Shown here in pieces: positions 1 through 64,000 of a stretch of 64,000 bases of DNA. The position numbers were made by a program, and so were the translations under genes. The stretch comes from a virus. A model generated the notes under the pieces. That model searched no databases and was not told the DNA's origin. It saw only the letters and a list, made by a program, of their open reading frames with translations. How positions within the stretch are numbered: the stretch's first letter is position 1; every line of letters starts with the position of its first letter. The stretch spans positions 13,156 to 77,155 of IMG/VR virus record IMGVR_UViG_3300009506_000014; one strand, 5' to 3'.

Positions 1-8931: not shown

Positions 8932-9210
8932 TTACTGCTCCTTACTTTCTTCCCATTTTTCCCATTCATCTTCAAAGTCACTTTTTCTTTTTTCATACTT
9001 CTTTTTTTGTTGTCTTTCTTTTTTGAGAATGACTTCATATTTCTTTTGTGCCTCTTCAATAGAGTCACAACCAAATTTCTCCTTCAAGGTAGTTTCAACT
9101 TGTGACATAGCTGCTTCGGCTTTGTCGGCAATGCGTGTCATCTTCTGAGCTTTCTTTTTTAGCTCTGCAAACTCTTCTATGTCTCTATTTCTCTTCTTTG
9201 TTTTTGTCAT
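8932..9210 (-). CDS. small coiled-coil protein
   Basis: 92-aa charged helical ORF in the operon. Confidence 0.6.
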   Translation of the reverse strand: MTKTKKRNRDIEEFAELKKKAQKMTRIADKAEAAMSQVETTLKEKFGCDSIEEAQKKYEVILKKERQQKKKYEKRKSDFEDEWEKWEESKEQ

Positions 9211-9352
9211 TGTCTATGCTCTCTTTGAATCCTTTTCTGAATTCCTTTATCGTTTTGGTTGTCCCACTTATTACTTTCGGAAGCTGTCTCCCAAAGACCA
9301 AAATACCGATTAAGCAAATCACTGCTATTTCAGCAAAACCAAAATTAAACAT
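9185..9352 (-). CDS. tatA: TatA/TatE-like twin-arginine translocase subunit (55 aa, not in the ORF track)
   Basis: MFNFGFAEIAVICLIGILVFGRQLPKVISGTTKTIKEFRKGFKESIDNDKNKEEK: polar E8, TM helix, FG hinge, LP, amphipathic helix with EFRKG; AAGGA RBS. Confidence 0.75.
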   Translation of the reverse strand: MFNFGFAEIAVICLIGILVFGRQLPKVISGTTKTIKEFRKGFKESIDNDKNKEEK

Positions 9353-10319
9353 TGTCACGTTCCTTTTCTGCTGCTTTGAATAAAAGCTCTCTTGTCCTTT
9401 TGTTTACTTTTACGTTTTTCTTTCTCAGATAATTTTTAAGAATCAATTCAAAGTCAATGTCCTGACCTTCCATACTTTTTAATTCTTTGCTTAGCTCTGA
9501 AATGTCAATCTCAGGATTCTCTTCAAGTGCCTTTGCTGTTTTCGTTTCAAGATAGACATCGTTCTTTATGGGTATCCTGATAACTGTCACTTCTCCGTCC
9601 GGGTGAAGTAATCCCACTTGTGGTCTGTAGTCTAAATCGGTTGTTCTTCTTCTCATCAATGTCCCACAATTGAACACAGTCGTGTCTCCAATCTTGGTAA
9701 GAAAGCCCTTGTGATTGTCTCCAAACACCATGACATCATAACCAAAGAGCTTATTGTCAATCATATTCTTTTTTGCTATGTAGTTTATGTTTGTTTTCCT
9801 TGCTGCTGTTTTGTATCTGTGTTTACCATGCCAGATGAATTGGTGACATAAAGCAATATTTGCTGGCCCAACCGTTGTCTCTTTTTTTGGTGGTTTTATT
9901 TTTTCACCATAAGCAAAGGAGTATAAATTAAAATGTTTAAGCAGTTGTGTATCTACTACACATTCCAAATCTTTGATAGTGTCACTCAAGACAAGTGAAT
10001 AGTATGCACTCTTTTCCATTTCATCAGGGTTATGATTTGGTGTATCATGCTGTCCCGGTATGCAATACATATCAACTGGCAGATATGTCATTGCAAAGTT
10101 TATTAGCTCCGGGCAGCAATTCCAGTAGTTAAGTATGTCACCAGCAGCCAGTATAGGGCATTTGAAAAATCTTCTTGTCTCTTGCAGCCAGTAAAGAACC
10201 TGTCTCATTGCATTATACCAATCTGGCTCTTTACTTCTCAATACAGGTGGATTATGTGACAGGTGTATATCGGCACACAGTATTGCATCTACTTTTTTAT
10301 TGACATGTGTTCTTTTCAT
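9345..10319 (-). CDS. SbcD/Mre11-like metallophosphoesterase nuclease
   Basis: ADIH, AGDI, PGQHD, FGDNH motifs. Confidence 0.9.
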   Translation of the reverse strand: MKRTHVNKKVDAILCADIHLSHNPPVLRSKEPDWYNAMRQVLYWLQETRRFFKCPILAAGDILNYWNCCPELINFAMTYLPVDMYCIPGQHDTPNHNPDEMEKSAYYSLVLSDTIKDLECVVDTQLLKHFNLYSFAYGEKIKPPKKETTVGPANIALCHQFIWHGKHRYKTAARKTNINYIAKKNMIDNKLFGYDVMVFGDNHKGFLTKIGDTTVFNCGTLMRRRTTDLDYRPQVGLLHPDGEVTVIRIPIKNDVYLETKTAKALEENPEIDISELSKELKSMEGQDIDFELILKNYLRKKNVKVNKRTRELLFKAAEKERDNV

Positions 10320-11337
10320 TTTGTCTTTTTCCGCATAAGGGACATTTCTTGCCTATTGCTTTTCTCAATTGCTTCTCAATCCTCTCGGCTCTTTGTCTGT
10401 GCTTGGTTATTTTCCATAAATATTCCCGGTGTAACTTAATGAGTCTTTCAAGCTCTGTTCTTTTGTTCCTCAGCCTATCATACGTGACAAAGTCTTTCTC
10501 AATATCTGAAATGTCCGGGGGTTTATTATTTATGATTCTCCTGAGTCCCTCGGACTTTTTTATGAGATTTTCAAGCTCTTGCCGGGATTCCCTCAAATCA
10601 AGCCACATCTGCCCACTGAGTACCGCCAAACGAGCTATTTCCCGGCCCGTACAGGCCCGAACGCTGAGCTTTTGGTATGATATAGCCTTATTTATAGTCT
10701 CTTTGATTCTACGGCATTTTAAGGCCGTTCTCTGAAAACGCTTTTCAAGTGTTTCAAGTGTTGACAATTTAACATCAAACTCGTGAACAAACTGTCCGAG
10801 TTCCAATTGCTCTGTAAAATCTTGAATATCTTTTTCTACCTCAGCTTTTTTGTCACGTTCCTTTCTGAGCCATGTATCAAGGTTGCTGAGTGTGTTGTCC
10901 ATGACTTCAAGATTAATAAGCTTGTTTAACTCCCGGCTTGCCATCCCCGGCGTTTTGCAAAACCAAAAAGGATTGTCATGTTGAAACTGGAAGTTTATGT
11001 CATCTACGTTGAAGAGTTTCTTTATCTTGTCCGGGACTTTCTCTTTCTTGAAAGCCTTATAGGGTTTCCCCTTATCAAGTATATAGATGTTTTTGCTCTC
11101 ACCCTTTTTCCGCATGACAGAATGACCATCTAAGAACAAACGCATCTGAGCCAGCTTCGATTTGTTATGAACAAATTCTTCAAGTGTCACAGTTGGATTT
11201 GTCATCAACCAATAGAGTGCCCAAATAAAAGTGCTTTTACCTTTGTCGGTAGAACCTACAATAGTAGTCACCCTATCAAAATCCACATCAAGGCTTTTGA
11301 ATTTTAGAATACCTCTGATTTGTGCTTTTGTCAACAT
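10297..11337 (-). CDS. SbcC/Rad50 N-terminal half ending in the zinc hook
   Basis: Walker A GSTDKGKST, Q-loop, coiled coil, C-terminal CPLCG. Confidence 0.85.
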   Translation of the reverse strand: MLTKAQIRGILKFKSLDVDFDRVTTIVGSTDKGKSTFIWALYWLMTNPTVTLEEFVHNKSKLAQMRLFLDGHSVMRKKGESKNIYILDKGKPYKAFKKEKVPDKIKKLFNVDDINFQFQHDNPFWFCKTPGMASRELNKLINLEVMDNTLSNLDTWLRKERDKKAEVEKDIQDFTEQLELGQFVHEFDVKLSTLETLEKRFQRTALKCRRIKETINKAISYQKLSVRACTGREIARLAVLSGQMWLDLRESRQELENLIKKSEGLRRIINNKPPDISDIEKDFVTYDRLRNKRTELERLIKLHREYLWKITKHRQRAERIEKQLRKAIGKKCPLCGKRQNEKNTCQ

Positions 11338-11633
11338 GGCTGCTCTTTTTAATAATGGGGCAGCAACAACGAGTCACCGCCCCTGATAATAGGTTTCCTA
11401 ATAACTCATAAAAAAATCTTCATCAATTTATCAGTATATTCTATTGTCTCTCAATTTAGGTTTGTGAATTCATCAGACAAATCCAGAAAAATAATTAAAT
11501 GTCAACATAGCATGTATTAGAAGGTAATTATAAAGGTTCAAATAAATGTCACGGAGTCCCAACAACATCCCTGCTCTACAACGATTGGAACTCCGTAACC
11601 AGCAAAAGGACACACAAAGGAGAATATATAATT

Positions 11634-11804
11634 TCACTTGCCAGAAAAACGCCGATGAATAAGTCCCCTGCCATCGAGTATTCTTGCTGCATCCTGAATA
11701 TTTTGTTTTGTTGTTTCCCATTTCTTCTCTGCTTGTGACCTTTTGTTTATATTAGCTATAGATTTTTTTATCAATTGCTTATGAGTCAGTTTCTTCTTTT
11801 TCAT
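11634..11804 (-). CDS. small basic hypothetical protein
   Basis: 3' part of ORF 11634..11876; probable start MKKKKL. Confidence 0.4.
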   Translation of the reverse strand: MKKKKLTHKQLIKKSIANINKRSQAEKKWETTKQNIQDAARILDGRGLIHRRFSGK

Positions 11805-12033
11805 TGGCATTCTCCCTTGGTGTCCATTCTCCACAGCCCCCCGGAAAGATAGGCGGAAACTTTGCGTCAATACCACCAGCCCCGTTGTTCATGCTTGGAT
11901 TATAAATAAGCTGTAATGGAAAACGGCGACAGTGTGGCTTCGGGTCACGCATCCATACGTACAAACAATCGGGACATTCTCTGTCTGTTTTTTCTTCTGT
12001 TCTTCTTACTGTTTTCATTGTTGGTGTTCCCAT
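11779..12033 (-). CDS. small Cys-containing hypothetical protein
   Basis: CPDC...CRRFP...CGEW pattern. Confidence 0.55.
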   Translation of the reverse strand: MGTPTMKTVRRTEEKTDRECPDCLYVWMRDPKPHCRRFPLQLIYNPSMNNGAGGIDAKFPPIFPGGCGEWTPRENANEKEETDS

Positions 12034-12037
12034 GTCA

Positions 12038-12307
12038 TCATTCCTTTCTTTTCTTTCTTGGGATAAGTCTGCCTTTTATAGTTTTCTTCAACATTTTCCA
12101 TTTAATACCTAACTCAGCCAAGTTGCTGTCACCATATAAATATTTTCTTATCTTATCCCGGTATTCGACTTCCTTTAATGCATAGTCAATATATCCGAGA
12201 TTATCAAACCTACCATGTCTCGCCATTATCTCACAACGAGTCCATCGCTTCAAGAGCTTCAGGATATGCTTGGCCTGTTTTTTATTTATGTTTTTCTTTG
12301 TAATCAT
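12038..12307 (-). CDS. hypothetical protein
   Basis: ORF in the operon. Confidence 0.55.
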   Translation of the reverse strand: MITKKNINKKQAKHILKLLKRWTRCEIMARHGRFDNLGYIDYALKEVEYRDKIRKYLYGDSNLAELGIKWKMLKKTIKGRLIPRKKRKE

Positions 12308-12355
12308 CTTCTAACTGTTTCATCCATATTTCAATGTCACATATCAAGTCTTCTG

Positions 12356-12964
12356 TCATTCTTTGAAAACATCCGGGCTTAATTCAAACAGACTTGTTAA
12401 TGTTGTGACAAATACTTTGTAAAATTTTGTCTCTGTCTTATTATAGAAATTGAAAGCACCATAAGGCTCAGGATTTCCTCTGAGTCGTGACAATATATGT
12501 TCTATCTTTTTTGTTCGTTTAATGAAGATGACCGCATCCTTGCGGTCACGCCGGAATATAATCATCCATGCCGGTGTATTTGCAGCCGTACTCGACTTGG
12601 CAGCTTGTTCTATGAATTCTTCTATTTGGGATGGCCCTTGTGTCTCTGGTTTATCGAACAAATCCTGCATTGAAAAGTCACTATAGCCGCATTTAAGCTC
12701 GATTGTGAAACAGTCAAGAAGTGGTTGTCCTATTGGGTCATTGGCCTGAATGTCACCATACTGACCGAAGGTTCTCTTTTTCCTTTTGGTTCTTGCTGTG
12801 GCTGTGGCTCCTGAGCCTGCGGAACGCCAGAATACATCGTCATGTACTTCCTCATCCTTTCCTGTCCACCATTGGCTGAGCTTCTTGCAGATGTCTCTTT
12901 CAAATCTCATTCCTTTGACTCGGCCTTTTATGGATTTTCTTCTTGTTCTTTTTTTCTTGCTCAT
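12356..12964 (-). CDS. Holliday junction resolvase (PD-(D/E)XK, Hjc-like)
   Basis: KGMRFER, GDI, IELKCGY. Confidence 0.8.
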   Translation of the reverse strand: MSKKKRTRRKSIKGRVKGMRFERDICKKLSQWWTGKDEEVHDDVFWRSAGSGATATARTKRKKRTFGQYGDIQANDPIGQPLLDCFTIELKCGYSDFSMQDLFDKPETQGPSQIEEFIEQAAKSSTAANTPAWMIIFRRDRKDAVIFIKRTKKIEHILSRLRGNPEPYGAFNFYNKTETKFYKVFVTTLTSLFELSPDVFKE

Positions 12965-13788
12965 GTTATTAGTGACTTCATATTAAGTGACTTAATCACT
13001 TTTCTGAATCCTTCCTTGGAAAATTTATCATGTCTTAATTTGAATTTCTTAACACCGGGATAGGGAAGTCTCACAAGGTTTAAGTTACGAGTCATTATCT
13101 TGCCCGATTTCAGATATCTCTTGTATGCTTTTGATTCCTTGTCAATCTCACGCTTTATAATCTTTAATGCTCTGACCTCTCCAATTCCTTCAATCCCTTT
13201 TATGTTATCAGTGGGACATCCTGCCAATGCTTTAACAACTATCCATTCCAAGGGTTTGATTCCATACTTCGTTATAAATGATTGATAGGTAATAAATTTA
13301 TTATTGACAGGTGAGAACATTCTTACCTGTGGACATAGCAATTGATATAAGTCTTTGTCACAGGATACAATCAGTGCATCTTCATCTTTCTTCAGGTTTA
13401 AGCAGATAGAAGCAATTAAGTCATCGGCTTCATATCCCGGCTGCACAAGGACATTTTTATAGCCCATGTCTTTAAGATACTTTGTTCTGAGTCTTTTGAT
13501 TTGAAGTCTGAATTCCTTTTTCTCTTTTCTTTCTTCAGGTGATAACTCCCCATTGTCACGGTTGGCTTTATAGTCCGGGTAGATTTTTTTTCGTTTGCTT
13601 GATTTAGAATCAAAGCAGAAAACAAAATCATCCTGTCTTATCTTATACTGAAAATCTTTTATGAATCTTAAGAATCCATAGATGACTCCAGTTGGTGTTC
13701 CACCATAGCTTAGGTGACCAGTGCTATGCCTTGCTCGATGACATAGGTAATTACAATCAAGAACAATCCATGTTTTTCTTGTTACCAT
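12961..13788 (-). CDS. 5'-3' exonuclease / flap endonuclease (RNase H)
   Basis: YPDYKANR, YEADDLIA, DKDLYQL, DNIKGIEGIGEVRA. Confidence 0.92.
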   Translation of the reverse strand: MVTRKTWIVLDCNYLCHRARHSTGHLSYGGTPTGVIYGFLRFIKDFQYKIRQDDFVFCFDSKSSKRKKIYPDYKANRDNGELSPEERKEKKEFRLQIKRLRTKYLKDMGYKNVLVQPGYEADDLIASICLNLKKDEDALIVSCDKDLYQLLCPQVRMFSPVNNKFITYQSFITKYGIKPLEWIVVKALAGCPTDNIKGIEGIGEVRALKIIKREIDKESKAYKRYLKSGKIMTRNLNLVRLPYPGVKKFKLRHDKFSKEGFRKVIKSLNMKSLIT

Positions 13789-14165
13789 CTTATTATCACT
13801 TCCAATCCTATATATTTTCTATACATACGATTTACATTGTTGACTTGTTGTACTGTGTATTTTCTCTTCTTTGTCATGGCATGGATGAAAGCAAGCTCGG
13901 TCGCTCCAAGTCTTTTTTTATGCTCATCAAATATTTCCTGTGCCCTCATGTGACATTTCATTTGTGTCATTTTGGCCTGTGCTGCTTTTGGGGAATGTTC
14001 CTGTTTTATTTTTTTGCACTGTGGACAGCCGGGGTCATCATTTTCTTTTCCTCTCCATCCATATCTCCTGCCACAATCAGGACATTTTTTATCCCAAAAG
14101 CCATAACCTGTCATGTCATTTGTATCTTGGTTTTCTTTTGATTTCGCAAGCTTCTTCGATTTCAT
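13782..14165 (-). CDS. zinc-ribbon protein
   Basis: CPDC...CPQC. Confidence 0.55.
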   Translation of the reverse strand: MKSKKLAKSKENQDTNDMTGYGFWDKKCPDCGRRYGWRGKENDDPGCPQCKKIKQEHSPKAAQAKMTQMKCHMRAQEIFDEHKKRLGATELAFIHAMTKKRKYTVQQVNNVNRMYRKYIGLEVIIRW

Positions 14166-15237
14166 TCCAAACTCCTTCAGTTATTTTTTGTAGTTTTCTT
14201 TCGTGTCCCTTCTTTTCAATATAATCAACCAAAGCCTTCATTGTCATTTTCTTTTTGAATTCCTTGGCTTTAATTTTCTGCCCGGACATCTTCCAATGCT
14301 TTTCATCAATAAGAAATTCTATCATAGATGTTACGTCATCAATTCCGTAGGATGGAAATATAGGGACAGATACTCTTCTATCCTTTCCTGTCACTCGTGT
14401 TCTTTTGACATCAATCTGTACCTGTGTTCCAACTGAACGCTTTTTGCCCCTTATCTGTTTTTTTATTTTGCCTTGGGGTGATGTCCATATTTCTATAGTG
14501 GCATAGTATTTCAAAGCCCATCCCCCGGAACGTGTCTTTTTTGCAAACGATAGTTTGTTGATATTGTCACGTGTTTGATTAATAACAATAAGGATAGAGC
14601 CAGATTTGCGAAGGGGTGTAAGAAGTCTCCGCAAATTTGCCGAATTGATTTTAGCCTTACCATCGCCATAAGAGCCGGTGACATCCTTTCCTTTCTGATA
14701 GGCATCCTTACGCTCTTCAAACTTATCAGTTTCCTGCTCCGATGTCAAGGAGTCCATTGAATCCAGAATATAGATAAATGGTTGTTCCTCTTTTAAGGCC
14801 GTGTCAACATGATAGTAAAAGGTTTCAATCGAATCTGAGAAAACAGCTTCCCCATCACCATCATAGCTCGGTGGCTCTATCCTATCTTTGACAGCTTTAC
14901 CGAAAAACTTCTCAATGTCCATCAATGCCCCATCTTCAGCGTTGTCATATATCATCCGGTAATTGTCAAAGTATTTGTTGATACCTGCTTCAGCAAGGCA
15001 TGTCAAAGCCAAGAAAGTTTTGCCACTATCAGAGTCACCAACAAGAAAGTAATACTTGCCCTTTCCGTATCCAAAGCGTGACTTTCCTGTGCAAGCAAGA
15101 TTTAACATAGTGCTGCCTGTACTCAAAAACCGTGTTGACATCCGTGTGTGTTTCGGTTTATTTCTTTTGAGTATCTTTTCTATGTCTCTTTCTGTTATGT
15201 CGGTTTTTCTTTTTTTCTTTTTCTTTGACATCGTCAC
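14116..15237 (-). CDS. recA: RecA/UvsX-like recombinase
   Basis: LSTGS, GDSDSGKT, ILDSMDSL, INQTR, SGGWALKYYA. Confidence 0.9.
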   Translation of the reverse strand: MTMSKKKKKRKTDITERDIEKILKRNKPKHTRMSTRFLSTGSTMLNLACTGKSRFGYGKGKYYFLVGDSDSGKTFLALTCLAEAGINKYFDNYRMIYDNAEDGALMDIEKFFGKAVKDRIEPPSYDGDGEAVFSDSIETFYYHVDTALKEEQPFIYILDSMDSLTSEQETDKFEERKDAYQKGKDVTGSYGDGKAKINSANLRRLLTPLRKSGSILIVINQTRDNINKLSFAKKTRSGGWALKYYATIEIWTSPQGKIKKQIRGKKRSVGTQVQIDVKRTRVTGKDRRVSVPIFPSYGIDDVTSMIEFLIDEKHWKMSGQKIKAKEFKKKMTMKALVDYIEKKGHERKLQKITEGVWNEIEEACEIKRKPRYK

Positions 15238-15336
15238 AGTAACTCCAATCTGGACAATCCATACATTGCTTTAGCTTATCAGTATCAACACCAAAAATAC
15301 CGTCACGTGGGCACACATCACCAAATGACAGTGTTT

Positions 15337-16662
15337 CTACTTTTTTCCTTTCTTGCTCTTACCCCCTTTCTTTTTCTTATCCGATTTCTTGCTGGATGAC
15401 TTCTTGTCCTTGGACTTCTTATTGCCTTTTCTCTTGTTCGACTTATCAGGGATATCATCGTCGTCGTCATCCGGTTCAAAATCGTCGTCGTCATCGTTGT
15501 CATCATCATCGTCGTCGTCATCGTTGTCATCATCATCGTCATCGGCGTCATTGTCATCATCGTCGTCGTCATCATCATCATCATCGTCGTCGTCATCGTC
15601 ATCGTCTTTTTTCTTCTTTGACTTTGATGACTTCTTTGATTTCGATTTCTTCTTGTCATCATCATCGTCATCGTCATCATCGTCATCATCGTCATCATCG
15701 TTGTCGTCATCATCATCATCGGCGTCATTGTCATCATCGTCGTCGTCATCATCATCATCGGCGTCATCGTCATCATCATCATCATCGGCGTCATCGTCAT
15801 CGTCTTTTTTCTTCTTTGACTTTGATGACTTCTTTGATTTCGATTTCTTCTTGTCATCATCATCGTCATCGTCATCATCATCGTCATCATTATCTTGACT
15901 TTCAACGATTTCAAGGAATTCCTTTTTCAATTCCTTGTAGTCTGGTTCGATGAGAAGAGCATCAAGGTCGTGAGCCATTTCAAGCATTTCTTCCTCATCA
16001 TAAGGTTCTTTGCGTGACTTGAAGTTGATATCGGTGACTTCCAAGAATGGCTGTCTACCAATTTTCTTTTCTTCAAGCAGGAGTTTCAAAGTAGAGCCAT
16101 TTTCGGCATCGGCAAATTCCCGAAAGTTGTCATCTTCATCAGCATTAGATATACGACTTGCCAAGAGCTTCCCAAAATTGTGATAGGAAATATCCCAAAC
16201 GTGACATGGACGCCGTTTGGTTTTCTTATCGGGCTTGTCGGCATGGTCAACAACATTCCACAACTGACGATGTTTTGTGTATAGTGACTTGAAGAATTCA
16301 TCATCGGCATCCGGGTCACGTGCCATTTTGTCACGATGGTCGCAAATTGGACACTTCCCTTTTTCAAAACTTTGCCTTGCACAGACTACGTATTTCTTAT
16401 TGTTTACAGGGCCGATGACATGCACCCAATAAGAACGCACACAGGCTTTGTCCCCCTTTTCCCCGTCCGGGTTATATCCCTTGATAATATAACTCAGGAT
16501 GTCAATTCTTACTTTGCCTTCCTTCGGGTCAAACATTTTGACACCTTCAGGCAGAGCAAGCGTTGTACTCTGTGCCCCGGAGAGACATCTATCAACCATA
16601 CGGTCAACAAATGATGCAGAGCTTTTTTTCTTTTTCTTTTTGTCTTTACTCTTTTTCGACAT
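15337..16662 (-). CDS. gp32-like single-stranded DNA-binding protein with a very long Asp/Lys-rich tail
   Basis: YWVH...VVC...CPICD Zn motif; position next to RecA; acidic tail. Confidence 0.7.
   Translation of the reverse strand: MSKKSKDKKKKKKSSASFVDRMVDRCLSGAQSTTLALPEGVKMFDPKEGKVRIDILSYIIKGYNPDGEKGDKACVRSYWVHVIGPVNNKKYVVCARQSFEKGKCPICDHRDKMARDPDADDEFFKSLYTKHRQLWNVVDHADKPDKKTKRRPCHVWDISYHNFGKLLASRISNADEDDNFREFADAENGSTLKLLLEEKKIGRQPFLEVTDINFKSRKEPYDEEEMLEMAHDLDALLIEPDYKELKKEFLEIVESQDNDDDDDDDDDDDDKKKSKSKKSSKSKKKKDDDDDADDDDDDDDADDDDDDDDDDNDADDDDDDNDDDDDDDDDDDDDDDKKKSKSKKSSKSKKKKDDDDDDDDDDDDDDDDDDNDADDDDDDNDDDDDDDDNDDDDDFEPDDDDDDIPDKSNKRKGNKKSKDKKSSSKKSDKKKKGGKSKKGKK
15470..15895. repeat. (GAY)n poly-Asp tracts with a 198-bp duplicated unit
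   Basis: KKKSKSKKSSKSKKKK block present twice (about 15602 and 15800). Confidence 0.9.
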
Positions 16663-16788
16663 ACTTTACTCCTTTCGTGTCATTGACAATTCTTTTTTAT
16701 AAATGCGTCTGCTTTGTATAGGGCAATCTTGCCCCACTTCACACAGAAGTAAACAGCAAACGGTGACATTATAAATATTAAAACTATT

Positions 16789-17301
16789 TTAAGCATTTTT
16801 CTTTTTTCGTTTCTTGGCTTTGAAAGCTCTGCTTGCCAATGTCTCGTCAACAAGTTTGCTCATATCCCCCGGTGTATAAGGGACAGAATAATAAGATTGA
16901 CCATGCAACTTGATGGCATTCTCAATCATATCTTTACGTTGGTATAGGGCACTGATAGCAATAGATAACATCCTATATATACTTGCTGCCTTGTGGTAAT
17001 CATCCAATGCCTCTTGGTATAAGGGACGCAATTGAACAGCATGAGAAACAGTTGTATCAGTGACTTTATCAATGCCATACCTCTCAGGGTCTTTCCTTAT
17101 CTTTGTTGACAGTTTAGCTTCCACCTTTTTCAACTGAGCCTTGGCATCATTCATGTCATCCTCTGCTGCTCTTTGCTGTGACGCATAGTGCAGGAACAGT
17201 TTTGGCTGGACAATGCACTCATCGACTAATTCGTTAGGGTCGATTTCAAGCAACGGCCTAAGCTCTTTTTCTGATTTCATTGTAATTTTAGTTTTCTTCA
17301 T
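16789..17301 (-). CDS. helical protein, possibly a UvsY-like recombination mediator
   Basis: LEIDPNELVDE..QP..F..YA start; helical; near SSB and RecA. Confidence 0.45.
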   Translation of the reverse strand: MKKTKITMKSEKELRPLLEIDPNELVDECIVQPKLFLHYASQQRAAEDDMNDAKAQLKKVEAKLSTKIRKDPERYGIDKVTDTTVSHAVQLRPLYQEALDDYHKAASIYRMLSIAISALYQRKDMIENAIKLHGQSYYSVPYTPGDMSKLVDETLASRAFKAKKRKKKNA

Positions 17302-17319
17302 TATTTATTCCTTTTTATT

Positions 17320-17351
17320 ATTATAGCAGTAACTACCAAAATAGTGACCAA
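17320..17351 (-). promoter_or_regulatory. putative promoter TTGGTCAC-N18-TATAAT
   Basis: same architecture as 23675-23706; intergenic, just upstream of an RBS. Confidence 0.6.
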
Positions 17352-17355
17352 CAAA

Positions 17356-18312
17356 TTATTCGTTATTGAATATTATACGAAAACATGCTGCCGAAAGCCC
17401 TGCATTGCTTGAATAAAAGAAAGTGTCCGAAAATTCATCAATTACTTTGTAAGCTCTTTTAACAACTTGGGGACGTTTTGGATTCAATAGAATTTTGTTT
17501 GCGTATGATAGAGCTATCTGTCTTAGTATCTCTACCTCTTCCTTTGTGATATCACTAAGCATAGAAGCAACCTTTTTCCATGTCACTATAGGTTTGGATT
17601 TGTTGTCATCAAATACCAGTGTTCTCACAATGTCAATAGCTGCCGCCCGAACATGCTCTTCCTCTATGGCTTCCATCATTTCATCCTCTGTCTCCAAGTC
17701 TTTAACTTGATTCAAAATGACAAGAGCCTGCCTTGGTGAGCCGTCCGACGCCTCAATGATTTTGTTGATTAGTCTGTCAGCATTCTTGAATTTAAGTGAC
17801 GCTTTATATATCATCTTATTAATCACCTTGAACATATCAGAGTCACTCAATGGTTTGACAATAAGCTCAGTGCTTCTCGTGATTATAGCTCTGTCCATCT
17901 TTTCTTTGTGTGTTGTGCAAAGCATAAAGTAAACATGCTCCGGGGTATCTTCAAGTAGTTTGAAAGCTGCACTCTGAGCGTCACCAGTGAGCTTGTGACA
18001 CTCATCAATTACAAATACTCGGATATCACCTTTGAATGGAGCTTGTTCAACTTTGGATTCGATAGCCCTGATGTCATTGACTCCCCTTTTACTTGCTGCA
18101 TTAATTTCTTCGTAGTCAATAGCAGCACAGCCGAGTTTCTTCGATACAATCCTTGCCAGTGTTGTCTTGCCACAACCCGAAGGCCCGGTAAAAAGAATGG
18201 TATGAGGGACTTGATTTTTCTTCACCATTGCTTTTAGCTTCTTGACAGTTTGTGGCTGTCCAATGACATCCGAGAATTTCTTTGGTCTGTATTTTTTGTA
18301 AAGCTCCTTCAT
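17356..18312 (-). CDS. dnaX: clamp loader AAA+ ATPase (DnaX gamma/tau-like)
   Basis: LYKKYRPKKFSDVIGQ, GPSGCGKTT, IDECH. Confidence 0.9.
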   Translation of the reverse strand: MKELYKKYRPKKFSDVIGQPQTVKKLKAMVKKNQVPHTILFTGPSGCGKTTLARIVSKKLGCAAIDYEEINAASKRGVNDIRAIESKVEQAPFKGDIRVFVIDECHKLTGDAQSAAFKLLEDTPEHVYFMLCTTHKEKMDRAIITRSTELIVKPLSDSDMFKVINKMIYKASLKFKNADRLINKIIEASDGSPRQALVILNQVKDLETEDEMMEAIEEEHVRAAAIDIVRTLVFDDNKSKPIVTWKKVASMLSDITKEEVEILRQIALSYANKILLNPKRPQVVKRAYKVIDEFSDTFFYSSNAGLSAACFRIIFNNE

Positions 18313-18405
18313 GTTATCTCCTTATAATAAAAGTGAAATATAGTGACAGTATTTGAAGACAATGAAAAAGAAAATCCTTTTTCAAACTAAAGAAGTATCT
18401 TTTAA

Positions 18406-19800
18406 TCATATTTTAATCTCCTTTTTGTGATACCATGACATTCCGGGTGGTGACGCTTCGGCTTCAATTTCCAATGGTGTGATTATGAACCCCCAATGCT
18501 TTTGCAAGTCAACGACCATTATCTGATAGGCAAGCTCTAAGAAATCCTTCAGTTCCTTTTTGAGTATGTCTCCAACTATACTATCATGTATCTGTCCTAT
18601 TAATAATGACTTCATTTTATATTTACGCATCATCTTTTCAAGCCTGATTAGCGACCATAAGAGACAATGAAAACATACTGATTGAACCGGGGTATTAATG
18701 ACTTGGTTTCTATCGAAGTAACCGTGAACAGTAAAACCGCTCAGGATGTCAATAGCACAGGTCTTCAAATATCTTTCATAGTGACTATCTTTCCACTGGT
18801 TATAAACCTTAAACTTTTTATTCCAAAAATGGTCTTCAACTTTCTCAATGTGATGTTCAAAGTCTTCGTAACTATCAATTCCTTTTTTCTTCAGATGCTT
18901 TCTTAGTGACTTGCCGTTTCGGGTGTGTAGCTTTAATTTTGTTATGTTTTCCCACAGAGCCGATGCACAATTGCCAAAATAGTCACCATAGAATTGAGGG
19001 AATACAAAATTATTCTTGCCACAATATCTTATAATCCCTGCTCTCTTTTTATCATCCTTGTCATTTTCTATGGGAATTAGCTCTTCTTTCGGCAGCTTGA
19101 AACATTGCTGTGCCATGTCACGATGCAAGTCTTTTCTTTTATCATATAGATAGTCAATCATAACAGGGTCTTTATGATACCATGTCGCTCCATTGACTTC
19201 TATACCACCATAATCAAGCTCTACAATCTGTCTCTTACTCGACCGGGGGACAAAGCATTGCCTTATAAGCTCATTCATCATCGGGATTCTTATAGGCATG
19301 TTTTGAAAGTTTGGATGGTCACTACTACTTCGATGAGTAATGACAAGGTGAAGATTGAAAAAAGGATGAATAAAACCGTTTGTCACTTCACGTCTTATTC
19401 CCTTCAAATATGTATTGCAAGCCTTCTTTAATTTTTCAAGCTTCAGGAACATCTTGACATAAGGCTCACGGATTTGCATCAAGGCATGTTCATCGGTTTT
19501 TACTCTATCAGTCTTTGTCAATTCCTTTGCTTCATATCCCATAATATCAAAAAGAATATGTGCAAGTTGGGGACGTGAGCCTAATTTTAATCTTCGACCA
19601 TAATACTTTTCAAGTTTATGATAGACTTCCAGCTTTTTCATCTTGGTTGTCAACTTCTGCATTTTAAGCTCAGTGCTATCAATTGCATCTTCAAGGTATC
19701 TTGTGTCAATACATATACCGTTTGCTTCAATGCGTGACAAGGTCTTTGAGCCTTCAAGCATTAATTTCCGAGCATCTTGTGTTGTGGCTTTTATTATCAT
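18406..19800 (-). CDS. polA: family A DNA polymerase, polymerase domain
   Basis: RSSSDHPNFQNMP, LDYGGIE (motif A), KNNFVFPQFYG (motif B), QIHDS (motif C). Confidence 0.92.
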   Translation of the reverse strand: MIIKATTQDARKLMLEGSKTLSRIEANGICIDTRYLEDAIDSTELKMQKLTTKMKKLEVYHKLEKYYGRRLKLGSRPQLAHILFDIMGYEAKELTKTDRVKTDEHALMQIREPYVKMFLKLEKLKKACNTYLKGIRREVTNGFIHPFFNLHLVITHRSSSDHPNFQNMPIRIPMMNELIRQCFVPRSSKRQIVELDYGGIEVNGATWYHKDPVMIDYLYDKRKDLHRDMAQQCFKLPKEELIPIENDKDDKKRAGIIRYCGKNNFVFPQFYGDYFGNCASALWENITKLKLHTRNGKSLRKHLKKKGIDSYEDFEHHIEKVEDHFWNKKFKVYNQWKDSHYERYLKTCAIDILSGFTVHGYFDRNQVINTPVQSVCFHCLLWSLIRLEKMMRKYKMKSLLIGQIHDSIVGDILKKELKDFLELAYQIMVVDLQKHWGFIITPLEIEAEASPPGMSWYHKKEIKI

Positions 19801-20369
19801 ATATCTATAAGTTTGAATTTTTCTCTTGTTGACTTTGAAAAAGGATTACAATGTTTATGGTAGAATGTAGCGACACGTGGTGGGTGATTTGTTCTTATTC
19901 CTATAAAGACTCTTTTTACCACATCATAAGTTTTTGGATTTGGATTGGGCATCATAAGTTTATGATATATTATAAAAAGTCCCCCCGGTCTTAAAAACAC
20001 ATCAGCCTCTTTCGTCCACTTACTATATTTTAATTTTGGTGTCCCGTAGACATCCTTTGATTCTTTATTACTATATGGCGGGTCGGCAAGTATAATATCA
20101 AAACTTTCTTTTCTCTTTTTTAGATGTCTTGATAATTCGTGTATGTCGCAACATAGTTTTGGTTTAACAAGTGGTCTTATATCAACTCGATATCCTATCT
20201 TACACATACCACAAAAGAGACTCAAAACTTTTGCATTTCTATCCCTTAATATATTTCTTGCTAATCTGATAAGTCTCTCTTCAGCATATAAAGGCATTCC
20301 ACCTTTATATGAATCTTTTTTTGGTCTCGGCAATACCCAAGCGATATTTTTACATTTTAAGTTTATCAT
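19797..20369 (-). CDS. putative N6-adenine/N4-cytosine methyltransferase
   Basis: VLSLFCG motif I followed by ILADPPY. Confidence 0.65.
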   Translation of the reverse strand: MINLKCKNIAWVLPRPKKDSYKGGMPLYAEERLIRLARNILRDRNAKVLSLFCGMCKIGYRVDIRPLVKPKLCCDIHELSRHLKKRKESFDIILADPPYSNKESKDVYGTPKLKYSKWTKEADVFLRPGGLFIIYHKLMMPNPNPKTYDVVKRVFIGIRTNHPPRVATFYHKHCNPFSKSTREKFKLIDI

Positions 20370-20372
20370 CTA

Positions 20373-20609
20373 TTATTTATCAACTCGGCATTCTTTAAGA
20401 AGAGTAAATATATATCTGCATAAGGTGAAAATATCATTACATGTCATTGTTTTAGTTGCAAATTTTTTATTCTTCACAAGCTTATAAAGTATCGCTGTAC
20501 TCCTGAATAAGCTTTCTGTCTCATCTTCTATTTTCTTGCAAAGCTCTTCAAACTCTTCCGGTGACATATTATCGGTATCAATTACTTTTCTAATCTTCTC
20601 TGTCGCCAT
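20373..20609 (-). CDS. hypothetical protein
   Basis: 78-aa ORF in the operon. Confidence 0.5.
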   Translation of the reverse strand: MATEKIRKVIDTDNMSPEEFEELCKKIEDETESLFRSTAILYKLVKNKKFATKTMTCNDIFTLCRYIFTLLKECRVDK

Positions 20610-21832
20610 CGTTCAAATCTCTCCAATTCATCCTCTTGAAATTTTTGTACTTCGGAAGTCACTCTACTATCGAGTCCACCATATAACAGTAAATCCCTCA
20701 TATCCAATTCATGTATCCTGTTATATGGTGACTTTCCTTTTTGTTTCAGATAAGGTGCTATATGCTCATCGTATATTGGCAAGCCTAACTTTGTGAATGC
20801 CTGAAAGTTTAATGATGTCACACCGGGTCTGCTATCAAGTATATGTGCTGTCACCATAGTATCCCAATACCAGTTGTTAGCATCCTTACCAAAAGCGTAT
20901 CTTGTCCATCGTGACTCAAACTTTATGTTTTGGGCAATCTTTCTGGCTCTGTTTCTTACCATCTTGAAAAAAGGCTCTTTGACAATATCAGCAAACGGGA
21001 AGCTTATTGTCTCCAAGTTGTTCACGCAGACGGAGCAGGTGACTATCTCGGCCTTTTCCCTTTCAGGTTTGAGGCAGTTTGATTCATAATCATAAGTAAT
21101 CTTGTTTCTCTTGTTGTCAAAGTCTTTGGCGATAACTTTCAAAAGTCTCGCTGCCTTTGACGGATTTGTCAATATCTCAATCTGGCTTTTATAGTCCGGG
21201 ACTTCCCGGAATGGTTTTGATTTAAGCCTTATTGCTCTTTTGATGTCACGCACAAACAATCTATTCAATGCCTTGTTGCCCTGCCTGAGTAAATAAGCAG
21301 GGTGATAGGTGGGACATATCCAAGCATTCAATCTTTGGCATGGTATTTGGAAACTGGCCCATTGACCTATCTTTAAGTCACGCTCTCTGTCTTTGTAGAG
21401 CATTCCTATTAATGATTCTACAGCTACACCCCCAAGTAATATGATGACATTCGGTTTGAATGTCATGATTTCTTTTACAATATTTGGTCTGCAAGCTTCT
21501 ATCTGTTCTGTTTTGGGTTTATCGTTAAATGGTGGTCTGCAAGTCACGGCATTTGTTCTTCGACAATCTCGGTCGAAGTCAACGCCATGATTGTCAAGAA
21601 CATATCTGAGCATTTGTCCTGATTCACCTACAAGCTCCAAGCCCTGCTCATCCTCTTCTTTGCCCGGAGCTTCAGCAATAAAAAGAATCTTCTTTTGTCC
21701 CTTGCCATGTGGTTTCATGCATGGTGACAAACATTTCTTATAGAGCTTACAGAGTCCGCACTTGGCTACCCTGTTCTCCTGTAGCTTGTCACTCATACCC
21801 ATTTCGGATTTTGAAAAGAAAGCTTTTCTCAT
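20582..21832 (-). CDS. family-4 uracil-DNA glycosylase domain fused to a 3'-5' exonuclease (N-half of split DNA polymerase)
   Basis: CGLC, AEAPG, CRPP, TYHPAYLLR; exonuclease motifs YDYES, NIKFE, YGGLDS. Confidence 0.88.
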   Translation of the reverse strand: MRKAFFSKSEMGMSDKLQENRVAKCGLCKLYKKCLSPCMKPHGKGQKKILFIAEAPGKEEDEQGLELVGESGQMLRYVLDNHGVDFDRDCRRTNAVTCRPPFNDKPKTEQIEACRPNIVKEIMTFKPNVIILLGGVAVESLIGMLYKDRERDLKIGQWASFQIPCQRLNAWICPTYHPAYLLRQGNKALNRLFVRDIKRAIRLKSKPFREVPDYKSQIEILTNPSKAARLLKVIAKDFDNKRNKITYDYESNCLKPEREKAEIVTCSVCVNNLETISFPFADIVKEPFFKMVRNRARKIAQNIKFESRWTRYAFGKDANNWYWDTMVTAHILDSRPGVTSLNFQAFTKLGLPIYDEHIAPYLKQKGKSPYNRIHELDMRDLLLYGGLDSRVTSEVQKFQEDELERFERWRQRRLEK

Positions 21833-22854
21833 TTCTTTTTCTTCTTGACTAAGTGCAGGGCTGAGACATATACAAAATTCTCGCCTGTCACTTTTATTAA
21901 TCTTTTTGTTACCTCACAACTATCAAATCTTTCAACAATCTGACTCAATTGTGCAGGATGTATTTTGAATTTTATTGTGTCACCTTTGTAGCTTGCCTTT
22001 TTTGCTTCCTTGTATATGCCCCGGTCACCTTTACCTGTAACGATAACCTTGCCCATTTCAAGTGTCACAAAGATTTTATTATCCTTTTCATCCAGTTTAT
22101 CCGAAGCAAAAATCTCTGCACGTTCGGCTGTCTCTTTGATTCCTTTCGGCAGGATTGTGACTTTGCCCCTCTCTTTCAAGACCTCATCTATCTCCGGGAA
22201 TGTCTCTTTATATCTCCGGCATGAGAACACAAGCCCTGTCTGGTTTTTGAATGACACCCATGTATCTGTAATGCCAATGTGTGTCATGTTCAGGGTCACA
22301 ACAAACTTAACTGCTTCACGCTTAACACTCACATTCTCTTTTATTTTTGTGGACACTTCATACCTTGCAGCTTCATATCCGTCACAAGCTTCTATATGCT
22401 CAGGTGTAATATGAATAATGGTTGCTGTCCCTACAGCGTTCTTTGCTGTTGTTGCACACTGCTGGACAAGATTTAATCCATCAATGAAATTACCATCAAG
22501 CTTGTGCCACTTTGTTGCCACATCAAGATTTTCTTCGATGGGAAGCAGGAGCTTCCGGGTGACTCTAATACTGCATCTTTTGTTCCTGCCTTTTATCACA
22601 AGCTTCTTTTTATCCTCAATGTCAATATCAAGCTCGTCTTCTGTCAACTTTCTGAGAATGCTCAGAAACAACCGGGCCGGGACAGCAGCTTTGATATCAA
22701 GGCTACATTTCATAACACATGCAATCTCTTCGTTGTATGTCATCACCATGCCATCCTTAAATACAAAACAGGTGGACTGTTCCACATCATCACGTTCTGC
22801 CAATCCAGCAAAAACAGAATCAAGCTCTTTTAATAAATCTTCACGTTTCACCAT
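21829..22854 (-). CDS. sliding clamp (DNA pol III beta-like)
   Basis: size, VPARLF.SILRKL, EACDG, FP motifs; context with clamp loader. Confidence 0.7.
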   Translation of the reverse strand: MVKREDLLKELDSVFAGLAERDDVEQSTCFVFKDGMVMTYNEEIACVMKCSLDIKAAVPARLFLSILRKLTEDELDIDIEDKKKLVIKGRNKRCSIRVTRKLLLPIEENLDVATKWHKLDGNFIDGLNLVQQCATTAKNAVGTATIIHITPEHIEACDGYEAARYEVSTKIKENVSVKREAVKFVVTLNMTHIGITDTWVSFKNQTGLVFSCRRYKETFPEIDEVLKERGKVTILPKGIKETAERAEIFASDKLDEKDNKIFVTLEMGKVIVTGKGDRGIYKEAKKASYKGDTIKFKIHPAQLSQIVERFDSCEVTKRLIKVTGENFVYVSALHLVKKKKK

Positions 22855-22877
22855 GTCACTATTCCTTTATAAAAAGT

Positions 22878-22964
22878 GTTGGCTCTGCGTCTTGGAGAGG
22901 GTGATGAAAAGCCTTTTGCACAGCAAGCCATAGCGAACAAAAGGGTATGTCACGCAGAGCCAAC
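22878..22964. ncRNA. structured intergenic element
   Basis: perfect 13-bp IR gttggctctgcgt/acgcagagccaac enclosing ccttttg/caaaagg. Confidence 0.5.
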
Positions 22965-22977
22965 GAGAAACAAAATG

Positions 22978-23628
22978 TCACGATTTGAATTGTTTTTTGC
23001 CTTTCTTGGTAAACTCAAATCGTCCCTTGGCTGTCTTCCTTGCACGCCCGGCAGCAATGAGCTTATTCAGATAGTGGTAATAAGAGCCTGTCTCCATGCC
23101 AAGGGCTTTGAGAATATATTTGTAGGACAGGGGCTTTTTTGCTTTAGCCAAGGTAACATTAATCTTATGATAATTTGTTGTCATCTTTTCGCCAAAAGCA
23201 TCTGTCTCTACCTTCGATTTCTTCTTGGGTGGTGACTTCTTGGTCTTGGTTTTGGTTTTTTCTTTCTTTGACTTTTTGGTTTTTTCTTTCTTCTCTGCCA
23301 TTTCTTCTTGTCCTTTCTTTAATTGCTTATCAAATTCTTTTTGTTCGGCTTTGTCTTTTTCAAACTCGGCCTTTGGAATACGTAATTTAATCTTAGTGAC
23401 ATTATCCTCATCTGCATTGTCAAAGATTTCCTGAATTACTTCATCAAGCTCTTCATCCCCTGTCCCTGTCTCTTTGCCAAGCCACTGCGGAAGCTTTGCA
23501 AGTTTTCTTTTCAGTTTCTTGTTGCTCCAATTTGCCGCATCTTTTATATGCAACGCTTCAAAGATACGCAAGGCAATTTTTTTCTTTACTCTAACAATTT
23601 GCTGCTCAGCCATAATTAACACCTTCAC
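22978..23628 (-). CDS. Lys-rich protein with probable C-terminal winged HTH
   Basis: PLSYKYILKALGM...YLNKLIAAG...GRFEFT. Confidence 0.55.
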   Translation of the reverse strand: MKVLIMAEQQIVRVKKKIALRIFEALHIKDAANWSNKKLKRKLAKLPQWLGKETGTGDEELDEVIQEIFDNADEDNVTKIKLRIPKAEFEKDKAEQKEFDKQLKKGQEEMAEKKEKTKKSKKEKTKTKTKKSPPKKKSKVETDAFGEKMTTNYHKINVTLAKAKKPLSYKYILKALGMETGSYYHYLNKLIAAGRARKTAKGRFEFTKKGKKQFKS

Positions 23629-23674
23629 TTTCTTTTAACTTAATTTGCTTGTATCTGGACATTAAACTCATTAT

Positions 23675-23706
23675 ATTATAGTCGGCTGTCCAAGAAACGT
23701 GACCAA
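23675..23706 (-). promoter_or_regulatory. putative promoter TTGGTCAC-N18-TATAAT
   Basis: matches 17320-17351. Confidence 0.6.
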
Positions 23707-23713
23707 AATAATT

Positions 23714-23956
23714 TTATCTGCCAAGGAAATTTTTCAGCTTGGTTGCTATCTTCATCACACTGTCAATCTGTGTATTCCATCTTGTGTTCATAGCAACGGC
23801 TTTAATAAGGGGAAGTGACCTTCCTTCTGTCACTAACTCTTCAACAAATTCCCGAACGGTACGCCTATGGATATTGGCTTTTTCCTTTTTTGGTATCACT
23901 TTGTTGTCCCTTCCATATATTTCTTTGCTTGCAGATTCATCCAAACACGCTCCCAC
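23714..23956 (-). CDS. hypothetical protein
   Basis: ORF in the operon; start uncertain. Confidence 0.4.
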   Translation of the reverse strand: MGACLDESASKEIYGRDNKVIPKKEKANIHRRTVREFVEELVTEGRSLPLIKAVAMNTRWNTQIDSVMKIATKLKNFLGR

Positions 23957-24324
23957 TTATCCCTTGTCTCTGTGCCATACTTCCCATCCGCCTCAATTGG
24001 ATTCTCAGGTTCAAGCTCGTTAAGCTTTTTCTGAATGTCAATCAGGTTTGGGAATTCAAGAAACACTGCCCTCATATCTTTTACGTATGTCACTTTGGCA
24101 TTACTTATTGCTACAAGAGCAAAAGCAAGAGCTATAAACAACACCATAAGAAGACAAACGATTTCTCCTCTTGTCACTTTTCCTTTACCATAGAATTTTT
24201 TGTAGATTCTGCTTTGTCCTTCTTTTCTTAATTTTGCAAACATCTTATCTGCTTCCATAAAAAGTTTGTCCCCCTCTTGAAACAACTTGTCTACCTCATT
24301 AAATAATTCTTTGTCACTGCTCAT
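23896..24324 (-). CDS. membrane-anchored protein with a peptidoglycan-binding-like C-terminus
   Basis: TM IVCLLMVLFIALAFALVAI; IQKKLN...ADGKYGTET. Confidence 0.55.
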   Translation of the reverse strand: MSSDKELFNEVDKLFQEGDKLFMEADKMFAKLRKEGQSRIYKKFYGKGKVTRGEIVCLLMVLFIALAFALVAISNAKVTYVKDMRAVFLEFPNLIDIQKKLNELEPENPIEADGKYGTETRDKWERVWMNLQAKKYMEGTTK

Positions 24325-25736
24325 TTTGTTTCCCTTTCAAAAAGACAACTTTTCACAGCCGGATTTCCCACAGTGAGACATCCGGCGACATGGACACAAG
24401 CCATAGGGTCGAAGTCTTCCTCTCTCAATACTACCCAATTCAGCCTGTAAAGTCCAAGTCTTTTTTCCTGCTTTGTTCTATTGATTCCAACCATACCTGT
24501 GACATGGGCAAGCTTTCTCTTATCGTTGCTGAAGTGTTTCATGCCTATGGTCTTTGAAGTGTAGCTTGCTGCATCGGATTGTGTAGCGGTCACAACCAAG
24601 CAGTGTAGCTCCTGTGACATCCTACGCATCTGTTTCCAAGTTTCATCTATTCTGTCCCGGCCATCGAACCCATAATAATTCATATCAAGAATATCGGCGT
24701 AGTCAATAATTATAATATCAGGATGCCAACCATTATTAATCCAGCCTTGTGACATACTCTTAATCTGATTCACATTGATAGATGAGTTAGGGTGTGTTGA
24801 TACTTTGAGATAGCTATGCTCTGTCCCCATCTTCCTCTTTTGTATGGTCTGCATAGCCTTCCAAGCTTTACGCCATGACAAATATTTTTTACTTATCCGC
24901 TCTTCGTGTTTAACCTTGGCTATGCCTTTGCGTGACTCTGGTTGCTTTATCCTTATGGGATACTCATAGGTTTTCGGCTTGATAGGTTTCTTTGCACTTC
25001 GGATGCAGAACCGCTTGACCAATTGACGTTCAGACAGGTCACCCACTTCAAAGAACGCCACTCTTCTTTTCTGAAGCATTGCCCTGTATGCAAGGTCAAT
25101 CAACCACCAAGTCTTTCCTCTTTTCTCCGGGCCTAAGAAAGAAATAAAACCGTCACGCTCCAAGGCATGTCCGAAAAACTTTCCAAGTGCCCCCGGATAC
25201 TGCACAAGGATTTCACTTTGATATTCAAACGCTTCCCGGATGACATCGGGATTCTGAAAAAGGTCTATCCCCCTGCCCATTCCGATATCAATTGTTCGGT
25301 AAGCTTCTATCTTTTGAATTGCTGTGTCAACTTCCCCATCACTTATATCATCTTCGATGTCATCAATCATTCGGCTGAGCTTGACTGAATTGAAGTAATG
25401 CCTTGCAATATCAAGAGCATAATCGGCATTGATGTTTTCCTGTAGCTCTTCGTACTCGTCACTTAACTCACTCAGGAAGCTTGCCAAGTGCTTAATCAAA
25501 TCCTTATCTTTTTTCTTCAAGCTCCAACGCTCAAATATCTCTTCGATTTTTGAGCCGGGGGCTTCATTGTATTTGTTGTAATAACGAACACACCATTGAC
25601 ATATCAGGTTAGCTGCGGTACTCTGAAATAAGTCACGGCTGTAATACGTTGCGATGTTTGACAATACATACTTATCAACAATCATCGCAATTAATACTTT
25701 TCTTTCTTTATTGTCAACTTTCTTTTTTATCTTCAT
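24321..25736 (-). CDS. DnaB-like replicative helicase
   Basis: GPEKRGKT, IIIDYADIL, VVTATQ. Confidence 0.88.
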   Translation of the reverse strand: MKIKKKVDNKERKVLIAMIVDKYVLSNIATYYSRDLFQSTAANLICQWCVRYYNKYNEAPGSKIEEIFERWSLKKKDKDLIKHLASFLSELSDEYEELQENINADYALDIARHYFNSVKLSRMIDDIEDDISDGEVDTAIQKIEAYRTIDIGMGRGIDLFQNPDVIREAFEYQSEILVQYPGALGKFFGHALERDGFISFLGPEKRGKTWWLIDLAYRAMLQKRRVAFFEVGDLSERQLVKRFCIRSAKKPIKPKTYEYPIRIKQPESRKGIAKVKHEERISKKYLSWRKAWKAMQTIQKRKMGTEHSYLKVSTHPNSSINVNQIKSMSQGWINNGWHPDIIIIDYADILDMNYYGFDGRDRIDETWKQMRRMSQELHCLVVTATQSDAASYTSKTIGMKHFSNDKRKLAHVTGMVGINRTKQEKRLGLYRLNWVVLREEDFDPMACVHVAGCLTVGNPAVKSCLFERETK

Positions 25737-25889
25737 AAATACCCCTATAAATACCCCTGTTTTTTAACATCCCTGTAAATAGCCATTAAACCTATACCCA
25801 AATATCCTAAAATGAGCCAATTCCAGCCCCACAGAGCCACGAACGGACTCATTTTAGTACAATGGTAGCCCCTGCCTGATTTTCGGGCC

Positions 25890-27119
25890 TCAGACGGCCT
25901 TGTGGAGCTTTTTTTGGTATTGCTTCCAGAGCATTCCATCCCCGGAATAATCTTCGGATATTTCGGCACATTGTTTTTTGAAATAATCACAATCCACTTT
26001 CCATATATATGTTGACAGGTTTCCACTCCATGATTCCCAATTGATAATCCGCTTGTGGATATCTGTCAAGTATTGAATTATATATTCCTGCGGTTCATGT
26101 AAAGAATCTTCAAGGTGACTGGCAAACATCCGGGTCTGTTTCTTCAGCTTGTCCTGTAGCTCTGAGTTTGCTTTCAGAAATGCCCGGTAATTCTTAAGAG
26201 ACTTGGCAACCACTTCAGGCAATTGGCTTGAAGCTCCTTTGGGCCAAGATAGGTCATCAACTTCTTTCAAGACTATTCTTGCTGTTTTTGTCAACTTGAT
26301 TTTCTTGACACTTCTTTTCTCTTTGTCGATTCGCATTACATTCTCAATCATCAGAAACTTGTCCCGGAATGAGATTGCCGAAAAGACATTGGGCACATAT
26401 CTCTTACCATAATTTTTACACAGCCAGTTCAGGACAGTTTTTATTCTATCCTTATCAGCACCATCGTCACGGTGAAGCTTCCTGAATTGGCGATGCCACA
26501 TTTTAATATCTGAGCTTTTGCCGGGACTGATTTTTAACTTGTTGGCGATGTTGATTCTCTTGTGTAGTCTATTGGCACACTTCCTGTAAAATTTTTCGTT
26601 GGACGTCATCACTCTCTCTGTGTCCAACCCTGATGGATTGGACGTAAGCATTTGTTTATTATTACTATAAGCATTTAAGATACCAGATACCCCTTTGGGT
26701 AGTGTATGGCGAATGGGGTATCTGGATTTTTTATGTGAAGAATGCTGATTTATGTCCTTTGGGACGCGTTTTTGCTCTAATTTTCCAGATACCCCTTTGG
26801 GTAGTGTATGGACATAATATTTTACCTTAATATAGTGTCCAATTATCCTGTTTTCCGTATCTCTTTTTTTGACATTTTTGATTAGCCCTATATCAATTAA
26901 TTTCTGCTTGTATTTAGTCACAGTGTCTTTCTTCCATTGCAGTGCGTTTGAGACATAAGAAGTAGTCACTTTTGGTTGGTTTGTTCTCTGCCAAATAGCA
27001 GTATAGTAATAGAAGATATAAAGAGCAATCAAGCGGTCGGGCCTGTCTTCTTTAAGCAGTATATCCATTGTGGCCTTTGGCAATACAATCGGTCTAAATT
27101 CTATGTCATCCGTGACCAT
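25890..27119 (-). CDS. putative replication initiator (N-terminal wHTH, internal iterons)
   Basis: between helicase and primase; internal 27-bp direct repeats. Confidence 0.55.
   Translation of the reverse strand: MVTDDIEFRPIVLPKATMDILLKEDRPDRLIALYIFYYYTAIWQRTNQPKVTTSYVSNALQWKKDTVTKYKQKLIDIGLIKNVKKRDTENRIIGHYIKVKYYVHTLPKGVSGKLEQKRVPKDINQHSSHKKSRYPIRHTLPKGVSGILNAYSNNKQMLTSNPSGLDTERVMTSNEKFYRKCANRLHKRINIANKLKISPGKSSDIKMWHRQFRKLHRDDGADKDRIKTVLNWLCKNYGKRYVPNVFSAISFRDKFLMIENVMRIDKEKRSVKKIKLTKTARIVLKEVDDLSWPKGASSQLPEVVAKSLKNYRAFLKANSELQDKLKKQTRMFASHLEDSLHEPQEYIIQYLTDIHKRIINWESWSGNLSTYIWKVDCDYFKKQCAEISEDYSGDGMLWKQYQKKLHKAV
26683..26811. repeat. 27-bp direct repeats plus partial inverted copy (candidate ori)
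   Basis: ccagatacccctttgggtagtgtatgg at 26683 and 26785; inverted ggggtatctgg at 26715. Confidence 0.8.
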
Positions 27120-27128
27120 GAATAACTC

Positions 27129-27569
27129 CTAAATACCTAAATTTTCTGTCTCTATCACTGGTGGATATGTTGGATTTTCAATACATAGATTTATCATCCA
27201 ATCAATATTATTCATTCTGTATTTTGGTAATTCATTGATACTAAAAATAGCAGTAATCTGTTTTGTGTCTTTTTTTGTCAGGATAGAAAATGTCTGTAAT
27301 GAAGTTGAAAAGATAAAAACAGTACCTCCGGGACAAATCATAGTCATTTGGTGTTTCCAATTAAAATATTTTCCAAATCCTATTTCCTCTTCTGATTCTC
27401 TTTTCATTGCTTCATGTGGTGTCTCTTCTTCTTCAATGTGACCACCAATACCATTCCATCGGTTTTGCATCCAAGGGCATGATGCTTGTTGAAGTAAAAC
27501 TTTTTTATTGTTTTTATCAAATAAAAATCCTAATACGTAATGCTCTCTTCTCATGGTGACTCCTTTCAA
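27129..27569 (-). CDS. NUDIX hydrolase
   Basis: GGHIEEEETPHEAMKRESEEEIG Nudix box. Confidence 0.9.
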   Translation of the reverse strand: MKGVTMRREHYVLGFLFDKNNKKVLLQQASCPWMQNRWNGIGGHIEEEETPHEAMKRESEEEIGFGKYFNWKHQMTMICPGGTVFIFSTSLQTFSILTKKDTKQITAIFSINELPKYRMNNIDWMINLCIENPTYPPVIETENLGI

Positions 27570-27580
27570 TTTATAGATTC

Positions 27581-27928
27581 CTAATGTACTAAGAATCTTG
27601 CATTTTCTATATTATGCTCTATGGCATATTTGGCAAACTCCATCAAAGTTTTTATTGCCCTCTTGACATTACCCTCAGTTGGATTCCAGTAATCACTTCT
27701 ATCAACATCGTCAATCAATGTATCATATACCATCTTTAATATTGTGTGACCTTGCTGTGCTGTCAATCCATTAAGCTGTTTGAAATCAAAATGAATAGCA
27801 TAATTATATGTCACATTAAGCTCAGCCATTTTATGACCACCAACTACCTGTGTCCCACCTTCCTGTCTAATTACATCTGTCTCAATTACTTTTTCCGTAT
27901 TATTGACTAAGCGTATCCACCAACTCAT
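27581..27928 (-). CDS. hypothetical phage protein
   Basis: NVTYNY...DYWNPTEGN; RBS present. Confidence 0.65.
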   Translation of the reverse strand: MSWWIRLVNNTEKVIETDVIRQEGGTQVVGGHKMAELNVTYNYAIHFDFKQLNGLTAQQGHTILKMVYDTLIDDVDRSDYWNPTEGNVKRAIKTLMEFAKYAIEHNIENARFLVH

Positions 27929-27944
27929 GTCATTCTCCTTCCTC

Positions 27945-28823
27945 TTATAAGTGAAGTAATTTTTTTATTCTGTTTATTTCTTTGTGACTTGCAGAGCCTA
28001 AGTCTTTTGAGTCAAGTTCTATGTTATATGTTTCCCCCCGTCTTTCACTAAGCATACCAAAGAGCTTTGCAGCCATTTTCTGACTTTCTCTGTCACTATC
28101 AAAACATATAGCTCTGATAGGATAGTGTGTCATTCGGTTTACCTGTCCAATCGTCAAGGCAATACCAAAAGTAGCAACAGCCCCCGGCCCGAAACGCCAT
28201 ACATCAATCGGCCCTTCAGTTATGAGTATAGCGTGACGTGCTGCATCTTCATTGTAAAGTAAGGTCTTGTGCCTTATCAATTCCTGTTCAGGCTTTGCAC
28301 TGATATACCGTGACCAATTATCTTCAAGGATGGAACGGCTTGTCCATGATACGATTACACCCTGTGATATTATGGGAATGAATAAACTCTGTGACGTTTT
28401 CTCATTTGTTTTCTTGATACCCTGAACCTCATACAATTCAGATATTATCTTTGGCTTCAGGTCACGTGACCTGATATAATCCTTATGTGATTTTCTTAGG
28501 GGGCAAACACCTTTAGGATATAAAAGCTTTGTCCCGGTAAGCTTTTGTTCAGGTATCCGCCTCACTTTGTCAAGTTGTTTAATCATCGCATAGCATTCCC
28601 TCGGTGACATTTGGGTGTGGGCAACCAAGGCATCTACAATAGAGTGCCTGCCACAATGCCAGCAATGAACAAAGTGACCACTAATTGAATATCCCATGTG
28701 ATACTTCTTTGTTCCAAGCCCACAAAAGGGACAATCGAATTGAATCCATCCCGGCGTTGTATGATGGTGACCTTCCGGGGCTGTTTCAATATTAATTTGG
28801 GTTAGTAGTTCCTTGAAATTCAT
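27945..28823 (-). CDS. DNA primase (Zn finger plus TOPRIM)
   Basis: CPFC...HCWHC; ITEGPID; FDSD. Confidence 0.88.
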   Translation of the reverse strand: MNFKELLTQINIETAPEGHHHTTPGWIQFDCPFCGLGTKKYHMGYSISGHFVHCWHCGRHSIVDALVAHTQMSPRECYAMIKQLDKVRRIPEQKLTGTKLLYPKGVCPLRKSHKDYIRSRDLKPKIISELYEVQGIKKTNEKTSQSLFIPIISQGVIVSWTSRSILEDNWSRYISAKPEQELIRHKTLLYNEDAARHAILITEGPIDVWRFGPGAVATFGIALTIGQVNRMTHYPIRAICFDSDRESQKMAAKLFGMLSERRGETYNIELDSKDLGSASHKEINRIKKLLHL

Positions 28824-29115
28824 TTTTAATCCTTGTCAATGTATGTATTCTGCTTTCACTATTCTCTCTCTCTTCTATAAGCAAGGCAAGTATTAATTTC
28901 AAGGTTTCTATGTCCCCGGATGCCGATGCTTGAAATGTACTTTGTTTGACATTTATAACAACTGAGCAGCAATCCTCTATAAGAGCATAGGCGTCCTCTT
29001 TTAAGGGACAGCGTCTTGCCAAACCTAAAGTCTGGTTTTTCATTATGTTTATTTCATTCAGTATGTCTCTTACTAATTCATTAATCAATTTTTTCTGTTT
29101 ATCATTCGAGTACAT
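28792..29115 (-). CDS. hypothetical protein
   Basis: overlapping ORF in the operon. Confidence 0.5.
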   Translation of the reverse strand: MYSNDKQKKLINELVRDILNEINIMKNQTLGLARRCPLKEDAYALIEDCCSVVINVKQSTFQASASGDIETLKLILALLIEERENSESRIHTLTRIKNEFQGTTNPN

Positions 29116-30101
29116 TTTGTTTCTCCTGTCACTTTTATTTTTTTTTCTATTCTCTTCTTGGTTATCTTAACCAAGTCACTTTGTTTTAAGGGTAGTTGTG
29201 TATCCTCTTCAGGAATGCCGATGAATTTGAGTACATCTTTTATCTTCAATGTCTCCATGCAGTATTTGTAGAGTTTTGGATGGGTGAATTTCATAAGGTC
29301 AAATCTATTAGGTCGATTTTCCAAGTGAATTCCAAAACAACAGAAAATACATCCAGTATGATTGACACCTGTGTCATATACTGAACAATAAGGGACATTA
29401 AATTCTTTTATATAATCAAGAATATCTTCACTTCTCCAAAAGGCTAATGGTGTGCATCTTGGTATGGGTAGGTGACTTTGATAACATCCATTCTCCATAT
29501 ATTCTTTCATTCTTTTATTGCTGTCACAAGCCATAGTTCCTACATAACTTGCTCGTTTTGTTTCTTTATAGAATTTTAGAACAGGAGCAATCTTAAGAAC
29601 GTGACAGCACCGCTCTGAAATTTTGAACGGAGAATCAATCATATATCTCCATTTTTCGGGAAGCTTACCAAACGAACCACGTTCGTCACCATATAGTGTT
29701 TTGTTCCTGTGTTTTTCGCTTGTGCCGGGACTCTTTAAGCGTCTGAGAAGGCTCGCCACCATTTTGCTTATAACAGGGTAGCCATGTTTTTCAATAACTT
29801 GTTTGAATGACATCTTTGGACGAAGAGTAATTACATTATCAATAGTCTTTACAAACTTTGTTATTTCAGGATATTCTAAACCAGTGTTGACAAATACTGC
29901 TGGGACATCTGGAAATAATTCTCTCACAAGGTTTAGTAAAACAGTTGAATCCCTTCCACCTGAGAATGCAACATATACATTGCCATTATATTTTTTATAC
30001 CAATGTATAATACGATTGTGACTCATTTTGATTTTCAATTCCAATGGATAATTCTGACGCTGACGCAAAGTATCATTATTGACTTTCAATTCCTTAGCCA
30101 T
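29085..30101 (-). CDS. PAPS reductase-family (PP-loop) protein
   Basis: AFSGGRDS, NTGLEYPE, CCHVLK, TGCIFC. Confidence 0.85.
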   Translation of the reverse strand: MAKELKVNNDTLRQRQNYPLELKIKMSHNRIIHWYKKYNGNVYVAFSGGRDSTVLLNLVRELFPDVPAVFVNTGLEYPEITKFVKTIDNVITLRPKMSFKQVIEKHGYPVISKMVASLLRRLKSPGTSEKHRNKTLYGDERGSFGKLPEKWRYMIDSPFKISERCCHVLKIAPVLKFYKETKRASYVGTMACDSNKRMKEYMENGCYQSHLPIPRCTPLAFWRSEDILDYIKEFNVPYCSVYDTGVNHTGCIFCCFGIHLENRPNRFDLMKFTHPKLYKYCMETLKIKDVLKFIGIPEEDTQLPLKQSDLVKITKKRIEKKIKVTGETKCTRMINRKN

Positions 30102-30307
30102 ATAAAGCTCCTTCTTTTTATAATGTCCATCCTTGTTTTGTCTCTATCCTTCAGAGCAGCTATTCATAAAATTCTCAATGACTTCTTTCATTGATTTGTT
30201 TCGTTTTGCACAGTGGGCTTTGAAATGATTTTTGACTTCCGTTTTAACACCCCGGATATAGATTGTGCTTGTTCTGTGTCTCTTAGGTATCTTTGTTCTT
30301 CGCATTG

Positions 30308-31687
30308 TTATGTCCCTTTCAGTATTTCTTCTTCAAGTTTATTCCATAGATTGAATTGCTGTGACTTTCTGATTTGTTTGCCATCCATTATGGCTTGGAT
30401 GATTTTTTGTTTTTTATGTAAGAGCTTGCAGAGCTTGACTTCGATTGTATCGAATGCAACAAGATAGAAGATGTCAACATTATAATTCTGTGTGATTCTG
30501 TGAATCCGGTCTTCAGCTTGAAGATGGTGTCCCGGAACGAAGTCAAGCTCAGCGAATGCAAGATTGTTGGAGCGTGTCAAGGTTATTACTGTCCCGGCGG
30601 CTTTAATATTGCCAAAGAAATATTTGGTCTTTTTGTCACTTTGGAATTGGTCAACAATCTTTTTGCGTTTCTTCGATGGAGTAGAGCCATCAAGCAGAAC
30701 GGCATTCTTTTTGAAGTGACGGTATAAAGGTTGCAACATGACTTTTCTATGTATGCCAAAAATGACAAGTTTCTCATTTGGATTTTGTTCACTGAATTGC
30801 TCAATCCATTTTATGATTGACTTCAACTTTCCTTTGGCTGTGAGTCTCCGTAGATATCCAAGCTGTGTAATCTTTTCGGCCTTCTTCGCTCTTCTTGCTT
30901 TATCGGGTGACTCTGATTTTAGCCAACTAATGAAGTCTCTTGCTGCTTTGTTATAGGTTGCTCTGTTGTCGATGTCAAGCGGAATAACGTGACGTACTTT
31001 TGGTGGTAGCTCGTGAAGCACTTCTGTTTTTGTACGGCGTATGCCTACGTATTGAGTAAAGAGCCTGTGGAGTTTCTTGGTGTGTGATGCACCTGAGTAA
31101 TCCCATCCCCAAGGTTTAAGTCTCGGCTTGCAGAATTCCCAAGCAAAGGAATTGAAACTTGGGAACAGGTCGGGACGTACCAAGTTAAAAGCGGTAAATA
31201 ATTCTGAAGGTCGATTGACCATAGGTGTCCCGCTGGTTGGTAGTATGTTATCATAATCGTGGTGATTGACAAGTCTGCGTACCGCTCGTGTTCTGCCTGT
31301 CCCTCTATTCTTGATGTATTGGCATTCATCGAGAATAAGTGACTTAACATTTTTGAGCTTCTTCAATTCAACAGTCCAATATTTGAGTATATCGTAATTG
31401 ATAATTAAAAGGTCAGGTATGTATGTCAATAGGTTCTTAAGTCTCTCTGGTTTTCTTCCATAGAAAATCTGTGAAGTTAGTTTGGCGTGGTCACGGCCTA
31501 CGCTTTCCCATACATGCTTTGCTGTAGCAGGACACACCACTAAAGCAGGAAGTTCTTTTGGATGTCTTTTGAGCCAGTCGATAACTTCGACAGTCTTGCC
31601 CAAACCCATGTCGTCACCGATAAGGGCTGTACCTTGAAAATGAGTAATACACCGAACACATTTTTTTTGGAAATCATATAATTTCAT
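30308..31687 (-). CDS. SNF2-family helicase
   Basis: DDMGLGKT, LDECQ, SGTP, QAEDRIHR. Confidence 0.92.
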   Translation of the reverse strand: MKLYDFQKKCVRCITHFQGTALIGDDMGLGKTVEVIDWLKRHPKELPALVVCPATAKHVWESVGRDHAKLTSQIFYGRKPERLKNLLTYIPDLLIINYDILKYWTVELKKLKNVKSLILDECQYIKNRGTGRTRAVRRLVNHHDYDNILPTSGTPMVNRPSELFTAFNLVRPDLFPSFNSFAWEFCKPRLKPWGWDYSGASHTKKLHRLFTQYVGIRRTKTEVLHELPPKVRHVIPLDIDNRATYNKAARDFISWLKSESPDKARRAKKAEKITQLGYLRRLTAKGKLKSIIKWIEQFSEQNPNEKLVIFGIHRKVMLQPLYRHFKKNAVLLDGSTPSKKRKKIVDQFQSDKKTKYFFGNIKAAGTVITLTRSNNLAFAELDFVPGHHLQAEDRIHRITQNYNVDIFYLVAFDTIEVKLCKLLHKKQKIIQAIMDGKQIRKSQQFNLWNKLEEEILKGT

Positions 31688-32186
31688 TTGTCACCGTCTT
31701 ACTTAACGAGTCCATGTTTTTATTGATTTTGCGTCTGCCCCATCCTTGGGCAAGTAAGTGTGACCTAATTCCGGTCTTTGAAAGTGTTTTTATATCCCCC
31801 GGTGTTTCAAGTATAAGTTGGATAATCGTTTTACAGTCATTGTTCAATTCATCCATCAATTCCATTATACGACTGTGCTTTGTTGTTGTCTTTCTTTCTT
31901 GTGTGTGTATAAGCTCTAATTCCTTCCGCTTCTTTTCTTTTCGATATAGGTCACGTAGAGCTTGTGTGACACATCTGTGAAGATAAGTTGTGAATGCCCC
32001 TCTTTTGGGATTGTATTTATTTGACTTAATGACTTTGAAAAAAGTTAGGTTGGCTTCGGCTATTAAATCATCAATGTCAATGTCGCCCGGAATAAATGAC
32101 CAAGCTATCTGTTTTAGCATTGATTCATAATTGTGATATAATGTTAAAGTTTTAGTTTGTGACTTCATATCTTTCTGCTCCATCAA
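31674..32186 (-). CDS. ECF-like sigma-70 family factor
   Basis: DDLIAEANLTF...YNPKRGAFTTYL (region 2). Confidence 0.75.
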   Translation of the reverse strand: MMEQKDMKSQTKTLTLYHNYESMLKQIAWSFIPGDIDIDDLIAEANLTFFKVIKSNKYNPKRGAFTTYLHRCVTQALRDLYRKEKKRKELELIHTQERKTTTKHSRIMELMDELNNDCKTIIQLILETPGDIKTLSKTGIRSHLLAQGWGRRKINKNMDSLSKTVTNEII

Positions 32187-32328
32187 AAATAATATAAGGC
32201 TTAGAAATATGTACTATGTTATATTGTTTAGCTTTGTATGCAAGAGAAAAATTTTGGATTTGAAGTTTTTTTAATTCGTTTGCTCAAAAGATTTTAAGAA
32301 ATCCAAACAAAGTGACAGCTTAATTTTT

Positions 32329-33072
32329 TTATTGAGGGACATTAATCGGCATAAGCTGTCCAAACCTAAAAAGGTTATCCATCTGAAGCATTGGATTTCG
32401 ATTTCTGATTTGATAAGCATATAGACAACAAAGTTGATAGGCGGAAAACATACCGCCCCGGTTTTCTTTTTCACAAGCTTTGTATATATCTCTTATGTCA
32501 TTCCAAGTAATGAGTCTTGGTATAGTGGATGCGTGTAATAATATAGTTTCTATTCTATTTGAGATATCTGTATCGTAGAATTTACGAGAAGTATCAAAGA
32601 CACGTGACAGCATAATTCTTATGGTGTTCACTCTGTCATTTATTTCTTCTTTAGTATCCTGTCCTTTAGTGTGTTTCATCTTTTCAAGTCTATAGAATAC
32701 CAAGCCCAAGCCTTCAGGTAGGCAGAGACTAACATCATCTGTGGTTCTTACACCAACATAGAAAGATGTACTTCTCTTCATGGAATTGTTTGTTGTCAAT
32801 CCCAATGAGAAATGTTCACTTGGTCGTGACGCTCGTTTTGCAGCAAATGACCAAGAGCCTGTGAAGCTTTGTCCTGTATCATCAACACAAAATACCGTAT
32901 CCAATACTGCCCAATTTATGTCATTAATACAATCTGTGACAGTTTGGGCAAGTTTTGAATGCTTAATGCCCTGCCAATACTTTCCGGCGTTTGTTGGTTT
33001 TGTAAGTTTGATTGATTGAAGGTCGCTGATATTGTCAAAGACCTTATATTTTTTTGATTCAATAAATAACAT
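32329..33072 (-). CDS. hypothetical protein (possibly DUF932-like)
   Basis: WQGIKHSKL, LGLTTNN; weak resemblance only. Confidence 0.45.
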   Translation of the reverse strand: MLFIESKKYKVFDNISDLQSIKLTKPTNAGKYWQGIKHSKLAQTVTDCINDINWAVLDTVFCVDDTGQSFTGSWSFAAKRASRPSEHFSLGLTTNNSMKRSTSFYVGVRTTDDVSLCLPEGLGLVFYRLEKMKHTKGQDTKEEINDRVNTIRIMLSRVFDTSRKFYDTDISNRIETILLHASTIPRLITWNDIRDIYKACEKENRGGMFSAYQLCCLYAYQIRNRNPMLQMDNLFRFGQLMPINVPQ

Positions 33073-33095
33073 GATTGACTCCTTAAATAAAAATG

Positions 33096-33213
33096 GGGTG
33101 GGACTAATTATGCTTTGTGACCTGTTAGCGAGATTAAGTAACTAAGCGGATACTTCGGATTGAAGCGTAGAAGGTTACAGGTCACTTCACATAAGAAGGG
33201 GGATGTCCCACCC
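33096..33213. ncRNA. structured intergenic element
   Basis: nested IRs gggtgggac/gtcccaccc, ttatg/cataa, gtgacctgt/acaggtcac. Confidence 0.5.
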
Positions 33214-33225
33214 GGTTGAAATGCT

Positions 33226-33477
33226 TTATGATTTTTGTCTTCTTAATTCTGTGACGTAGGCTTGAGACACAATGGTGAATTTGGAAGCGGAGACATCAAC
33301 AAGCTCTCCTGTGTCCCATAATCTGATAATGTATCTGATGAAATTATCATTGGTAAGAAGCACCCCGGCAATCTCTCCAGTGACCATATCTTCACCGGCA
33401 ATCTCTCCAGTGACCATATCTTCACCTTTGAAAAGGACATTCTCACCTAACAGTTTCGTTTGGATTGATTGTGACAT
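33226..33477 (-). CDS. hypothetical protein with a 30-bp tandem duplication
   Basis: start MSQSIQ behind AGGAG; GEDMVTGEIA twice. Confidence 0.6.
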   Translation of the reverse strand: MSQSIQTKLLGENVLFKGEDMVTGEIAGEDMVTGEIAGVLLTNDNFIRYIIRLWDTGELVDVSASKFTIVSQAYVTELRRQKS

Positions 33478-33715
33478 TTTTTCTCCTTTTCTTTTCTCTT
33501 TGCTTTGCGGCATGTTCAGCTTTAAGAGCTTGCCAATATAAAGCATCGGTTGTCAATACGTATTCTTTTTTACAGCCCTTTGCACGAAAAGCTATTATAT
33601 TGGGACGCCTTAGAGTGACAATCACGTTCCTGAGCTTCCCTGCTTCACGCACAAATCCATAGGTAATGCGTGTGACGTCATTCCTCAGAGCGGTCGCCAT
33701 CTTCATCCTTTCCAA
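33443..33715 (-). CDS. hypothetical protein
   Basis: ORF in the operon. Confidence 0.5.
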   Translation of the reverse strand: MERMKMATALRNDVTRITYGFVREAGKLRNVIVTLRRPNIIAFRAKGCKKEYVLTTDALYWQALKAEHAAKQREKKRRKNVTINPNETVR

Positions 33716-34004
33716 TGAGTTTGTAAATTAATGTTGCTGCATAGTCACCGTAATTCTTTTTAATAAAATCATGCAGACTTAGTATCTGTTCCGGGTTAAT
33801 CCACTTATCAAAAGCTACAATGTCAAAACCTGTCAGATTTCCAGTCCAGAAGTCACTTAATGGTCTTTTGAAGTATCGTTGGAATGATTCGTGACAGGTT
33901 AAATATCTGTGACGTTCCCGGTATGCAAAGTCAACAACTGTTTTACAATCTTTAAGTTTTTTAGGCTTGCTTAATTTAGCCATAGGTGACACCTTTCTGC
34001 CCAA
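33678..34004 (-). CDS. hypothetical protein
   Basis: ORF in the operon. Confidence 0.55.
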   Translation of the reverse strand: MGRKVSPMAKLSKPKKLKDCKTVVDFAYRERHRYLTCHESFQRYFKRPLSDFWTGNLTGFDIVAFDKWINPEQILSLHDFIKKNYGDYAATLIYKLIGKDEDGDRSEE

Positions 34005-34266
34005 GTAGTTTTTGGGCTAATGAGATTTTTATATTTGGTGGAAGTGACGCAAAATCATAACACCTACCTTTGGCATAGGCACGTGCTGATATACAACAGC
34101 CGTCACCGATAGGAACAATTCCTGCTAATGCACAGGAAGCTGTCCCGGCCTTGAATGATAGACCGGGACAGATATTATGCTTACCATATTGAGCTATGCC
34201 TATAGGGCACATTGCACTAAGGCAGCAATAGCCACAGCGACAGCATGGGAATGGATAGGTGGTCAT
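33976..34266 (-). CDS. Cys-rich protein (CxxCxxCC, YkgJ-like)
   Basis: CCRCGYCC...C...C. Confidence 0.55.
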   Translation of the reverse strand: MTTYPFPCCRCGYCCLSAMCPIGIAQYGKHNICPGLSFKAGTASCALAGIVPIGDGCCISARAYAKGRCYDFASLPPNIKISLAQKLLGQKGVTYG

Positions 34267-34317
34267 TATGTCCCTTTCTATATGGGGTTAGGCTGGTAGC
34301 CTGAGTCACTAATAATT

Positions 34318-34974
34318 CTAAGATTCGCACAAAGGTTTTCGATATTGTAAAGGTACATGATTTTTAATCCATGTTTTAAGCTGTTTGAAATGCTCTTGCT
34401 GTCTGTGTTTAATGTCCCAGTCTATTGTGTCGCGTGCGGCCTCTAATAGTCCAGATTCTTTATGGTCATAGCCATAAAAGCCCCAACAGCTATCGCCCTC
34501 GTTTCCATCTGGACATTCTATTGTATACCCATAAACCGAACCGGATAAATAATCGTTGTAAAGCTGGACATTGTTTTCAGCCGATTCGATAAGTCTTTGA
34601 CGGATTTTCTTAGTGAAGTAAGACTTGCCGTAAAATTCTTTTAACCATTGCCGGTCTATTAAAATATATCCCACTTGTCCAGAATCCCAGGGACAATTAA
34701 AAGGATATTCACGGCCAAGACTTAAAGCAATGCCAGAATGGTCATACATGAACAAAGGCAATAAAATACTATTTGTCTCTTTGGCATATTTTTGACATTC
34801 TTCGGGTGAACCGTGACCATTGCCGAATCGTTTGGAATTGCCAAGGTCATAGCGTGTATGCCAACAGCAAAATTCATGGTTGCCGTCCCATTCTGTTAAG
34901 GGATTGCAAGGACTCATATCTGGATGAATATTGATTGTGTAGTTTTTGTATTCGATTGTTTCGTATGTTTCCAT
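34318..34974 (-). CDS. hypothetical phage protein
   Basis: YDHSGI...WDSGQVG...DSCWGFYG. Confidence 0.7.
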   Translation of the reverse strand: METYETIEYKNYTINIHPDMSPCNPLTEWDGNHEFCCWHTRYDLGNSKRFGNGHGSPEECQKYAKETNSILLPLFMYDHSGIALSLGREYPFNCPWDSGQVGYILIDRQWLKEFYGKSYFTKKIRQRLIESAENNVQLYNDYLSGSVYGYTIECPDGNEGDSCWGFYGYDHKESGLLEAARDTIDWDIKHRQQEHFKQLKTWIKNHVPLQYRKPLCES

Positions 34975-35008
34975 GATTTATCGTACCTTTCTGTCACTAT
35001 AGTTGTGA

Positions 35009-35206
35009 CTATTTTCGTTTGGCTCTTCTCATACATATATATGTAATGGTTTGTCTATACACTCTTACTCCGGCGAATGTTCTTGCAAATCTCATGGCTG
35101 CTTCCTCACAGGTATAAACATTGTCACCGGACATATAATGGTAATCGGAAAAATGTTCCATGACATCTTCAAATGTGACTATTGTTAGTTTAAGTGGTTC
35201 GTTCAT
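35009..35206 (-). CDS. hypothetical protein
   Basis: GAGG RBS and ATG. Confidence 0.5.
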   Translation of the reverse strand: MNEPLKLTIVTFEDVMEHFSDYHYMSGDNVYTCEEAAMRFARTFAGVRVYRQTITYICMRRAKRK

Positions 35207-35286
35207 TTTATTATCCTCTCATGTAAATAGATATAAGAAACAGTCAACACAATAAGGCATTGTGACTGTCTCCGCTCAAAAAATAT

Positions 35287-35377
35287 CGGATGGGTGACTA
35301 CTCTTTCATTGAAACTCAGGGGGAGTATCAGCCCCAAGGACGTAAATTTCAACTACTCAATCCGTTGCACCCATCCG
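35287..35377. ncRNA. structured intergenic element
   Basis: perfect 10-bp IR cggatgggtg/cacccatccg with inner ttgaaa/tttcaa and gggg/cccc. Confidence 0.45.
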
Positions 35378-35394
35378 TGTCACCTTTCTTGATT

Positions 35395-36753
35395 TTATGC
35401 TGCTAATATGCTTGTGTTGTTTGCATCAAACATTACTGTTTTACCAAACGGTAATTTTCTATCTTTCGTTTTGGTCACCCAAAGAACCGGATAGCTCGGT
35501 TCGCGTTCCGGGAATGTTCCGTATGTATCGGTGAAGTATATTAGACAGGCCGGGGTGAGTCCCCTCTTCTGTACTCTTTCAAATACAGGTCTGAAATCTG
35601 TCCCACCATATATTTGTTTTGGATTCGGTTTGATGGGAAGGTCTGAGGTTCTGTATGTCTCTTCGTTTGTTATTTGGTCGTCACAATATATCAGTTGTAC
35701 CGTTGTATCGTAGGCTGATAATATCTGTGACACTTCCTTCAGGAATATGGCAAGTTGAATCTCATCAATACTTCCCGAAGTATCTACTGCAATGACTATC
35801 TCAGGTAACTCATCCGAACAAATACCGGGGACATATAAACCCCTTTGTAAATAGTTTCGGTCAGGGACTTCCCACATATAGTCATTACGTGCATTCGTTT
35901 CTACGAAGTCCCTCAGTATCACATACCAAGGCAAAGGTGGATTTTGAATCTCTTCAACAGCCCGGTCTAAACTTGGGAATGCTTGACCTTTTTTCTGAGC
36001 AGCTTTATAAGCCATCGTGACAGCTTGCTGCCATTGAGCAAGCTGCTCTTTTAGGTCACTCTCATCAAGGATGTCAGCATCTTCAACACCACCACAACCA
36101 CCGGGGTCGGGACAGGTATTGGTATCATCATCACACATGCCGGAATCGGAGTCACCATCTTGCTCGTCTTGGTCTTCATCTTCATCTTCAGGTTCTCCGT
36201 CACCTTCTTCTTGTTCTTCTTCGTCTTCTTGTTCTTCAGGTTCTCCGTTATCCTGACCGCTGCCGGACTGTGACTCGTCTGAGCTTTCCTGCTCTTCTTG
36301 TTCTTGTTCTTTTTGCTCTTGCTCTTCCTGTTGTTTGCGTTCCAAGTCACTGTATATCTCTTCTGCTGTCATTCCTCGGTACATTGAATCATACAAACAA
36401 CCTTCAATGAGCTTGAAGCCAGCGTCACTGAGTATCGGATTAATGGCATAATCGGTAGCCATATTCCAGAGATATGTATCCCGGCCATTCCTTCTCAGGT
36501 GAGTCCCCATAGCACAGTGCATTACTTCATGGGCAAGAACAAACTGCACCCTATCATCATCAAGTGACTCAATGAATCTCGGATTGTATTTAATACGCTT
36601 GCCATTAACGCAAGCTGTTTCGATTGAGACATCTTCGAGAAGTTCTAATCTCATGGCAAGATGTCCCCAAAAGCAATGGTCGAGAACAAGTCCCAACCTT
36701 TGCTGAATAATTCTCAACATCTGTTTGGTTTGTTTTTGTGTTGTAGGTGACAT
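35395..36753 (-). CDS. HExxH metallopeptidase-like plus VWA domain protein (DUF2201-type)
   Basis: LAHEVMH, acidic linker, VDTSGS, GGTDF, YFTD; start MSPTT. Confidence 0.85.
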   Translation of the reverse strand: MSPTTQKQTKQMLRIIQQRLGLVLDHCFWGHLAMRLELLEDVSIETACVNGKRIKYNPRFIESLDDDRVQFVLAHEVMHCAMGTHLRRNGRDTYLWNMATDYAINPILSDAGFKLIEGCLYDSMYRGMTAEEIYSDLERKQQEEQEQKEQEQEEQESSDESQSGSGQDNGEPEEQEDEEEQEEGDGEPEDEDEDQDEQDGDSDSGMCDDDTNTCPDPGGCGGVEDADILDESDLKEQLAQWQQAVTMAYKAAQKKGQAFPSLDRAVEEIQNPPLPWYVILRDFVETNARNDYMWEVPDRNYLQRGLYVPGICSDELPEIVIAVDTSGSIDEIQLAIFLKEVSQILSAYDTTVQLIYCDDQITNEETYRTSDLPIKPNPKQIYGGTDFRPVFERVQKRGLTPACLIYFTDTYGTFPEREPSYPVLWVTKTKDRKLPFGKTVMFDANNTSILAA

Positions 36754-36767
36754 TTTATTTCTCCTTT

Positions 36768-37814
36768 TTATGCAGCACCCTTGAAGAGCATTTTCGGGTG
36801 GTCGGTGACCCACTTGATGTAGGCTTTGGTTTCTCTTACTTTGGGACAGGCAGTGTCAATACCTGCAACGAAAACTGCTGCGAAGTCAATCTCCATACGC
36901 TCAAGGTACTTGAAGATATTCTCGGCGTTTGCTTTGGTTGCTTTGCTGAGCAGAGTTGTGACTATTGCCCACTTTGCATCGGGGCTGCTTGGGACAGGTT
37001 CTTTAGTCGGGTTCTTCAGGATGTTTTCAAGATTTGGCAGTGACCTGTAAACTTTAAGGAAGCCACAGAATGCTACGGCTGCTGCGTGACCTACTGCACC
37101 TTCTATCACTGAGAATTTATCAACGCCAAGTTTCAACCAGTCACTTACTGCTTCCCATTGCCTTGGTGACGGATGGTTTACAATATCCATTGTCCCTTCC
37201 TCAGTGGCAAGTAGTTCAGGCATCCAGTTTATGAAGCTGATAACTTCCATTGCAATGTCATGCTCATAAGCCCATACTACCCAATCCTCTTTTTTAACGG
37301 CAAGCTCAATAATCGTTTTGAACCGTGACTTCACTGGCTCAATCATCCCGGAGACATGAGCAAAGTCTTGTTTGCGATTCGTACAAGCAATGAACACTAC
37401 ATGGGGACTGATGTTTTTGCCGTTGCTTCTTATCAACTGCATAAGTGACGCTTGGGTTGCTGGCGGAGCTTGGCCCATGTCATCAATAAAGTATATGGTA
37501 AGCTTCTTTGCATCCTGAGCAGCTTCGAGATTTCCGAAGGGGACAAATCTGGCTTTGACTTTGCCCTTTTCATTTATGATAGCCCCAAGTCCCTTGTAAT
37601 CAATTGGGCTATCGTGGACGGGTGTGGATATGATAATGTCACATTTCAGGGCTTTGCGTACAGCTAAAACGACATCTGTTTTACCAATGCCGGGCATCCC
37701 GGTAATCAGTACAGACATCTTGTTGGGGACAGCAATCATTAAAAGATTGAAAAGCTCTTGTGGGGACATTGTTGATGTTGTATCGGTACTTGAATTTGAA
37801 TAGTTAGGTGACAT
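36768..37814 (-). CDS. MoxR-like AAA+ ATPase
   Basis: GMPGIGKT, FIDD, PSPRQW; paired with the VWA gene. Confidence 0.85.
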   Translation of the reverse strand: MSPNYSNSSTDTTSTMSPQELFNLLMIAVPNKMSVLITGMPGIGKTDVVLAVRKALKCDIIISTPVHDSPIDYKGLGAIINEKGKVKARFVPFGNLEAAQDAKKLTIYFIDDMGQAPPATQASLMQLIRSNGKNISPHVVFIACTNRKQDFAHVSGMIEPVKSRFKTIIELAVKKEDWVVWAYEHDIAMEVISFINWMPELLATEEGTMDIVNHPSPRQWEAVSDWLKLGVDKFSVIEGAVGHAAAVAFCGFLKVYRSLPNLENILKNPTKEPVPSSPDAKWAIVTTLLSKATKANAENIFKYLERMEIDFAAVFVAGIDTACPKVRETKAYIKWVTDHPKMLFKGAA

Positions 37815-37874
37815 TTTGTTTCTCCTTTAGGATAGTGTGACAGGAATCATCCCGTCACACGGTTGTTGGTTTGA

Positions 37875-38756
37875 TTAAAGTTCGATACCTGAAGAATTGA
37901 TTTTCTTCATAATTTCTTTTGCTGATTTGACAGCCTTGGCTCTGTCACTTTTACTCTCTCTCAAATCTATCGGTTTGAGATTTGCAAGCTTGGCAATGAC
38001 TTCGGTTCTGATTTTATCAAGGTTATCGTCACCGATGAAATCCATCTTGGGGACTAACTTGCAGAAATCGGCAAGGTTGGTAATCAAAGAGTCACGGAAT
38101 ATGGCTTTGGGGTCACTCAAGGTCTTTTCAACCTTGCCAATTAAATCAGCCAGTTGATTCCAAAGGTCACTCATGGCTTTCTGTGTCGCTGCATTGATGC
38201 TGGCTTCAACTTTTGCTTTAATCTCTTCGGCTTCTTCAGAGCCAACATCGACTCTGAAGTCATTGACATCGGGCATCGGGTAGATATCCTGATGTACTGC
38301 AAATTTGTCACGAAGTTCAGAGACACTTGGAATGTAGCCTTCATAATCTTTCCAAAGTGACCCAAAATCTTTTTTTCGGTTTTCAATGATAGTTGGAAAT
38401 CTTTTCAAAAATGCTTCGACCGCTTTGTTGTAGTCATTGACAACTGAATTCATTTTTTCTCGGTATTCCATAAACATCTTACTTGGCAGAATCCGAACAC
38501 CGCCATCCATCCAAGGCAGTGTTAAGTTTGTCCACGTGTATCGAATTCGTGTCCTCAACTCAGCGACAGGTTTAAGCTCGGTCTGAGGGATGAGCTTATC
38601 AATCCAGTGACCAACATCATTAGTTGCATTCTTAGCTATCACGACTTCCCTTGTGACCTTCTTGTTCTTCTTTGCTCCGCTCCAATAGCTTACTCTGATA
38701 TGTGTAAGCATTGCACGTTCACTTAATCTACTTGATTTTTTTGTTTTAGGTGACAT
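37875..38756 (-). CDS. helical hypothetical protein accompanying the MoxR/VWA pair
   Basis: 293-aa ORF, TLPW.DGG.RILP. Confidence 0.65.
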   Translation of the reverse strand: MSPKTKKSSRLSERAMLTHIRVSYWSGAKKNKKVTREVVIAKNATNDVGHWIDKLIPQTELKPVAELRTRIRYTWTNLTLPWMDGGVRILPSKMFMEYREKMNSVVNDYNKAVEAFLKRFPTIIENRKKDFGSLWKDYEGYIPSVSELRDKFAVHQDIYPMPDVNDFRVDVGSEEAEEIKAKVEASINAATQKAMSDLWNQLADLIGKVEKTLSDPKAIFRDSLITNLADFCKLVPKMDFIGDDNLDKIRTEVIAKLANLKPIDLRESKSDRAKAVKSAKEIMKKINSSGIEL

Positions 38757-38835
38757 TTTGTTTCTCCTTTTAAGGAATGGGACAGACAGGATTATCTGTC
38801 CCGGTTAATGTTGTTAGGTGACAATTTTATGTTTG

Positions 38836-39201
38836 TTACTGATGTGCCCCGCAGTAGTCACAGACTTTAACACCATAGCCAACAAACTCATCACATCGTT
38901 TGCAGTTATATTGTATCCATCCACAGTGGTGACATGTTTCTTCTGTAACATCAATGTGTCTCTCACAATGGGCACACCGATGAGTTTCCAGTGCAAGGTT
39001 GTGTAATTCATTTTCATTGAATCTTACATACTCATAAAGTCCCCGTTTGGTGGAGACTTCAACTCGGTCGGGACGTCGTTTCCAAGTTTTGGGCTTGCCG
39101 ATGACTTTGTACTTGGCAGGTGACCCATCGGCGTTTTCTAATATCAGGTGATAAAGGATTTGTCCATACTTCAAATTTTTGGCTTGTTCTAAAGTAATCA
39201 T
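38836..39201 (-). CDS. zinc-ribbon protein
   Basis: four CxxC pairs at the C-terminus. Confidence 0.65.
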   Translation of the reverse strand: MITLEQAKNLKYGQILYHLILENADGSPAKYKVIGKPKTWKRRPDRVEVSTKRGLYEYVRFNENELHNLALETHRCAHCERHIDVTEETCHHCGWIQYNCKRCDEFVGYGVKVCDYCGAHQ

Positions 39202-39240
39202 TTTGTTTCTCCGTGACTAAGGGTTGGTATTGACATTTGT

Positions 39241-39537
39241 TTATTTGATTGTAACTTTGTGACCTTTGTTGAATGTGTAAGTTAGTGTGCCCGGCTTGTG
39301 ACCCTCGACAGTGTTGATTGTGCATTGCACCGTAAACTTTTTGACACAGTGAAATTTCTTATCGACAGTAACCTTCGGGTTGTGTAATTCTGTACACCAG
39401 TGACAGTTTCCAGCGAGTCCCCGTCTAATCCAGCCGATTGCTGAATTAATCCAGAAAGCATCAACTTTGTTGTGACGTAGGAAATCCGTTATCTTTTCGA
39501 TATTTGACATTTTATCAATTTGTTTTTTAGGTGACAT
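39241..39537 (-). CDS. hypothetical protein (first early gene, start MSPKK)
   Basis: shared AGGAGAAACAAAATG cassette. Confidence 0.6.
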   Translation of the reverse strand: MSPKKQIDKMSNIEKITDFLRHNKVDAFWINSAIGWIRRGLAGNCHWCTELHNPKVTVDKKFHCVKKFTVQCTINTVEGHKPGTLTYTFNKGHKVTIK

Positions 39538-39636
39538 TTTGTTTCTCCTGAAAATTGGTGGTTGGTAATCTAATAAGGAACGCACACATGCACGCACGCA
39601 TTATGCACGCACGCACACGCGAGACGTGACATTTAA

Positions 39637-39676
39637 GCCCTTGTATCGGAGTCGAACCGATGAGCCGTTCAAGGGC
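39637..39676 (-). ncRNA. tRNA-like minihelix (acceptor-like stem plus T arm)
   Basis: GCCCTTG-aacggctc-ATCGG-TTCGACT-CCGAT-a-CAAGGGC. Confidence 0.5.
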
Positions 39677-40010
39677 ATTGAATATTTTGTGGTGACTTTC
39701 GCTTTGTCGGATTTTAGCATCCGTTTTAACTTGCCGCCCTGCATCGCAGTGACGACCAACGAGTATTGCTTCAGGGGCTATCGACTATCATCAGCATAGC
39801 TTGACGCTTGGTACTTGTGGGACATCCGATTATCGCAACCGTATGTGCTTCAACGCTCCTGCGAGCGTGACCTTCTGCATCCGTTTCAGTGACTTCTATT
39901 TTTTACTCCGGCATTCCAATTTTCGATTTTGGCCCTGAGCTTGAAAACCACCTTCCCGGCTTCGTTTTGCATCATATTATTAACTTTTCAATAACATCTT
40001 ATTTATACAT

Positions 40011-40054
40011 ATTATCGTCTAAATAAGACTAAAAATCAAGTAAAATCTTGTCAA
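40011..40054 (-). promoter_or_regulatory. overlapping sigma70-type leftward promoters
   Basis: TTGACA-17-TAGTCT and TTGATT-17-GATAAT. Confidence 0.65.
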
Positions 40055-40074
40055 TATTATAAAATAGTTGAAAA

Positions 40075-40380
40075 TCGCTGTTTTTGGCCTAAAAACCGGG
40101 CTTTTTGGCATAAAAAAATATTGGACAAATTAATACAACGGATGTTATATGCTTGCAATCGTGACTCGTTTGTGATATACTATTAAAAATAATCGTTGTT
40201 TTTAGGCTAAAAACACGGTTTTTCGGGTATCCACCCCCGAAAAGTGCCCTGAAAATGCGGTTTTTTGTGTCATTCTTAGTCACAATACCCCATTTTTGGC
40301 CTGAAAATGCGGTTTTTGGCGTCACAAGTCCTGTTTTTGGGCTGAAAATGAAGATTTTAGGCGTCACAAATAGAAAAGTC
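40075..40380. repeat. iterated A/T-tract repeats upstream of TerS
   Basis: tttttggc(c/a)t(g/a)aaaa variants about 5 times; ctgaaaatgcggttttt twice; ggcgtcacaa twice. Confidence 0.65.
40153..40181 (+). promoter_or_regulatory. sigma70-type rightward promoter
   Basis: TTGCAA-17-TATACT with TGn extension. Confidence 0.65.
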
Positions 40381-40411
40381 ACGTATCAGCATATATGGAG
40401 ATAGGCTGAAT

Positions 40412-41188
40412 ATGGCAAAAAAGAAATGGAGTGACAAGTTAGTAATCAAGGCGTATGAGTACGCATACGCGGGACTTCGCAACGGTCAAATCGCAAGGAC
40501 ATTTGGCATCAGTAAAAACCGTTTTGCCGATTGGAAAAAGCTTCATCCTCTTTTTGCTTATGCTCTGAAACGGGCAAGAAAAAAACGTGACAAGGAGAAC
40601 GGCGAGTCAATGAGTTTTCGTGACTATGTATATCAGCAACTTCCTGACAATATACAGAAAGTATGGGATGAAGTCACGGAGCTTGATGAAGCGGAATCCG
40701 GTCAAGCTGCCATTGAAGCTCTTTTGTCACAACACGGAAAACGAGTCAGACAAAATATATTTGTTCATGCTATGGTGTCATCAAATTTCTCGCTGAGCCA
40801 GTCACTTAAAAGGGCCAATATAAGTAAAGCAACTTTGGACTATTGGAAAAAGAATGAGCCTGAGTTTGCTGTCCTCATCGAAGAGCTAAACTGGCATAAA
40901 AAGAATTTCTTTGAAGACCACTTGGCGACATTGGTTGCTGGTGGTGATTCTGCCGCTACGATATTCGCTAACCGTTCTTTCAATGCAGACCGGGGCTATG
41001 GAGATAAGCAAAGAGTTGATGTCAATGTGAATGCACAGATTGAAACGTCAACACCATTATCGCTTGAAGAGCTTGACTTGCCCCCGGAGCTATTGAAACA
41101 GATTTTAGACCATATACGTCATAAAAAGATTATCGAATCCAAGGTAGTCACGGAAAAGAAAAAACTATTGGAAGCAGGAGCGGCATAA
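40412..41188 (+). CDS. terminase small subunit (HTH)
   Basis: N-terminal HTH, AATIF...DRGYG; upstream of TerL. Confidence 0.7.
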   Translation: MAKKKWSDKLVIKAYEYAYAGLRNGQIARTFGISKNRFADWKKLHPLFAYALKRARKKRDKENGESMSFRDYVYQQLPDNIQKVWDEVTELDEAESGQAAIEALLSQHGKRVRQNIFVHAMVSSNFSLSQSLKRANISKATLDYWKKNEPEFAVLIEELNWHKKNFFEDHLATLVAGGDSAATIFANRSFNADRGYGDKQRVDVNVNAQIETSTPLSLEELDLPPELLKQILDHIRHKKIIESKVVTEKKKLLEAGAA

Positions 41189-41205
41189 TTATAAGGAGTC
41201 ACGAA

Positions 41206-41478
41206 ATGTTCAGGACAATTAAAAGATGGCTCGGCATAAAACGGCCTGAGTATTATATCAGGATTGTAACTGCTATGGTCACGATTGAAGTCAAAGCAGA
41301 AAGTAAAAACGACTTGGATTATTTGGTCACGGAGCATCTGGACAAGCTGGTTCTAAAAGCAAAGGAAGTTGCTCAGGATGTCATTGCCGAACAAAAAAGC
41401 GTATGTGCAAAAGAAGTTAATAAAAGTATGATGTTGTCAACACCAATAAGAAGTGGAATTACTACGGGCAGAGCATGA
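41206..41478 (+). CDS. hypothetical protein
   Basis: AAGGAG RBS. Confidence 0.55.
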   Translation: MFRTIKRWLGIKRPEYYIRIVTAMVTIEVKAESKNDLDYLVTEHLDKLVLKAKEVAQDVIAEQKSVCAKEVNKSMMLSTPIRSGITTGRA

Positions 41479-43031
41479 AAGATAAAATGACACGTAGGGA
41501 TTTACTTAAAGCCGGGGCTATGGCTGCCATTGGAGTGGGTGTCTCGTCACTTTCAGAGGAAGATAAGGCTTTAAGCAGTAGTCTTTCCGTCACGGAGATA
41601 GATGCAATCCGAGCCTATACGAGACAGTCCTTTTACGGCTTCGTCCAAGAATTTTGGGATACTGTCATTCCTGAAAGTCCCGTATGGAATTGGCATATTG
41701 AATACTTGTGTAATGAATTGCAGTTTATTGCCGAACGTGTGTTTGAGGGACTTCCAAAGCTTTACGACCTTGTTATTAATATAAGTCCCGGTAGTACCAA
41801 GTCAACGATATGCAGCATCATGTTTCCTGCATGGGTGTGGACAAGAATGGCGTCAGCCCGAATTATTTGTGCATCGTATGCTTACAACCTTGCAATGGAT
41901 TTGTCTCGTAAGAATCGTGACGTTGTATTATCTGAAAGGTATCAAGCGTGTTTTCCTGAATTACAACTACGTGACGACCAATCGGCAAAGAGCTATTTCA
42001 TTAATCGGCTTGGCGGTTCAAGATATTCGGTTGGTGTTGGTGGCTCTGTGACAGGTCTGCACGCTCATTTTCTTTTTGTTGATGACCCATTAGACCCAAA
42101 TGAAGCTGTCTCTGAAGCGGATTTGAAAACAGCAAACCGATGGATGAAAGAGACACTACCCACGAGAAAAGTCAACAAGCTGATTACGCCTACAATTTTA
42201 ATCATGCAGAGACTCCATCAGGATGACCCTGCACAGAATATGATTGACAGGGCTGAAGAGGGTGGAGCTAAAGTAAGGCATATATGTCTCCCCGGCGAAT
42301 TGACAGAGGATGTCAAGCCAAAAGAGTTAAGAGCCAAATATGTTGACGGCTTGATGGATGTAAACAGGTTAGACCGACAAGTGCTGAAAGAAATGTATGT
42401 CGCCTTGGGTGAGTATGGATATGCAGGGCAGATATTACAACGTCCTGTCCCGTTAGGCGGTGGTATGTTCAAGACCGACAAAATCAGAATAGTCGATGCT
42501 CCCCCTTGTAAAGTCATAAGATGTATTCGATATTGGGACAAAGCAGCGTCACACAACAAAGGGGCTTTTACAGTTGGGGCTTTATTATGTGAAGATGAAA
42601 AGGGATGCACAGGGATACTTGACATACAAAGGGGACAATGGGGTTCATACGAAAGAGAGTCACATATCTTGTCTACTGCACAGTTGGACGGGAAAAAAAT
42701 TAGGATATGGATAGAGCAGGAGCCGGGCAGTGGTGGCAAGGACTCGGCAGAATATACAATAGGAAGTCTCCGGGGCTTCAGGGTGTTTGCTGAGAAAGTA
42801 GGGGCTTCAGAGGGCAGTAAGCAATTAAGAGCAGAACCGCTTGCGTCACAGGTCAATGCAGGAAATGTTTGGATGATACGAAGTGACTGGAATAAGGAAT
42901 ATATCAGTGAGTTGTCATTCTTTCCATTCTCAAAATACAAAGACCAAGTTGATGCGTCATCGGGTGCTTTTAACAAGTTGACAAAGAAACGAACAAGAAT
43001 TGGTGGATATGGTAGAAGAAAAGGAACATGA
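41475..43031 (+). CDS. terL: terminase large subunit with twin-arginine-like N-terminus
   Basis: INISPGSTKS, FVDDP, MQRLH, YWDKA, EQEPG, KDQVDA. Confidence 0.93.
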   Translation: MKDKMTRRDLLKAGAMAAIGVGVSSLSEEDKALSSSLSVTEIDAIRAYTRQSFYGFVQEFWDTVIPESPVWNWHIEYLCNELQFIAERVFEGLPKLYDLVINISPGSTKSTICSIMFPAWVWTRMASARIICASYAYNLAMDLSRKNRDVVLSERYQACFPELQLRDDQSAKSYFINRLGGSRYSVGVGGSVTGLHAHFLFVDDPLDPNEAVSEADLKTANRWMKETLPTRKVNKLITPTILIMQRLHQDDPAQNMIDRAEEGGAKVRHICLPGELTEDVKPKELRAKYVDGLMDVNRLDRQVLKEMYVALGEYGYAGQILQRPVPLGGGMFKTDKIRIVDAPPCKVIRCIRYWDKAASHNKGAFTVGALLCEDEKGCTGILDIQRGQWGSYERESHILSTAQLDGKKIRIWIEQEPGSGGKDSAEYTIGSLRGFRVFAEKVGASEGSKQLRAEPLASQVNAGNVWMIRSDWNKEYISELSFFPFSKYKDQVDASSGAFNKLTKKRTRIGGYGRRKGT

Positions 43032-43032
43032 C

Positions 43033-43233
43033 ATGGCAAAAACAATGGAGCAGAAAAATAATGTCCCGGACATTGGGGAAGTGCTTTACACCATTTTGGC
43101 AAATCAAGTGACAATTTTGGATTTATTAAAATGCTTCCATCGTCACGATATAAATGGTATGAGTGAAATAAGTCAGCAGTTAATAAAGATGGACAGAACA
43201 TCAAGAGACTTATTGAAAAGAATGCAATTATGA
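43033..43233 (+). CDS. hypothetical protein
   Basis: probable start MAKT after AAGGA. Confidence 0.45.
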   Translation: MAKTMEQKNNVPDIGEVLYTILANQVTILDLLKCFHRHDINGMSEISQQLIKMDRTSRDLLKRMQL

Positions 43234-43787
43234 AAAATGACAAGATAAAACGAAGAAGTTTTTTGCAAGGTCTTGCAGCCATTGTGACAACTGGGACTTT
43301 GGTAAAAAAGACCGAAGGCAAAGTGACAGAGCAGACGAAGACGAAAGAAATATTGCCGCCACCTTCATTTGCCCCAACTTACAGAGAAAATAAACCAGCG
43401 GAACACACAGAGCTTATGCCACCTATATGTATAAGTAGATGTGAGTTAAATGAGGGAGAGACGAGGTTGACATTCCGGGCTGGGGGACAGGAGTATTATA
43501 TCTATCCTGATAAGATAGAAATGACATATCATTCATATTCAAGACAAGTGACTCCAGATTATTGTGTTGTCAATTCTCCGGGATATATGGGGACAATGAT
43601 AGTAAAAGGTTGGTTTGGTGGTGGTAGTCCCGGTGTGTGTATTGAAGATATGATAGGGAGAAGTGGTGACCTTGTTATTCGCAAGCTGGAAGAAGGTCAC
43701 GAGTTTATTTGTAAAGCTTCGTTGGTTGAAGTTAGGATAGAAATTAGTCGATTAGTCACGGAGTTAATATTTTATATATATCAATAG
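43230..43787 (+). CDS. protein with Tat-type signal peptide
   Basis: KRRSFLQGLAAIVTTG. Confidence 0.65.
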   Translation: MKNDKIKRRSFLQGLAAIVTTGTLVKKTEGKVTEQTKTKEILPPPSFAPTYRENKPAEHTELMPPICISRCELNEGETRLTFRAGGQEYYIYPDKIEMTYHSYSRQVTPDYCVVNSPGYMGTMIVKGWFGGGSPGVCIEDMIGRSGDLVIRKLEEGHEFICKASLVEVRIEISRLVTELIFYIYQ

Positions 43788-43801
43788 GAAAGGACATTAG
43801 T

Positions 43802-44101
43802 ATGGAAAAGAAAATTGAACGGCGTGGATTTCTAAAGGGACTTACCGGGGTGATAGCTGGAATTACAGTCGGTGCAAAAGCCGCATCTGTCACACCAACA
43901 AAAGAGCCTACAATTAGAAGTCCCGAACCAGCAGAAGAGTTTGATGATGACATTTGGAATAAACTTGCAGAAGAGTTTGATGATGACAGTTGGATTAAAC
44001 TTGATGAAGCAATTATTAAACATGGACGTGAACTGCTACAAAGAGTGATGGCCGGAAAGAGTCACAGTCGTTTCAAATCAAGAATACCAAAAAGGAGATA
44101 A
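43802..44101 (+). CDS. protein with Tat-type signal peptide and 12-aa duplication
   Basis: ERRGFLKGLTGVIAGITVGAKA; AEEFDDDxWxKL twice. Confidence 0.65.
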   Translation: MEKKIERRGFLKGLTGVIAGITVGAKAASVTPTKEPTIRSPEPAEEFDDDIWNKLAEEFDDDSWIKLDEAIIKHGRELLQRVMAGKSHSRFKSRIPKRR

Positions 44102-44105
44102 ATAT

Positions 44106-44639
44106 ATGCTGACAAGAAGAAGTTTATTTAGAAGAGCCGGGGAAGCCATAGCCTATGTGACAGGCTGGTTATATATGACAAGCGGAGCAAAGCCGAAAAA
44201 GGAAAAAGCAGCAGAGCTTCCACAGTACAAAAGTTTTATCAGTAACAAAATTTATGTCCCACCATTTGAAGTGACTGATAAAGATATTGTGGATTGTTTG
44301 GTCTATGCCAATTATCAGTTTAATCAATGGCTTAATTGTGGATTTGACAAACGTCATGAAATGCCTGTTCTTTATATGTCACAAAGATTCTATGACAATA
44401 TGTGCCTATTGTACATTTCCAGATGGCCCAACCGGGCTATTTCAGATAGTCACGTTATGGAATGCAGACATGAAGGTAATTTATGGGGACTTCAACAGGT
44501 TTTCAATTTGGATATAGAGATTGTCCCGGATGGTGTGATTGATTGGGGTGATGGCCCGGAATATAGTTGTTTCCTTACTTGTATTTCCTGTGAAGGGACA
44601 GCACAATCAAGAAATATGAAATATAAGAAAATAGATTAG
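44106..44639 (+). CDS. protein with Tat-like N-terminus
   Basis: TRRSLFRRAGEAIAYV. Confidence 0.55.
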   Translation: MLTRRSLFRRAGEAIAYVTGWLYMTSGAKPKKEKAAELPQYKSFISNKIYVPPFEVTDKDIVDCLVYANYQFNQWLNCGFDKRHEMPVLYMSQRFYDNMCLLYISRWPNRAISDSHVMECRHEGNLWGLQQVFNLDIEIVPDGVIDWGDGPEYSCFLTCISCEGTAQSRNMKYKKID

Positions 44640-44649
44640 GAGTCACGAT

Positions 44650-46254
44650 ATGGCAAAAAAGAAGAAAAAGGGTAAAGTCACGGCTAATACGGATGCCGAA
44701 GTTACTGTCATTAAGCCAGAGGATGTAGTAGCCAACAGTGTCCCGGCTGAAGTGCTTCAGGCAAGAGAAAGACGTATAGCATTCAATCAGATGATGGCAA
44801 TGCAGTTGGCAGGAGTTACTGGCAATACGGCATTGATGAGCAGACAAGCTTTACTGAGTGCATTGAATACAGAACGTGACTATAACTTCGAGTGCGGATA
44901 TCCTGACGTATTAATGACAAAGCATTATACGGAAATGTTTGGGCGTGAAGGTATAGGCAAACGAGTTGTCACGGTTTATCCCGAAGAGTGCTGGTCACAA
45001 CATCCTGAAATCAACGAGAATGAAGATGAAAGTGACGAGACAGAATTCGAGAAGGCAGTAAAAGACCTTGTCAAAGATTTGAGACTTTGGGAATATTTGG
45101 AACGAATTGACATCTTGAGCGGTGTCGGTCGTTTTGGTGTCCTTTTGCTCGGTATTGATGACGGGATGCCACTTGATAAGCCACTTCCCGGTGTCAATGA
45201 CATAACAGGTGAAATCACTCCGCAGGGTGAAAGAAAGCTCTTGTATCTCAGGCCGTTTGATGAGGGTTGTGTACGTGTTGACAGGAAGGTGATTGATACT
45301 ACGTCACCAAGGTTTGGGTATCCGATGATGTATGATATAACCTTCCGTGACTATGATACTGTTAGCGGTATTGTAGAGACACATCTGAAAGTTCACTGGT
45401 CACGAGTGATTCACATTGCGGATAACAAGGAAGTCTCTGAGATTTACGGTGTCCCGCGTATGAAGCCTGTGTATAACAGACTTGTTGACGTTCGGAAGCT
45501 TCTTGCTGGCTCAGGTGAAATGTTCTGGAAGGGTGGATTTCCCGGTTATGCAATGGAGATAAACCCGGACATTCAAGACCCTGAAATAGATGTTGACTCT
45601 GTGAAAGAAGAGTTTCGGAATTATTCTGAGGGACTTCAGAGATATCTGGCTATTGAGGGTGTGAGTGTCAAGAGCTTGCAACCACAGGTAGCAGACCCGG
45701 TTGGTCACTTTACCACACAGGTCAAGGCTATAGCAATGACAATCGGTGTCCCGTACAGAATCTTCATGGGTTCTGAGGAAGCCAAGCTTGCCAGTAGTGA
45801 GGATAAGTCAACATGGAATGAACGCAAGAAAAGACGGCGAGAGAATTATTTGTCACCTTGCGTTGTCCGGGCGACACTTGATAGATTGCAGCAAATCGGC
45901 GTATTAAAGGAAGCCGAATATGAAGTCAATTGGCCTGACCCGGAGACACCAAACGATGACGACATTGCCAGTGTTGCTCAAAAGGTGTCGGATGCCCTGA
46001 GCAAGTACACAGCAAACGATGTGGAGACAGTGATGCCACCACTGGAATTCTTCACTAAGGTTCTGAAGATGTCACAGGAAGAAGCTGAAGCGGTAGAGGA
46101 AGCCCGGCAGAAACATAATGAAGAGCTTGACCAAGAACGAGAGGATGACTTGGCACAAAGAGAGCAGGATGTCTCTATTCGTGAAGAGACATCACGTAAG
46201 AACGAGTTGAAAAACAAGATGCAAGATAACAGTTGGACTAAGGATGGGGAATGA
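44650..46254 (+). CDS. portal protein (DUF1073-like)
   Basis: GRFGVLLLG, VHWSRVIH, IGVPYRIFMG; between TerL and the head morphogenesis gene. Confidence 0.8.
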   Translation: MAKKKKKGKVTANTDAEVTVIKPEDVVANSVPAEVLQARERRIAFNQMMAMQLAGVTGNTALMSRQALLSALNTERDYNFECGYPDVLMTKHYTEMFGREGIGKRVVTVYPEECWSQHPEINENEDESDETEFEKAVKDLVKDLRLWEYLERIDILSGVGRFGVLLLGIDDGMPLDKPLPGVNDITGEITPQGERKLLYLRPFDEGCVRVDRKVIDTTSPRFGYPMMYDITFRDYDTVSGIVETHLKVHWSRVIHIADNKEVSEIYGVPRMKPVYNRLVDVRKLLAGSGEMFWKGGFPGYAMEINPDIQDPEIDVDSVKEEFRNYSEGLQRYLAIEGVSVKSLQPQVADPVGHFTTQVKAIAMTIGVPYRIFMGSEEAKLASSEDKSTWNERKKRRRENYLSPCVVRATLDRLQQIGVLKEAEYEVNWPDPETPNDDDIASVAQKVSDALSKYTANDVETVMPPLEFFTKVLKMSQEEAEAVEEARQKHNEELDQEREDDLAQREQDVSIREETSRKNELKNKMQDNSWTKDGE

Positions 46255-46257
46255 CAC

Positions 46258-47103
46258 ATGGCAAATTATGACCCGTCACGAACAGCAGGACTTCGCCGCA
46301 GGTTTGTAGGCCAGATGAACAAACGCTTCCAGAAAGTCAATCGGGAAATCAGGGAATTTCTTGTCAAGGATGATGCGTTTGGATTGACAGCCCCGGATAG
46401 TCCCTTGATTATCCAACAACAAGTCCCCTATCGTCAATACCAGTTCTTGACAAATCCGCAGAAAACGGCAGCATTCCGAAAGTGGCTACAGGATAGAATC
46501 AATGCCGGGATTCTAAGTGTTGACGTGAAGGGTAAGCCTTGGACAGCCGAATATATTGACTCTGCATACAGGAAGGGAATGACACGAGCATTTATTGACA
46601 CACTTCCCCCGGCTAAAGCTGGCTCTTATGATTTTTTCATGGGTAGTAAAAAAGAGTTTTTGCGTCAAGCATTTATGCAACCGGAAATGCTGAGTAAAAT
46701 TGAATTATTGTCAACACGTGCTTTTGAGAATCTTAAGGACATCACTACTTCTATGTCGGCACAATTAAACAGGATTCTTAGCGATGGATTGTCACATGGT
46801 CATTCCCCGGAGAAGATAAGCAGGGCAATGGCTAAACAGATAGGCAAGCTGTCACGGACAAGAGCAAGAGTATTGGCCCGTACTGAGATTATTAATGCTC
46901 ATGCTGAGGGACAGCTTGATGGATTTGAGAAATTAGGAATAAAGAAAACACAATTAAGAGCAGAGTGGTCAACGGCAGGGGATGACATTGTATGTCCTCA
47001 GTGTGGGGCTATGGAAGGTGAGACTTTCTCCATTGATAAGGCAAGGGGACTTATTCCTTTACATCCGAATTGTCGTTGTGCATGGATACCATATACAAAA
47101 TAA
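46258..47103 (+). CDS. minor head morphogenesis protein (SPP1 gp7/Mu gpF)
   Basis: RARVLARTE, WSTAGDD.VCPQC, PLHPNCRC. Confidence 0.9.
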   Translation: MANYDPSRTAGLRRRFVGQMNKRFQKVNREIREFLVKDDAFGLTAPDSPLIIQQQVPYRQYQFLTNPQKTAAFRKWLQDRINAGILSVDVKGKPWTAEYIDSAYRKGMTRAFIDTLPPAKAGSYDFFMGSKKEFLRQAFMQPEMLSKIELLSTRAFENLKDITTSMSAQLNRILSDGLSHGHSPEKISRAMAKQIGKLSRTRARVLARTEIINAHAEGQLDGFEKLGIKKTQLRAEWSTAGDDIVCPQCGAMEGETFSIDKARGLIPLHPNCRCAWIPYTK

Positions 47104-47115
47104 AGAAAGGAAAGA

Positions 47116-47259
47116 ATGGTAATGGTAAGAGCAAGAGAACAAAAGCCAATTACAGTAAGCTGTCCCTTGGGCATTAAGCGTAAATGTCTCGGCAGCAGGA
47201 AATATAAACGATTTGTAAAGAATGCAATCTTGATAAGACCTAAAAGAAAGGCGGTGTGA
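47116..47259 (+). CDS. small basic protein (47 aa)
   Basis: AAGGA RBS; MVMVRAREQKPITVSCPLG... Confidence 0.4.
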   Translation: MVMVRAREQKPITVSCPLGIKRKCLGSRKYKRFVKNAILIRPKRKAV

Positions 47260-47260
47260 C

Positions 47261-47335
47261 ATGGGATGTGGTGGAAGTAAAGGTGGCGGTGGGCGTCGTA
47301 AAGGTGGTCGTCGCAAAGGTGGCAAGCGAAAATGA
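47261..47335 (+). CDS. 24-aa Gly/Arg/Lys peptide
   Basis: MGCGGSKGGGGRRKGGRRKGGKRK; AGGCGG RBS-like site. Confidence 0.45.
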   Translation: MGCGGSKGGGGRRKGGRRKGGKRK

Positions 47336-47424
47336 GTATTTCTTAATCGAACCTTGTCACGGATTGTTTGATTTCTAATTTGAAGGGGCAATTGCTGTGA
47401 CAAGGTTTTTTACAGAAAGGACAG

Positions 47425-47688
47425 ATGATGTCAAAGAAGAAAAAGAGCAATAGGAAACAATCCGATGATGTGTATGTTTATCTCAGAGCCAAAGGCTCAA
47501 ATACTGTCATCAGCAAGAAAAAGGTGACAGGAATGAATCCCAAGCAGATTGAACATGCTATGGTTGACTTGATGAGAAATCAAACCGTAGAAGTGCCGAG
47601 CTACGTGGATGACACTGAGGCTTTTGAGCTTTTGGGAATGGGTGACGTGAAGCGTAGGGAAGGGCCAAGAATTATATTACCGGGATAA
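47425..47688 (+). CDS. hypothetical protein
   Basis: RBS; resembles the next ORF (VTG/S...QIE...YVDD/FVDD). Confidence 0.55.
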   Translation: MMSKKKKSNRKQSDDVYVYLRAKGSNTVISKKKVTGMNPKQIEHAMVDLMRNQTVEVPSYVDDTEAFELLGMGDVKRREGPRIILPG

Positions 47689-47691
47689 TGT

Positions 47692-47880
47692 ATGAAAATA
47701 TATATAAGAAAATGTAGTGACAGGTCGATTGTTAATGAGATAGATGTGACAAGTAAGACCGAATTACAGATTGAAATGTTGTTGCGTAATGCCTTAATGA
47801 ATATTGACAGTACAGAGCAATTTGTTGATGATTCAGAGGTACATAAGAAAAAAATTGAGGAAAATAAAAATTTTTTTTAG
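47692..47880 (+). CDS. hypothetical protein, probable paralog of the upstream ORF
   Basis: IYIR...DVTSK...QIE...FVDDSE. Confidence 0.55.
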   Translation: MKIYIRKCSDRSIVNEIDVTSKTELQIEMLLRNALMNIDSTEQFVDDSEVHKKKIEENKNFF

Positions 47881-48093
47881 GTGACTATGTCTCGGCGTAA
47901 AATCAGCACAGAACAGCTTCATTATGCAGCTTCCTTGATTGTAAAGGCAATGGATGAAGGGCTTTACGGCGAAATTAAGTTTAAGTTTGAGGATGGAATA
48001 ATTCAGCGTGGATGGTACACCGATGTGTCCATTCCCCCAAAGGTAACAAAAAAAGTTGAAATTCCATTTGACATAGCGGATATTGTTCAATAA
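47881..48093 (+). CDS. hypothetical protein
   Basis: YGEIKFKFEDGII. Confidence 0.55.
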   Translation: MTMSRRKISTEQLHYAASLIVKAMDEGLYGEIKFKFEDGIIQRGWYTDVSIPPKVTKKVEIPFDIADIVQ

Positions 48094-48117
48094 TATTCTA
48101 TGCGTGAAGTATCTGGC

Positions 48118-48153
48118 AAAGGAGCTTCCCCGTTGGGCGGAAGTTCCTTTTTT
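48118..48153 (+). terminator. intrinsic terminator-like hairpin
   Basis: ggagcttcc/ggaagttcc stem followed by T6. Confidence 0.65.
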
Positions 48154-48192
48154 ATTTCCCCCGAAAACTGTTCAGTGACAAAGGATTGGATT

Positions 48193-49761
48193 ATGAGCAA
48201 GAAATCTAAGAAATCAAAGATAGTGACTAATGAGGTTAATACCAAGAAAAAGGGTATCCCTCAACTCTTAGTCAGTAACCTTATGCCCACAGATGTAAGG
48301 CACGCCGAATTGGAAGGTCGTGACCATATTGTTGTCCCTATGATTATGCTTGTTGAGGGTGTCCATGAGGGCAGTGGTGGCCCATTGCTTTATACCGCCA
48401 ATGAAATGTCAAAGACTCCTATTTCATGGAATCATAAACCTATTGTTGTCTATCATCCACAGGCCAATGGGGAATTCATTTCAGCAGCAGACCCGGATAT
48501 ACTGTCACGCCGAAAGATAGGTGTTGTGCTTAATACTCGGTATGAAGAGACAGAGCATGGGCCGGGACTCAAAGCTGAAGCATGGCTTGAACCGGACAGG
48601 ATAAAAATGATTGATGAGCGGATAGGGACAGCACTTGAAAATGGGCAGATGGTCGAATTGTCAACAGGTTTGTATGTTGATATTGAGCCAGTAGAAGGGG
48701 ACTGGAAGGGTGAACATTACGATGCAGTCACTTCCAATCACAGACCAGACCACTTGGCTATATTACCGGATGTCAAGGGTGCTTGCTCTATAGACGATGG
48801 GGCGGGACTTCTGAGGGTGAATGCTAAAAATAAGTCACTGCGTATTGGCAGGCTTTGGGCTGATATGTATTTTGAAAAAATGCAAGCAGCCGGGATTGAC
48901 ACAGATAAACTTCATGCTCTTGAAATGTCACACGACAATATAAGGTCACTTATTCAGTCGGCCTTGTTTGAACGCAATGACATGTTCTGGATTGAAGAGG
49001 TTTATGATAACTTTGTCATTTATGAAGATGGTGGCAAGTTATTTATGCTCGGCTATTCAGAAAAGGATGGACAGATTCAACTGGATGACATACCTGAAGA
49101 GGTCGTTCGTGTCATCGAGTATCGTACTACGGCAGGAACATACGTAGGTAATAAGTTAGAGACATTTATACGAAAGGAAATTAATATGGACAAGAAGCAG
49201 ATTGTTGATGCTCTGATTTCCAACGAAAGTACCCAATGGACAGAAGACCACAGGGACTTTTTGATGGGACTTGATGAAGAGAAATTGAAACTCTTTAGTC
49301 CCGTTGCGAATGAAGAGCAAGATGCTGATGACTCTGCTACTGACAATGCTGATGATAGTGCCGATAATTCCCAAGGGGATGACAAACAGGTGGAGAAACC
49401 GGCGGCTAATCAGCAAAAGACTGTCGAGCAGTTCATCAACAACGATGTCCCGGCTGAATACAGGGACATGTTGAGGTCGGGACTACAAGCCCACAAAAAC
49501 GCCAAGGCAACACTGATTACAAAGATTATGACTAATCAGAATAACACCTTCAGTAAGCAGCATCTTGAAATGAAGGATTTGGCGGAGTTGACGGCACTGG
49601 CGAAGCTGGCCGAAGTCCCGGAGCAGAGTCACACGGTTCAGAATCACATACCGCTCTATATCGGACAGGGTGCAATTGCCAATGAGTCCGCATCTGGTGA
49701 CGGTGTTGATGAAGAGCCGCTCGGCCTCCCTCAGATGAATTGGAGTCAACAGGATAACTAA
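48193..49761 (+). CDS. capsid maturation protease/scaffold (DUF2213-like)
   Basis: VYHP, ELSTG, PDHLAIL...GACS...GAG; coiled acidic C-terminus. Confidence 0.75.
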   Translation: MSKKSKKSKIVTNEVNTKKKGIPQLLVSNLMPTDVRHAELEGRDHIVVPMIMLVEGVHEGSGGPLLYTANEMSKTPISWNHKPIVVYHPQANGEFISAADPDILSRRKIGVVLNTRYEETEHGPGLKAEAWLEPDRIKMIDERIGTALENGQMVELSTGLYVDIEPVEGDWKGEHYDAVTSNHRPDHLAILPDVKGACSIDDGAGLLRVNAKNKSLRIGRLWADMYFEKMQAAGIDTDKLHALEMSHDNIRSLIQSALFERNDMFWIEEVYDNFVIYEDGGKLFMLGYSEKDGQIQLDDIPEEVVRVIEYRTTAGTYVGNKLETFIRKEINMDKKQIVDALISNESTQWTEDHRDFLMGLDEEKLKLFSPVANEEQDADDSATDNADDSADNSQGDDKQVEKPAANQQKTVEQFINNDVPAEYRDMLRSGLQAHKNAKATLITKIMTNQNNTFSKQHLEMKDLAELTALAKLAEVPEQSHTVQNHIPLYIGQGAIANESASGDGVDEEPLGLPQMNWSQQDN

Positions 49762-49831
49762 CCTGTAGATGATGAAGAGATAACTGTTTGTGACATAAAG
49801 ATAAAAGTATAATTAACGAAAGGAAAAAATT

Positions 49832-50284
49832 ATGGCGAACCGAATTCATTCCAAAGGTGATTGGAGACATGAGGAAGCCAGTGCTGGTGCAGCCGGTATC
49901 TATCCGGGAATGCTTGTCATGCTTAATAGTGCCGGGGCAGTTGTTGTGCATGACACCGAAGGCGGCAATGCTGAATGTGCTATTGTTATGGAAGATGCTC
50001 TTCAGGGCAAAACGGTGGATGACGTTTATACCAGTGGTGAGATTGTCTTCTATGGAATTCCTGTCACTGGGGCTGTCTTCAATGTATTGCTCGAAGCCGG
50101 GCAAACTGCTGTCATTGGCTCTAAGTTGATTAGTGCTGGTAATGGCAAGTTCAAAGTTGATACTGATGTTTCCAGTGGTGTCACAATTGGTGGCAGGGGA
50201 CGTATGCTTGTCACTGAAGAGGCTTTGGACTTATCGGCATCGGGTTCTTCAGACACCCTTATCGCTGCACGAGTCATTGTGTAA
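49832..50284 (+). CDS. head decoration/cement protein
   Basis: IYPGMLV, G.KLISAGNG; directly upstream of the MCP. Confidence 0.65.
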   Translation: MANRIHSKGDWRHEEASAGAAGIYPGMLVMLNSAGAVVVHDTEGGNAECAIVMEDALQGKTVDDVYTSGEIVFYGIPVTGAVFNVLLEAGQTAVIGSKLISAGNGKFKVDTDVSSGVTIGGRGRMLVTEEALDLSASGSSDTLIAARVIV

Positions 50285-50369
50285 TTAGGCGATTGTTAAA
50301 TTGAATGTCATTAGCTTCCTTTGCCAGATGCGAATGATAAAAATTTGAAATCAATGAAAGGGAATAAAA

Positions 50370-51425
50370 ATGGAACAAAGTTTTATACTCAATGGCATTG
50401 CCAACGGGACAGTCGCCCAAAAATTACTTGCGGTGAATGGTGACCCAAGAGCCTTGCGTCCATTTGTGGGCAGGGATGGGAGGTCACGCATCGACGTTAA
50501 TATCGCTGGTAAGGAAAGAACGATTGTCACCAATGCCACAGCCACGCTTCGCAAGGAAGATTGGATTCACCTTGACGAAATGATTGTCAAGGTAGCACGG
50601 GCAAGACTCAGGGCGGTTAGTGATATCGTGGGTGCTGGCTTGACATATAACATGCCGAATGGCATGGCTCATACGGTTCTGCAAACTGAGCGTATGGGTG
50701 ACATCAATGATGCTTCTATCAGCATGGATGGGCTGAGACAAGGCCCGGATGACAGGCCGGAATTCGATATTCAGAATTTACCGTTGCCTATCATCCATAA
50801 GGACTTTCAATTCAGCCTTCGGCAGATATTGGCGTCACGCAATGGCGGCTCTCCGCTTGACACGAGCATGGCTGAGCTTTGCGGTCGGAAGGTTGCTGAG
50901 CAAGCCGAAAAGCTCCTGTTAGGGACAGCAAGCTCCTATGCTTATGGTGGCGGTACGATTTACGGCATGACCAATTTTCCGTCACGTGTAACTCGTACAA
51001 TCACTGCTCCTACTGACAGTGCATGGACAGGGGCAACGCTGCTTGGTGAAGTCCTGCTTATGCGTCAAGACCTTGAGGATGCTTACCACTACGGCCCTTA
51101 TATGCTGTACTTCGCAAGTGCATGGAACGCATATTTGGACAATGACTATACAACGAATTATCCGATTACTGTCCGTGAGCGAATTCGCAAAATCGAAATG
51201 ATTAGTGACGTTCGCACATTGGATTATCTGACCGGGTATGATGTTGTACTTGTCCAGATGAGTTCTGATGTCATTCGAGAAGTCATTGGCATGAATGTGA
51301 CTACGTTGCAATGGGACACAGTTGGTGGTCTAATGCAGAATTTCAAAGTCATGGCAATATTAGTCCCGCAGTTACGAGCAGACATGAATGGTAATACCGG
51401 GATTAATCACGGCTCTACTTCGTAA
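50370..51425 (+). CDS. major capsid protein (HK97 fold, encapsulin/linocin-like)
   Basis: LPLPIIHKDF, YG.TNFP, YHYGPY.LY; synteny. Confidence 0.85.
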   Translation: MEQSFILNGIANGTVAQKLLAVNGDPRALRPFVGRDGRSRIDVNIAGKERTIVTNATATLRKEDWIHLDEMIVKVARARLRAVSDIVGAGLTYNMPNGMAHTVLQTERMGDINDASISMDGLRQGPDDRPEFDIQNLPLPIIHKDFQFSLRQILASRNGGSPLDTSMAELCGRKVAEQAEKLLLGTASSYAYGGGTIYGMTNFPSRVTRTITAPTDSAWTGATLLGEVLLMRQDLEDAYHYGPYMLYFASAWNAYLDNDYTTNYPITVRERIRKIEMISDVRTLDYLTGYDVVLVQMSSDVIREVIGMNVTTLQWDTVGGLMQNFKVMAILVPQLRADMNGNTGINHGSTS

Positions 51426-51476
51426 TGTGACACAAAGAGAATATAAATTGAAAATGTTATTGGAAAGGACATTACT

Positions 51477-52055
51477 ATGGCAAAGTTTTTGCTAAGACAT
51501 GGTATCCACCATCATAGTGACGGCAATACCTATGTTGCTAAAGATGTTAAGAAAGTACCTGAAGGTCACGCTGGAAATGTGGTGGAATCCGATATGGCCC
51601 TTGACGAAGTGTTTAAGGGGAAATTCGAGAGACTTGATTTTCTTGCTCCATCTGAAGTCATACAGGGGAGCGACAATAAAGCTAATGTCGCTCCCCCTTC
51701 TGAACAGGACGTCATGTTTGCAAAGTATGGCAATGAAGTGACTAACTTTGTGGATGGGCGTATCGAAGGTTCAAATATACGTGTATTTCATAAGGCTGGT
51801 TTCTTTACTGTGATTGATGTCGAAACAGAAAAAGTCATCGGTAAGGGCATGAAACGCAAAAAGCTTTCTGAGTGGTTGGATAAGTTCTTTGTTGAAGAAG
51901 ATGATGACGATGACAGTGATGGCAAGAAAACCAAAAAGAAAACTTCCAAGACCAAGGAATCATCGAAGAAAAAAGACGACGACGATGACGACGACGATGA
52001 TGATGACGATGACGATGACGACGACGACGATGACGACGATGACAACGATGAATAG
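51477..52055 (+). CDS. hypothetical protein with poly-Asp tail
   Basis: ORF after the MCP; D-rich C-terminus. Confidence 0.7.
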   Translation: MAKFLLRHGIHHHSDGNTYVAKDVKKVPEGHAGNVVESDMALDEVFKGKFERLDFLAPSEVIQGSDNKANVAPPSEQDVMFAKYGNEVTNFVDGRIEGSNIRVFHKAGFFTVIDVETEKVIGKGMKRKKLSEWLDKFFVEEDDDDDSDGKKTKKKTSKTKESSKKKDDDDDDDDDDDDDDDDDDDDDDDNDE

Positions 52056-52064
52056 GGACAGAAC

Positions 52065-52706
52065 GTGTTGTGGATGCCAGAAACAACCTGTTGGAAAGAT
52101 GAAGATGCTTTCATTTACGGCGGCGGGCCGTCACTGAAGGGATTTGATTATCAATGTCTTGTAAACGAATATGTTATAGGTTGTAATGATGCTTATAAGT
52201 TTGGGACATTGATTTGTGATATATGTGTCTTTGGTGACTATCAGTGGTTTGAATTGCATTGCAAAGGGCTTGAAAGGTATGTCAATCAGGGCGGTTTGGT
52301 AGTATCAAACTGTCCCCAATTGTGCAATACACATCTGCCTTGGCTTAAGAGAATGGAGAGACAGGCAGTTGGTCTTCACAAAAATGCTCTTGGCTGGAAT
52401 TCAAATACAGGCTCTTCAGCTTTGAACCTTGCTTTATTGCTCGGAGCTAAAAGAGTATTTTTGCTTGGCTTTGATTTAGGTAAGTCACCGGATGGTGAAA
52501 GTAACTGGCATCCAAATACACTTGATGACCCCGGAGAGGACATCTTTAGAAGATGGCAGGAAGGCTTTAGAGTTTGTGGGAAGCATTGGAAAAGCAAGTT
52601 TGGTGACAGAGAAATATACAATGTCACCAATGGAAGCAGATTAGAGGTTTTCCCGAAGCTTGATTTTGATAAATTTTGGAAAGAAAGGAGTCACAATGGA
52701 AAGTAG
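52065..52706 (+). CDS. Maf/MptE-like (DUF115-type) putative glycosyltransferase
   Basis: IYGGGPSL, IGCN, NTG..ALNLA..LGAKRVFLLGFD. Confidence 0.65.
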   Translation: MLWMPETTCWKDEDAFIYGGGPSLKGFDYQCLVNEYVIGCNDAYKFGTLICDICVFGDYQWFELHCKGLERYVNQGGLVVSNCPQLCNTHLPWLKRMERQAVGLHKNALGWNSNTGSSALNLALLLGAKRVFLLGFDLGKSPDGESNWHPNTLDDPGEDIFRRWQEGFRVCGKHWKSKFGDREIYNVTNGSRLEVFPKLDFDKFWKERSHNGK

Positions 52707-52992
52707 CCCCGAAGTTCTTGATATTCTGTCAAAGTTGGGAATACAAGCGAGTGGTGGTGTGTTGTCACTTATTGCTTTAATTCCCTTTATTGTGGCAAGG
52801 CTGAAAGATTTCCCCATACTTCGGTCACTACAGGATAAAGGATATCCTGCTTATGAAGTGACAGCCGTTGGTTTGGGAATTCTGAGTGCATTTACTTTTG
52901 GTGTTGCTAATCCTGTGGTCACTGGATTAGTTTTGGGCCTTGCTGGAATTGGTGGCCGACAAATAGCAAAGAAGAAAGGAACAGTACAATGA
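52696..52992 (+). CDS. small multi-TM protein (holin-like)
   Basis: 2-3 hydrophobic segments, basic C-terminus. Confidence 0.5.
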   Translation: MESSPEVLDILSKLGIQASGGVLSLIALIPFIVARLKDFPILRSLQDKGYPAYEVTAVGLGILSAFTFGVANPVVTGLVLGLAGIGGRQIAKKKGTVQ

Positions 52993-53504
52993 AAGGGTTA
53001 GTTTTGTTAATTTTGATGTCTTTGATGTCATTGACTTGTGCTTTTCTGGTTGGCTGTAGTCAATTGGAAAATCCACAGGTTTTGGCATCAGTCCTGACCG
53101 GGCCGGACATAGAAGAAAATCCAGACAATGACACGGCCATAAATGAAACTGTAGGACGCGTGGGTATAAAGGCAGGTCATTTGAAATTTGGCTATCAAAG
53201 TCACTACTTTGAAGGTCACGGCCCGGATTCCGCACATGGTCTATTTATAGCACAGGATTTAGTTGCTGACCCGAACGGTGCAGGTTTACTTGGCAAGCCT
53301 TATATTGGTGGCTTTGGGACTTTCAATAATGACGAGATTATGTATGGCCCTTATATCGGGACAGAATATATCATTCAAGGAATAAAATTTAATACTGAAT
53401 TTCAAATAAGGAGTTTTGACCGGGCATTGGAAGTGCTTGACCGGGAAGATGTTGACAAATATCGAGTTGTCGCCGGGCCTGTCTTTTACTTCCCTCTTGA
53501 ATGA
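52989..53504 (+). CDS. lipoprotein, possibly beta-barrel
   Basis: signal peptide with LVGC lipobox; amphipathic strands; aromatic-rich C-terminus. Confidence 0.55.
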   Translation: MKGLVLLILMSLMSLTCAFLVGCSQLENPQVLASVLTGPDIEENPDNDTAINETVGRVGIKAGHLKFGYQSHYFEGHGPDSAHGLFIAQDLVADPNGAGLLGKPYIGGFGTFNNDEIMYGPYIGTEYIIQGIKFNTEFQIRSFDRALEVLDREDVDKYRVVAGPVFYFPLE

Positions 53505-53556
53505 TATGTTGTGACAACATAATTAACTATTTGGAAAAAGAGAAAGGGGTTTTATC

Positions 53557-53817
53557 ATGTTAGGAAAAGTCAATGAGAAATCAGCTATAAGGATGGTTGA
53601 ATTTCTCGCTGTCAAAAGAGCAGGTGTTCCAAGTGTTGTTAGGGAATTTTGTCAAAAGATTTGCCAAGATACAATGTTGACAGGTGAAGATTTCAGCAAG
53701 TTAGAAGAGCAAATCAAAATTGACAATGCCAGTAATATTCAGGATGCAGCACGAGAAGGGACACAAGGCTTGGCTGAGGCTGTGGACAAGGCTGTTGAGA
53801 ATGTCACACAGCCGTAA
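53557..53817 (+). CDS. hypothetical protein
   Basis: RBS and ORF. Confidence 0.55.
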   Translation: MLGKVNEKSAIRMVEFLAVKRAGVPSVVREFCQKICQDTMLTGEDFSKLEEQIKIDNASNIQDAAREGTQGLAEAVDKAVENVTQP

Positions 53818-53834
53818 TTGAAAGGAAAAATGAA

Positions 53835-54260
53835 ATGGCAGCAAGGACTTCCGAAGAATTAGTCAAAAAATTATTAGAAGTCGATGTCTCTATTACAGAT
53901 TTCGATGTCTTCATTACAATGGCTAATGAGTTGACTACTGAATGCTGTGGTGACACATCAATAGGCTACTCTACAACAAGACTTGAATTAATCGAAAGAA
54001 ACCTTGCTGCTCATTTCATTTGTATGCGTGACCCAAGATTTGCTTCTGAAAAAGCTGGCGATGTGGCTGTCACTTATCAGCACAGGATAGATTTGGGATT
54101 TAGACAGACTGTGTTTGGTCAGGCAGCTATGCGACTTGATACTAATGGGGGACTTGCAGCACTTGACATCAGAACGGACAAAGGAAAGAAGAAGACAATA
54201 GGCATACACCACGTAGGCATTGAGAGCCAAACTGAGCTTGAAAGCTTGGGACTTGATTAG
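53835..54260 (+). CDS. head-tail adaptor protein
   Basis: LAAHF...SEKAGDVAVTY...T.FGQ.A. Confidence 0.7.
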   Translation: MAARTSEELVKKLLEVDVSITDFDVFITMANELTTECCGDTSIGYSTTRLELIERNLAAHFICMRDPRFASEKAGDVAVTYQHRIDLGFRQTVFGQAAMRLDTNGGLAALDIRTDKGKKKTIGIHHVGIESQTELESLGLD

Positions 54261-54271
54261 GAGATATATAA

Positions 54272-54484
54272 ATGCTGGATAATGGAGACAAAGCTTTGTG
54301 TGCCCAAATTGCTGCTGAAGTGACAAAAGAAATGATTAAGACTCATGTTAAAGTTTGTCCCTATGGACGTAGTATATTGAAGTTCATTTGTATTTCTATC
54401 GGCATAGCAATTGGAAGTGGATTGACAGGTGGTGGTATTGTCCTTGCCGTTTTTGAAATACTTAAAAGTAAAATAACAGGTTAG
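54272..54484 (+). CDS. small membrane protein
   Basis: C-terminal TM segment. Confidence 0.55.
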   Translation: MLDNGDKALCAQIAAEVTKEMIKTHVKVCPYGRSILKFICISIGIAIGSGLTGGGIVLAVFEILKSKITG

Positions 54485-54486
54485 CT

Positions 54487-54852
54487 ATGAGTATTATAAC
54501 AAAAATGTTGAAAGGGACATGTGTTTATTGGGCTTTGAAGTCCAATGAATCCGGGGGACTTGCTTATGATGATTTTGGTAATCCTGCTTTCACCACTCCA
54601 ATTGAATTAAGTTGTAGATGGGTGGACAAGACAAGATTGTTTGTTGAGCCTAATGGTGAGCAATGGACATCACAATCTGAAGTGTATGTCTCGCAGGATG
54701 TTGATGTCAAGGGTTTTCTGTTTAATGGAACGTTAGCTGAAGTCACCGACCAAACTGTCCCACGGAACAATACAGGTGCTTTGGAAATCAGACGTTTTGA
54801 TAAAACACCAAATCTAAGACAGACTGAGTATTTGAGGAAGGCATATTTATAA
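54487..54852 (+). CDS. head closure/stopper protein
   Basis: YDDFGNP; beta-rich; synteny. Confidence 0.6.
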   Translation: MSIITKMLKGTCVYWALKSNESGGLAYDDFGNPAFTTPIELSCRWVDKTRLFVEPNGEQWTSQSEVYVSQDVDVKGFLFNGTLAEVTDQTVPRNNTGALEIRRFDKTPNLRQTEYLRKAYL

Positions 54853-55361
54853 TGGCTATGATGGGGACAAAACTGAAAGGCGTTAATGAAGTCATTCGCA
54901 ACGCCAAGAAGTTTGCAAAGAATCACAGTCTGCAATGTGCCATTGGTTTGAAGAAAGCGGGACTTCATTTGCAGAGGGTGAGCCAGAAAGAATATGTCCC
55001 TGTTGACCAAGGGACTCTTAAGAATTCTGCTTTTACTCGTGCTTTTGGTGTGGGCTTCAGGACTGATGTTGTTGTGGGATATACAGCCGGTTATGCAGCG
55101 TATGTCCATGAGAATCTTAATGCTGCACATGGGAAGTCATTTAATCGGAAACATGCCGCTGAGATAGCAAGAGTAAGAAGGACAAGGAGGCTATATAAGA
55201 AAAAGTATGGAAATAAACCACCGAGACAAAAGCCTTACTTCCGAGCAAGGGGTGAGGGACAGATGGCAAAGTTTCTTGAATTCCCGGCACGTTTGGAACG
55301 AAAGAAAATGCTTGCCATTATAGCCAAGGAAGCAGGGCTGAAAAATACAGGAGCAGCATAA
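54852..55361 (+). CDS. neck protein (HK97 gp10-like)
   Basis: VPVDQGTLKNS, YAAYVHE, AKFLE. Confidence 0.75.
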   Translation: MAMMGTKLKGVNEVIRNAKKFAKNHSLQCAIGLKKAGLHLQRVSQKEYVPVDQGTLKNSAFTRAFGVGFRTDVVVGYTAGYAAYVHENLNAAHGKSFNRKHAAEIARVRRTRRLYKKKYGNKPPRQKPYFRARGEGQMAKFLEFPARLERKKMLAIIAKEAGLKNTGAA

Positions 55362-56080
55362 TGAATGACTTAACTATAATTTACTATACATCAAATCGAC
55401 TTCCTGAAGAAGTTGCGGAAAGAATACGTGACAATCTTATGGCTCAATTATGTAGGTTGTCTGTTATGCCTAATATCATTAGTGTGTCACGCAAGCCCAT
55501 AAATTTTAGTTCTAATATCGTAATGGGAGACAATTTTGGTGTATCACTTTATAACATCTATCGACAGATTTTAATTGGGGCACTTGCAGCAAGGACAAAG
55601 TATGTGGCTTGTTGTGAAGATGATGCTCTTTATTCATTAAGTCACTTCAGATTCAGACCATTGGATAATTGCTTTGGTTATGATATGAATAAGTTAGGTG
55701 TTTATACATGGCATCGTAACCCTGTTTATAGTTATAAGCATAGGGCTTGTATGTGGACATGTATAGCTCCAAGGGACTTGATGATAGAGACATTAATTGA
55801 AAAATTATCCATTCCTGATTTGGACAAAAAAGCAAAATGGTTTGCTGAGCCGGGACGATATGATAGACAGCTTGGAGTGACAAAGAGGAATATTGAAGAG
55901 TACAGAGCGAGTGACCCTTCAATAGTCTTTTCCCATCTGTATGCTTTAGGGGCTGAATACTTAGGCAGACGGAAAAGAACAGGTGACAATCCTCATTACA
56001 AAGAAGAGTATTGGGGTGATGCAAAAGACCTTGTATTGAAGTATTGGGGACAAAAATTATGGTTTAAGGAGATTGGATGA
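55361..56080 (+). CDS. GT-A-like protein (paralog of the C-domain of 56910-58655)
   Basis: IIYYTSN, CCEDDALY, EPG. Confidence 0.6.
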   Translation: MNDLTIIYYTSNRLPEEVAERIRDNLMAQLCRLSVMPNIISVSRKPINFSSNIVMGDNFGVSLYNIYRQILIGALAARTKYVACCEDDALYSLSHFRFRPLDNCFGYDMNKLGVYTWHRNPVYSYKHRACMWTCIAPRDLMIETLIEKLSIPDLDKKAKWFAEPGRYDRQLGVTKRNIEEYRASDPSIVFSHLYALGAEYLGRRKRTGDNPHYKEEYWGDAKDLVLKYWGQKLWFKEIG

Positions 56081-56898
56081 TGGACAAAGTTGCTATAATA
56101 TTACCGGCAAGAAATGAACGGTTTTTGCAACCGACCATTGACCACTTACTCAAAAGTGCAGTGGGTGAAATTCAAATCATCGCTGTCCTTGATGACTATT
56201 GGCCTAATCCACCGATAGAAGACCACCCGGATGTTGATATTATACATTTGGGACAAAGGCGTGGTATGCGTCCTGCTATAATGGCAGGGGTGGCAGCAAC
56301 AAACGCCAAATATATAATGAAGCTTGATGCTCATTGCTTAATGGATGAAGGTTTTGACATTAAGCTTCAGCAGGACATTGAATATGATTGGATTGTTGTC
56401 CCCCGACGATATCCTCTTGACATTGATAACTGGAAAAGAATAGAGTGGAAAATATTCGACCACTTATATTTAACAAAGCCAAGTGACACTGAACCGGGAT
56501 ATCAAGGGAAGTGGTGGAGAGAAAGAGGGGAAGCAAGGAAGAATATTTTGATTGATGACCTGATGACATTCCAAGGTTCTTGTTGGTTTTGTCATCGTGA
56601 CTACTTTTGGGAGTTTGGTGGTTTTGATTTGGGTTATGGTCACTTTTACCATGAGGCTCAGGAGATTGGTTTTCGGACATGGTTGAGTGGTGGACGTGTT
56701 GTTAGGAATAAAAAAACATGGTATGCACATCTACACAAAGGGACAAGGTTTGGTCGTGGATACTCTTTGCGAAAAGGAATACAAGAGCAGGGACGTGACT
56801 ATTTAAGAAAGGTATGGGTAGATGGAGATAATGGGCCAAAGCAGAAATATCCTCTACAATGGCTCATTGATAAATTTATGCCTATGCCCGGATGGTAA
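56077..56898 (+). CDS. GT2/GT27 (ppGalNAc-T-like) glycosyltransferase
   Basis: ILPARNE, LDAHC (DxH), GGFD...EIGFRTWLSGG. Confidence 0.8.
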   Translation: MMDKVAIILPARNERFLQPTIDHLLKSAVGEIQIIAVLDDYWPNPPIEDHPDVDIIHLGQRRGMRPAIMAGVAATNAKYIMKLDAHCLMDEGFDIKLQQDIEYDWIVVPRRYPLDIDNWKRIEWKIFDHLYLTKPSDTEPGYQGKWWRERGEARKNILIDDLMTFQGSCWFCHRDYFWEFGGFDLGYGHFYHEAQEIGFRTWLSGGRVVRNKKTWYAHLHKGTRFGRGYSLRKGIQEQGRDYLRKVWVDGDNGPKQKYPLQWLIDKFMPMPGW

Positions 56899-56909
56899 GG
56901 AGAGCAGCT

Positions 56910-58655
56910 ATGTCAGTGACAAATTATGATTTAAGTGTTATAATTCCGGCAAGGAATGAAATGTTTTTGAAAAGGACAATAGAAGATGCCCTTAACAAGA
57001 AACGTGGCAAAACTGAAGTTATTGTTATTCTTGATGGTTATTGGCCTGAAGAGAGTATTGAAGATAATCAGGACTTGACAATTATTCATCATTCGTCATC
57101 AATAGGTCAGAGACAGGCTTGCAATGAAGGGGTGAGAGTTTCAAACGCCAAGTATATAATGAAGCTTGACGCTCATTGTATATTGGATGAGGGCTTCGAT
57201 GTCAAGCTTATGGCTGATTGTGAATATGACTGGACAGTTGTCCCCCGGATGTATAATCTTCATGCCTTTGATATGGTATGTCAAGATTGTGGTAGGAGAA
57301 ATAGTCAAGGTAAAATAATTTGCCAAAATGAAAAATGCAAGAGTAAAAATCTTGTCATGGATATTATCTGGCGTCCTAAAAAACATGCAAGTGACTTTAT
57401 GTGGTTTGACACTACATTGAAATTCCGATACTTTGACAGGAATGCTCTTGAACCTTATATAATAGATGGAGACATTCGCAAAACAAAGGAATACTATAGC
57501 CACAACTACAGACCTGAGCAGACTAAGCCTGATATAGCAGACCAAATGACATGTTTGGGGGCTTGTTGGTTTTTGCAAAGAGACAGATATTGGGAGCTTG
57601 GAGGGATGGATGAGGGACATGGTTCTTGGGGACAAATGGGTGTGGAGCTTGCTTGTAAAACTTGGCTTAGCGGAGGGCGTCAAGTTGTCAATAAGAAAAC
57701 TTGGTTTGCTCATCTATTCAGAACACAAGACACATTCAAGTTTCCATACCCATTAAGTCAAGCTGAGACAGATTATGCACGAGTGTATTCACGTGACTTG
57801 TGGCTTAATGATAAATGGCCCGGAGCAAAGCGGCCCTTGAATTGGCTTATTAATCATTTTGCTCCACTTCCCGGATGGGACAAAATGAATTTGGATGCTG
57901 TAAAGGAAGTGACCCTTGATGAAATAATCCCAAAAGAAGAAGAGACAAAAAAGGGAATTGTTTATTATACCGATAATAGAGCCAGTGAACGGATTCTTAT
58001 GGCGTCACGCAATCAATTGCTTCATATAAGCAATGGAATACCGATTGTCTCTGTTAGTCTTTACCCGATTGAGTTTGGGGACTTGAATATTGTGCTTGAT
58101 GAAAAGCGTGGAAGGCTCACAATGTTTAAGCAGATATTTGAGGGACTTTGTAATATCAAGTGTGACTATGTATTTTTATGTGAACATGATATGCTTTATC
58201 ATCCGAGTCACTTTGAATTTATTCCACCAAGGGATGATGTTTATTATTATAATGTCAATACTTGGAAGGTCGATGAAGAGTCGGGACATGCTTTATTTTA
58301 TATAACACAGCAGACATCGGGACTTGTTGCTTATAGTGGATTGCTTGGAGAGCATTATGCCAAGAGGATTGAGCGTGTGGAACGTGAAGGCTATAATAAT
58401 AGAATGGGATATGAGCCGGGGACACATTCAACGCCAAGAGGTATTGATGACTTCAAAGCTGAATCATTTATGAGTGACTATCCAAATATTGATATACGTC
58501 ACAAACATAATCTCACAAGAAGTCGATGGAGACAAGACCAGTTTAGGTCACAGCGTTCCTGTAGAGGATGGACAGAAAGTGATGGTGTTCCGGGATGGGG
58601 ACAGACCGAAGGTTGTTTTGAGGATTTGTTGTCAACTATTATAAGGAATGTTTAG
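56910..58655 (+). CDS. two-domain glycosyltransferase: GT27-like plus GT-A-like
   Basis: IIPARNE, LDAHC, LGGMDEG..SWG...ELACKTWLSGG, AHLFR; C-domain IVYYTDN...CEHDMLY. Confidence 0.8.
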   Translation: MSVTNYDLSVIIPARNEMFLKRTIEDALNKKRGKTEVIVILDGYWPEESIEDNQDLTIIHHSSSIGQRQACNEGVRVSNAKYIMKLDAHCILDEGFDVKLMADCEYDWTVVPRMYNLHAFDMVCQDCGRRNSQGKIICQNEKCKSKNLVMDIIWRPKKHASDFMWFDTTLKFRYFDRNALEPYIIDGDIRKTKEYYSHNYRPEQTKPDIADQMTCLGACWFLQRDRYWELGGMDEGHGSWGQMGVELACKTWLSGGRQVVNKKTWFAHLFRTQDTFKFPYPLSQAETDYARVYSRDLWLNDKWPGAKRPLNWLINHFAPLPGWDKMNLDAVKEVTLDEIIPKEEETKKGIVYYTDNRASERILMASRNQLLHISNGIPIVSVSLYPIEFGDLNIVLDEKRGRLTMFKQIFEGLCNIKCDYVFLCEHDMLYHPSHFEFIPPRDDVYYYNVNTWKVDEESGHALFYITQQTSGLVAYSGLLGEHYAKRIERVEREGYNNRMGYEPGTHSTPRGIDDFKAESFMSDYPNIDIRHKHNLTRSRWRQDQFRSQRSCRGWTESDGVPGWGQTEGCFEDLLSTIIRNV

Positions 58656-58675
58656 AGAAATGAAAGGGATAAAAT

Positions 58676-59116
58676 ATGCTTCCTGCTTACTATAGATTTA
58701 GAGTGCTTAATAAAACCGACCAGATATTGACTTATGCCAATGGTGCAAGAGTTGATGTCAAAGCTACACCTTGGAAGATGACAGCCGGGGCTATGGCTTA
58801 TGGGACAGCTATTGAGGACAGCACATCCATATTAAATACAGGAGAGACAATAGCAGTTGATGGTGAGGCTGCTGGTGACGTTCATAATAATTCTTCTGAT
58901 AAATTTTGTGGACTCAAAGGTGTCTTCAAAATTATATCAGACCAGACAAGCACTGATGGAGCTTTTTATCTTTATATGGAAGAGTCACCAGATAATGTTA
59001 TATGGCCGAGTGACTTATCTGCTTTCAGTATTACAAAGCATTGTATTTTAGTTGCTGTTTTAGAAGTGGCAACAACCGGAACAAACAAAGGAGCAGCCGT
59101 TAATTTTGAGATTTGA
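58676..59116 (+). CDS. putative virion structural protein
   Basis: beta-rich composition in the late operon. Confidence 0.55.
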   Translation: MLPAYYRFRVLNKTDQILTYANGARVDVKATPWKMTAGAMAYGTAIEDSTSILNTGETIAVDGEAAGDVHNNSSDKFCGLKGVFKIISDQTSTDGAFYLYMEESPDNVIWPSDLSAFSITKHCILVAVLEVATTGTNKGAAVNFEI

Positions 59117-60276
59117 TTATGTCATCATTAGTATTGCCAGAAAGAAAAATATTAAAGCCACCTTTGGGTGCAAGGCTTAATCCGTATAACAAATACTCAA
59201 GACGGACAATAGCTATGTATCTTTTCAATGAGGGTGGTGGTGACTTCGTTTATAATGTTGTCGATAATACTGTATCAAACAAAACGGCAGGGACGGGAGT
59301 ATGGACAGAGGGTAAGTTTGGAAAAGGACATAGTTTTAATGCTAACACTAATTTTATGCACAGTGTCAAATATCCGAAGATAGATTCAATACCAATGAGT
59401 CTTATTGTCTGGTGTCGTTCAAATCAATTGTCCACAGACCACATACCAATATGTGTGAATAAGGACAGTACCCCTGTAAGATGTATTTTAGATTTGAATG
59501 GTTTAGGGAGTGGAGAAATTCTTGCTAATCAACGTGGTAGTGCCACTGTCTATGCTACGGCGACAAAATCAATGGAAATTGGAGTATGGCATCAATGTGT
59601 TGGTGTTTTTGTGTCACAATTTGAGAGACATGCTTATATAGACGGGGGAAATAAAGGTTCAAATTATGGGGATTCAGGTGGAATGTCTGCTATTGATACA
59701 ATACAGATAGGATGTGATTGGAGTCAATTGTATGATTTCAATGGTGACATAGACCATATTGTAATTATCAAAGGGGCTTTAAGTGATAATGAGGTTGCCG
59801 AATTATATAGGTCACCATTTATTATGTTTGATTGGAGTGATATTATACTTCTTAGTGGTGACCCACTGGCAATTTATTCAAGAGGGAGTGAAATGTCATT
59901 ACCAACAGATAATGACAATGATTTGGAGAATGCTTTTACGGAGAGTGAATATAGCGACATCGCTGCTGATGATTCGGTTAGGGTGCTACAAAGTGCTACG
60001 GATGAGTTTTCGATATTCTTATTTAAGGATAAGAATACATCACAGCAGAATATTAGTGTGACATGGAATGGACAGTCGGATGTGGCTCCTACACAATCAA
60101 CAGTTTATTTACAAATTTTCAACAGGAATTCAAATGTTTGGGAGACACTTAATAGTAATAGTGTGGCTGCTGCTAATGTTGATTTTACATTGATAGGGAC
60201 AAAGACTACAAATCTGAGTCATTATTTTGATGATAATAATCGTATATCTTGTAGGGTTTATCAGGAAGCTAAATAG
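59113..60276 (+). CDS. LamG/concanavalin A-like lectin-domain virion protein
   Basis: [28 protein letters not shown]...[11 protein letters not shown]. Confidence 0.8.
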
Positions 60277-63200
60277 TGGCGACTGAAAAAAGAAATATAA
60301 GTGCTTTAGATGTCAATGCATCAATAACATGGACGAATGACTCGAATGCTTATGTTGAAGATGACAACTATGCTTATACTTCCGATTTTGTTGCTACCGG
60401 AATTTATGGTGGTGGTAATTTTCAAGACATTACACAGTCCCCCGATGTAACTGGACTGACAGATTTTAGAGTTAGATTTTTTGATGTCAACTCAGAACAC
60501 GTAAATGATACATATACTTTAGAAGTATATAATCCTCAGACTACAGCATGGGAAGTATTGGAGACATTCAATTCAGGAAATCTTCTACCAACGAGTTTGA
60601 CAACTAAAGATTATACATCGGCAATGCAGACTAAATATTCTGCCGCCAGTGACAAATCAGCATTTCTTAATGGTTTGCAAATAAGATTTCAATGCACAGC
60701 TAAATCTGCTGGATGGGACAATGTCAATATAGGTCTTGCATGGGCAAACTTTACTTATTCCTATACATTAGTTGTTCCTTCACCTTCAGTGTCTCCTTCG
60801 GCTTCGGAGTCACCAAGTGTGAGTCCAAGTGCATCTGAGTCACCTTCAGTGTCCCCAAGTGCATCTGCATCACCTTCAGTGTCTCCTTCGGCTTCGGAGT
60901 CACCGAGTATAAGCCCAAGTGCATCTGAGTCACCTTCAATATCTCCTTCAGCTTCGGTGTCCCCTTCGGCTTCAGAGTCTCCAAGTATTTCACCATCAGC
61001 TTCCGAGTCTCCGAGTATATCTCCTTCACCTTCGATATCTCCAAGTGCTTCGGAGTCGCCTTCGATATCTCCAAGTGCTTCGGAGTCGCCTTCAGTGTCC
61101 CCAAGTGCTTCGGAGTCACCAAGTGTGAGTCCGAGTGCGTCTGAGTCTCCAAGTATAAGCCCAAGTGCGTCTGAGTCACCTTCAATATCTCCTTCAGCTT
61201 CGGTATCTCCATCATCTTCAATAAGTCCAAGTATATATGACCCATATATACGTGACGATTTTTATGATGTGAATTGGTCACAAACTGGATGGGTTGATTT
61301 AAGAAATCTAATTGCCTATCAAACAGCGTCACAAGGTAATTCATTTACAACACTAAGTGTTGCTGACCCTGATAATCTTGGCCCTGTACTTGACCAAAAG
61401 CTTGATAGCTCAGCAATACCCCTTGCTGGTGCAGACTTTGTTAAGGTCATTGGTGACATTGCTTATATCTGTGCTGTTTATGATAATACTGTCCTTTTAT
61501 TTAATATAAAAAGTCCTTCAAATATACAATTGGTCAAGTCAATAACCAACGGCCCTGATGAAGATGGTTACTTAACGGGATGTGTTGGTGCTGCTATTGT
61601 TGACAACATTGGTGGTTATGGCCGTGTTATGTTTGTTTGTGGTTATATGGGACAGTGTATAACAGCTATTGATGTGACCAATCCGTCCACTGCTTATATA
61701 ATAAGCAGTTATAAGGATGCTACAAATTTGGATGGAGCATTAACCTGTTCATACAAACCGGGGACAGGAAGGCTTTATATTGCTTGTCGTGGCAGTGATT
61801 GTATCACAGTTATGAATGTCTCCAATCCTGCAAGTATGTCATTTGTTTATAAATTAGATGACCCTGTGTTGTTAAGAATGACAAATTTGGGTGGTTTGCC
61901 GGAGTTTGATGATGACTATTTATATGCTCCTGATGGCAATGCTAATTGTATCAATATAGTAAATGCAAGTAATGTAGATGTCCCTTATATAGAAGGGTAT
62001 GTCAAACATGATACAATATTAGATAGAGTGCTGACAGTTGCAATTGTATTTCCCGGAACGGATATTGTGGCTTCCGGGTATGACTCAGATTGTGTTTCAC
62101 ACATAAAGGTGACAAATAAGGCAAGTCCCTATATTGTTGACTATTTACAAGACCATGTTTTATTAAATGGGTCTGATGATATTAGGTGGTATCATAATGA
62201 TGCTTATGTCACTGCTGGTTATGGACAAAGATTGACAGTCGTGCATTTCCCATTATTAGACACGGATGTTTCACCATCAGCATCAATGTCGCCTTCACCT
62301 TCGGTGTCTCCGTCAGCTTCCGAGTCACCTTCGATATCTCCTTCGGCTTCGGTGTCTCCGTCAGCTTCGGAGTCACCTTCAATATCTCCTTCGGCTTCCG
62401 AGTCGCCTTCAATGTCTCCTTCGGCTTCCGAGTCGCCTTCAGTGTCCCCAAGTATAAGTCCGAGTGCATCTGCATCACCTTCAGTGTCTCCATCACCTTC
62501 GGCTTCGATATCTCCATCAGCCTCAATATCTCCGAGTGCGTCTGAGTCACCGAGTATATCTCCTTCGGCTTCGGTGTCTCCATCATCTTCAGAATCGCCA
62601 AGTGTAAGTCCAAGCTCTTCTGCGTCACCTTCATTGCCACCACCTGTGACAATAAATTTGAGAACAGACTATTGGAGTGTTTCTTTTACTACAGGACAAT
62701 CACCTTCGGTGTCTCCGTCAGCTTCCGAGTCACCTTCGATATCTCCTTCGGCTTCCGAGTCACCTTCGGTGTCTCCGTCAGCTTCCGAGTCACCTTCGAT
62801 ATCTCCTTCGGCTTCGGTGTCTCCTTCGGCTTCAGAGTCTCCAAGTATATCTCCGAGTGCTTCGGTGTCTCCTTCGGCTTCAGAGTCACCTTCAGTATCT
62901 CCTTCGGCTTCAGTGTCTCCGTCAGCTTCAGAGTCACCTTCAATATCTCCGAGTGCTTCGGAATCACCGAGTATAAGCCCAAGTGCTTCGGAGTCACCAA
63001 GTGTGAGTCCGAGTGCGTCTGAGTCTCCAAGTATAAGCCCAAGTGCTTCGGTGTCTCCGTCATCTTCTGAGTCTCCAAGTATATCCCATTCGGCTTCGGC
63101 TTCGATATCTCCTTCGGCTTCCGAGTCACCTTCAGTGTCTCCTTCGGCTTCCGAGTCACCTTCGGTGTCTCCGTCAGCTTCGGAGTCCCCAAGTATAAGT

Positions 63201-64000
63201 CCAAGTGCTTCAGTATCTCCTTCGGCTTCCGAGTCACCTTCGGTGTCTCCGTCAGCTTCCGAGTCACCAAGTATAAGTCCAAGTGCTTCAATATCTCCTT
63301 CGGTGTCTCCGTCAGCTTCGGAGTCCCCAAGTATAAGTCCAAGTGCTTCAGTATCTCCTTCGGCTTCAGAGTCACCTTCAGTGTCTCCTTCGGCTTCCGA
63401 GTCACCTTCGGTGTCTCCTTCGGCTTCCGAGTCACCTTCGGTGTCTCCTTCGGCTTCAGAGTCACCTTCAATATCTCCGAGTGCTTCAGTGTCTCCTTCG
63501 GCTTCGGAGTCACCAAGTATATCTCCAAGTGCTTCCGAGTCACCTTCAATATCTCCTTCGGCTTCGGTGTCTCCATCATCTTCAGAATCGCCAAGTATAT
63601 CTCATTCGGCTTCGGCTTCAATATCTCCTTCGGCTTCAGAGTCACCTTCAATATCTCCGAGTGCTTCGGTGTCTCCAAGTGCTTCGGAGTCACCAAGTAT
63701 ATCTCCAAGTGCTTCCGAGTCACCTTCAATATCTCCGAGTGCTTCGGTGTCTCCATCATCTTCAGAATCGCCAAGTATATCTCCAAGTGCCTCAGAGTCC
63801 CCAAGTGTGAGTCCGAGTGCCTCAGAGTCTCCAAGTATATCTCCAAGTGCTTCGGAGTCACCAAGTATAAGTCCAAGTGCATCTGAGTCACCAAGTATAA
63901 GTCCAAGTGCATCTGAGTCACCAAGTATAAGTCCAAGTGCTTCGGAGTCACCAAGTATAAGTCCAAGTGCTTCGGAGTCACCAAGTATAAGTCCAAGTGC
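60276..64000 (+). CDS. giant Ser/Pro-rich (mucin-like) protein with LVIVD-type beta-propeller; 3' truncated by the window and missing from the ORF track
   Basis: GTG overlapping the upstream TAG; open frame MATEKRNIS...; SPS(A/V/I)SES repeats; [38 protein letters not shown]. Confidence 0.85.
60775..61235 (+). repeat. SPSASESPS(V/I) coding repeats, block 1
   Basis: recurring 12/18/30-nt units such as tcaccttcagtg and gcttcggag. Confidence 0.9.
62270..64000 (+). repeat. SPSASESPS(V/I) coding repeats, blocks 2-3
   Basis: about 1.7 kb of degenerate repeats with a short unique linker near 62640-62700. Confidence 0.9.

Follow-up and report, generated by a model that had tools for sequence, protein, structure and literature searches.

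The open reading frame (ORF) at positions 9185 to 9352 is confirmed, at the level of its sequence, as a genuine homologue of the Tat translocase subunit TatA, encoded by a phage that carries no TatC. Positions refer to the window, the whole stretch of 64,000 nucleotides analysed; it belongs to a complete IMG/VR phage record of 77,155 bp with direct terminal repeats, rated 100% complete. Among the related phages, this genome is the sole one with tatA and likewise the sole one in which Tat-type leaders form a cluster; the two coincide in just one genome, which does not prove a functional link. We give an even chance to the reading that the phage TatA joins the translocon of the host TatC and raises export capacity for the twin-arginine proteins of the phage.

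The start of the tatA-like ORF is at 9352-9350 (ATG) and its stop codon at 9187-9185 on the minus strand; an alternative GTG start at 9358 would make the protein merely two amino acids longer. The gene and its expression signal are the following:

Positions 9185 to 9352, minus strand: tatA-like gene, 55 aa, assigned by PF02416, TIGR01411, column counts and an AF2 model.
Positions 9361 to 9365, minus strand: Shine-Dalgarno-like AAGGA, read from the sequence, 8 nt 5' of the tatA ATG.

The original prediction of a 55-aa ORF with a ribosome binding site, overlapping both neighbours, is borne out. The ATG is located inside the final codons and the stop codon of the upstream SbcD-like gene (ATGTTTAA, overlap 9345-9352), which suggests translational coupling, and the 3' end of tatA shares 26 nt (9185-9210) with the start of a 92-aa coiled-coil gene. 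A consensus scan around the gene for a promoter or terminator of its own stayed at chance level, and from the gene overlaps alone we infer that tatA is expressed within the surrounding operon. An 82-aa ORF on the plus strand covers the same DNA (9135-9383); it was set aside since the family match and the co-orientation with all neighbours favour the minus strand. The gene had also been described as unannotated, which is doubtful because a public protein collection already holds the protein with PF02416 precomputed.

The Pfam search that had been proposed as a check (MttA_Hcf106, PF02416, TatA_B_E) gave 31.5 bits against a cut-off of 21 (E 1e-7), with the match spanning 51 of the 53 profile positions (2-52 of 53). 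When the phage genome was searched in six frames, the same profile found a single TatA in the whole genome (30.1 bits, E 2.6e-8). The best NCBIfam model was tatAE (TIGR01411) with 37.3 bits, compared to 27.3 bits for tatB (TIGR01410); since the trusted cut-off of TIGR01411 is 53.9, the protein is TatA/E-like and not a certified member of the subfamily. A phmmer search against 1.84 billion representative proteins yielded 141 matches at E<=1e-3, of which 30 were aligned and 12 read as sequences, all of them TatA-like, and the diagnostic columns were checked across all 141. Sequence matches to solved structures were led by the chloroplast TatA (7b7o, E 3.3e-4) and B. subtilis TatAd (2l16, E 5e-3) and also included TatB/TatA chains. 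PHROGs has no family for the phage TatA, and a word-index homologue search with it retrieved only the protein itself.

The protein consists of an N-out tail (M1-A7), the polar residue E8, a hydrophobic helix (I9-F20, 12 residues), the hinge G21, an amphipathic helix from R22 to about K43 and an acidic/basic tail. The TatA layout named in the original prediction is thus all there: G5, E8, the I9-F20 helix, the F20-G21 hinge, L24-P25 and an amphipathic helix that ends with E37-F38-R39-K40-G41. These residues are those that the family keeps, as E8 is shared by 138 of the 141 representatives, F20 by 140, G21 by 141, P25 by 139, and F38 and G41 by 132 each; G5 and L24 are likewise kept. The criterion for TatA, TatB and TatE proteins is an N-terminal helix of about 12 residues with an essential polar residue before it and a conserved Phe at its end (PMC9527704). 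In active TatA the polar residue is followed by a 12-residue hydrophobic helix, whose unusual shortness is described as the basis of membrane thinning; in plant and two-component TatAC systems this polar residue is usually an acidic one (PMC9527704). Exactly 12 hydrophobic residues separate E8 from G21 in the phage protein.

An AF2 model calculated with the 30-sequence alignment (pLDDT 85.7) has helices at residues 6-20 and 23-54 with a break at the hinge (21-22). The second helix is amphipathic, with a moment of 0.54 that is reached by 1.8% of shuffles. The sole match of the model in a Foldseek search against the PDB was the TatA oligomer 2lzs, which was non-significant (E 3.7, TM 0.55-0.60), as expected for a two-helix model of 55 residues. 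This length accommodates the membrane-spanning helix, the complete amphipathic helix and the acidic stretch, and the TatA tail past these last two elements is reported to be dispensable for activity (PMC9527704).

The phage protein deviates from the family in the centre of its amphipathic helix. The basic start (R22), L24-P25 and F38-R39-K40-G41 are kept, and the central Leu-Gly is replaced by Thr-Thr (Thr31-Thr32), so that both the central Gly column and the hydrophobic column preceding it hold Thr; a Gly is present two positions before the central Gly column, at G30. The central Gly column contains Gly in 129, Ala in 9, Thr in 2 and Ser in 1 of the 141 representatives, and the Thr-Thr variant occurs in 2 of 141, being shared by the nearest relative P0002 alone. 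P0002 is a protein of 60 aa from an 8.2-kb JGI contig that is 59% identical to the phage TatA and has the same Gly-Thr-Thr-Lys-Thr motif.

The original prediction had proposed that the phage boosts, redirects or dominantly poisons host Tat export, and poisoning was kept as a candidate because of this Thr-Thr. The phage TatA might dock on the host TatC through its intact N-terminal half, and the altered amphipathic helix might block productive oligomerisation; host Tat export, for instance of envelope-maintenance amidases, redox enzymes or receptors, would be shut down, or superinfecting phages would be excluded. The features for docking on TatC are indeed retained (E8, the 12-residue helix and the F20-G21 hinge), the genome is without TatC, tatA is part of an early/middle operon, and the central Gly that is lost is listed as essential in E. 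coli TatA (PMC9527704). However, a poisoned translocon would also block the three or four proteins with Tat-type leaders that the phage itself encodes. In addition, the conservation of Thr-Thr in P0002 at 59% identity and the Gly kept at G30 make the protein look like a selected working variant, and 10 other family members have Ala or Ser in the Gly column. We therefore consider a dominant-negative TatA unlikely.

It might also be possible that the protein acts on the membrane independently of Tat. The helix and the amphipathic helix would cluster and thin the membrane like single-helix holins, and the role of the protein would be depolarising, holin-like, the timing of lysis or exclusion; its trigger might be the abundant late proteins that bear the leaders. 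Within Tat, it is TatA that weakens the membrane, and the unrelated single-helix holins TpeE/BhlA, in which an amphipathic helix likewise comes after a short one, are proposed to weaken membranes in the manner of TatA (PMC9527704). There is no sequence relationship to TpeE, which lacks the hinge Gly, the L-P and the F-R-K-G of the phage TatA. None of the 46 proteins scanned with Pfam and/or PHROGs was recognised as an endolysin, and the lysis system is thus known only in part. On the other hand, tatA is located in a DNA-repair/replication operon and not in the late region, which has a separate candidate holin (52660-52992) and a lipoprotein (52989-53504), and the residues for docking on TatC, unnecessary for a stand-alone membrane disruptor, are all conserved. 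A function of this kind seems improbable to us. The candidate holin is a 110-aa protein with two hydrophobic helices and a weak match to phrog_1129 (E 0.006); the 171-aa protein with a lipoprotein-type leader (LVGC) follows it, and the two are possible lysis genes.

The absence of TatC from the window had been noted originally; it is true for the window and extends to the complete 77,155-bp genome, in which PF00902 found no match (as a control, the profile detected TatC in 11 of 14 reference genomes). The part of the original interpretation that stands is therefore a phage-borne TatA homologue without TatC (searches with PF02416, TIGR01411 and PF00902, and the AF2 model). The gene is part of a minus-strand block with the following order, starting with the first gene of the operon:

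Positions 10297 to 11337, minus strand: N-terminal half of an SbcC-like ATPase (Walker A and coiled coil), with matches to AAA_15/AAA_23, phrog_16465 (exonuclease) and phrog_77 (SbcC-like).
Positions 9345 to 10319, minus strand: SbcD-like metallophosphoesterase, with sub-threshold Pfam matches to Metallophos_2 (23.2 bits, cut-off 27) and Metallophos (18.9 bits, cut-off 21.5).
Positions 9185 to 9352, minus strand: tatA, as above.
Positions 8932 to 9210, minus strand: 92-aa coiled-coil gene, conserved beside SbcD in relatives.
Positions 8116 to 8697, minus strand: C-terminal half of an SbcC-like ATPase (signature motif and Walker B), with matches to phrog_15167 (ATPase, E 3.9e-26), phrog_77 and SMC_N.

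A small ORF lies between the last two genes. Farther upstream, at higher window coordinates, the same block encodes a PDDEXK nuclease, a FEN-type exonuclease and a UvsX-like recombinase. As a separate observation, the split halves of the SbcC-like ATPase flank the SbcD-like and coiled-coil genes (8116-11337), an arrangement kept in L109 and L112. Two further loci of the window are recorded here: a DUF2201 metallopeptidase/VWA-like protein beside an AAA ATPase in the early region (35395-37814), forming a MoxR-VWA-like pair, and an ORF at 6615-7508 that matches phrog_4285, annotated as transposase (E 2.6e-14), and has no Pfam match.

Related phages were found via the terminase (50-62% identity). 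They keep the operon of SbcC N-terminal half, SbcD, coiled-coil gene and SbcC C-terminal half: homologues of the SbcD-like protein with 36-39% identity are present in G001 and G003-G005, and a by-eye comparison of translations revealed counterparts of the 92-aa gene in L109 and L112 (82-84 aa). None of the 10 related phage genomes, which are 90-100% complete, contains TatA. In G001 nothing occupies the slot after the SbcD-like gene and the coiled-coil gene is directly next, in G003 it contains two unrelated small genes. Since the relatives retain the operon without tatA, the gene is an accessory gene in a variable slot and not part of the nuclease; a functional link between tatA and SbcCD was rejected for the same reason.

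Such a distribution, with tatA in 1 of 11 related genomes and unrelated small genes taking its slot in relatives, would also fit a captured host gene without function for the phage. Yet the diagnostic residues are all intact, a good ribosome binding site precedes the start codon, which is coupled to the gene upstream, the 59% identical P0002 has the same Gly-Thr-Thr-Lys-Thr motif, and an orphan TatA recurs in other viral records. The GC content of tatA (34.5%) is close to that of the adjoining operon genes (35-40%; window 40.2%) and thus does not suggest that the gene was captured recently from a host of higher GC. A neutral passenger is in our opinion very unlikely.

Candidate cargo for a Tat pathway is encoded in the late region, where four consecutive genes (starting at 41475, 43230, 43802 and 44106) begin with an RR-x-F/L-L motif followed by a weakly hydrophobic stretch:

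Positions 41475 to 43031, plus strand: large terminase (TerL) with a Tat-type leader in its first ~25 residues (TRRDLLK and a Gly/Ala-rich h-region); TIGR01409 20.5-20.9 bits, above the cut-off of 16.7; PF10518 18.1 bits.
Positions 43230 to 43787, plus strand: 185-aa orphan with the leader KRRSFLQGLAAIVTTGTLV; TIGR01409 14.2 bits, below 16.7 (E 0.007 for the genome); PF10518 14.2 bits.
Positions 43802 to 44101, plus strand: 99-aa orphan with the leader ERRGFLKGLTGVIAGITVGAKA followed by A (AxA-type cleavage site); TIGR01409 17.9 bits in six frames, above 16.7; PF10518 15.8 bits.
Positions 44106 to 44639, plus strand: 177-aa orphan with the weaker leader TRRSLFRRAGEAIAYVTGWLY, recognised by eye.

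A six-frame TIGR01409 search of the whole genome gave exactly three matches, all within 41475-44101 and two of them above the curated cut-off of 16.7; in the protein scan the 99-aa protein scored 16.5 bits, slightly under this cut-off. The PF10518 (TAT_signal) scores of TerL and the 185-aa and 99-aa proteins (14-18 bits) are all below the cut-off of 22.7, and the leader of the 177-aa protein matched neither TIGR01409 nor PF10518. No Pfam, PHROG or sequence homologues were found for the leader-bearing orphans, and their Atlas matches were below useful scores.

The same six-frame search over the 10 relatives (~680 kb) found one match in total, a matrixin-type metalloprotease with a Tat leader located just upstream of TerL in G006. 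This indicates that the hosts of the group have a Tat pathway and that phages of the group use it for cargo. At L063:8054-8695 (and L024:1846-2487), a related phage without a TatA of its own encodes a matrixin-type (Peptidase_M10) metalloprotease that bears a twin-arginine leader and lies just upstream of the terminase.

The leader on TerL, encoded at 41475-41555 in the window, is an oddity. TerL is a cytoplasmic motor enzyme, and its export would make no obvious sense. All possible starts of the protein (M1, M5, M16 and V21) are within the leader, thus at least part of the leader is in the protein; M1 overlaps the stop codon of the upstream ORF (ATGA). Starts at M16 or V21 would lose the RR pair, which makes two isoforms conceivable. 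A comparable RR leader recurs in at least two other TerL homologues: it was found in L032 alone (L032:854-940; 52% identical) among 81 TerL relatives in viral contigs, and in P0205 alone (56% identical) among the best 120 TerL homologues in the protein collection. P0205 starts with NRRELLKAGAVAGLGG, much like TRRDLLKAGAMAAIG of the phage TerL, and the N-terminus of the TerL P0147 (66% identical; 10.4-kb JGI contig) is extended by 57 aa that contain no RR. Another TerL homologue, P0146, is 83% identical and comes from a JGI contig of 18.4 kb. The phage might run its own Tat targeting, in which TatA and the leaders on TerL and the three neighbouring late proteins would bring TerL, or the fraction of it whose translation begins at the first start codon, to TatC in the membrane. 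This could tether packaging, clear surplus nuclease or hide the terminase from cytoplasmic sensors; we regard it as quite unlikely.

The phage is not the only virus with an orphan TatA. At least three further IMG/VR viral records (41-95 kb) lack TatC and encode a TatA that exceeds the Pfam cut-off (50-52 bits); they were retrieved by means of a degenerate DNA pattern, and since this detects canonical TatAs alone, three is a lower bound:

L114, positions 7466 to 7636 of a 75-kb record: TatA of about 50 aa.
L115, positions 2814 to 3089 of a 95-kb record: TatA of up to 91 aa.
L116, positions about 440 to 600 of a 41-kb record: TatA of about 45 aa.

The neighbours of TatA in L114 and L115 look phage-like. 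Among cultured phages, no TatA came up by tblastn in 50,697 deposited genomes, and a blastn search with the region gave no match. Scans of viral, metagenome and genome contigs retrieved only cellular TatAs more distant than P0002.

The cellular TatAs closest to the phage protein belong to Planctomycetota, a Bacillota MAG and Cloacimonadota, at just 42-51% identity. The expectation that the best matches might indicate the host is not supported. Relatives of TerL were found in MAGs of Spirochaetota, Fibrobacteria, Bacteroidota and others, and the phage sequence contains no tRNAs; neither line pointed to a host.

Among the functions originally proposed, boosting or redirecting host Tat export is favoured, because in this genome, unlike in its 10 relatives, Tat-type leaders form a cluster. 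Each translocation event requires many copies of TatA, which inserts into membranes spontaneously, and the Tat translocon saturates easily. The many copies and the spontaneous insertion, together with a tail that TatA can do without, make it plausible that a small TatA could raise export capacity. The phage would have acquired a minimal TatA/E-type gene as an accessory, placed in a variable slot within the early/middle DNA-repair operon. Once the phage has infected a cell, the protein would insert itself into the cytoplasmic membrane of the host, N-out and C-in like TatA, and E8 would dock it on the TatC (or TatBC) receptor of the host, which is assumed to have TatC. This would enlarge the pool of TatA, the subunit required in large numbers, before the late leader proteins are expressed. 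Tat capacity would be raised or secured for the late proteins encoded at 41475-44639; without it, these proteins would be in competition with host substrates for an easily saturated translocon. Their export would presumably benefit the phage.

Several findings argue against such a booster. The tatA gene and the leader cluster are 32 kb apart, on different strands and without operon linkage, and the link of tatA to the cargo is a co-occurrence in a single genome. One of the candidate cargo proteins is TerL, which must act in the cytoplasm, and the relative with one Tat-leader cargo (G006) does without a TatA of its own. Thr-Thr takes the place of a hydrophobic residue and of the Gly reported as essential in E. 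coli TatA (PMC9527704), and the TIGR01411 score is below the trusted cut-off. Finally, the three other viral records with TatA (L114, L115 and L116), which are fragments, have no match to TIGR01409.

The supply of a TatA protein from outside a tatC locus has cellular precedents. E. coli TatE and B. subtilis TatAc are small TatA-family proteins that are encoded away from any tatC and join a TatC-containing translocon encoded elsewhere. The phage TatA shares with them the helix-hinge-helix layout, the F-G hinge and the L-P, F-K/R and G positions; it differs in being encoded by a virus, so that the partner TatC is in another genome, in its length of 55 aa, in Thr-Thr for Leu-Gly and in scoring below the tatAE trusted cut-off. 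The TatAs of TatAC systems, B. subtilis TatAd (2l16) and the chloroplast TatA/Tha4 (7b7o), are the best solved-structure matches and also have an acidic residue before the helix; their genes accompany or adjoin tatC or belong to a cellular genome, whereas the phage has no TatC. In the B. subtilis phoD-tatAd-tatCd locus the translocase is encoded with its dedicated cargo. Similarly, the phage combines a Tat component and candidate Tat cargo in one genetic unit, which suggests that supply may be matched to demand; unlike phoD-tatAd-tatCd, however, it supplies TatA alone, its candidate cargo genes are 32 kb off on the other strand and one of them encodes a terminase. No description of a phage-encoded TatA was found in a full-text literature search or by terms in a 2026 Tat review. 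New compared to known TatAs are the viral location, the lack of TatC, the very small size and the changed centre of the amphipathic helix.

A virus that brings only TatA together with twin-arginine proteins of its own would be a natural experiment on the capacity limits of Tat, and its TatA would test how freely TatA proteins mix with a foreign TatC. The exchange of the conserved Leu-Gly for Thr-Thr provides a natural variant for probing the role of the amphipathic helix. If functional, a Tat signal on the large terminase, recurring in other phages, would come as a surprise to phage biologists.

Follow-up and report, generated by a model that had tools for sequence, protein, structure and literature searches.

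In an uncultured 77-kb phage genome from sediment, one gene for a gp32-like single-stranded DNA-binding protein (SSB) probably makes two isoforms, by programmed −1 recoding at the heptamer A_AAA_AAG. (All positions refer to the window, which is the 64,000-nucleotide stretch of this genome that we analyzed.) The preliminary description of this DNA had proposed that a programmed −1 frameshift adds a four-cysteine (Cys4) domain to the SSB, and this proposal is supported by homologs of the Cys4 module and by a conserved −1 layout in 13 other loci. Taken together, the conserved layout, the phase of the A-runs, the missing start codons, and the third-position bias strongly support programmed −1 recoding, which is most likely ribosomal in the window. 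We infer that the shift there is ribosomal and not transcriptional, since the window has a run of A6G instead of A9.

Under the proposed mechanism, most ribosomes would stop at the adjacent TAG and release the 441-aa SSB with its Lys-rich tip. At the two Lys codons, a fraction would slip back by a single base, in tandem or in the P site while the stop codon waits in the A site. The slipped ribosomes would read GTA next and would add VETLSFGDV, the Cys4 module of about 30 residues, and a basic tail, to give a product of about 501 aa whose predicted junction peptide is ...SKKGKK-VETLSFGDVCPR. The slip would determine how much SSB with the module is made relative to plain SSB, and the module probably serves as an element that contacts DNA or a partner protein.

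The SSB gene and its −1 frame

By its family profile, its His/Cys3 site, and its acidic C-terminal region, the window SSB is a gp32-like phage SSB. It matches the "single strand DNA binding protein" family of PHROGs (phrog_1192, E = 3.9e-07). A search of Pfam with the window SSB itself gave no match, while a homolog (P0010, E = 1.1e-36 versus the window SSB) matches the gp32 family (PF08804) at 35.7 bits (the cut-off is 26.8). In the alignment of SSBs, H81, C104, and C107 are invariant, a Cys at about position 94 is also present, and the poly-Asp tail follows. In the window, the core with the His/Cys3 zinc site is followed by a long tail of poly-Asp, which is interrupted by two KKKSKSKK inserts, and the protein ends in a Lys-rich tip (...KKKKGGKSKKGKK, then the stop). 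A sequence search of the PDB with the SSB alignment gave only acidic low-complexity matches (such as glycinin and nucleophosmin), and the SSB/UvsX region had no match in a collection of cultured phages, by either blastn or tblastn. We found no tRNA genes in the window.

The SSB ORF ends with GGA AAA AAG TAG (Table 1). The heptamer that abuts the stop and the 60-codon −1 continuation with the spacing C-x15-C-x2-C-x5-C, both of which were in the preliminary description, hold at every coordinate: the −1 frame reads VETLSFGDVCPRDGIFGVDTDKLKQCMDCPDWSYCDDVKEKEKKKNRHNRKRHRKDTQKK from 15340 to 15161 on the minus strand, and its stop is at 15160-15158. Only 22 nt are shared by the 0 and −1 frames (15358-15337, if the 0-frame TAG is counted in full), and this overlap has the heptamer at its 3' end. 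Because a TAA closes the −1 frame on the upstream side, any shift is confined to these 22 nt. The longer form had also been said to overlap recA, and the −1 ORF does run into the start of a UvsX-like gene of the RecA family. This gene starts at GTG 15237 or ATG 15231, and its Shine-Dalgarno (SD) sequence (TGGAG) falls within the Trp-Ser codons of the module. In relatives, the protein mostly stops 1-15 residues past the last Cys, and a few distant loci have longer ends, of up to about 27 residues. The Lys/Arg-rich continuation in the window is therefore probably incidental.

Table 1. Features of the SSB region, in window coordinates
Feature	Position	Strand	Remarks
gp32-like SSB, 0-frame ORF	15337..16662	minus	441 aa; ORF list and phrog_1192 match
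SD-like AGGGGGT	15367-15361	minus	possible stimulator, 14 nt before the heptamer
Upstream TAA	15361-15359	minus	closes the −1 frame on the upstream side
Slippery heptamer A_AAA_AAG	15346-15340	minus	X_XXY_YYZ phase of the SSB frame, (GG)A AAA AAG
0-frame stop TAG	15339-15337	minus	directly 3' of the heptamer ("shifty stop" layout)
Linker VETLSFGDV	15314..15340	minus	−1 frame; includes GTG 15316-15314, which codes for the Val before Cys1
Predicted hairpin	15295..15336	minus	arms aaacactgtca (15336-15326) and tgacggtattt (15305-15295); a few nt after the heptamer
Cys4 module	15227..15313	minus	−1 frame; CPRDGIFGVDTDKLKQCMDCPDWSYCDDV; homolog of the module at the C-terminus of many gp32-like SSBs
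Lys/Arg-rich continuation	15158..15226	minus	−1 frame; KEKEKKKNRHNRKRHRKDTQKK plus TAA; overlaps the start of the UvsX-like gene
UvsX-like RecA-family recombinase	14116..15237	minus	same frame as the SSB; Pfam RecA, 5.1e-15; phrog_97 (UvsX-like), 1.9e-33

The heptamer alone is weak evidence, since a frameshift mutation would also be likeliest where a Lys-rich tail has a run of A. The genome does not avoid A_AAA_AAG, which occurs in frame 16 times in 72 kb of coding sequence, and the motif may not be very shifty by itself in this host.

The −1 layout is genomic and not a slip of the assembly. Contigs from two sediment samples (X1 and X2, of which X1 may be the source) cover 15340-15346 and have A6 with no gaps; this comparison is at the level of contigs, where minor A7 variants would not show, and X3 and X4 miss the slip site. 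Also, the genome has 32 other runs of A7-A9, mostly inside intact long ORFs. Together, these results rule out an A7 run that lost a base during assembly.

The Cys4 module and the conservation of the −1 layout

Comparison with its relatives identifies the module as a bona fide C-terminal domain of SSBs. In about 60 non-redundant relatives that we fetched, the module is in frame at the C-terminus of the SSB and covalently part of it (carriers include L002, L004, P0001, P0002, P0004, P0005, P0010, and most of L008-L110). We built a hidden Markov model from the modules of 59 relatives, leaving out the window, and compared it to the 77-kb genome, translated in all six frames. There was exactly one match, at 15161-15358 of the window on the minus strand (46.7 bits, E = 2.6e-13). 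All 11 of the columns that are invariant in the first module alignment are intact in the window (a later alignment has 60 sequences). More broadly, the module is present in 343 representative proteins, and the best 150 of these 343 are mostly 300-450 aa. A search of MAG contigs gave just two matches, both with the module in frame, and no clue to the host. Many other SSB relatives do not have the module (L001, L003/L005, P0003, P0006-P0009, and P0011).

The four cysteines presumably bind zinc. The AF2 model of the module has a pLDDT of 89.9, and Foldseek (against the PDB) and VIA-align wide gave no structural match to it. Pfam and PHROGs gave no family for the 60-aa −1 peptide, and Pfam gave nothing for other module-bearing proteins, except for gp32 in P0010. 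The Cys4 module is found in hundreds of phage proteins, yet it has neither a Pfam family nor a structural match.

In 14 distinct loci, the module lies in the −1 frame behind a run of A6G, A7, or A9. These are the window and 13 others (L083, L011, L016, L037, L046, L060, L067, L080, L084, L086, L096, L098, and L107). According to the preliminary description, homologs could either keep the heptamer and the stop or have the Cys4 domain in frame, and we saw both. L083 has the same layout as the window: the 12-mer GGAAAAAAGTAG, which includes the slip site and the stop, is identical in the two loci, although the UvsX proteins of the two share just 58% identity. The stop also abuts the A-run in L037, L067, and L060. 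The run starts at the third position of a 0-frame codon (the X_XXY_YYZ phase) in 13 of the 14 loci, and this phase is strict at the A7 and A6G sites (6/6). The +1 type was found in just one contig (L008=L047), with a run of A10. A tree places the nine complete −1 loci on at least four or five deeply separated lineages (branch lengths, 0.4-0.9); counted over all of the −1 loci together with the window, there are at least five. (The tree gives no support either way for a sister relation between the window and L083.) On this comparison, the −1 layout is old and its phase is conserved.

Codon-level differences indicate that purifying selection acts on the module in those lineages that have it out of frame. 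Between the window and L083, 18 of the 30 residues of the module are the same, and 12 of those 18 have different codons. At positions 1, 2, and 3 of the module-frame codons, these two loci have 10, 7, and 23 nucleotide differences. The corresponding counts are 3, 4, and 20 for L067 and L060, and 5, 1, and 13 for L084 and L098.

We also considered the signals around the slip site. For frameshift sites of this type, the stimulators to look for are an SD within the gene at about 10-14 nt upstream, a stable structure at 5-9 nt downstream, or both. The preliminary description had likened them to the stimulators of dnaX, and the SD-like AGGGGGT and both arms of the stem are indeed where it placed them; their role as stimulators in the window is only suggestive. 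The hairpin (−18.9 kcal/mol) is only marginally better than shuffled sequences (z = −2.07), and with another choice of flanking sequence and mononucleotide shuffles, it has −15.2 kcal/mol and z = −0.6. L083 has AAGGGGAAGGGA at a similar distance upstream of its heptamer and a stronger hairpin (−24.3 kcal/mol, z = −1.8), 9 nt past the heptamer. The host-type SD, AAGGAG or AAAGGA, precedes most genes of this phage. At the A9 loci, we found neither an SD-like element nor a downstream hairpin; z-scores for downstream structure were around 0, and we rejected a stimulatory hairpin common to these loci.

Alternatives to the proposed ribosomal frameshift

If recoding occurred in the transcript or in the DNA instead, then the RNA polymerase might stutter and add an A to some mRNAs, or the phage might have reversible A6 and A7 variants, and normal translation would give the long form. 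We consider this unlikely. It does fit with the A9 runs (or A9G, in L107) at 7 of the 14 −1 loci, as bacterial RNA polymerases slip on runs of this length (for example in Thermus dnaX and in IS elements). It also fits with the lack of downstream structure at the A9 loci, and one clade does differ in its DNA, with A9 (in frame) or A10 (contig L008=L047). However, the window and L083 have only A6 and then G, which is short for transcriptional slippage, and the strict phase of the A7 and A6G sites matters to ribosomes but not to polymerases. The contigs from both samples have only A6, and we saw no A10 in-frame member in the −1 clades with A9.

Another alternative to the ribosomal shift is that the module is a separate small protein of 52 aa (MCPRDG...) that starts at GTG 15316, perhaps with ribosomes that terminate at the SSB stop, 21 nt upstream, and then reinitiate. 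The GTG is directly before Cys1 and has GGTGAT just upstream; the TGA stop of L067 and L060 shares bases with an ATG (ATGA), which is a classical layout for coupling; and gene callers gave ORFs of this kind, of 34-36 aa (P0018 and P0040). But the GTG aligns with a conserved Val whose codon is GTT in L083 (where the linker is VVQGV), and it is not preceded at 6-9 nt by an SD of the AGGAG type, the spacing that is typical of nearly all genes of this phage. Furthermore, the open stretch before Cys1 has no start codon (ATG, GTG, or TTG) in 11 of the 14 −1 loci. In 8 of the 14, Cys1 comes before the 0-frame stop, and a whole module could not result from reinitiation there. The covalent link to the SSB in about 60 relatives argues against a separate protein as well. 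The preliminary description had found no convincing start for the −1 frame, and we agree that initiation at this GTG is very unlikely.

Least likely is a recent inactivating deletion (A7 to A6) in the phage population, with the module unmade and its decay yet to come: homopolymers in Lys-rich tails are hot spots for indels, and the many relatives that do not have the module suggest that it is dispensable in some lineages, but L083 keeps the identical 12-mer and frame relation despite its divergence, the −1 state is found again in at least five lineages, with the module under purifying selection, and every invariant residue of the module is intact in the window.

Relation to known recoding systems

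A close parallel to the proposed frameshift is E. coli dnaX (tau/gamma), where A_AAA_AAG also lies in a gene for a replication protein and gives two isoforms that differ by a C-terminal interaction region. The proposed stimulators are of the same kind, namely an upstream SD-like element and a downstream hairpin, and in the window they are only possible ones. However, the shift truncates the dnaX product (gamma is the shifted, shorter form), while it would extend the SSB. Other differences are that the 0-frame stop abuts the heptamer in the window, that the SD-like element is at 14 nt instead of 10 nt, that the hairpin is weak, and that the gene families are unrelated. T7 gene 10A/10B and lambda G/GT are also similar: a −1 slip near the 0-frame stop of a phage gene adds a C-terminal extension to a minority of the product and fixes the stoichiometry of the short and long forms. 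Those are genes for capsid or tail assembly, with the heptamers G_GUU_UUC and G_GGA_AAG, whereas here the gene would be a replication/recombination SSB and the extension a Cys4 module. OrfAB of IS3/IS911 likewise uses A_AAA_AAG, with an upstream SD-like element and a downstream structure (again only possible stimulators in the window), and it fuses two frames into one protein, as proposed here; but it is a transposase whose long downstream frame also has its own biology, instead of a 30-residue module that is startless in most relatives.

As for the SSB itself, T4 gp32 (PF08804) has an OB-fold (which we presume for the window SSB), a zinc site of the His/Cys3 type, and a C-terminal acidic region, and its gene, too, lies among genes for replication and recombination (clamp loader, UvsY-like, UvsX-like, and FEN). 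Unlike the window gene, T4 gene 32 has translational autoregulation but no recoding, and it has no Lys-rich stretch and Cys4 module past the acidic tail.

SSBs are treated as single-product genes, and their C-terminal tips organize the partners for replication, recombination, and repair. If our reading is correct, a frameshift that chooses between a Lys-rich end and a zinc module would be a translational layer on this organization, and the catalogue of recoding events would gain a new gene family. Among the papers that we searched, none reported a frameshift in a phage SSB, although this absence is not proof.

A broader and much more tentative idea is that poly-A recoding at the junction of SSB tail and Cys4 module is a two-way dosage device across the family. 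The −1 lineages (A6G, A7, or A9) would make a minor long form, and the L012 clade, where the A9 run is in phase and the module is in frame, would produce a short form as the minor one (...KKKRK and then a stop). Either way, recoding would set the ratio of plain SSB to SSB with a partner-recruiting zinc module. If so, this would be the SSB counterpart of tau/gamma, which is not known to have been described for any SSB.

Gene callers split off the module or drop it. For example, it appears as the short ORFs P0018 and P0040, and some SSBs (such as P0003, P0006, and P0008) are called without a module and end in runs of Lys. Annotation pipelines for phages should therefore join both frames.

The Cys4 module and its SSB

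As judged from its sequence, the peptide encoded in the -1 frame after the window SSB is a real homologous module. We built an HMM from 59 non-redundant modules, with the window's own left out, and it had just one match in the six-frame translation of the whole genome (E = 2.6e-13). All 11 of the invariant columns in our first alignment are kept in the window module. In an alignment of 60 modules, with the pattern C-x15-C-x2-C-x5-C, five columns (C, G, C, C, and C) are invariant, and the P, F, D, and W columns are nearly so. The preliminary description had raised the question of homologs with the domain in frame, and these exist: SSBs that are about 40% identical end with it, reading K-rich...CPGGGTFGKDTDELxECxDCPxWDECDDA*. 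When we searched 1.84 billion representatives with a profile, we found 343 module-bearing proteins, and among the top 150 matches listed, most are SSBs of 300-450 aa. The AF2 model of the module (pLDDT 89.9) has two helices and a short beta-turn; we found no structural match to this model in PDB and no Pfam family for the module. We can only infer that the module acts as a partner or DNA contact.

The phage is from a marine-sediment metagenome, and its genome is a single contig of 77,155 bp, most of which is covered by the window. The probable slip site lies within a minus-strand replication and recombination module (see table). The SSB matches phrog_1192 (E = 3.9e-07), and its homolog P0010 is above the curated cut-off for Pfam gp32. 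The SSB core retains a His/Cys3 site; it is followed by a very long poly-Asp tail, and the end of the protein is Lys-rich. No relative of this SSB was found in the cultured-phage collection. The acidic tail includes a direct repeat that encodes DKKKSKSKKSSKSKKKKDDDD, with copies ~198 nt apart. The poly-Asp tract mixes GAT and GAC codons, and phantom ORFs open in its other frames and on the plus strand.

Coordinates of features in the window (all on the minus strand)
Feature	Position	Remark
Clamp loader	17356-18312	
UvsY-like protein	16789-17301	
SSB	15337-16662	441 aa
Direct repeat in acidic tail	~15595-15660 and ~15790-15855	
TAA in -1 frame	15361-15359	
HMM match to module	15161-15358	
Heptamer A_AAA_AAG	15346-15340	
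GTG	15316	Val codon
End of -1 ORF	15158	
SD of UvsX-like gene, TGGAG	15245-15249	
Start of UvsX-like gene	15231-15237	
UvsX-like recombinase	14116-15237	
Zinc-ribbon protein		same replication/recombination module
5'-3' exonuclease		same replication/recombination module
A9 run	29138	

The frame of the module in related loci

Using the module alignment, we scanned contigs from viruses and metagenomes and identified 94 loci; a scan with SSB cores added 8 more. At most of the scanned loci, the module is in frame with the SSB. At 13 further distinct loci (14 with the window), it is in the -1 frame directly after the SSB ORF. L083 has the window's 12-mer, GGA AAA AAG TAG. The corresponding sites at the other loci are TC A AAA AAA AAT G (L011, L016, L084, L086, L096, and L098), TCA AAA AAA TGA (L067 and L060), A7 runs (L046 and L080), GGT AAA AAA AAA TAA (L037), or CCA AAA AAA AAG AAA TAG (L107). 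In L107 (3990-4290), the extension past the site is 85 codons long, lacks a start codon, and contains two DnaJ-like CxxCxGxG motifs as well as the module. Such zinc motifs are also found in the SSB tails of L006 and L007 and in P0039. A single contig (L008=L047) is of the +1 type, with A10, and its near-identical relatives have A9 and the module in frame.

The run begins at the third position of a 0-frame codon (the X_XXY_YYZ phase) in 13 of the 14 -1 loci, counting the window, and this phase is seen at all 6 of the A7 and A6G sites. In 11 of the 14 loci, the -1 frame contains no ATG, GTG, or TTG from its upstream stop to the first Cys. In 8 of the 14, the first Cys comes before the 0-frame stop, and a complete module could thus not arise there by termination-reinitiation.

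We placed the SSB cores on a tree, where the nine complete -1 loci are spread over a minimum of four or five deep lineages, all within one well-supported clade and with terminal branch lengths of 0.4-0.9. The window is syntenic with L083, and UvsX identity between the two is only 58%. In all four pairs that we compared, nucleotide differences in the module pile up at third positions of its own frame. For the window and L083, there are 10, 7, and 23 differences at codon positions 1, 2, and 3, and 18 of 30 residues are the same (12 of those with different codons). The corresponding counts are 3, 4, and 20 for L067/L060; 5, 1, and 13 for L084/L098; and 9, 6, and 22 for L096/L098. This bias indicates that the module is translated and under selection in those lineages in which the SSB is in another frame, which requires recoding.

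An assembly error as the source of the -1 layout was rejected. Contigs from two samples (runs X1, possibly the source, and X2) both span the A6 run, where an indel had been a concern, and have no gaps or differences (at the contig level). Also, the genome has 32 other A7-A9 runs, most of them inside intact long ORFs, and its coding density is 93%. The genome's sole A9 run is in a 338-aa ORF, 16 codons from its end, and the RBS of the next gene follows shortly after.

How the long form might be made

The preliminary description proposed a programmed -1 shift that adds a Cys4 domain to the SSB, and the comparative and selection data support this. The elements it listed are all present: the heptamer in GGA AAA AAG TAG at the SSB's end, the SD-like AGGGGGT 14 nt before it, both arms of a downstream stem, and a -1 ORF of 60 codons that overlaps the start of the UvsX-like gene. 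An upstream TAA closes the -1 frame, so any shift is confined to the 22 nt in which the two frames overlap, with the heptamer and TAG at the 3' end.

The most likely route would be a -1 ribosomal slip on A_AAA_AAG, either tandem or in the P site, where the 0-frame stop immediately follows (in the window and L083). We consider ribosomal frameshifting at the window heptamer to be quite probable. A_AAA_AAG is the shift site of dnaX and IS911, and stops that adjoin slippery runs ("shifty stops") reportedly raise shifting. In dnaX, an internal SD acts on the shift, and AGGGGGT could act likewise, as strong AAGGAG-type SDs precede this phage's genes. A spacing of 14 nt is at the edge of the working range. 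The hairpin predicted after the window heptamer, the other candidate stimulator, is weak, and L083 has a better one (-24.3 kcal/mol, 9 nt past its heptamer). No structure was seen at the A9 loci; there, the length of the run may be enough, or transcriptional slippage may be involved. Across the genome, A_AAA_AAG is found 16 times in the -1-permissive phase, versus 21 and 9 times in the other two phases (Lys codons are AAA 1152 times and AAG 962 times), so the bare heptamer is not under strong counter-selection, and we are cautious about assuming high efficiency.

Alternatively, length variation in the transcript or the DNA could make the long form. This is plausible for the A9 loci and less plausible for A6G sites, and we give it a slim chance at the window site. 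Independent initiation at the GTG before the first Cys is unlikely: it is a conserved Val codon without a proper SD, and the relatives lack a start codon there. A recent dead mutation is contradicted by the layout of L083 and by the selection on the module.

If the ribosome does shift at the heptamer, then translation of the long form would run across the ribosome-binding site of UvsX. The SD of the UvsX-like gene comprises the module's invariant Trp codon and the next codon, so the recombinase gene's start is embedded in the SSB's -1 extension. The window's -1 frame continues for 22 codons past the module, across this start. This tail is probably incidental, because relatives mostly end 1-15 residues past the last Cys, although a few distant loci reach ~27.

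Frameshifting by -1 is itself a well-known kind of mechanism. In a full-text literature search, we found no paper on a recoded phage SSB gene, and SSB is not among the phage genes with known frameshifts that the PRFect paper lists. What appears to be undescribed so far is the gene family involved, the module that is appended, and how broadly the arrangement is conserved.

Other arrangements

In one clade (L012, L014, L015, L051-L059, L062, and L063), an in-phase A9 run, TC A AAA AAA AAC, precedes the module by 8 codons and is in frame with it (for example, L015 at ~2470-2500). A -1 slip at this run would yield a short form ending in KKKRK*, which L008=L047 (A10 at 1938-1947) encodes directly. 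In L020, an in-frame TAG (2270-2272) separates the SSB core from the acidic tail and Cys4 module, and the reading frame does not change across it (...TTKKKSS*KSSKDEDE...). Stop-codon readthrough, a TAG-recoded phage, and a nonsense mutation are all candidate explanations; if real, this would be another way of making two isoforms by recoding.

The module is also present in other small phage proteins, sometimes as two copies. Among five non-SSB carriers without a Pfam match (P0012, P0159, P0053, P0142, and P0042), it is doubled in some small proteins, N-terminal in a 235-aa protein, or beside a hydrophobic segment.

Follow-up and report, generated by a model that had tools for sequence, protein, structure and literature searches.

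The 64,000-nt stretch of DNA analysed here (hereafter the window, to which all coordinates refer) belongs to an uncultured phage with a complete genome of 77 kb. The source sample was marine sediment. Prophage matches similar to the large terminase (TerL) of this phage were scattered over many phyla in a host lookup, and the strong AAGGAG ribosome-binding sites suggest only that the host uses Shine-Dalgarno sites.

The TerL protein (N-terminus: MKDKMTRRDLLKAGAMAAIGVGVSS) is encoded between the small terminase TerS upstream and the portal protein downstream (Table 1). Its phrog_38 match spans residues 26-508, and it has 4394 homologues, with approximately 60% identity to thousands of terminases. 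Judged by its full-length likeness to terminases (ATPase and nuclease) and by its gene position, the predicted identity as TerL is firm. No second TerL was found by tblastn of the whole genome; the tagged TerL described below is the only TerL of this phage. The three orphan genes that the first-pass annotation had placed between TerL and the portal gene (ORF A, ORF B, and ORF C) are present, but the interval also holds an additional 66-aa ORF without a leader. The latter had no family match, and the 90-aa ORF upstream of TerL matched neither a known family nor a chaperone family in domain and PHROG searches. Translation of the 90-aa ORF is coupled to that of TerL, and L032, one of the related genomes considered below, lacks this ORF.

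Table 1. Coordinates of the genes and leaders discussed in the text (positions in the window).
Feature	Position	Strand	Evidence and remarks
TatA-family gene	9185..9358	-	PF02416, 30.1 bits; between SbcD-like and SbcC-like genes
Small terminase TerS	40412..41188	+	phrog_309, E 2.5e-14
90-aa ORF	41206..41478	+	Stop overlaps TerL start (ATGA); strong Shine-Dalgarno site taaggag upstream
Large terminase TerL	41475..43031	+	phrog_38, E 7.7e-76
TerL leader, aa 1-27	41475..41555	+	TRRDLLK, then 15 uncharged Gly/Ala-rich residues
66-aa ORF without leader	43033..43233	+	Stop overlaps ORF A start (ATGA)
ORF A, 185-aa orphan	43230..43787	+	Leader aa 1-25: KRRSFLQ, 16 uncharged residues, KK
ORF B, 99 aa	43802..44101	+	Leader aa 1-27: ERRGFLK, 13-residue hydrophobic region, AKA/AS
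ORF C, 177-aa Cys-rich orphan	44106..44639	+	Weak RR leader TRRSLFRR; relaxed scan only
Portal protein, closes the cluster	44650..46254	+	PF06381, E 8.3e-26; phrog_146, E 4.7e-67

Twin-arginine leaders in the packaging operon

Tat signals have short hydrophobic regions rich in Gly, Ala, and Thr, unlike Sec signals or membrane anchors. The complete 77-kb genome, translated in six frames (154 kb), was scanned with the Tat-signal HMMs PF10518 (curated cut-off: 22.7 bits) and TIGR01409 (curated cut-off: 16.7 bits) at E<=10, and our own regular-expression scans for RR leaders took in 1807 candidate starts. Ten related near-complete phages served as the comparison set in searches for TatA and with the Tat-signal HMMs.

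The four N-termini quoted in the first-pass annotation, i.e., those of TerL, ORF A (MKNDKIKRRSFLQGLAAIV), ORF B (MEKKIERRGFLKGLTGVIAGITVGAKAAS), and ORF C (MLTRRSLFRRAGEAIAYV), were all found in the sequence where it had placed them. The RR motifs (TRRSLFR in ORF C, the others as in Table 1) lie within residues 4-13 and are followed by uncharged stretches of 15, 16, 13, and 15 residues in TerL, ORF A, ORF B, and ORF C, respectively. The c-regions of the leaders differ, with AKA/AS in ORF B, KK and no obvious cleavage site in ORF A, SGA/K in ORF C, and, as had been noted before, no clear AxA site in TerL. The hydrophobic region of the ORF C leader includes a Glu.

When the leaders were scored in isolation, that of TerL was the best of the four and exceeded both cut-offs (PF10518, 23.0 bits; TIGR01409, 21.8 bits). 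The ORF B leader was above the cut-off for TIGR01409 (19.1 bits) and below it for PF10518 (18.3 bits), the ORF A leader fell just under both (PF10518, 17.4 bits; TIGR01409, 15.2 bits), and the ORF C leader matched neither model. In the six-frame scans of the whole genome both HMMs matched exactly the N-termini of TerL, ORF B, and ORF A and nothing else, with E-values of 1.5e-5 and 5.4e-5 for the TerL leader and 7.9e-4 for the N-terminus of ORF A, which bears out the proposed clustering of the leaders in adjacent genes. Matches of the regular-expression scans at real gene starts were likewise confined to these consecutive genes, ORF C being recovered by the relaxed scan only, and the ten related phages together yielded a single TIGR01409 match. 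By our own estimate, the chance of finding four tagged genes within five consecutive ones among approximately 98 genes is about 1e-4.

Taken by these matches, the leaders of TerL, ORF A, and ORF B are predicted Tat-type signal peptides and that of ORF C is a weaker candidate; of the four Tat leaders originally proposed, three thus stand on matches to curated HMMs, whereas the fourth is a weak RR leader recognised by neither. As in bacterial Tat signals (TIGR01409/PF10518; e.g., TorA, SufI, and the uncleaved Rieske-type signals), the RR motif is near the start after a short basic n-region and precedes 13-16 uncharged residues rich in Gly, Ala, and Thr; ORF B has an AKA motif, and in ORF A the hydrophobic region is followed by basic residues. 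They differ from these bacterial signals in that they occur on late proteins of a phage, including its sole packaging ATPase-nuclease, and in that TerL and ORF A have no AxA motif.

The first-pass annotation had named a TerL start downstream of the RR motif as a finding that would overturn its reading. The TerL ATG overlaps the upstream stop, the RR motif is in the TerL frame (E about 1e-5), and no Shine-Dalgarno-preceded start was found downstream of the motif in TerL. The leader is therefore predicted to be part of the TerL reading frame, with no credible start after the RR motif. An origin of the RR motifs by chance from A/G-rich gene starts, or from misannotation of a TerL that starts further downstream, would fit with the failure of ORF C to match any Tat HMM and with the modest scores that short signal HMMs give. 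We nevertheless regard it as extremely improbable, since the two HMMs gave no other match over the 154 kb scanned in six frames and only one in ten related genomes, the matches fall exactly at the N-termini of consecutive genes, and the motif recurs on homologous TerL proteins.

Contigs from a second, independent study have identical DNA across the TerL leader, which is thus not an assembly artefact. Among the contigs aligned over the region there was no variation on which selection could be tested. Compared as DNA, the four leaders share 58% column identity, by which recent duplication of one leader into the others is ruled out.

The mature part of ORF B, which is preceded by the Shine-Dalgarno site aaagga, is acidic, repeats the motif EEFDDD-W-KL, and ends in a basic tail; ORF C is preceded by the strong Shine-Dalgarno site aaaggag. 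Neither ORF A nor ORF C had relatives among 5.8 billion proteins. Tat-signal families were listed among the language-model neighbours of ORF A in the ESM Atlas, and capsid-like models among those of ORF C, the latter resting on a model with a pLDDT of 0.45; both sets of neighbours were below 0.9 or a TM of 0.45 and are a lead only. Single-sequence AlphaFold models (pLDDT 33 for ORF A and 32 for ORF C) were too poor for use. A comparison of ORF A with ORF C rejected paralogy, and the best matches of the two within the proteome of the phage were no better than those of shuffled queries. Residues 62-82 of ORF B aligned with residues 63-83 of the MCP (23.5 bits, pairwise E 7e-4), a score that was reached by 6 of 60 shuffles and is not significant. 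ORFs A-C were consequently rejected as copies or pieces of the phage's own virion proteins, there being no significant likeness to any part of the whole proteome.

Distribution of the leader among TerL homologs

The TerL of the window shares with the leaderless TerL proteins of phrog_38 (P0001-P0120) a core from approximately residue 45 (55-83% identity) with the P-loop, the Walker B motif, and the C-terminal nuclease region, and differs from them by a Tat-type leader of approximately 25 residues in front of this core. The nearest isolate is Croceibacter phage P2559Y, with a TerL identity of 40%.

TerL homologs were compared, as proposed in the first-pass annotation. Similar leaders were found on three other TerL proteins, namely P0060 (INRRELLKAGAVAGLGGL), L032 (ITRRKFIKKAVITIPTTSALA), and L125 (MNRREFIKTATVVTAIS), which are not each other's closest relatives and each of which has closer leaderless relatives; the L125 TerL, for instance, is 89.6% identical to the leaderless TerL of L041. 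Because a leaderless TerL of about 90% identity exists, the leader is a recurrent N-terminal add-on, present in at least three other lineages, that is easily gained or lost. Only 4 of the approximately 420 family members sampled (ca. 1%) carry it. A search of 1.84 billion representatives with a profile of leader plus core added no further RR-tagged TerL among its best 150 matches, and viral contigs gave no match to a degenerate DNA pattern designed on the TerL N-terminus specific to the clade. In P0002, whose TerL is 66% identical to that of the window, the hydrophobic segment is kept but RKK replaces RR, and in P0001, the closest relative (83%), TerL is called from a start where the leader would end. 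Conservation of the RR motif is therefore not strict. In L032, where a TerS homologue directly precedes TerL, a conventional start (Met30) follows directly after the leader, and the leaderless TerL may for this reason be the main product.

These observations bear on the possibility that the TerL leader is a passenger without a role of its own, recombined onto a variable N-terminus, and that real Tat cargo is limited to the small ORFs. Such a leader may be tolerated, most TerL acting before its export or being made from a downstream start. The N-terminus of TerL is indeed highly variable in the family, with some extensions of approximately 130 aa, and the absence of the leader from a 90%-identical relative, its degenerate form in P0002, the position of Met30 of L032 at the canonical start, and its rarity among the sampled TerL proteins all agree with a passenger. 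That one protein family should have gained a signal of this kind four times independently is, however, hard to explain without selection, and in the window no credible start follows the RR motif and the TerL leader scores best of the four. We consider a passenger leader doubtful on balance.

The phage-encoded TatA homologue

The phage TatA is 57 aa long from a GTG start and 55 aa from an ATG at 9352. Its transmembrane helix contains a Glu and is followed by an FG hinge, LP, and an amphipathic helix with KEFRKG at its end. It passed the PF02416 family cut-off of 21 bits and remained under the cut-offs of the subfamily models TIGR01411 (37.1 vs. 53.9 bits) and TIGR01410 (27.1 vs. 56.5 bits). These scores assign the predicted protein to the TatA/TatE/TatB family, within which TatA and TatB are not separable. 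The features of TatA/TatE proteins such as E. coli TatA and TatE, B. subtilis TatAd, and chloroplast Tha4 are retained (an N-terminal transmembrane helix with a polar Glu, the FG hinge, LP, and a basic amphipathic helix), but the phage copy is only 55-57 aa long, has no TatC partner, and is located inside an SbcCD-like nuclease operon. Since the complete phage genome had no match to PF00902 (TatC), host TatC would be required for translocation.

No match to the phage TatA was obtained by tblastn against 50,697 GenBank phage records or among PHROG families, viral contigs held no close relative, and none of the ten related near-complete phages had a TatA. The tatA that had been reported alongside the leaders is thus a genuine TatA-family gene by PF02416 and is missing from these related phages. 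Co-occurrence of tatA with RR leaders held for this one genome only; the sole Tat-signal match in the ten relatives was to a metzincin-like protein (a metalloprotease) of a phage without tatA. This protease is plausibly a true secreted enzyme, which would show that this group of phages uses Tat leaders for export.

Putative function of the leaders

We propose, with about an even chance of being right, that the phage carries a set of Tat cargo served by its own TatA, in which the envelope would be the destination of the small proteins and the Tat receptor that of TerL. During late infection, the host TatBC receptor would insert the small orphan proteins into the cytoplasmic membrane or move them across it, and the phage TatA would add transport capacity. 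Cleavage of ORF B would follow its AKA motif and ORF A would perhaps stay anchored, and the small proteins might act on the envelope, e.g., in the exclusion of rival phages or in the preparation of lysis. The leader would bring TerL to the Tat receptor, with the outcome that part of the TerL pool is placed at the membrane or that the nuclease-bearing body is exported to the periplasm. Any tether of TerL would have to work via the Tat receptor, as the Gly/Ala-rich region of approximately 15 residues is too weakly hydrophobic to form a stable membrane helix. Because the TerL proteins of close relatives work leaderless, the leader would be an accessory add-on and not a part of the motor. Compared with the usual Tat cargo TerL is a cytoplasmic motor and has no cofactor, and we know of no role of a packaging ATPase outside the cytoplasm. 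Full export would waste TerL, which counts against the proposed reading.

Some cytoplasmic proteins have vestigial Tat motifs whose only function is chaperone binding, as in NarG with NarJ. By analogy, the leaders could be a shared binding tag without transport, by which a chaperone (SlyD, DnaK, or a REMP-like protein, e.g., the 90-aa ORF) is recruited or the proteins are brought to a common assembly site. All four tagged genes are located in the packaging/head operon, translation of TerL is coupled to that of a small ORF, and SlyD binds tightly to Tat signal peptides and is exploited by phage phiX174 (PMC13673990). The phage TatA gene, however, points to real translocation, ORF B carries a textbook AKA cleavage site, and no chaperone family was matched by the 90-aa ORF, which L032 lacks; a mere binding tag therefore seems quite unlikely.

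Alternatively, the leaders could act as decoys on host TatBC that stop host Tat export late in infection (e.g., of cell-wall amidases and respiratory enzymes) and weaken the envelope or redirect resources. Mutants in tat have envelope defects, several strongly Tat-like leaders would be expressed from one late operon, and TerL bound to DNA or procapsids would presumably be too large for transport. Additional TatA would raise the transport capacity, though, which is the opposite of jamming, TerL is normally of low abundance, and ORF B looks like normal cleavable cargo, so that we rate decoys as very unlikely.

Returning to the cargo set served by the phage TatA, a deliberate routing of the sole packaging enzyme and its companion proteins to the host Tat translocon, reinforced by the phage's own TatA, appears unlikely to us. 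Conceivable purposes would be a coupling of packaging to the membrane, export of the terminase nuclease to the periplasm where it would destroy the DNA of rival phages on entry, or withdrawal of TerL from cytoplasmic immune sensors that recognise terminases. If true, the repeated appearance of the leader, on four TerL lineages, would point to a second, selectable role of the terminase that has not been described.

While Tat signals and TatA belong to textbook knowledge, a phage with its own TatA and a Tat-tagged sole terminase does not. No description of a Tat-tagged terminase combined with a phage tatA was found in the literature, and a 2026 review of the Tat system makes no mention of phage-encoded Tat parts (PMC13673990). 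If the leaders work, phages manipulate the export of folded proteins with their own cargo and pore subunit, and a core cytoplasmic motor gains a second location. Being short and portable, the leaders make the idea directly testable.

Tat-type leaders in the late operon

The first-pass annotation had described four twin-arginine (RR) leaders, on the large terminase (TerL) and on three small genes between TerL and portal (ORFs A, B, and C), and had read them together with the phage tatA gene as a possible phage-Tat module; the leaders were recovered, and the phage-Tat interpretation was borne out only in part. All four quoted N-termini were found as given. When the whole phage was searched in six frames (E<=10) with the Tat-signal models PF10518 and TIGR01409, the N-termini of TerL, ORF B, and ORF A were the only three matches, and in regex and hydrophobicity scans of every candidate start the matches at true gene starts were limited to the leader genes. 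Ten near-complete related phages, used as a control, gave one TIGR01409 match in total. Judging by the profile scans, the start scans, and this control, the predicted leader cluster is real and far beyond chance. The weak member is ORF C, whose isolated leader matched neither model and passed the relaxed regex and hydrophobicity scan only.

Features of the late operon and of the SbcCD-like operon, with profile scores (PF10518 and TIGR01409 scores are those of the isolated leaders; cut-offs: PF10518, 22.7 bits; TIGR01409, 16.7 bits; PF02416, TatA family, 21 bits)
Feature	Position	Strand	Gene block	Score (bits)
TerS (small terminase)	40412-41188	plus	late operon	
90-aa ORF	41206-41478	plus	late operon	
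TerL	41475-43031	plus	late operon	PF10518 23.0; TIGR01409 21.8
66-aa ORF	43033-43233	plus	late operon	
ORF A	43230-43787	plus	late operon	PF10518 17.4; TIGR01409 15.2
ORF B	43802-44101	plus	late operon	PF10518 18.3; TIGR01409 19.1
ORF C	44106-44639	plus	late operon	
Portal	44650-46254	plus	late operon	
Mu F-like head protein, DUF2213 protein, HK97/encapsulin-like capsid protein	farther downstream than portal			
SbcC-like N-terminal ATPase	10297-11337	minus	SbcCD-like operon	
SbcD-like phosphoesterase	9345-10319	minus	SbcCD-like operon	
tatA (55-57-aa TatA-family protein)	9185-9358	minus	SbcCD-like operon	PF02416 30.1
92-aa ORF		minus	SbcCD-like operon	
SMC_N C-terminal half	8116-8697	minus	SbcCD-like operon	

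The leader genes are part of a tight, co-oriented late operon that also includes TerS, portal, and the three genes tabulated after portal, and strong AAGGAG ribosome sites are present at the phage gene starts. The record is a 77,155-bp IMG/VR virus with direct terminal repeats, a complete phage genome (the window being its bases 13156-77155). Phage DNA was present in contigs from marine-sediment runs, and pieces identical to 41119-41718, which encodes the TerL leader, were present in a run from a second study. Over 40400-46300, runs X1-X3 contain near-identical phage DNA, with G>A at 44394 as the sole difference; one study contributed the marine-sediment runs, and another a run that is labelled soil metagenome.

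The leader as part of TerL

The RR motif belongs to the TerL reading frame, as had been proposed. The start codon of TerL shares bases with the stop codon of the ORF before it (ATGA), a usual sign of translational coupling, and the only in-frame starts past the RR motif (Met16 and codon 21, a GTG) lack a ribosome site and lie within the hydrophobic region. The Tat profile match falls in the TerL frame exactly at the TerL start with an E-value of about 1e-5, which non-coding DNA would not give. Since no second terminase was found in the phage genome, the tag is on the sole TerL.

The TerL family (4394 matches) has a variable N-terminus, and an RR leader was present on only four of about 420 sampled members, namely the present phage, P0060 (INRRELLKAGAVAGLGGL), L032 (ITRRKFIKKAVITIPTTSALA), and L125 (MNRREFIKTATVVTAIS). 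These four are not mutual nearest relatives, each having closer leaderless relatives. The L041 TerL, 89.6% identical to that of L125, starts MKKTPKQIKDNE in place of the leader, P0002 (66% identity to the present TerL) keeps the hydrophobic segment with RKK instead of RR, and the L032 TerL has a Met at the canonical start after the leader, so that two products are possible. From these comparisons the putative leader is a labile add-on that recurs in the family, signals of one kind having been gained repeatedly. It is dispensable for TerL, and that it is a neutral passenger there is a credible, though rather unlikely, alternative. A further sign that the N-terminus is a swappable adaptor region is a conserved extension of about 130 aa, beginning M-x-ITL-x-I-x-CPDHL, on a subgroup of TerLs of about 615 aa (P0014, P0024, P0026, P0028, and others).

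The phage tatA gene and a candidate function

The phage TatA combines a Glu-containing transmembrane helix with an FG hinge, an LP motif, and an amphipathic helix. Its gene overlaps both neighbours within an SbcCD-like nuclease operon (8116-11337, minus strand), an odd site for a membrane-protein gene. TatC was absent from the phage genome, TatA was absent from all ten related complete phages, no PHROG family matched the phage TatA, and tblastn gave no match in 50,697 GenBank phage records. The proposed co-occurrence of tatA with RR leaders holds for the present phage but not for the related complete 62.7-kb phage L063, which lacks tatA and encodes a Tat-tagged metzincin/serralysin-like zinc protease (213 aa, leader MVTRRTFINLSAAALVG, L063:4054-4695) about 1.3 kb upstream of its TerL; the same protein is encoded at L024:1846-2487. 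A phage tatA is thus not obligatory, and Tat leaders are used in the group on plausible secreted enzymes.

The best-supported account, to which we give roughly an even chance, is a candidate function as a phage-borne set of Tat cargo with its own TatA. On this account the small proteins would undergo export or be anchored in the envelope, and TerL would be recruited to the Tat receptor, ending in tethering, export, or blocking. The TerL hydrophobic region is predicted to be too short and too weak for a self-sufficient membrane anchor, so a tether would have to act via TatBC; a folded protein of 58 kDa, the size of TerL, is within the known Tat export range. Full-text literature searches and a 2026 Tat review (PMC13673990) yielded neither a phage tatA nor a Tat-tagged terminase. 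The finding is of clear interest, its function putative; the protein that carries the tag here is the phage's only terminase, at full length.

Small proteins and neighbouring regions

ORFs A and C had no relatives and no family match, and no usable structure model was obtained for them. ORF B is short and acidic, and an EEFDDD-W-KL motif is repeated within it in tandem. At residues 62-82 it is similar to the conserved N-terminal helix of the capsid protein (50370-51425; 10/21 identical, pairwise E 7e-4), a similarity that was rejected as not significant against the whole proteome, the score being reached by 6 of 60 shuffles. A reading of the tagged proteins as collages made from the phage's own virion proteins found no support.

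The intergenic stretch from which the early (minus) and late (plus) gene blocks diverge contains a long GC-rich hairpin of 18 pairs (GCGTGTGCGTGCGTGCA..., 39580-39621) that is terminator-like on the minus strand. Among the early genes (29085-30101 and 35395-36813, minus strand) are those for a PAPS-reductase-domain protein and for a DUF2201 metallopeptidase/VWA protein next to a phrog_1297 ATPase.

Follow-up and report, generated by a model that had tools for sequence, protein, structure and literature searches.

A candidate virion-glycosylation module of GT27-like glycosyltransferases encoded beside a giant Ser/Pro-repeat protein in an uncultured tailed phage

The 64,000-nt stretch of DNA analysed here (hereafter the window; positions 13,156 to 77,155 of IMG/VR record IMGVR_UViG_3300009506_000014) comes from an uncultured tailed phage of siphovirus type with a genome of ∼77 kb; the 77,155-bp record closes where the window closes and has an 86-bp terminal repeat. 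Between the neck and tail genes sits a module with glycosyltransferase genes and a very long ORF with Ser/Pro repeats (Table 1). A first-pass annotation of this DNA had described two transferases, followed by a LamG protein and by a giant ORF with Ser/Pro repeats; all of them are indeed present. The genes at 55361-64000 are all located on the plus strand, with starts and stops that overlap or nearly abut. No plus-strand terminator was found between genes of the block; one weak terminator-like site is situated inside the LamG ORF. The enzyme genes are placed within the late structural operon, away from the replication genes.

Table 1. Genes and protein regions of the module and of a possible partner block (window coordinates)
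Feature	Coordinates	Strand	Evidence or remark
Methyltransferase, three GT2-like genes, two more methyltransferases, radical SAM enzyme	148..5886	+	Pfam; behind tail genes
Neck1/tail-completion protein	54852..55361	+	phrog_5, E 1.8e-10; upstream border of inserted block
'X'-type GT-A glycosyltransferase, 239 aa	55361..56080	+	motifs YYTxN, SVSxKP, invariant ExDxLY (DxD-like)
GT27-like glycosyltransferase, 273 aa, catalytic domain only	56077..56898	+	PF00535, E ~1e-12
587-aa fusion, GT27-like + X-type GT-A	56892..58655	+	PF00535, E ~1e-12
587-aa fusion, GT27-like domain, residues 1-335	56892-57896	+	~45-aa Cys4 insertion, ~57276-57371
587-aa fusion, X-type GT-A domain, residues 336-587	57897-58655	+	X match, E 3e-13
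146-aa protein	58676..59116	+	insertion-specific
LamG (concanavalin-like) protein, 387 aa	59113..60276	+	PF13385, E 4.8e-13
Giant protein, N-terminal globular domain, residues 1-168	60276..60779	+	no signal peptide, no Pfam match
Giant protein, SPS tract 1, residues 169-318	60780..61229	+	SPSAS(E/V) + SPS(V/I) units; proposed O-glycosylation substrate
Giant protein, central globular domain, residues 319-665	61230..62270	+	LVIVD look-alikes
Giant protein, SPS tract 2, residues 666-784, then 24-residue non-repeat spacer (785-808)	62271..62699	+	
Giant protein, SPS tract 3, from residue 809 to 1296	62700..64000	+	continues past window

Both transferases carry the motif KLDAHC, followed by FGGFD..YHEAQEIGFRTWLSGG..WYAHLHK or LGGMD..SWGQMGVELACKTWLSGG..WFAHLFR; in the 273-aa enzyme WGG is changed to FYH. 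The 587-aa and 273-aa enzymes share 34% identity. Residues D84, H86 and H218 of the latter, invariant in 20 homologues, are predicted metal ligands; in GalNAc-T10 and T1 their counterparts in the alignment belong to DSH/DAH and VGH.

When the 273-aa enzyme was compared by sequence with solved structures, the first 15 matches were all polypeptide GalNAc-transferases (14 by name, plus Toxoplasma GalNAc-T3, 8uhv; best E 3e-7), and the best GT2 match had an E of 0.03. For the 587-aa enzyme, the matches to solved GalNAc-transferases span the Gal/GalNAc-T motif. Identity of the phage enzymes to GT27 is 18-22%, and Pfam assigns them to the generic PF00535 family only. The AF2 model of the 273-aa enzyme (pLDDT 89.3) retrieved only GalNAc-transferases among its first ~50 Foldseek matches (E 2e-15). 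In an all-against-representatives structural search with VIA it reached Z scores of 26.7 and 25.8 with GT27 versus at most 18.8 with other GT-A families; 258-263 of its 273 residues were superposed on GT27 with an rmsd of 2.3-2.6 Å (2.6 Å over 263 residues for Z 26.7). The resemblance to GT27 that the first-pass annotation had read from the motifs is therefore specific, and the structure assignment it proposed, GT27 versus GT2, gives GT27 as the nearest family with solved structures both by sequence and by fold.

Neither enzyme has a match to the C-terminal ricin-type lectin domain or a hydrophobic N-terminus that could serve as a membrane stem; since lectin domain and membrane anchor are missing, we call these enzymes GT27-like and not members of GT27. 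No signal peptide or membrane segment was predicted from sequence in the enzymes or in the fibre protein, so that enzymes and substrate would meet in the cytoplasm. When the 273-aa enzyme was used as a tblastn query, none of 50,697 deposited phage records matched at E <= 1e-5; with the family absent from these genomes, no cultured model is at hand.

The first gene of the inserted block encodes a third GT-A domain, X, a conserved part of the module that had been overlooked in the earlier annotation. The X protein has no match in Pfam, PHROG or NCBIfam. Foldseek with its AF2 model (pLDDT 91.7) detected a generic GT-A fold (AvpGT, WrtF and SpsA; E ~1e-6, TM 0.45-0.5), and, judged from this model, X is an undescribed GT-A family. 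The X domain accompanies the GT27-like enzyme in 71 of 81 viral loci and 57 of 78 MAG loci. A GT of ~290 aa, X and a fusion of the two make up the conserved module; the fusion is present in 58 of the 81 viral loci.

The two genes that follow the transferases are not part of this conserved set. The 146-aa protein has no family match in Pfam, PHROG or NCBIfam, and its homologues are absent from the other GT loci and from the loci of kin phages. The LamG assignment of the next protein was confirmed by a PF13385 match above the curated threshold (50 bits with a cut-off of 27.6, residues 92-229). BLAST homologues of this protein were found in only 4 of 81 viral and 1 of 78 MAG loci with GT genes (5 of 159 in total); conservation of the module does not extend to the LamG gene, a point missed earlier. 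The protein is probably a binding or fibre-associated one, and LamG domains occur within two of nine SPS proteins of other phages.

The giant ORF starts at 60276 and stays open to the end of the window (64000); read around the circle it has 1,323 codons for amino acids, and its stop, at genome base 333, coincides with the start of the following tail gene. The SPS tracts (residues 169-318, 666-784 and 809-1296) comprise ∼757 residues, ∼700 of them within the window. Because the terminal repeat falls inside a run of 30-nt units, the number of repeats at the junction may be off by some multiple of 10 residues. The tracts are confined to this one protein of the phage and are almost free of Thr; for each serine, position -1, +1 or +3 is occupied by a proline. 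After tract 3 the protein ends with a 27-residue hydrophobic/Arg-Gly tail that reaches genome base 333, and in other phages, too, the final SPS tract is followed by a short hydrophobic tail of this sort.

Look-alikes of the N-terminal domain are unnamed proteins of 157-163 aa, almost only from tailed phages (score 0.94, 181-183 features). In the central domain (residues 319-665) the first-pass annotation had seen an LVIVD propeller. The language-model look-alikes are LVIVD clusters (score 0.93, 178 of 256 features) and a repeated xIxVxNxSxP motif is visible, but residues 311-665 have no Pfam match at E <= 0.01, LVIVD PF08309 included; hence this part of the earlier description stands as a probable assignment, an LVIVD-type beta-propeller proposed from sequence likeness.

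A repeat ORF of this kind could be an artefact of mis-assembly or of reading a simple DNA repeat in a wrong frame. The contig does close inside the repeat, which can also be read without stops in several other frames and on the opposite strand. Against this, a single frame crosses three non-repeat domains and stops exactly at the start of the next gene, and homologous architectures exist in dozens of independent contigs. Furthermore, 34 different DNA versions encode the 49 copies of the two most frequent decapeptides, and 77% of the codon differences between repeat units are synonymous. We regard an artefact as extremely improbable; the SPS repeat is real coding sequence selected at the peptide level.

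The proposed pairing of the enzymes with SP repeats was checked in both directions. With an SPS ORF defined as having at least five SPS per 60 aa, such ORFs were present in 63 of 81 enzyme-bearing phage loci versus zero of 86 randomly chosen phage loci (726 kb; Fisher p 6e-30, for co-occurring loci that are phylogenetically non-independent and may all stem from one ecological guild). Collapsing the enzymes at 70% identity left 49 of 61 clusters SPS-positive. The SPS ORFs are on the same strand as the enzymes and usually adjoin them directly. In the reverse direction, a search by the SPS-coding DNA pattern recovered 66 phage loci, 28 of which had the enzymes in their short flanks, given a base rate of about 428 in 2.9 million contigs. 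The surrounding structural proteins of our phage have no BLAST match in the module-bearing phage and MAG loci. Since enzyme and repeat are paired in dozens of unrelated phages, the fibre is, on this sequence evidence, very probably sugar-coated.

The association also holds among kin. In 31 kin loci (capsid 49-63% identical; Neck1 homologues with 34-55% identity) the neck-to-tail gene order is kept, while neither the enzymes nor SPS repeats are present; five complete or near-complete kin genomes were likewise devoid of both, with this genome as a positive control. This makes the block an accessory insertion, ∼8.9 kb long, at the junction of neck and tail genes, a place where kin phages hold other large variable ORFs.

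Taken together, it appears reasonably probable, from gene content and arrangement, that the block is an accessory virion-glycosylation module whose enzymes glycosylate the phage's own giant SPS fibre. In a different scenario the enzymes act on host envelope glycans, teichoic acid, lipid carriers or phage DNA, the SPS tracts are unglycosylated linkers, and both co-travel in a mobile fibre cassette of one phage group. The acceptor of an enzyme cannot be revealed by sequence; phage GT-A enzymes that glycosylate DNA are known (bioRxiv 10.1101/2023.12.21.572611; PMC13326640), and ∼20% of the enzyme-bearing phage loci and 68% of the MAG loci, many of them short or incomplete, show no SPS ORF in the recovered DNA. 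Nevertheless, the nearest relatives are, by a wide margin, peptide-glycosylating enzymes; they adjoin same-strand repeat ORFs in phages with otherwise unrelated structural proteins; enzymes and repeats are all-or-none among kin; and the genes belong to the late structural operon rather than to the replication genes. We thus consider a non-fibre acceptor unlikely, though not negligibly so.

If the fibre is the acceptor, late expression would place four soluble GT-A domains (two GT27-like and two X) in the host cytoplasm together with one very long fibre. With a nucleotide sugar as donor and a metal bound by D84, H86 and H218, the GT27-like enzymes would attach the first sugar to serines of the SPSAS(E/V)SPS(V/I) tracts, probably in alpha linkage, as the nearest relatives are retaining enzymes. 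The X domains would then lengthen the glycan. The resulting three mucin-like extended stalks, with ∼750 residues at 0.25-0.3 nm per residue, could reach a length of the order of 200 nm and hold the N-terminal phage-type domain and the central propeller off the particle.

Further elongation or methylation of the glycan could be due to the methyltransferase/GT2/radical SAM block behind the tail genes. This block is mostly missing from the five complete or near-complete kin genomes, and its genes have no direct homologues beside the GT27-like enzyme elsewhere; in other phages, GT4/GT2/GT32-like and methyltransferase genes are situated between two GT27-like genes.

The fibre gene lies between neck and tail genes in a single operon devoid of terminators, which suggests a fibre of the neck or collar that may be used for capture, adhesion or shielding. 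Alternatively, the glycosylated fibre might not belong to the virion but be released at lysis or shown on the infected cell, as a matrix, decoy or exclusion factor. Homology to known virion proteins was not found in Pfam and PHROG searches, the block is dispensable in kin phages, and the hydrophobic and basic C-terminal tail may have a role as a membrane or sorting signal. Yet the protein has no N-terminal signal peptide, its gene overlaps its neighbours in the neck-to-tail operon and is not separated from them by any plus-strand terminator, its N-terminal domain resembles small proteins almost exclusive to tailed phages, and kin phages have other large variable ORFs at the same junction; a non-virion role seems quite improbable to us.

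Eukaryotic polypeptide GalNAc-transferases (CAZy GT27, including GalNAc-T1, T2, T10 and Toxoplasma GalNAc-T3) start mucin-type O-glycosylation; the animal enzymes prefer Thr. The phage enzymes share with them the DxH motif, a Gal/GalNAc-T-like motif with a conserved Glu, the xSGG turn and a downstream His, and the candidate acceptor is, like mucins, a tandem-repeat Ser/Pro tract. Unlike the Golgi-lumenal GT27 enzymes, the phage enzymes are predicted to be cytoplasmic and lack the ricin-type lectin domain and the membrane stem; WGG is replaced in one paralogue, the other has a Cys4 insertion, and the candidate acceptor tracts are Ser-only whereas GT27 favours Thr.

The serine-rich repeat glycoproteins GspB, Fap1, PsrP and SraP of Gram-positive bacteria have very long Ser-rich stalks that lie beside binding domains, are glycosylated in the cytoplasm by their own soluble enzymes encoded alongside, and form extended fibres. 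The phage locus resembles these systems in having a long Ser-rich repeat flanking domains, with soluble GTs encoded next to it. The bacterial glycoproteins, however, start with GT4-type GtfA/GtfB and accessory Sec export, both absent from the phage window (no GT4 or Sec domain, SecA2/SecY2, was detected in the seven block proteins or the examined structural region), and their repeats are of S(A/V/T)S(E/T) type, as opposed to SPSxSx in the phage.

Virion glycosylation is described for mycobacteriophage Che8 and its relatives (Freeman et al. 2023, Cell Host Microbe 31:1216, cited in PMC11256854 and PMC12582341). If our proposal holds, the two cases have in common that GTs encoded by the phage act on its own structural proteins while still in the cytoplasm of the host and give the particle a coat of glycans. 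The mycobacteriophage targets reported in PMC11256854 are capsid proteins, in contrast to a dedicated giant repeat fibre here, and the 273-aa enzyme is unrelated in sequence to the mycobacteriophage GTs, as judged by the tblastn search above. Chloroviruses and Mimivirus also decorate the fibrils and capsids of their particles with their own glycosylation enzymes, independently of host machinery (PMC9614988, PMC5408694). These giant viruses have eukaryotic hosts and unrelated enzymes and targets, while here a small siphovirus-type phage has a GT27-like candidate initiator and a repeat fibre.

A broader reading, which we offer tentatively and hold to be rather unlikely, is that phages of uncultivated bacteria, together with the ultra-small bacteria in whose bins the module is found, harbour a large prokaryotic and viral sister lineage of GT27 whose cytoplasmic enzymes carry out genuine mucin-type initiation with alpha-HexNAc on Ser. 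If this were true, viruses or bacteria would be the source of mucin-like glycoprotein fibres and perhaps also of the catalytic domain, which eukaryotes would have taken into the Golgi at a later time.

The source record (77,155 bp, IMG/VR) is graded complete and represents a siphovirus-like phage; the window covers its bases 13156-77155. Six closely coupled genes are located on the plus strand between the gene for the Neck1 protein and the first tail gene; the gene set of the first-pass annotation (two transferases, a LamG protein and a giant Ser/Pro-rich ORF after a neck gene) was confirmed on this strand. No plus-strand terminator-like sites were detected between genes of the block, except one weak site within the LamG ORF, and no Rfam elements interrupting the block were found. 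Past the contig junction are located genes for a small conserved tube-like protein, chaperones, a 910-aa tape measure and distal tail proteins. Searches of Pfam, PHROGs and NCBIfam gave no match for the 239-aa protein (designated X), for the 146-aa ORF or for a 348-aa downstream protein.

Features of the phage genome and of compared loci (window positions unless stated otherwise; L-numbers denote individual phage or metagenome-bin loci)
Feature	Position	Strand	Remark
TerL	at 41475		
Portal	at 44650		
Capsid-type protein	at 50370		
213-aa MptE/DUF115-like protein	52065-52706		between capsid and neck genes
Neck1 protein	54852-55361		
239-aa protein (X)	55361-56080	+	first gene of six
273-aa protein	56077-56898	+	PF00535
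587-aa protein	56892-58655	+	PF00535
146-aa ORF	after 587-aa gene	+	library searches without match
387-aa LamG protein	after 146-aa ORF	+	PF13385
Giant ORF	from 60276	+	sixth gene of block
Giant protein, N-terminal domain	residues 1-168		
Giant protein, SPS tract 1	residues 169-318		
Giant protein, globular domain	residues 319-665		
Giant protein, SPS tract 2	residues 666-784		then 24-residue spacer
Giant protein, SPS tract 3	residues 809-1296		
Giant protein, hydrophobic/Arg-Gly tail	27 residues		after SPS tract 3
Direct terminal repeat	63915-64000 (= genome bases 1-86)		within 30-nt tandem units of fibre gene
Distal tail genes (L002)	genome 5514-12651		upstream of window
Variable ORFs of kin phages	L282:15419-17342; L285:14444-17626; L307:13548-19770; L286:11257-15550; L295:12784-15230		around Neck1
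Small SPS-tailed proteins	L003:9089-9955; L035:8015-8935; L038:8590-9666; L054:7693-8622; L078:9206-9943		

Mucin-type initiation by GT27 enzymes is considered a eukaryotic trait. The first-pass annotation had likened the two transferases to GT27 polypeptide GalNAc-transferases and left the choice between GT27 and GT2 to be checked; both sequence and structure put GT27 first. A sequence search of the 273-aa protein against all solved structures returned 17 matches. The first 15 were polypeptide GalNAc-transferases (14 by name plus Toxoplasma GalNAc-T3, 8uhv) with the best E-value of 3.3e-7, versus 0.03 for the first ordinary GT2 match. The solved-structure matches of the 587-aa protein were likewise GalNAc-transferases, via its Gal/GalNAc-T-motif region. 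In the alignments KLDAHC corresponds to the DxH of GalNAc-T10 and T1, E193..E196..WLSGG to GGE..E..W.CGG, and H218 to the His of VGH; in GT27 enzymes these positions make the metal and sugar-nucleotide contacts. Across 20 aligned homologues with 46-61% identity to the query, residues D84, H86, E193, Q195 and H218 do not vary.

An AlphaFold2 model of the 273-aa enzyme (pLDDT 89.3) had GalNAc-transferases as all of its first ~50 Foldseek matches (E 2e-15). A Foldseek-independent search of the same model against 48,161 representatives gave mouse GalNAc-T1 at Z 26.7 (rmsd 2.6 A, 263 residues) and Toxoplasma GalNAc-T3 at Z 25.8, versus Z 18.8 for the best other GT-A family. No bacterial family comes nearly as close to these enzymes as GT27 does. 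Identity between the two paralogues is 34%, and the longer one has a ~45-residue Cys4 insertion. Since neither has a lectin domain, stem or membrane segment, we use the label GT27-like and refrain from assigning them to GT27.

The X protein is homologous to the C-terminal half of the 587-aa protein (E 3e-13). Its alignment with 22 homologues has invariant YYTxN, Q, G and ExDxLY positions, and its model (pLDDT 91.7) shows a generic GT-A fold that is close to no particular family. X was found in 71 of 81 phage loci and 57 of 78 metagenome-bin (MAG) loci with a GT27-like enzyme, often in the same GT-X fusion arrangement, and is a conserved partner of the enzyme.

Followed across the circular junction, the giant ORF comprises 1,323 codons, a count possibly off by whole units at the junction because the terminal repeat sits in a run of 30-nt units; its stop falls at the initiation codon of the following tail gene. 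This 86-bp repeat is the basis for calling the record circular. Identical 40-mers return at 30-nt offsets around it; circular closure is probably correct, and the repeat number may have collapsed at the junction. The protein is 32% Ser and 13% Pro, and its SPS tracts (SPSAS(E/V) and SPS(V/I) units) occur nowhere else in this genome. The repeat is genuine coding sequence: the two most frequent decapeptides, with 49 copies together, are written in 34 DNA spellings, 77% of codon differences are synonymous (83 units compared), and serine codons of both TCN and AGY types occur. Further open frames over the repeat are by-products. The N-terminal and central domains had no match in Pfam, PHROG and NCBIfam searches; the former is phage-type and the latter is probably an LVIVD propeller. 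A relationship between the LamG C-terminus and the N-terminal domain of the giant protein was dropped (BLASTP E 0.09 only).

Many SPS proteins of other phages terminate in a short, conserved hydrophobic peptide that immediately follows the last SPS tract, for instance MPI(L/I)S(A/S)NGIHSxxFGxxIxNG or endings such as LLLLGVG and LTLLGAG (loci L017, L025, L046, L069 and L081; also L040, L074, L139 and L151). The hydrophobic/Arg-Gly tail of the giant protein resembles these peptides, which one may speculate to be a docking strand or sorting signal.

To measure the association of enzymes and repeats, a locus was defined as an enzyme with 10 kb on either side and scored positive if it had an ORF with at least five SPS tripeptides per 60 residues. 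Such ORFs were present in 63 of 81 enzyme-bearing phage loci versus none of 86 phage loci (726 kb) picked by random 14-mer (Fisher p 6e-30); when loci were collapsed at 70% or higher enzyme identity, 49 of 61 clusters were positive. The repeat ORFs share the strand of the enzyme and are typically located directly 5' of the first GT gene or directly 3' of the GT-X fusion. In the opposite direction, at least 115 phage loci were identified with a DNA pattern encoding SPSAS.SPS; among those listed, 66 had a Ser/Pro-rich ORF, and 28 of these 66 had enzymes within short flanks, with a base rate of roughly 428 in 2.9 million contigs. The suggested co-occurrence of transferases with SP-repeat genes was thus borne out in both directions. 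The neck, tube and fibre domains encoded by this phage had no BLAST matches in the enzyme-bearing loci; therefore, the pairing crosses phage lineages.

Some loci encode small SPS-tailed proteins (245-360 aa): the N-terminal part is globular, and the SPS tail at the C-terminus has PSFP(F/D)(V/I) as its last residues. In the majority of the tabulated loci they are encoded immediately upstream of the first GT27-like gene. Ten such proteins of other phages had two weak matches in PHROGs, to phrog_15511 (unnamed, unknown function). They recall the glycosylated virion proteins of mycobacteriophages, for which PMC11256854 reports glycans attached to major capsid proteins.

Phages with related capsids lack the module. 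In 31 such kin loci (capsid protein 49-63% identical to that of this phage) the gene order capsid - p141 - p121 - Neck1 - p348 - p149 - chaperones - tape measure is kept, and the enzymes, X and the SPS ORF occur in none of them. Neither the 273-aa enzyme nor X occurs in five kin genomes of 60-74 kb that are complete or nearly so, with this genome as positive control, and none of the five has an SPS-tract ORF; a loose Ser/Pro screen gave one short minus-strand ORF in one of them (G002). Given this absence, the region from 55361 to genome base 333 (~8.9 kb) is an accessory insertion, in which the enzymes and the repeat protein arrived, or stayed, together. Other large variable ORFs (400-800 aa, up to 6 kb) are located at the same junction in kin, so that it looks like a hotspot for exchange of accessory structural cargo.

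BLAST matches in the five kin genomes were obtained for the head, neck, tube, chaperone and tape-measure genes; the distal tail genes have none in any of the five. The tail tip has been swapped out in this lineage. These distal genes match phrog_687 (twice), phrog_1082, phrog_778 and phrog_1101.

Other genes were considered as partners. LamG is not a conserved one, with homologues in 5 of 159 enzyme loci; LamG domains are present inside 2 of 9 SPS proteins from elsewhere. The 213-aa protein matches phrog_4603 ('alpha-2,3-sialyltransferase', E 1e-22) and, below threshold, MptE-like/DUF115 (Maf family). It was ruled out as a system member because it is conserved (37-51% identity) in ~20 kin loci without the block; it must have a different function, perhaps that of modifying a head protein. 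In other phages, GT4, GT2/GT7C-like, GT32-like and TOD1-like transferases and methyltransferases are located between two GT27-like genes; the block of this phage has no such intervening genes. Directly after its tail genes are three methyltransferases, three GT2-like genes and a radical SAM enzyme, mostly missing from kin and with no homologues beside the GT27-like enzyme in other loci. It is plausible, given their absence from kin and the analogy with other phages, that they share a pathway with the module.

A word-indexed search found 2,319 family proteins; clustering at 50% identity counted at least 417 clusters with E <= 1e-30. The family is encoded in at least 428 viral contigs and in 109 stretches of species-representative genomes, all MAGs, and its distribution is limited to uncultured phages and metagenome bins; 50,697 deposited phage genomes contained no match to the 273-aa enzyme. 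We found no published description of this enzyme in our literature searches. Members P0121-P0128 of the representative library (940-1,350 aa, 2-4 GT27-like stretches per chain) are multi-domain fusions of the putative initiating enzyme.

As to the host, this phage has no tRNAs, its capsid has no relatives in 185,579 species genomes, and the nearest cultured TerL proteins (<=40% identical) are from Croceibacter and Rhizobium phages. Enzyme-bearing bins are labelled mainly Patescibacteria, with some 'Gammaproteobacteria'. A viral contig (L016, IMGVR_UViG_3300029288_000026) and a 'Candidatus Paceibacterota' MAG contig (L086, JBAZJW010000006.1) are both 44,615 bp with equal match coordinates; evidently, phage contigs end up in CPR bins. 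Binning artefacts are therefore likely, and the MAG labels are an unreliable guide to the host.

The best explanation of these gene neighbourhoods, and one that we hold to be reasonably probable, is that the phage O-glycosylates its own fibre. GT27-like enzymes would initiate on fibre serines in the cytoplasm, and X and other transferases would extend the glycan. The outcome would be extended mucin-like stalks presenting the N-terminal phage-type domain and the probable LVIVD propeller, possibly as a neck or collar fibre, as the position in the neck-to-tail operon suggests. We infer the linkage, sugar, step order, attachment and benefit alike. The proposed system would work like GT27 mucin-type initiation and serine-rich-repeat glycoprotein systems. 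To our knowledge, phage-encoded virion glycosylation has been experimentally shown in mycobacteriophages only. Mycobacteriophage virion glycosylation is the nearest viral precedent (Freeman et al. 2023, as described in PMC11256854 and cited in PMC12582341). The module differs from all three systems in enzyme family or architecture, substrate and host.

If this explanation is true, many environmental phages would carry mucin-like stalks of up to hundreds of nanometres, with consequences for adsorption kinetics, adhesion to polysaccharide matrices and protease resistance. The enzymes would be small, soluble, lectin-free initiators of O-glycosylation with a simple repeat acceptor, attractive for glyco-engineering, and would be relevant to the origin of GT27.
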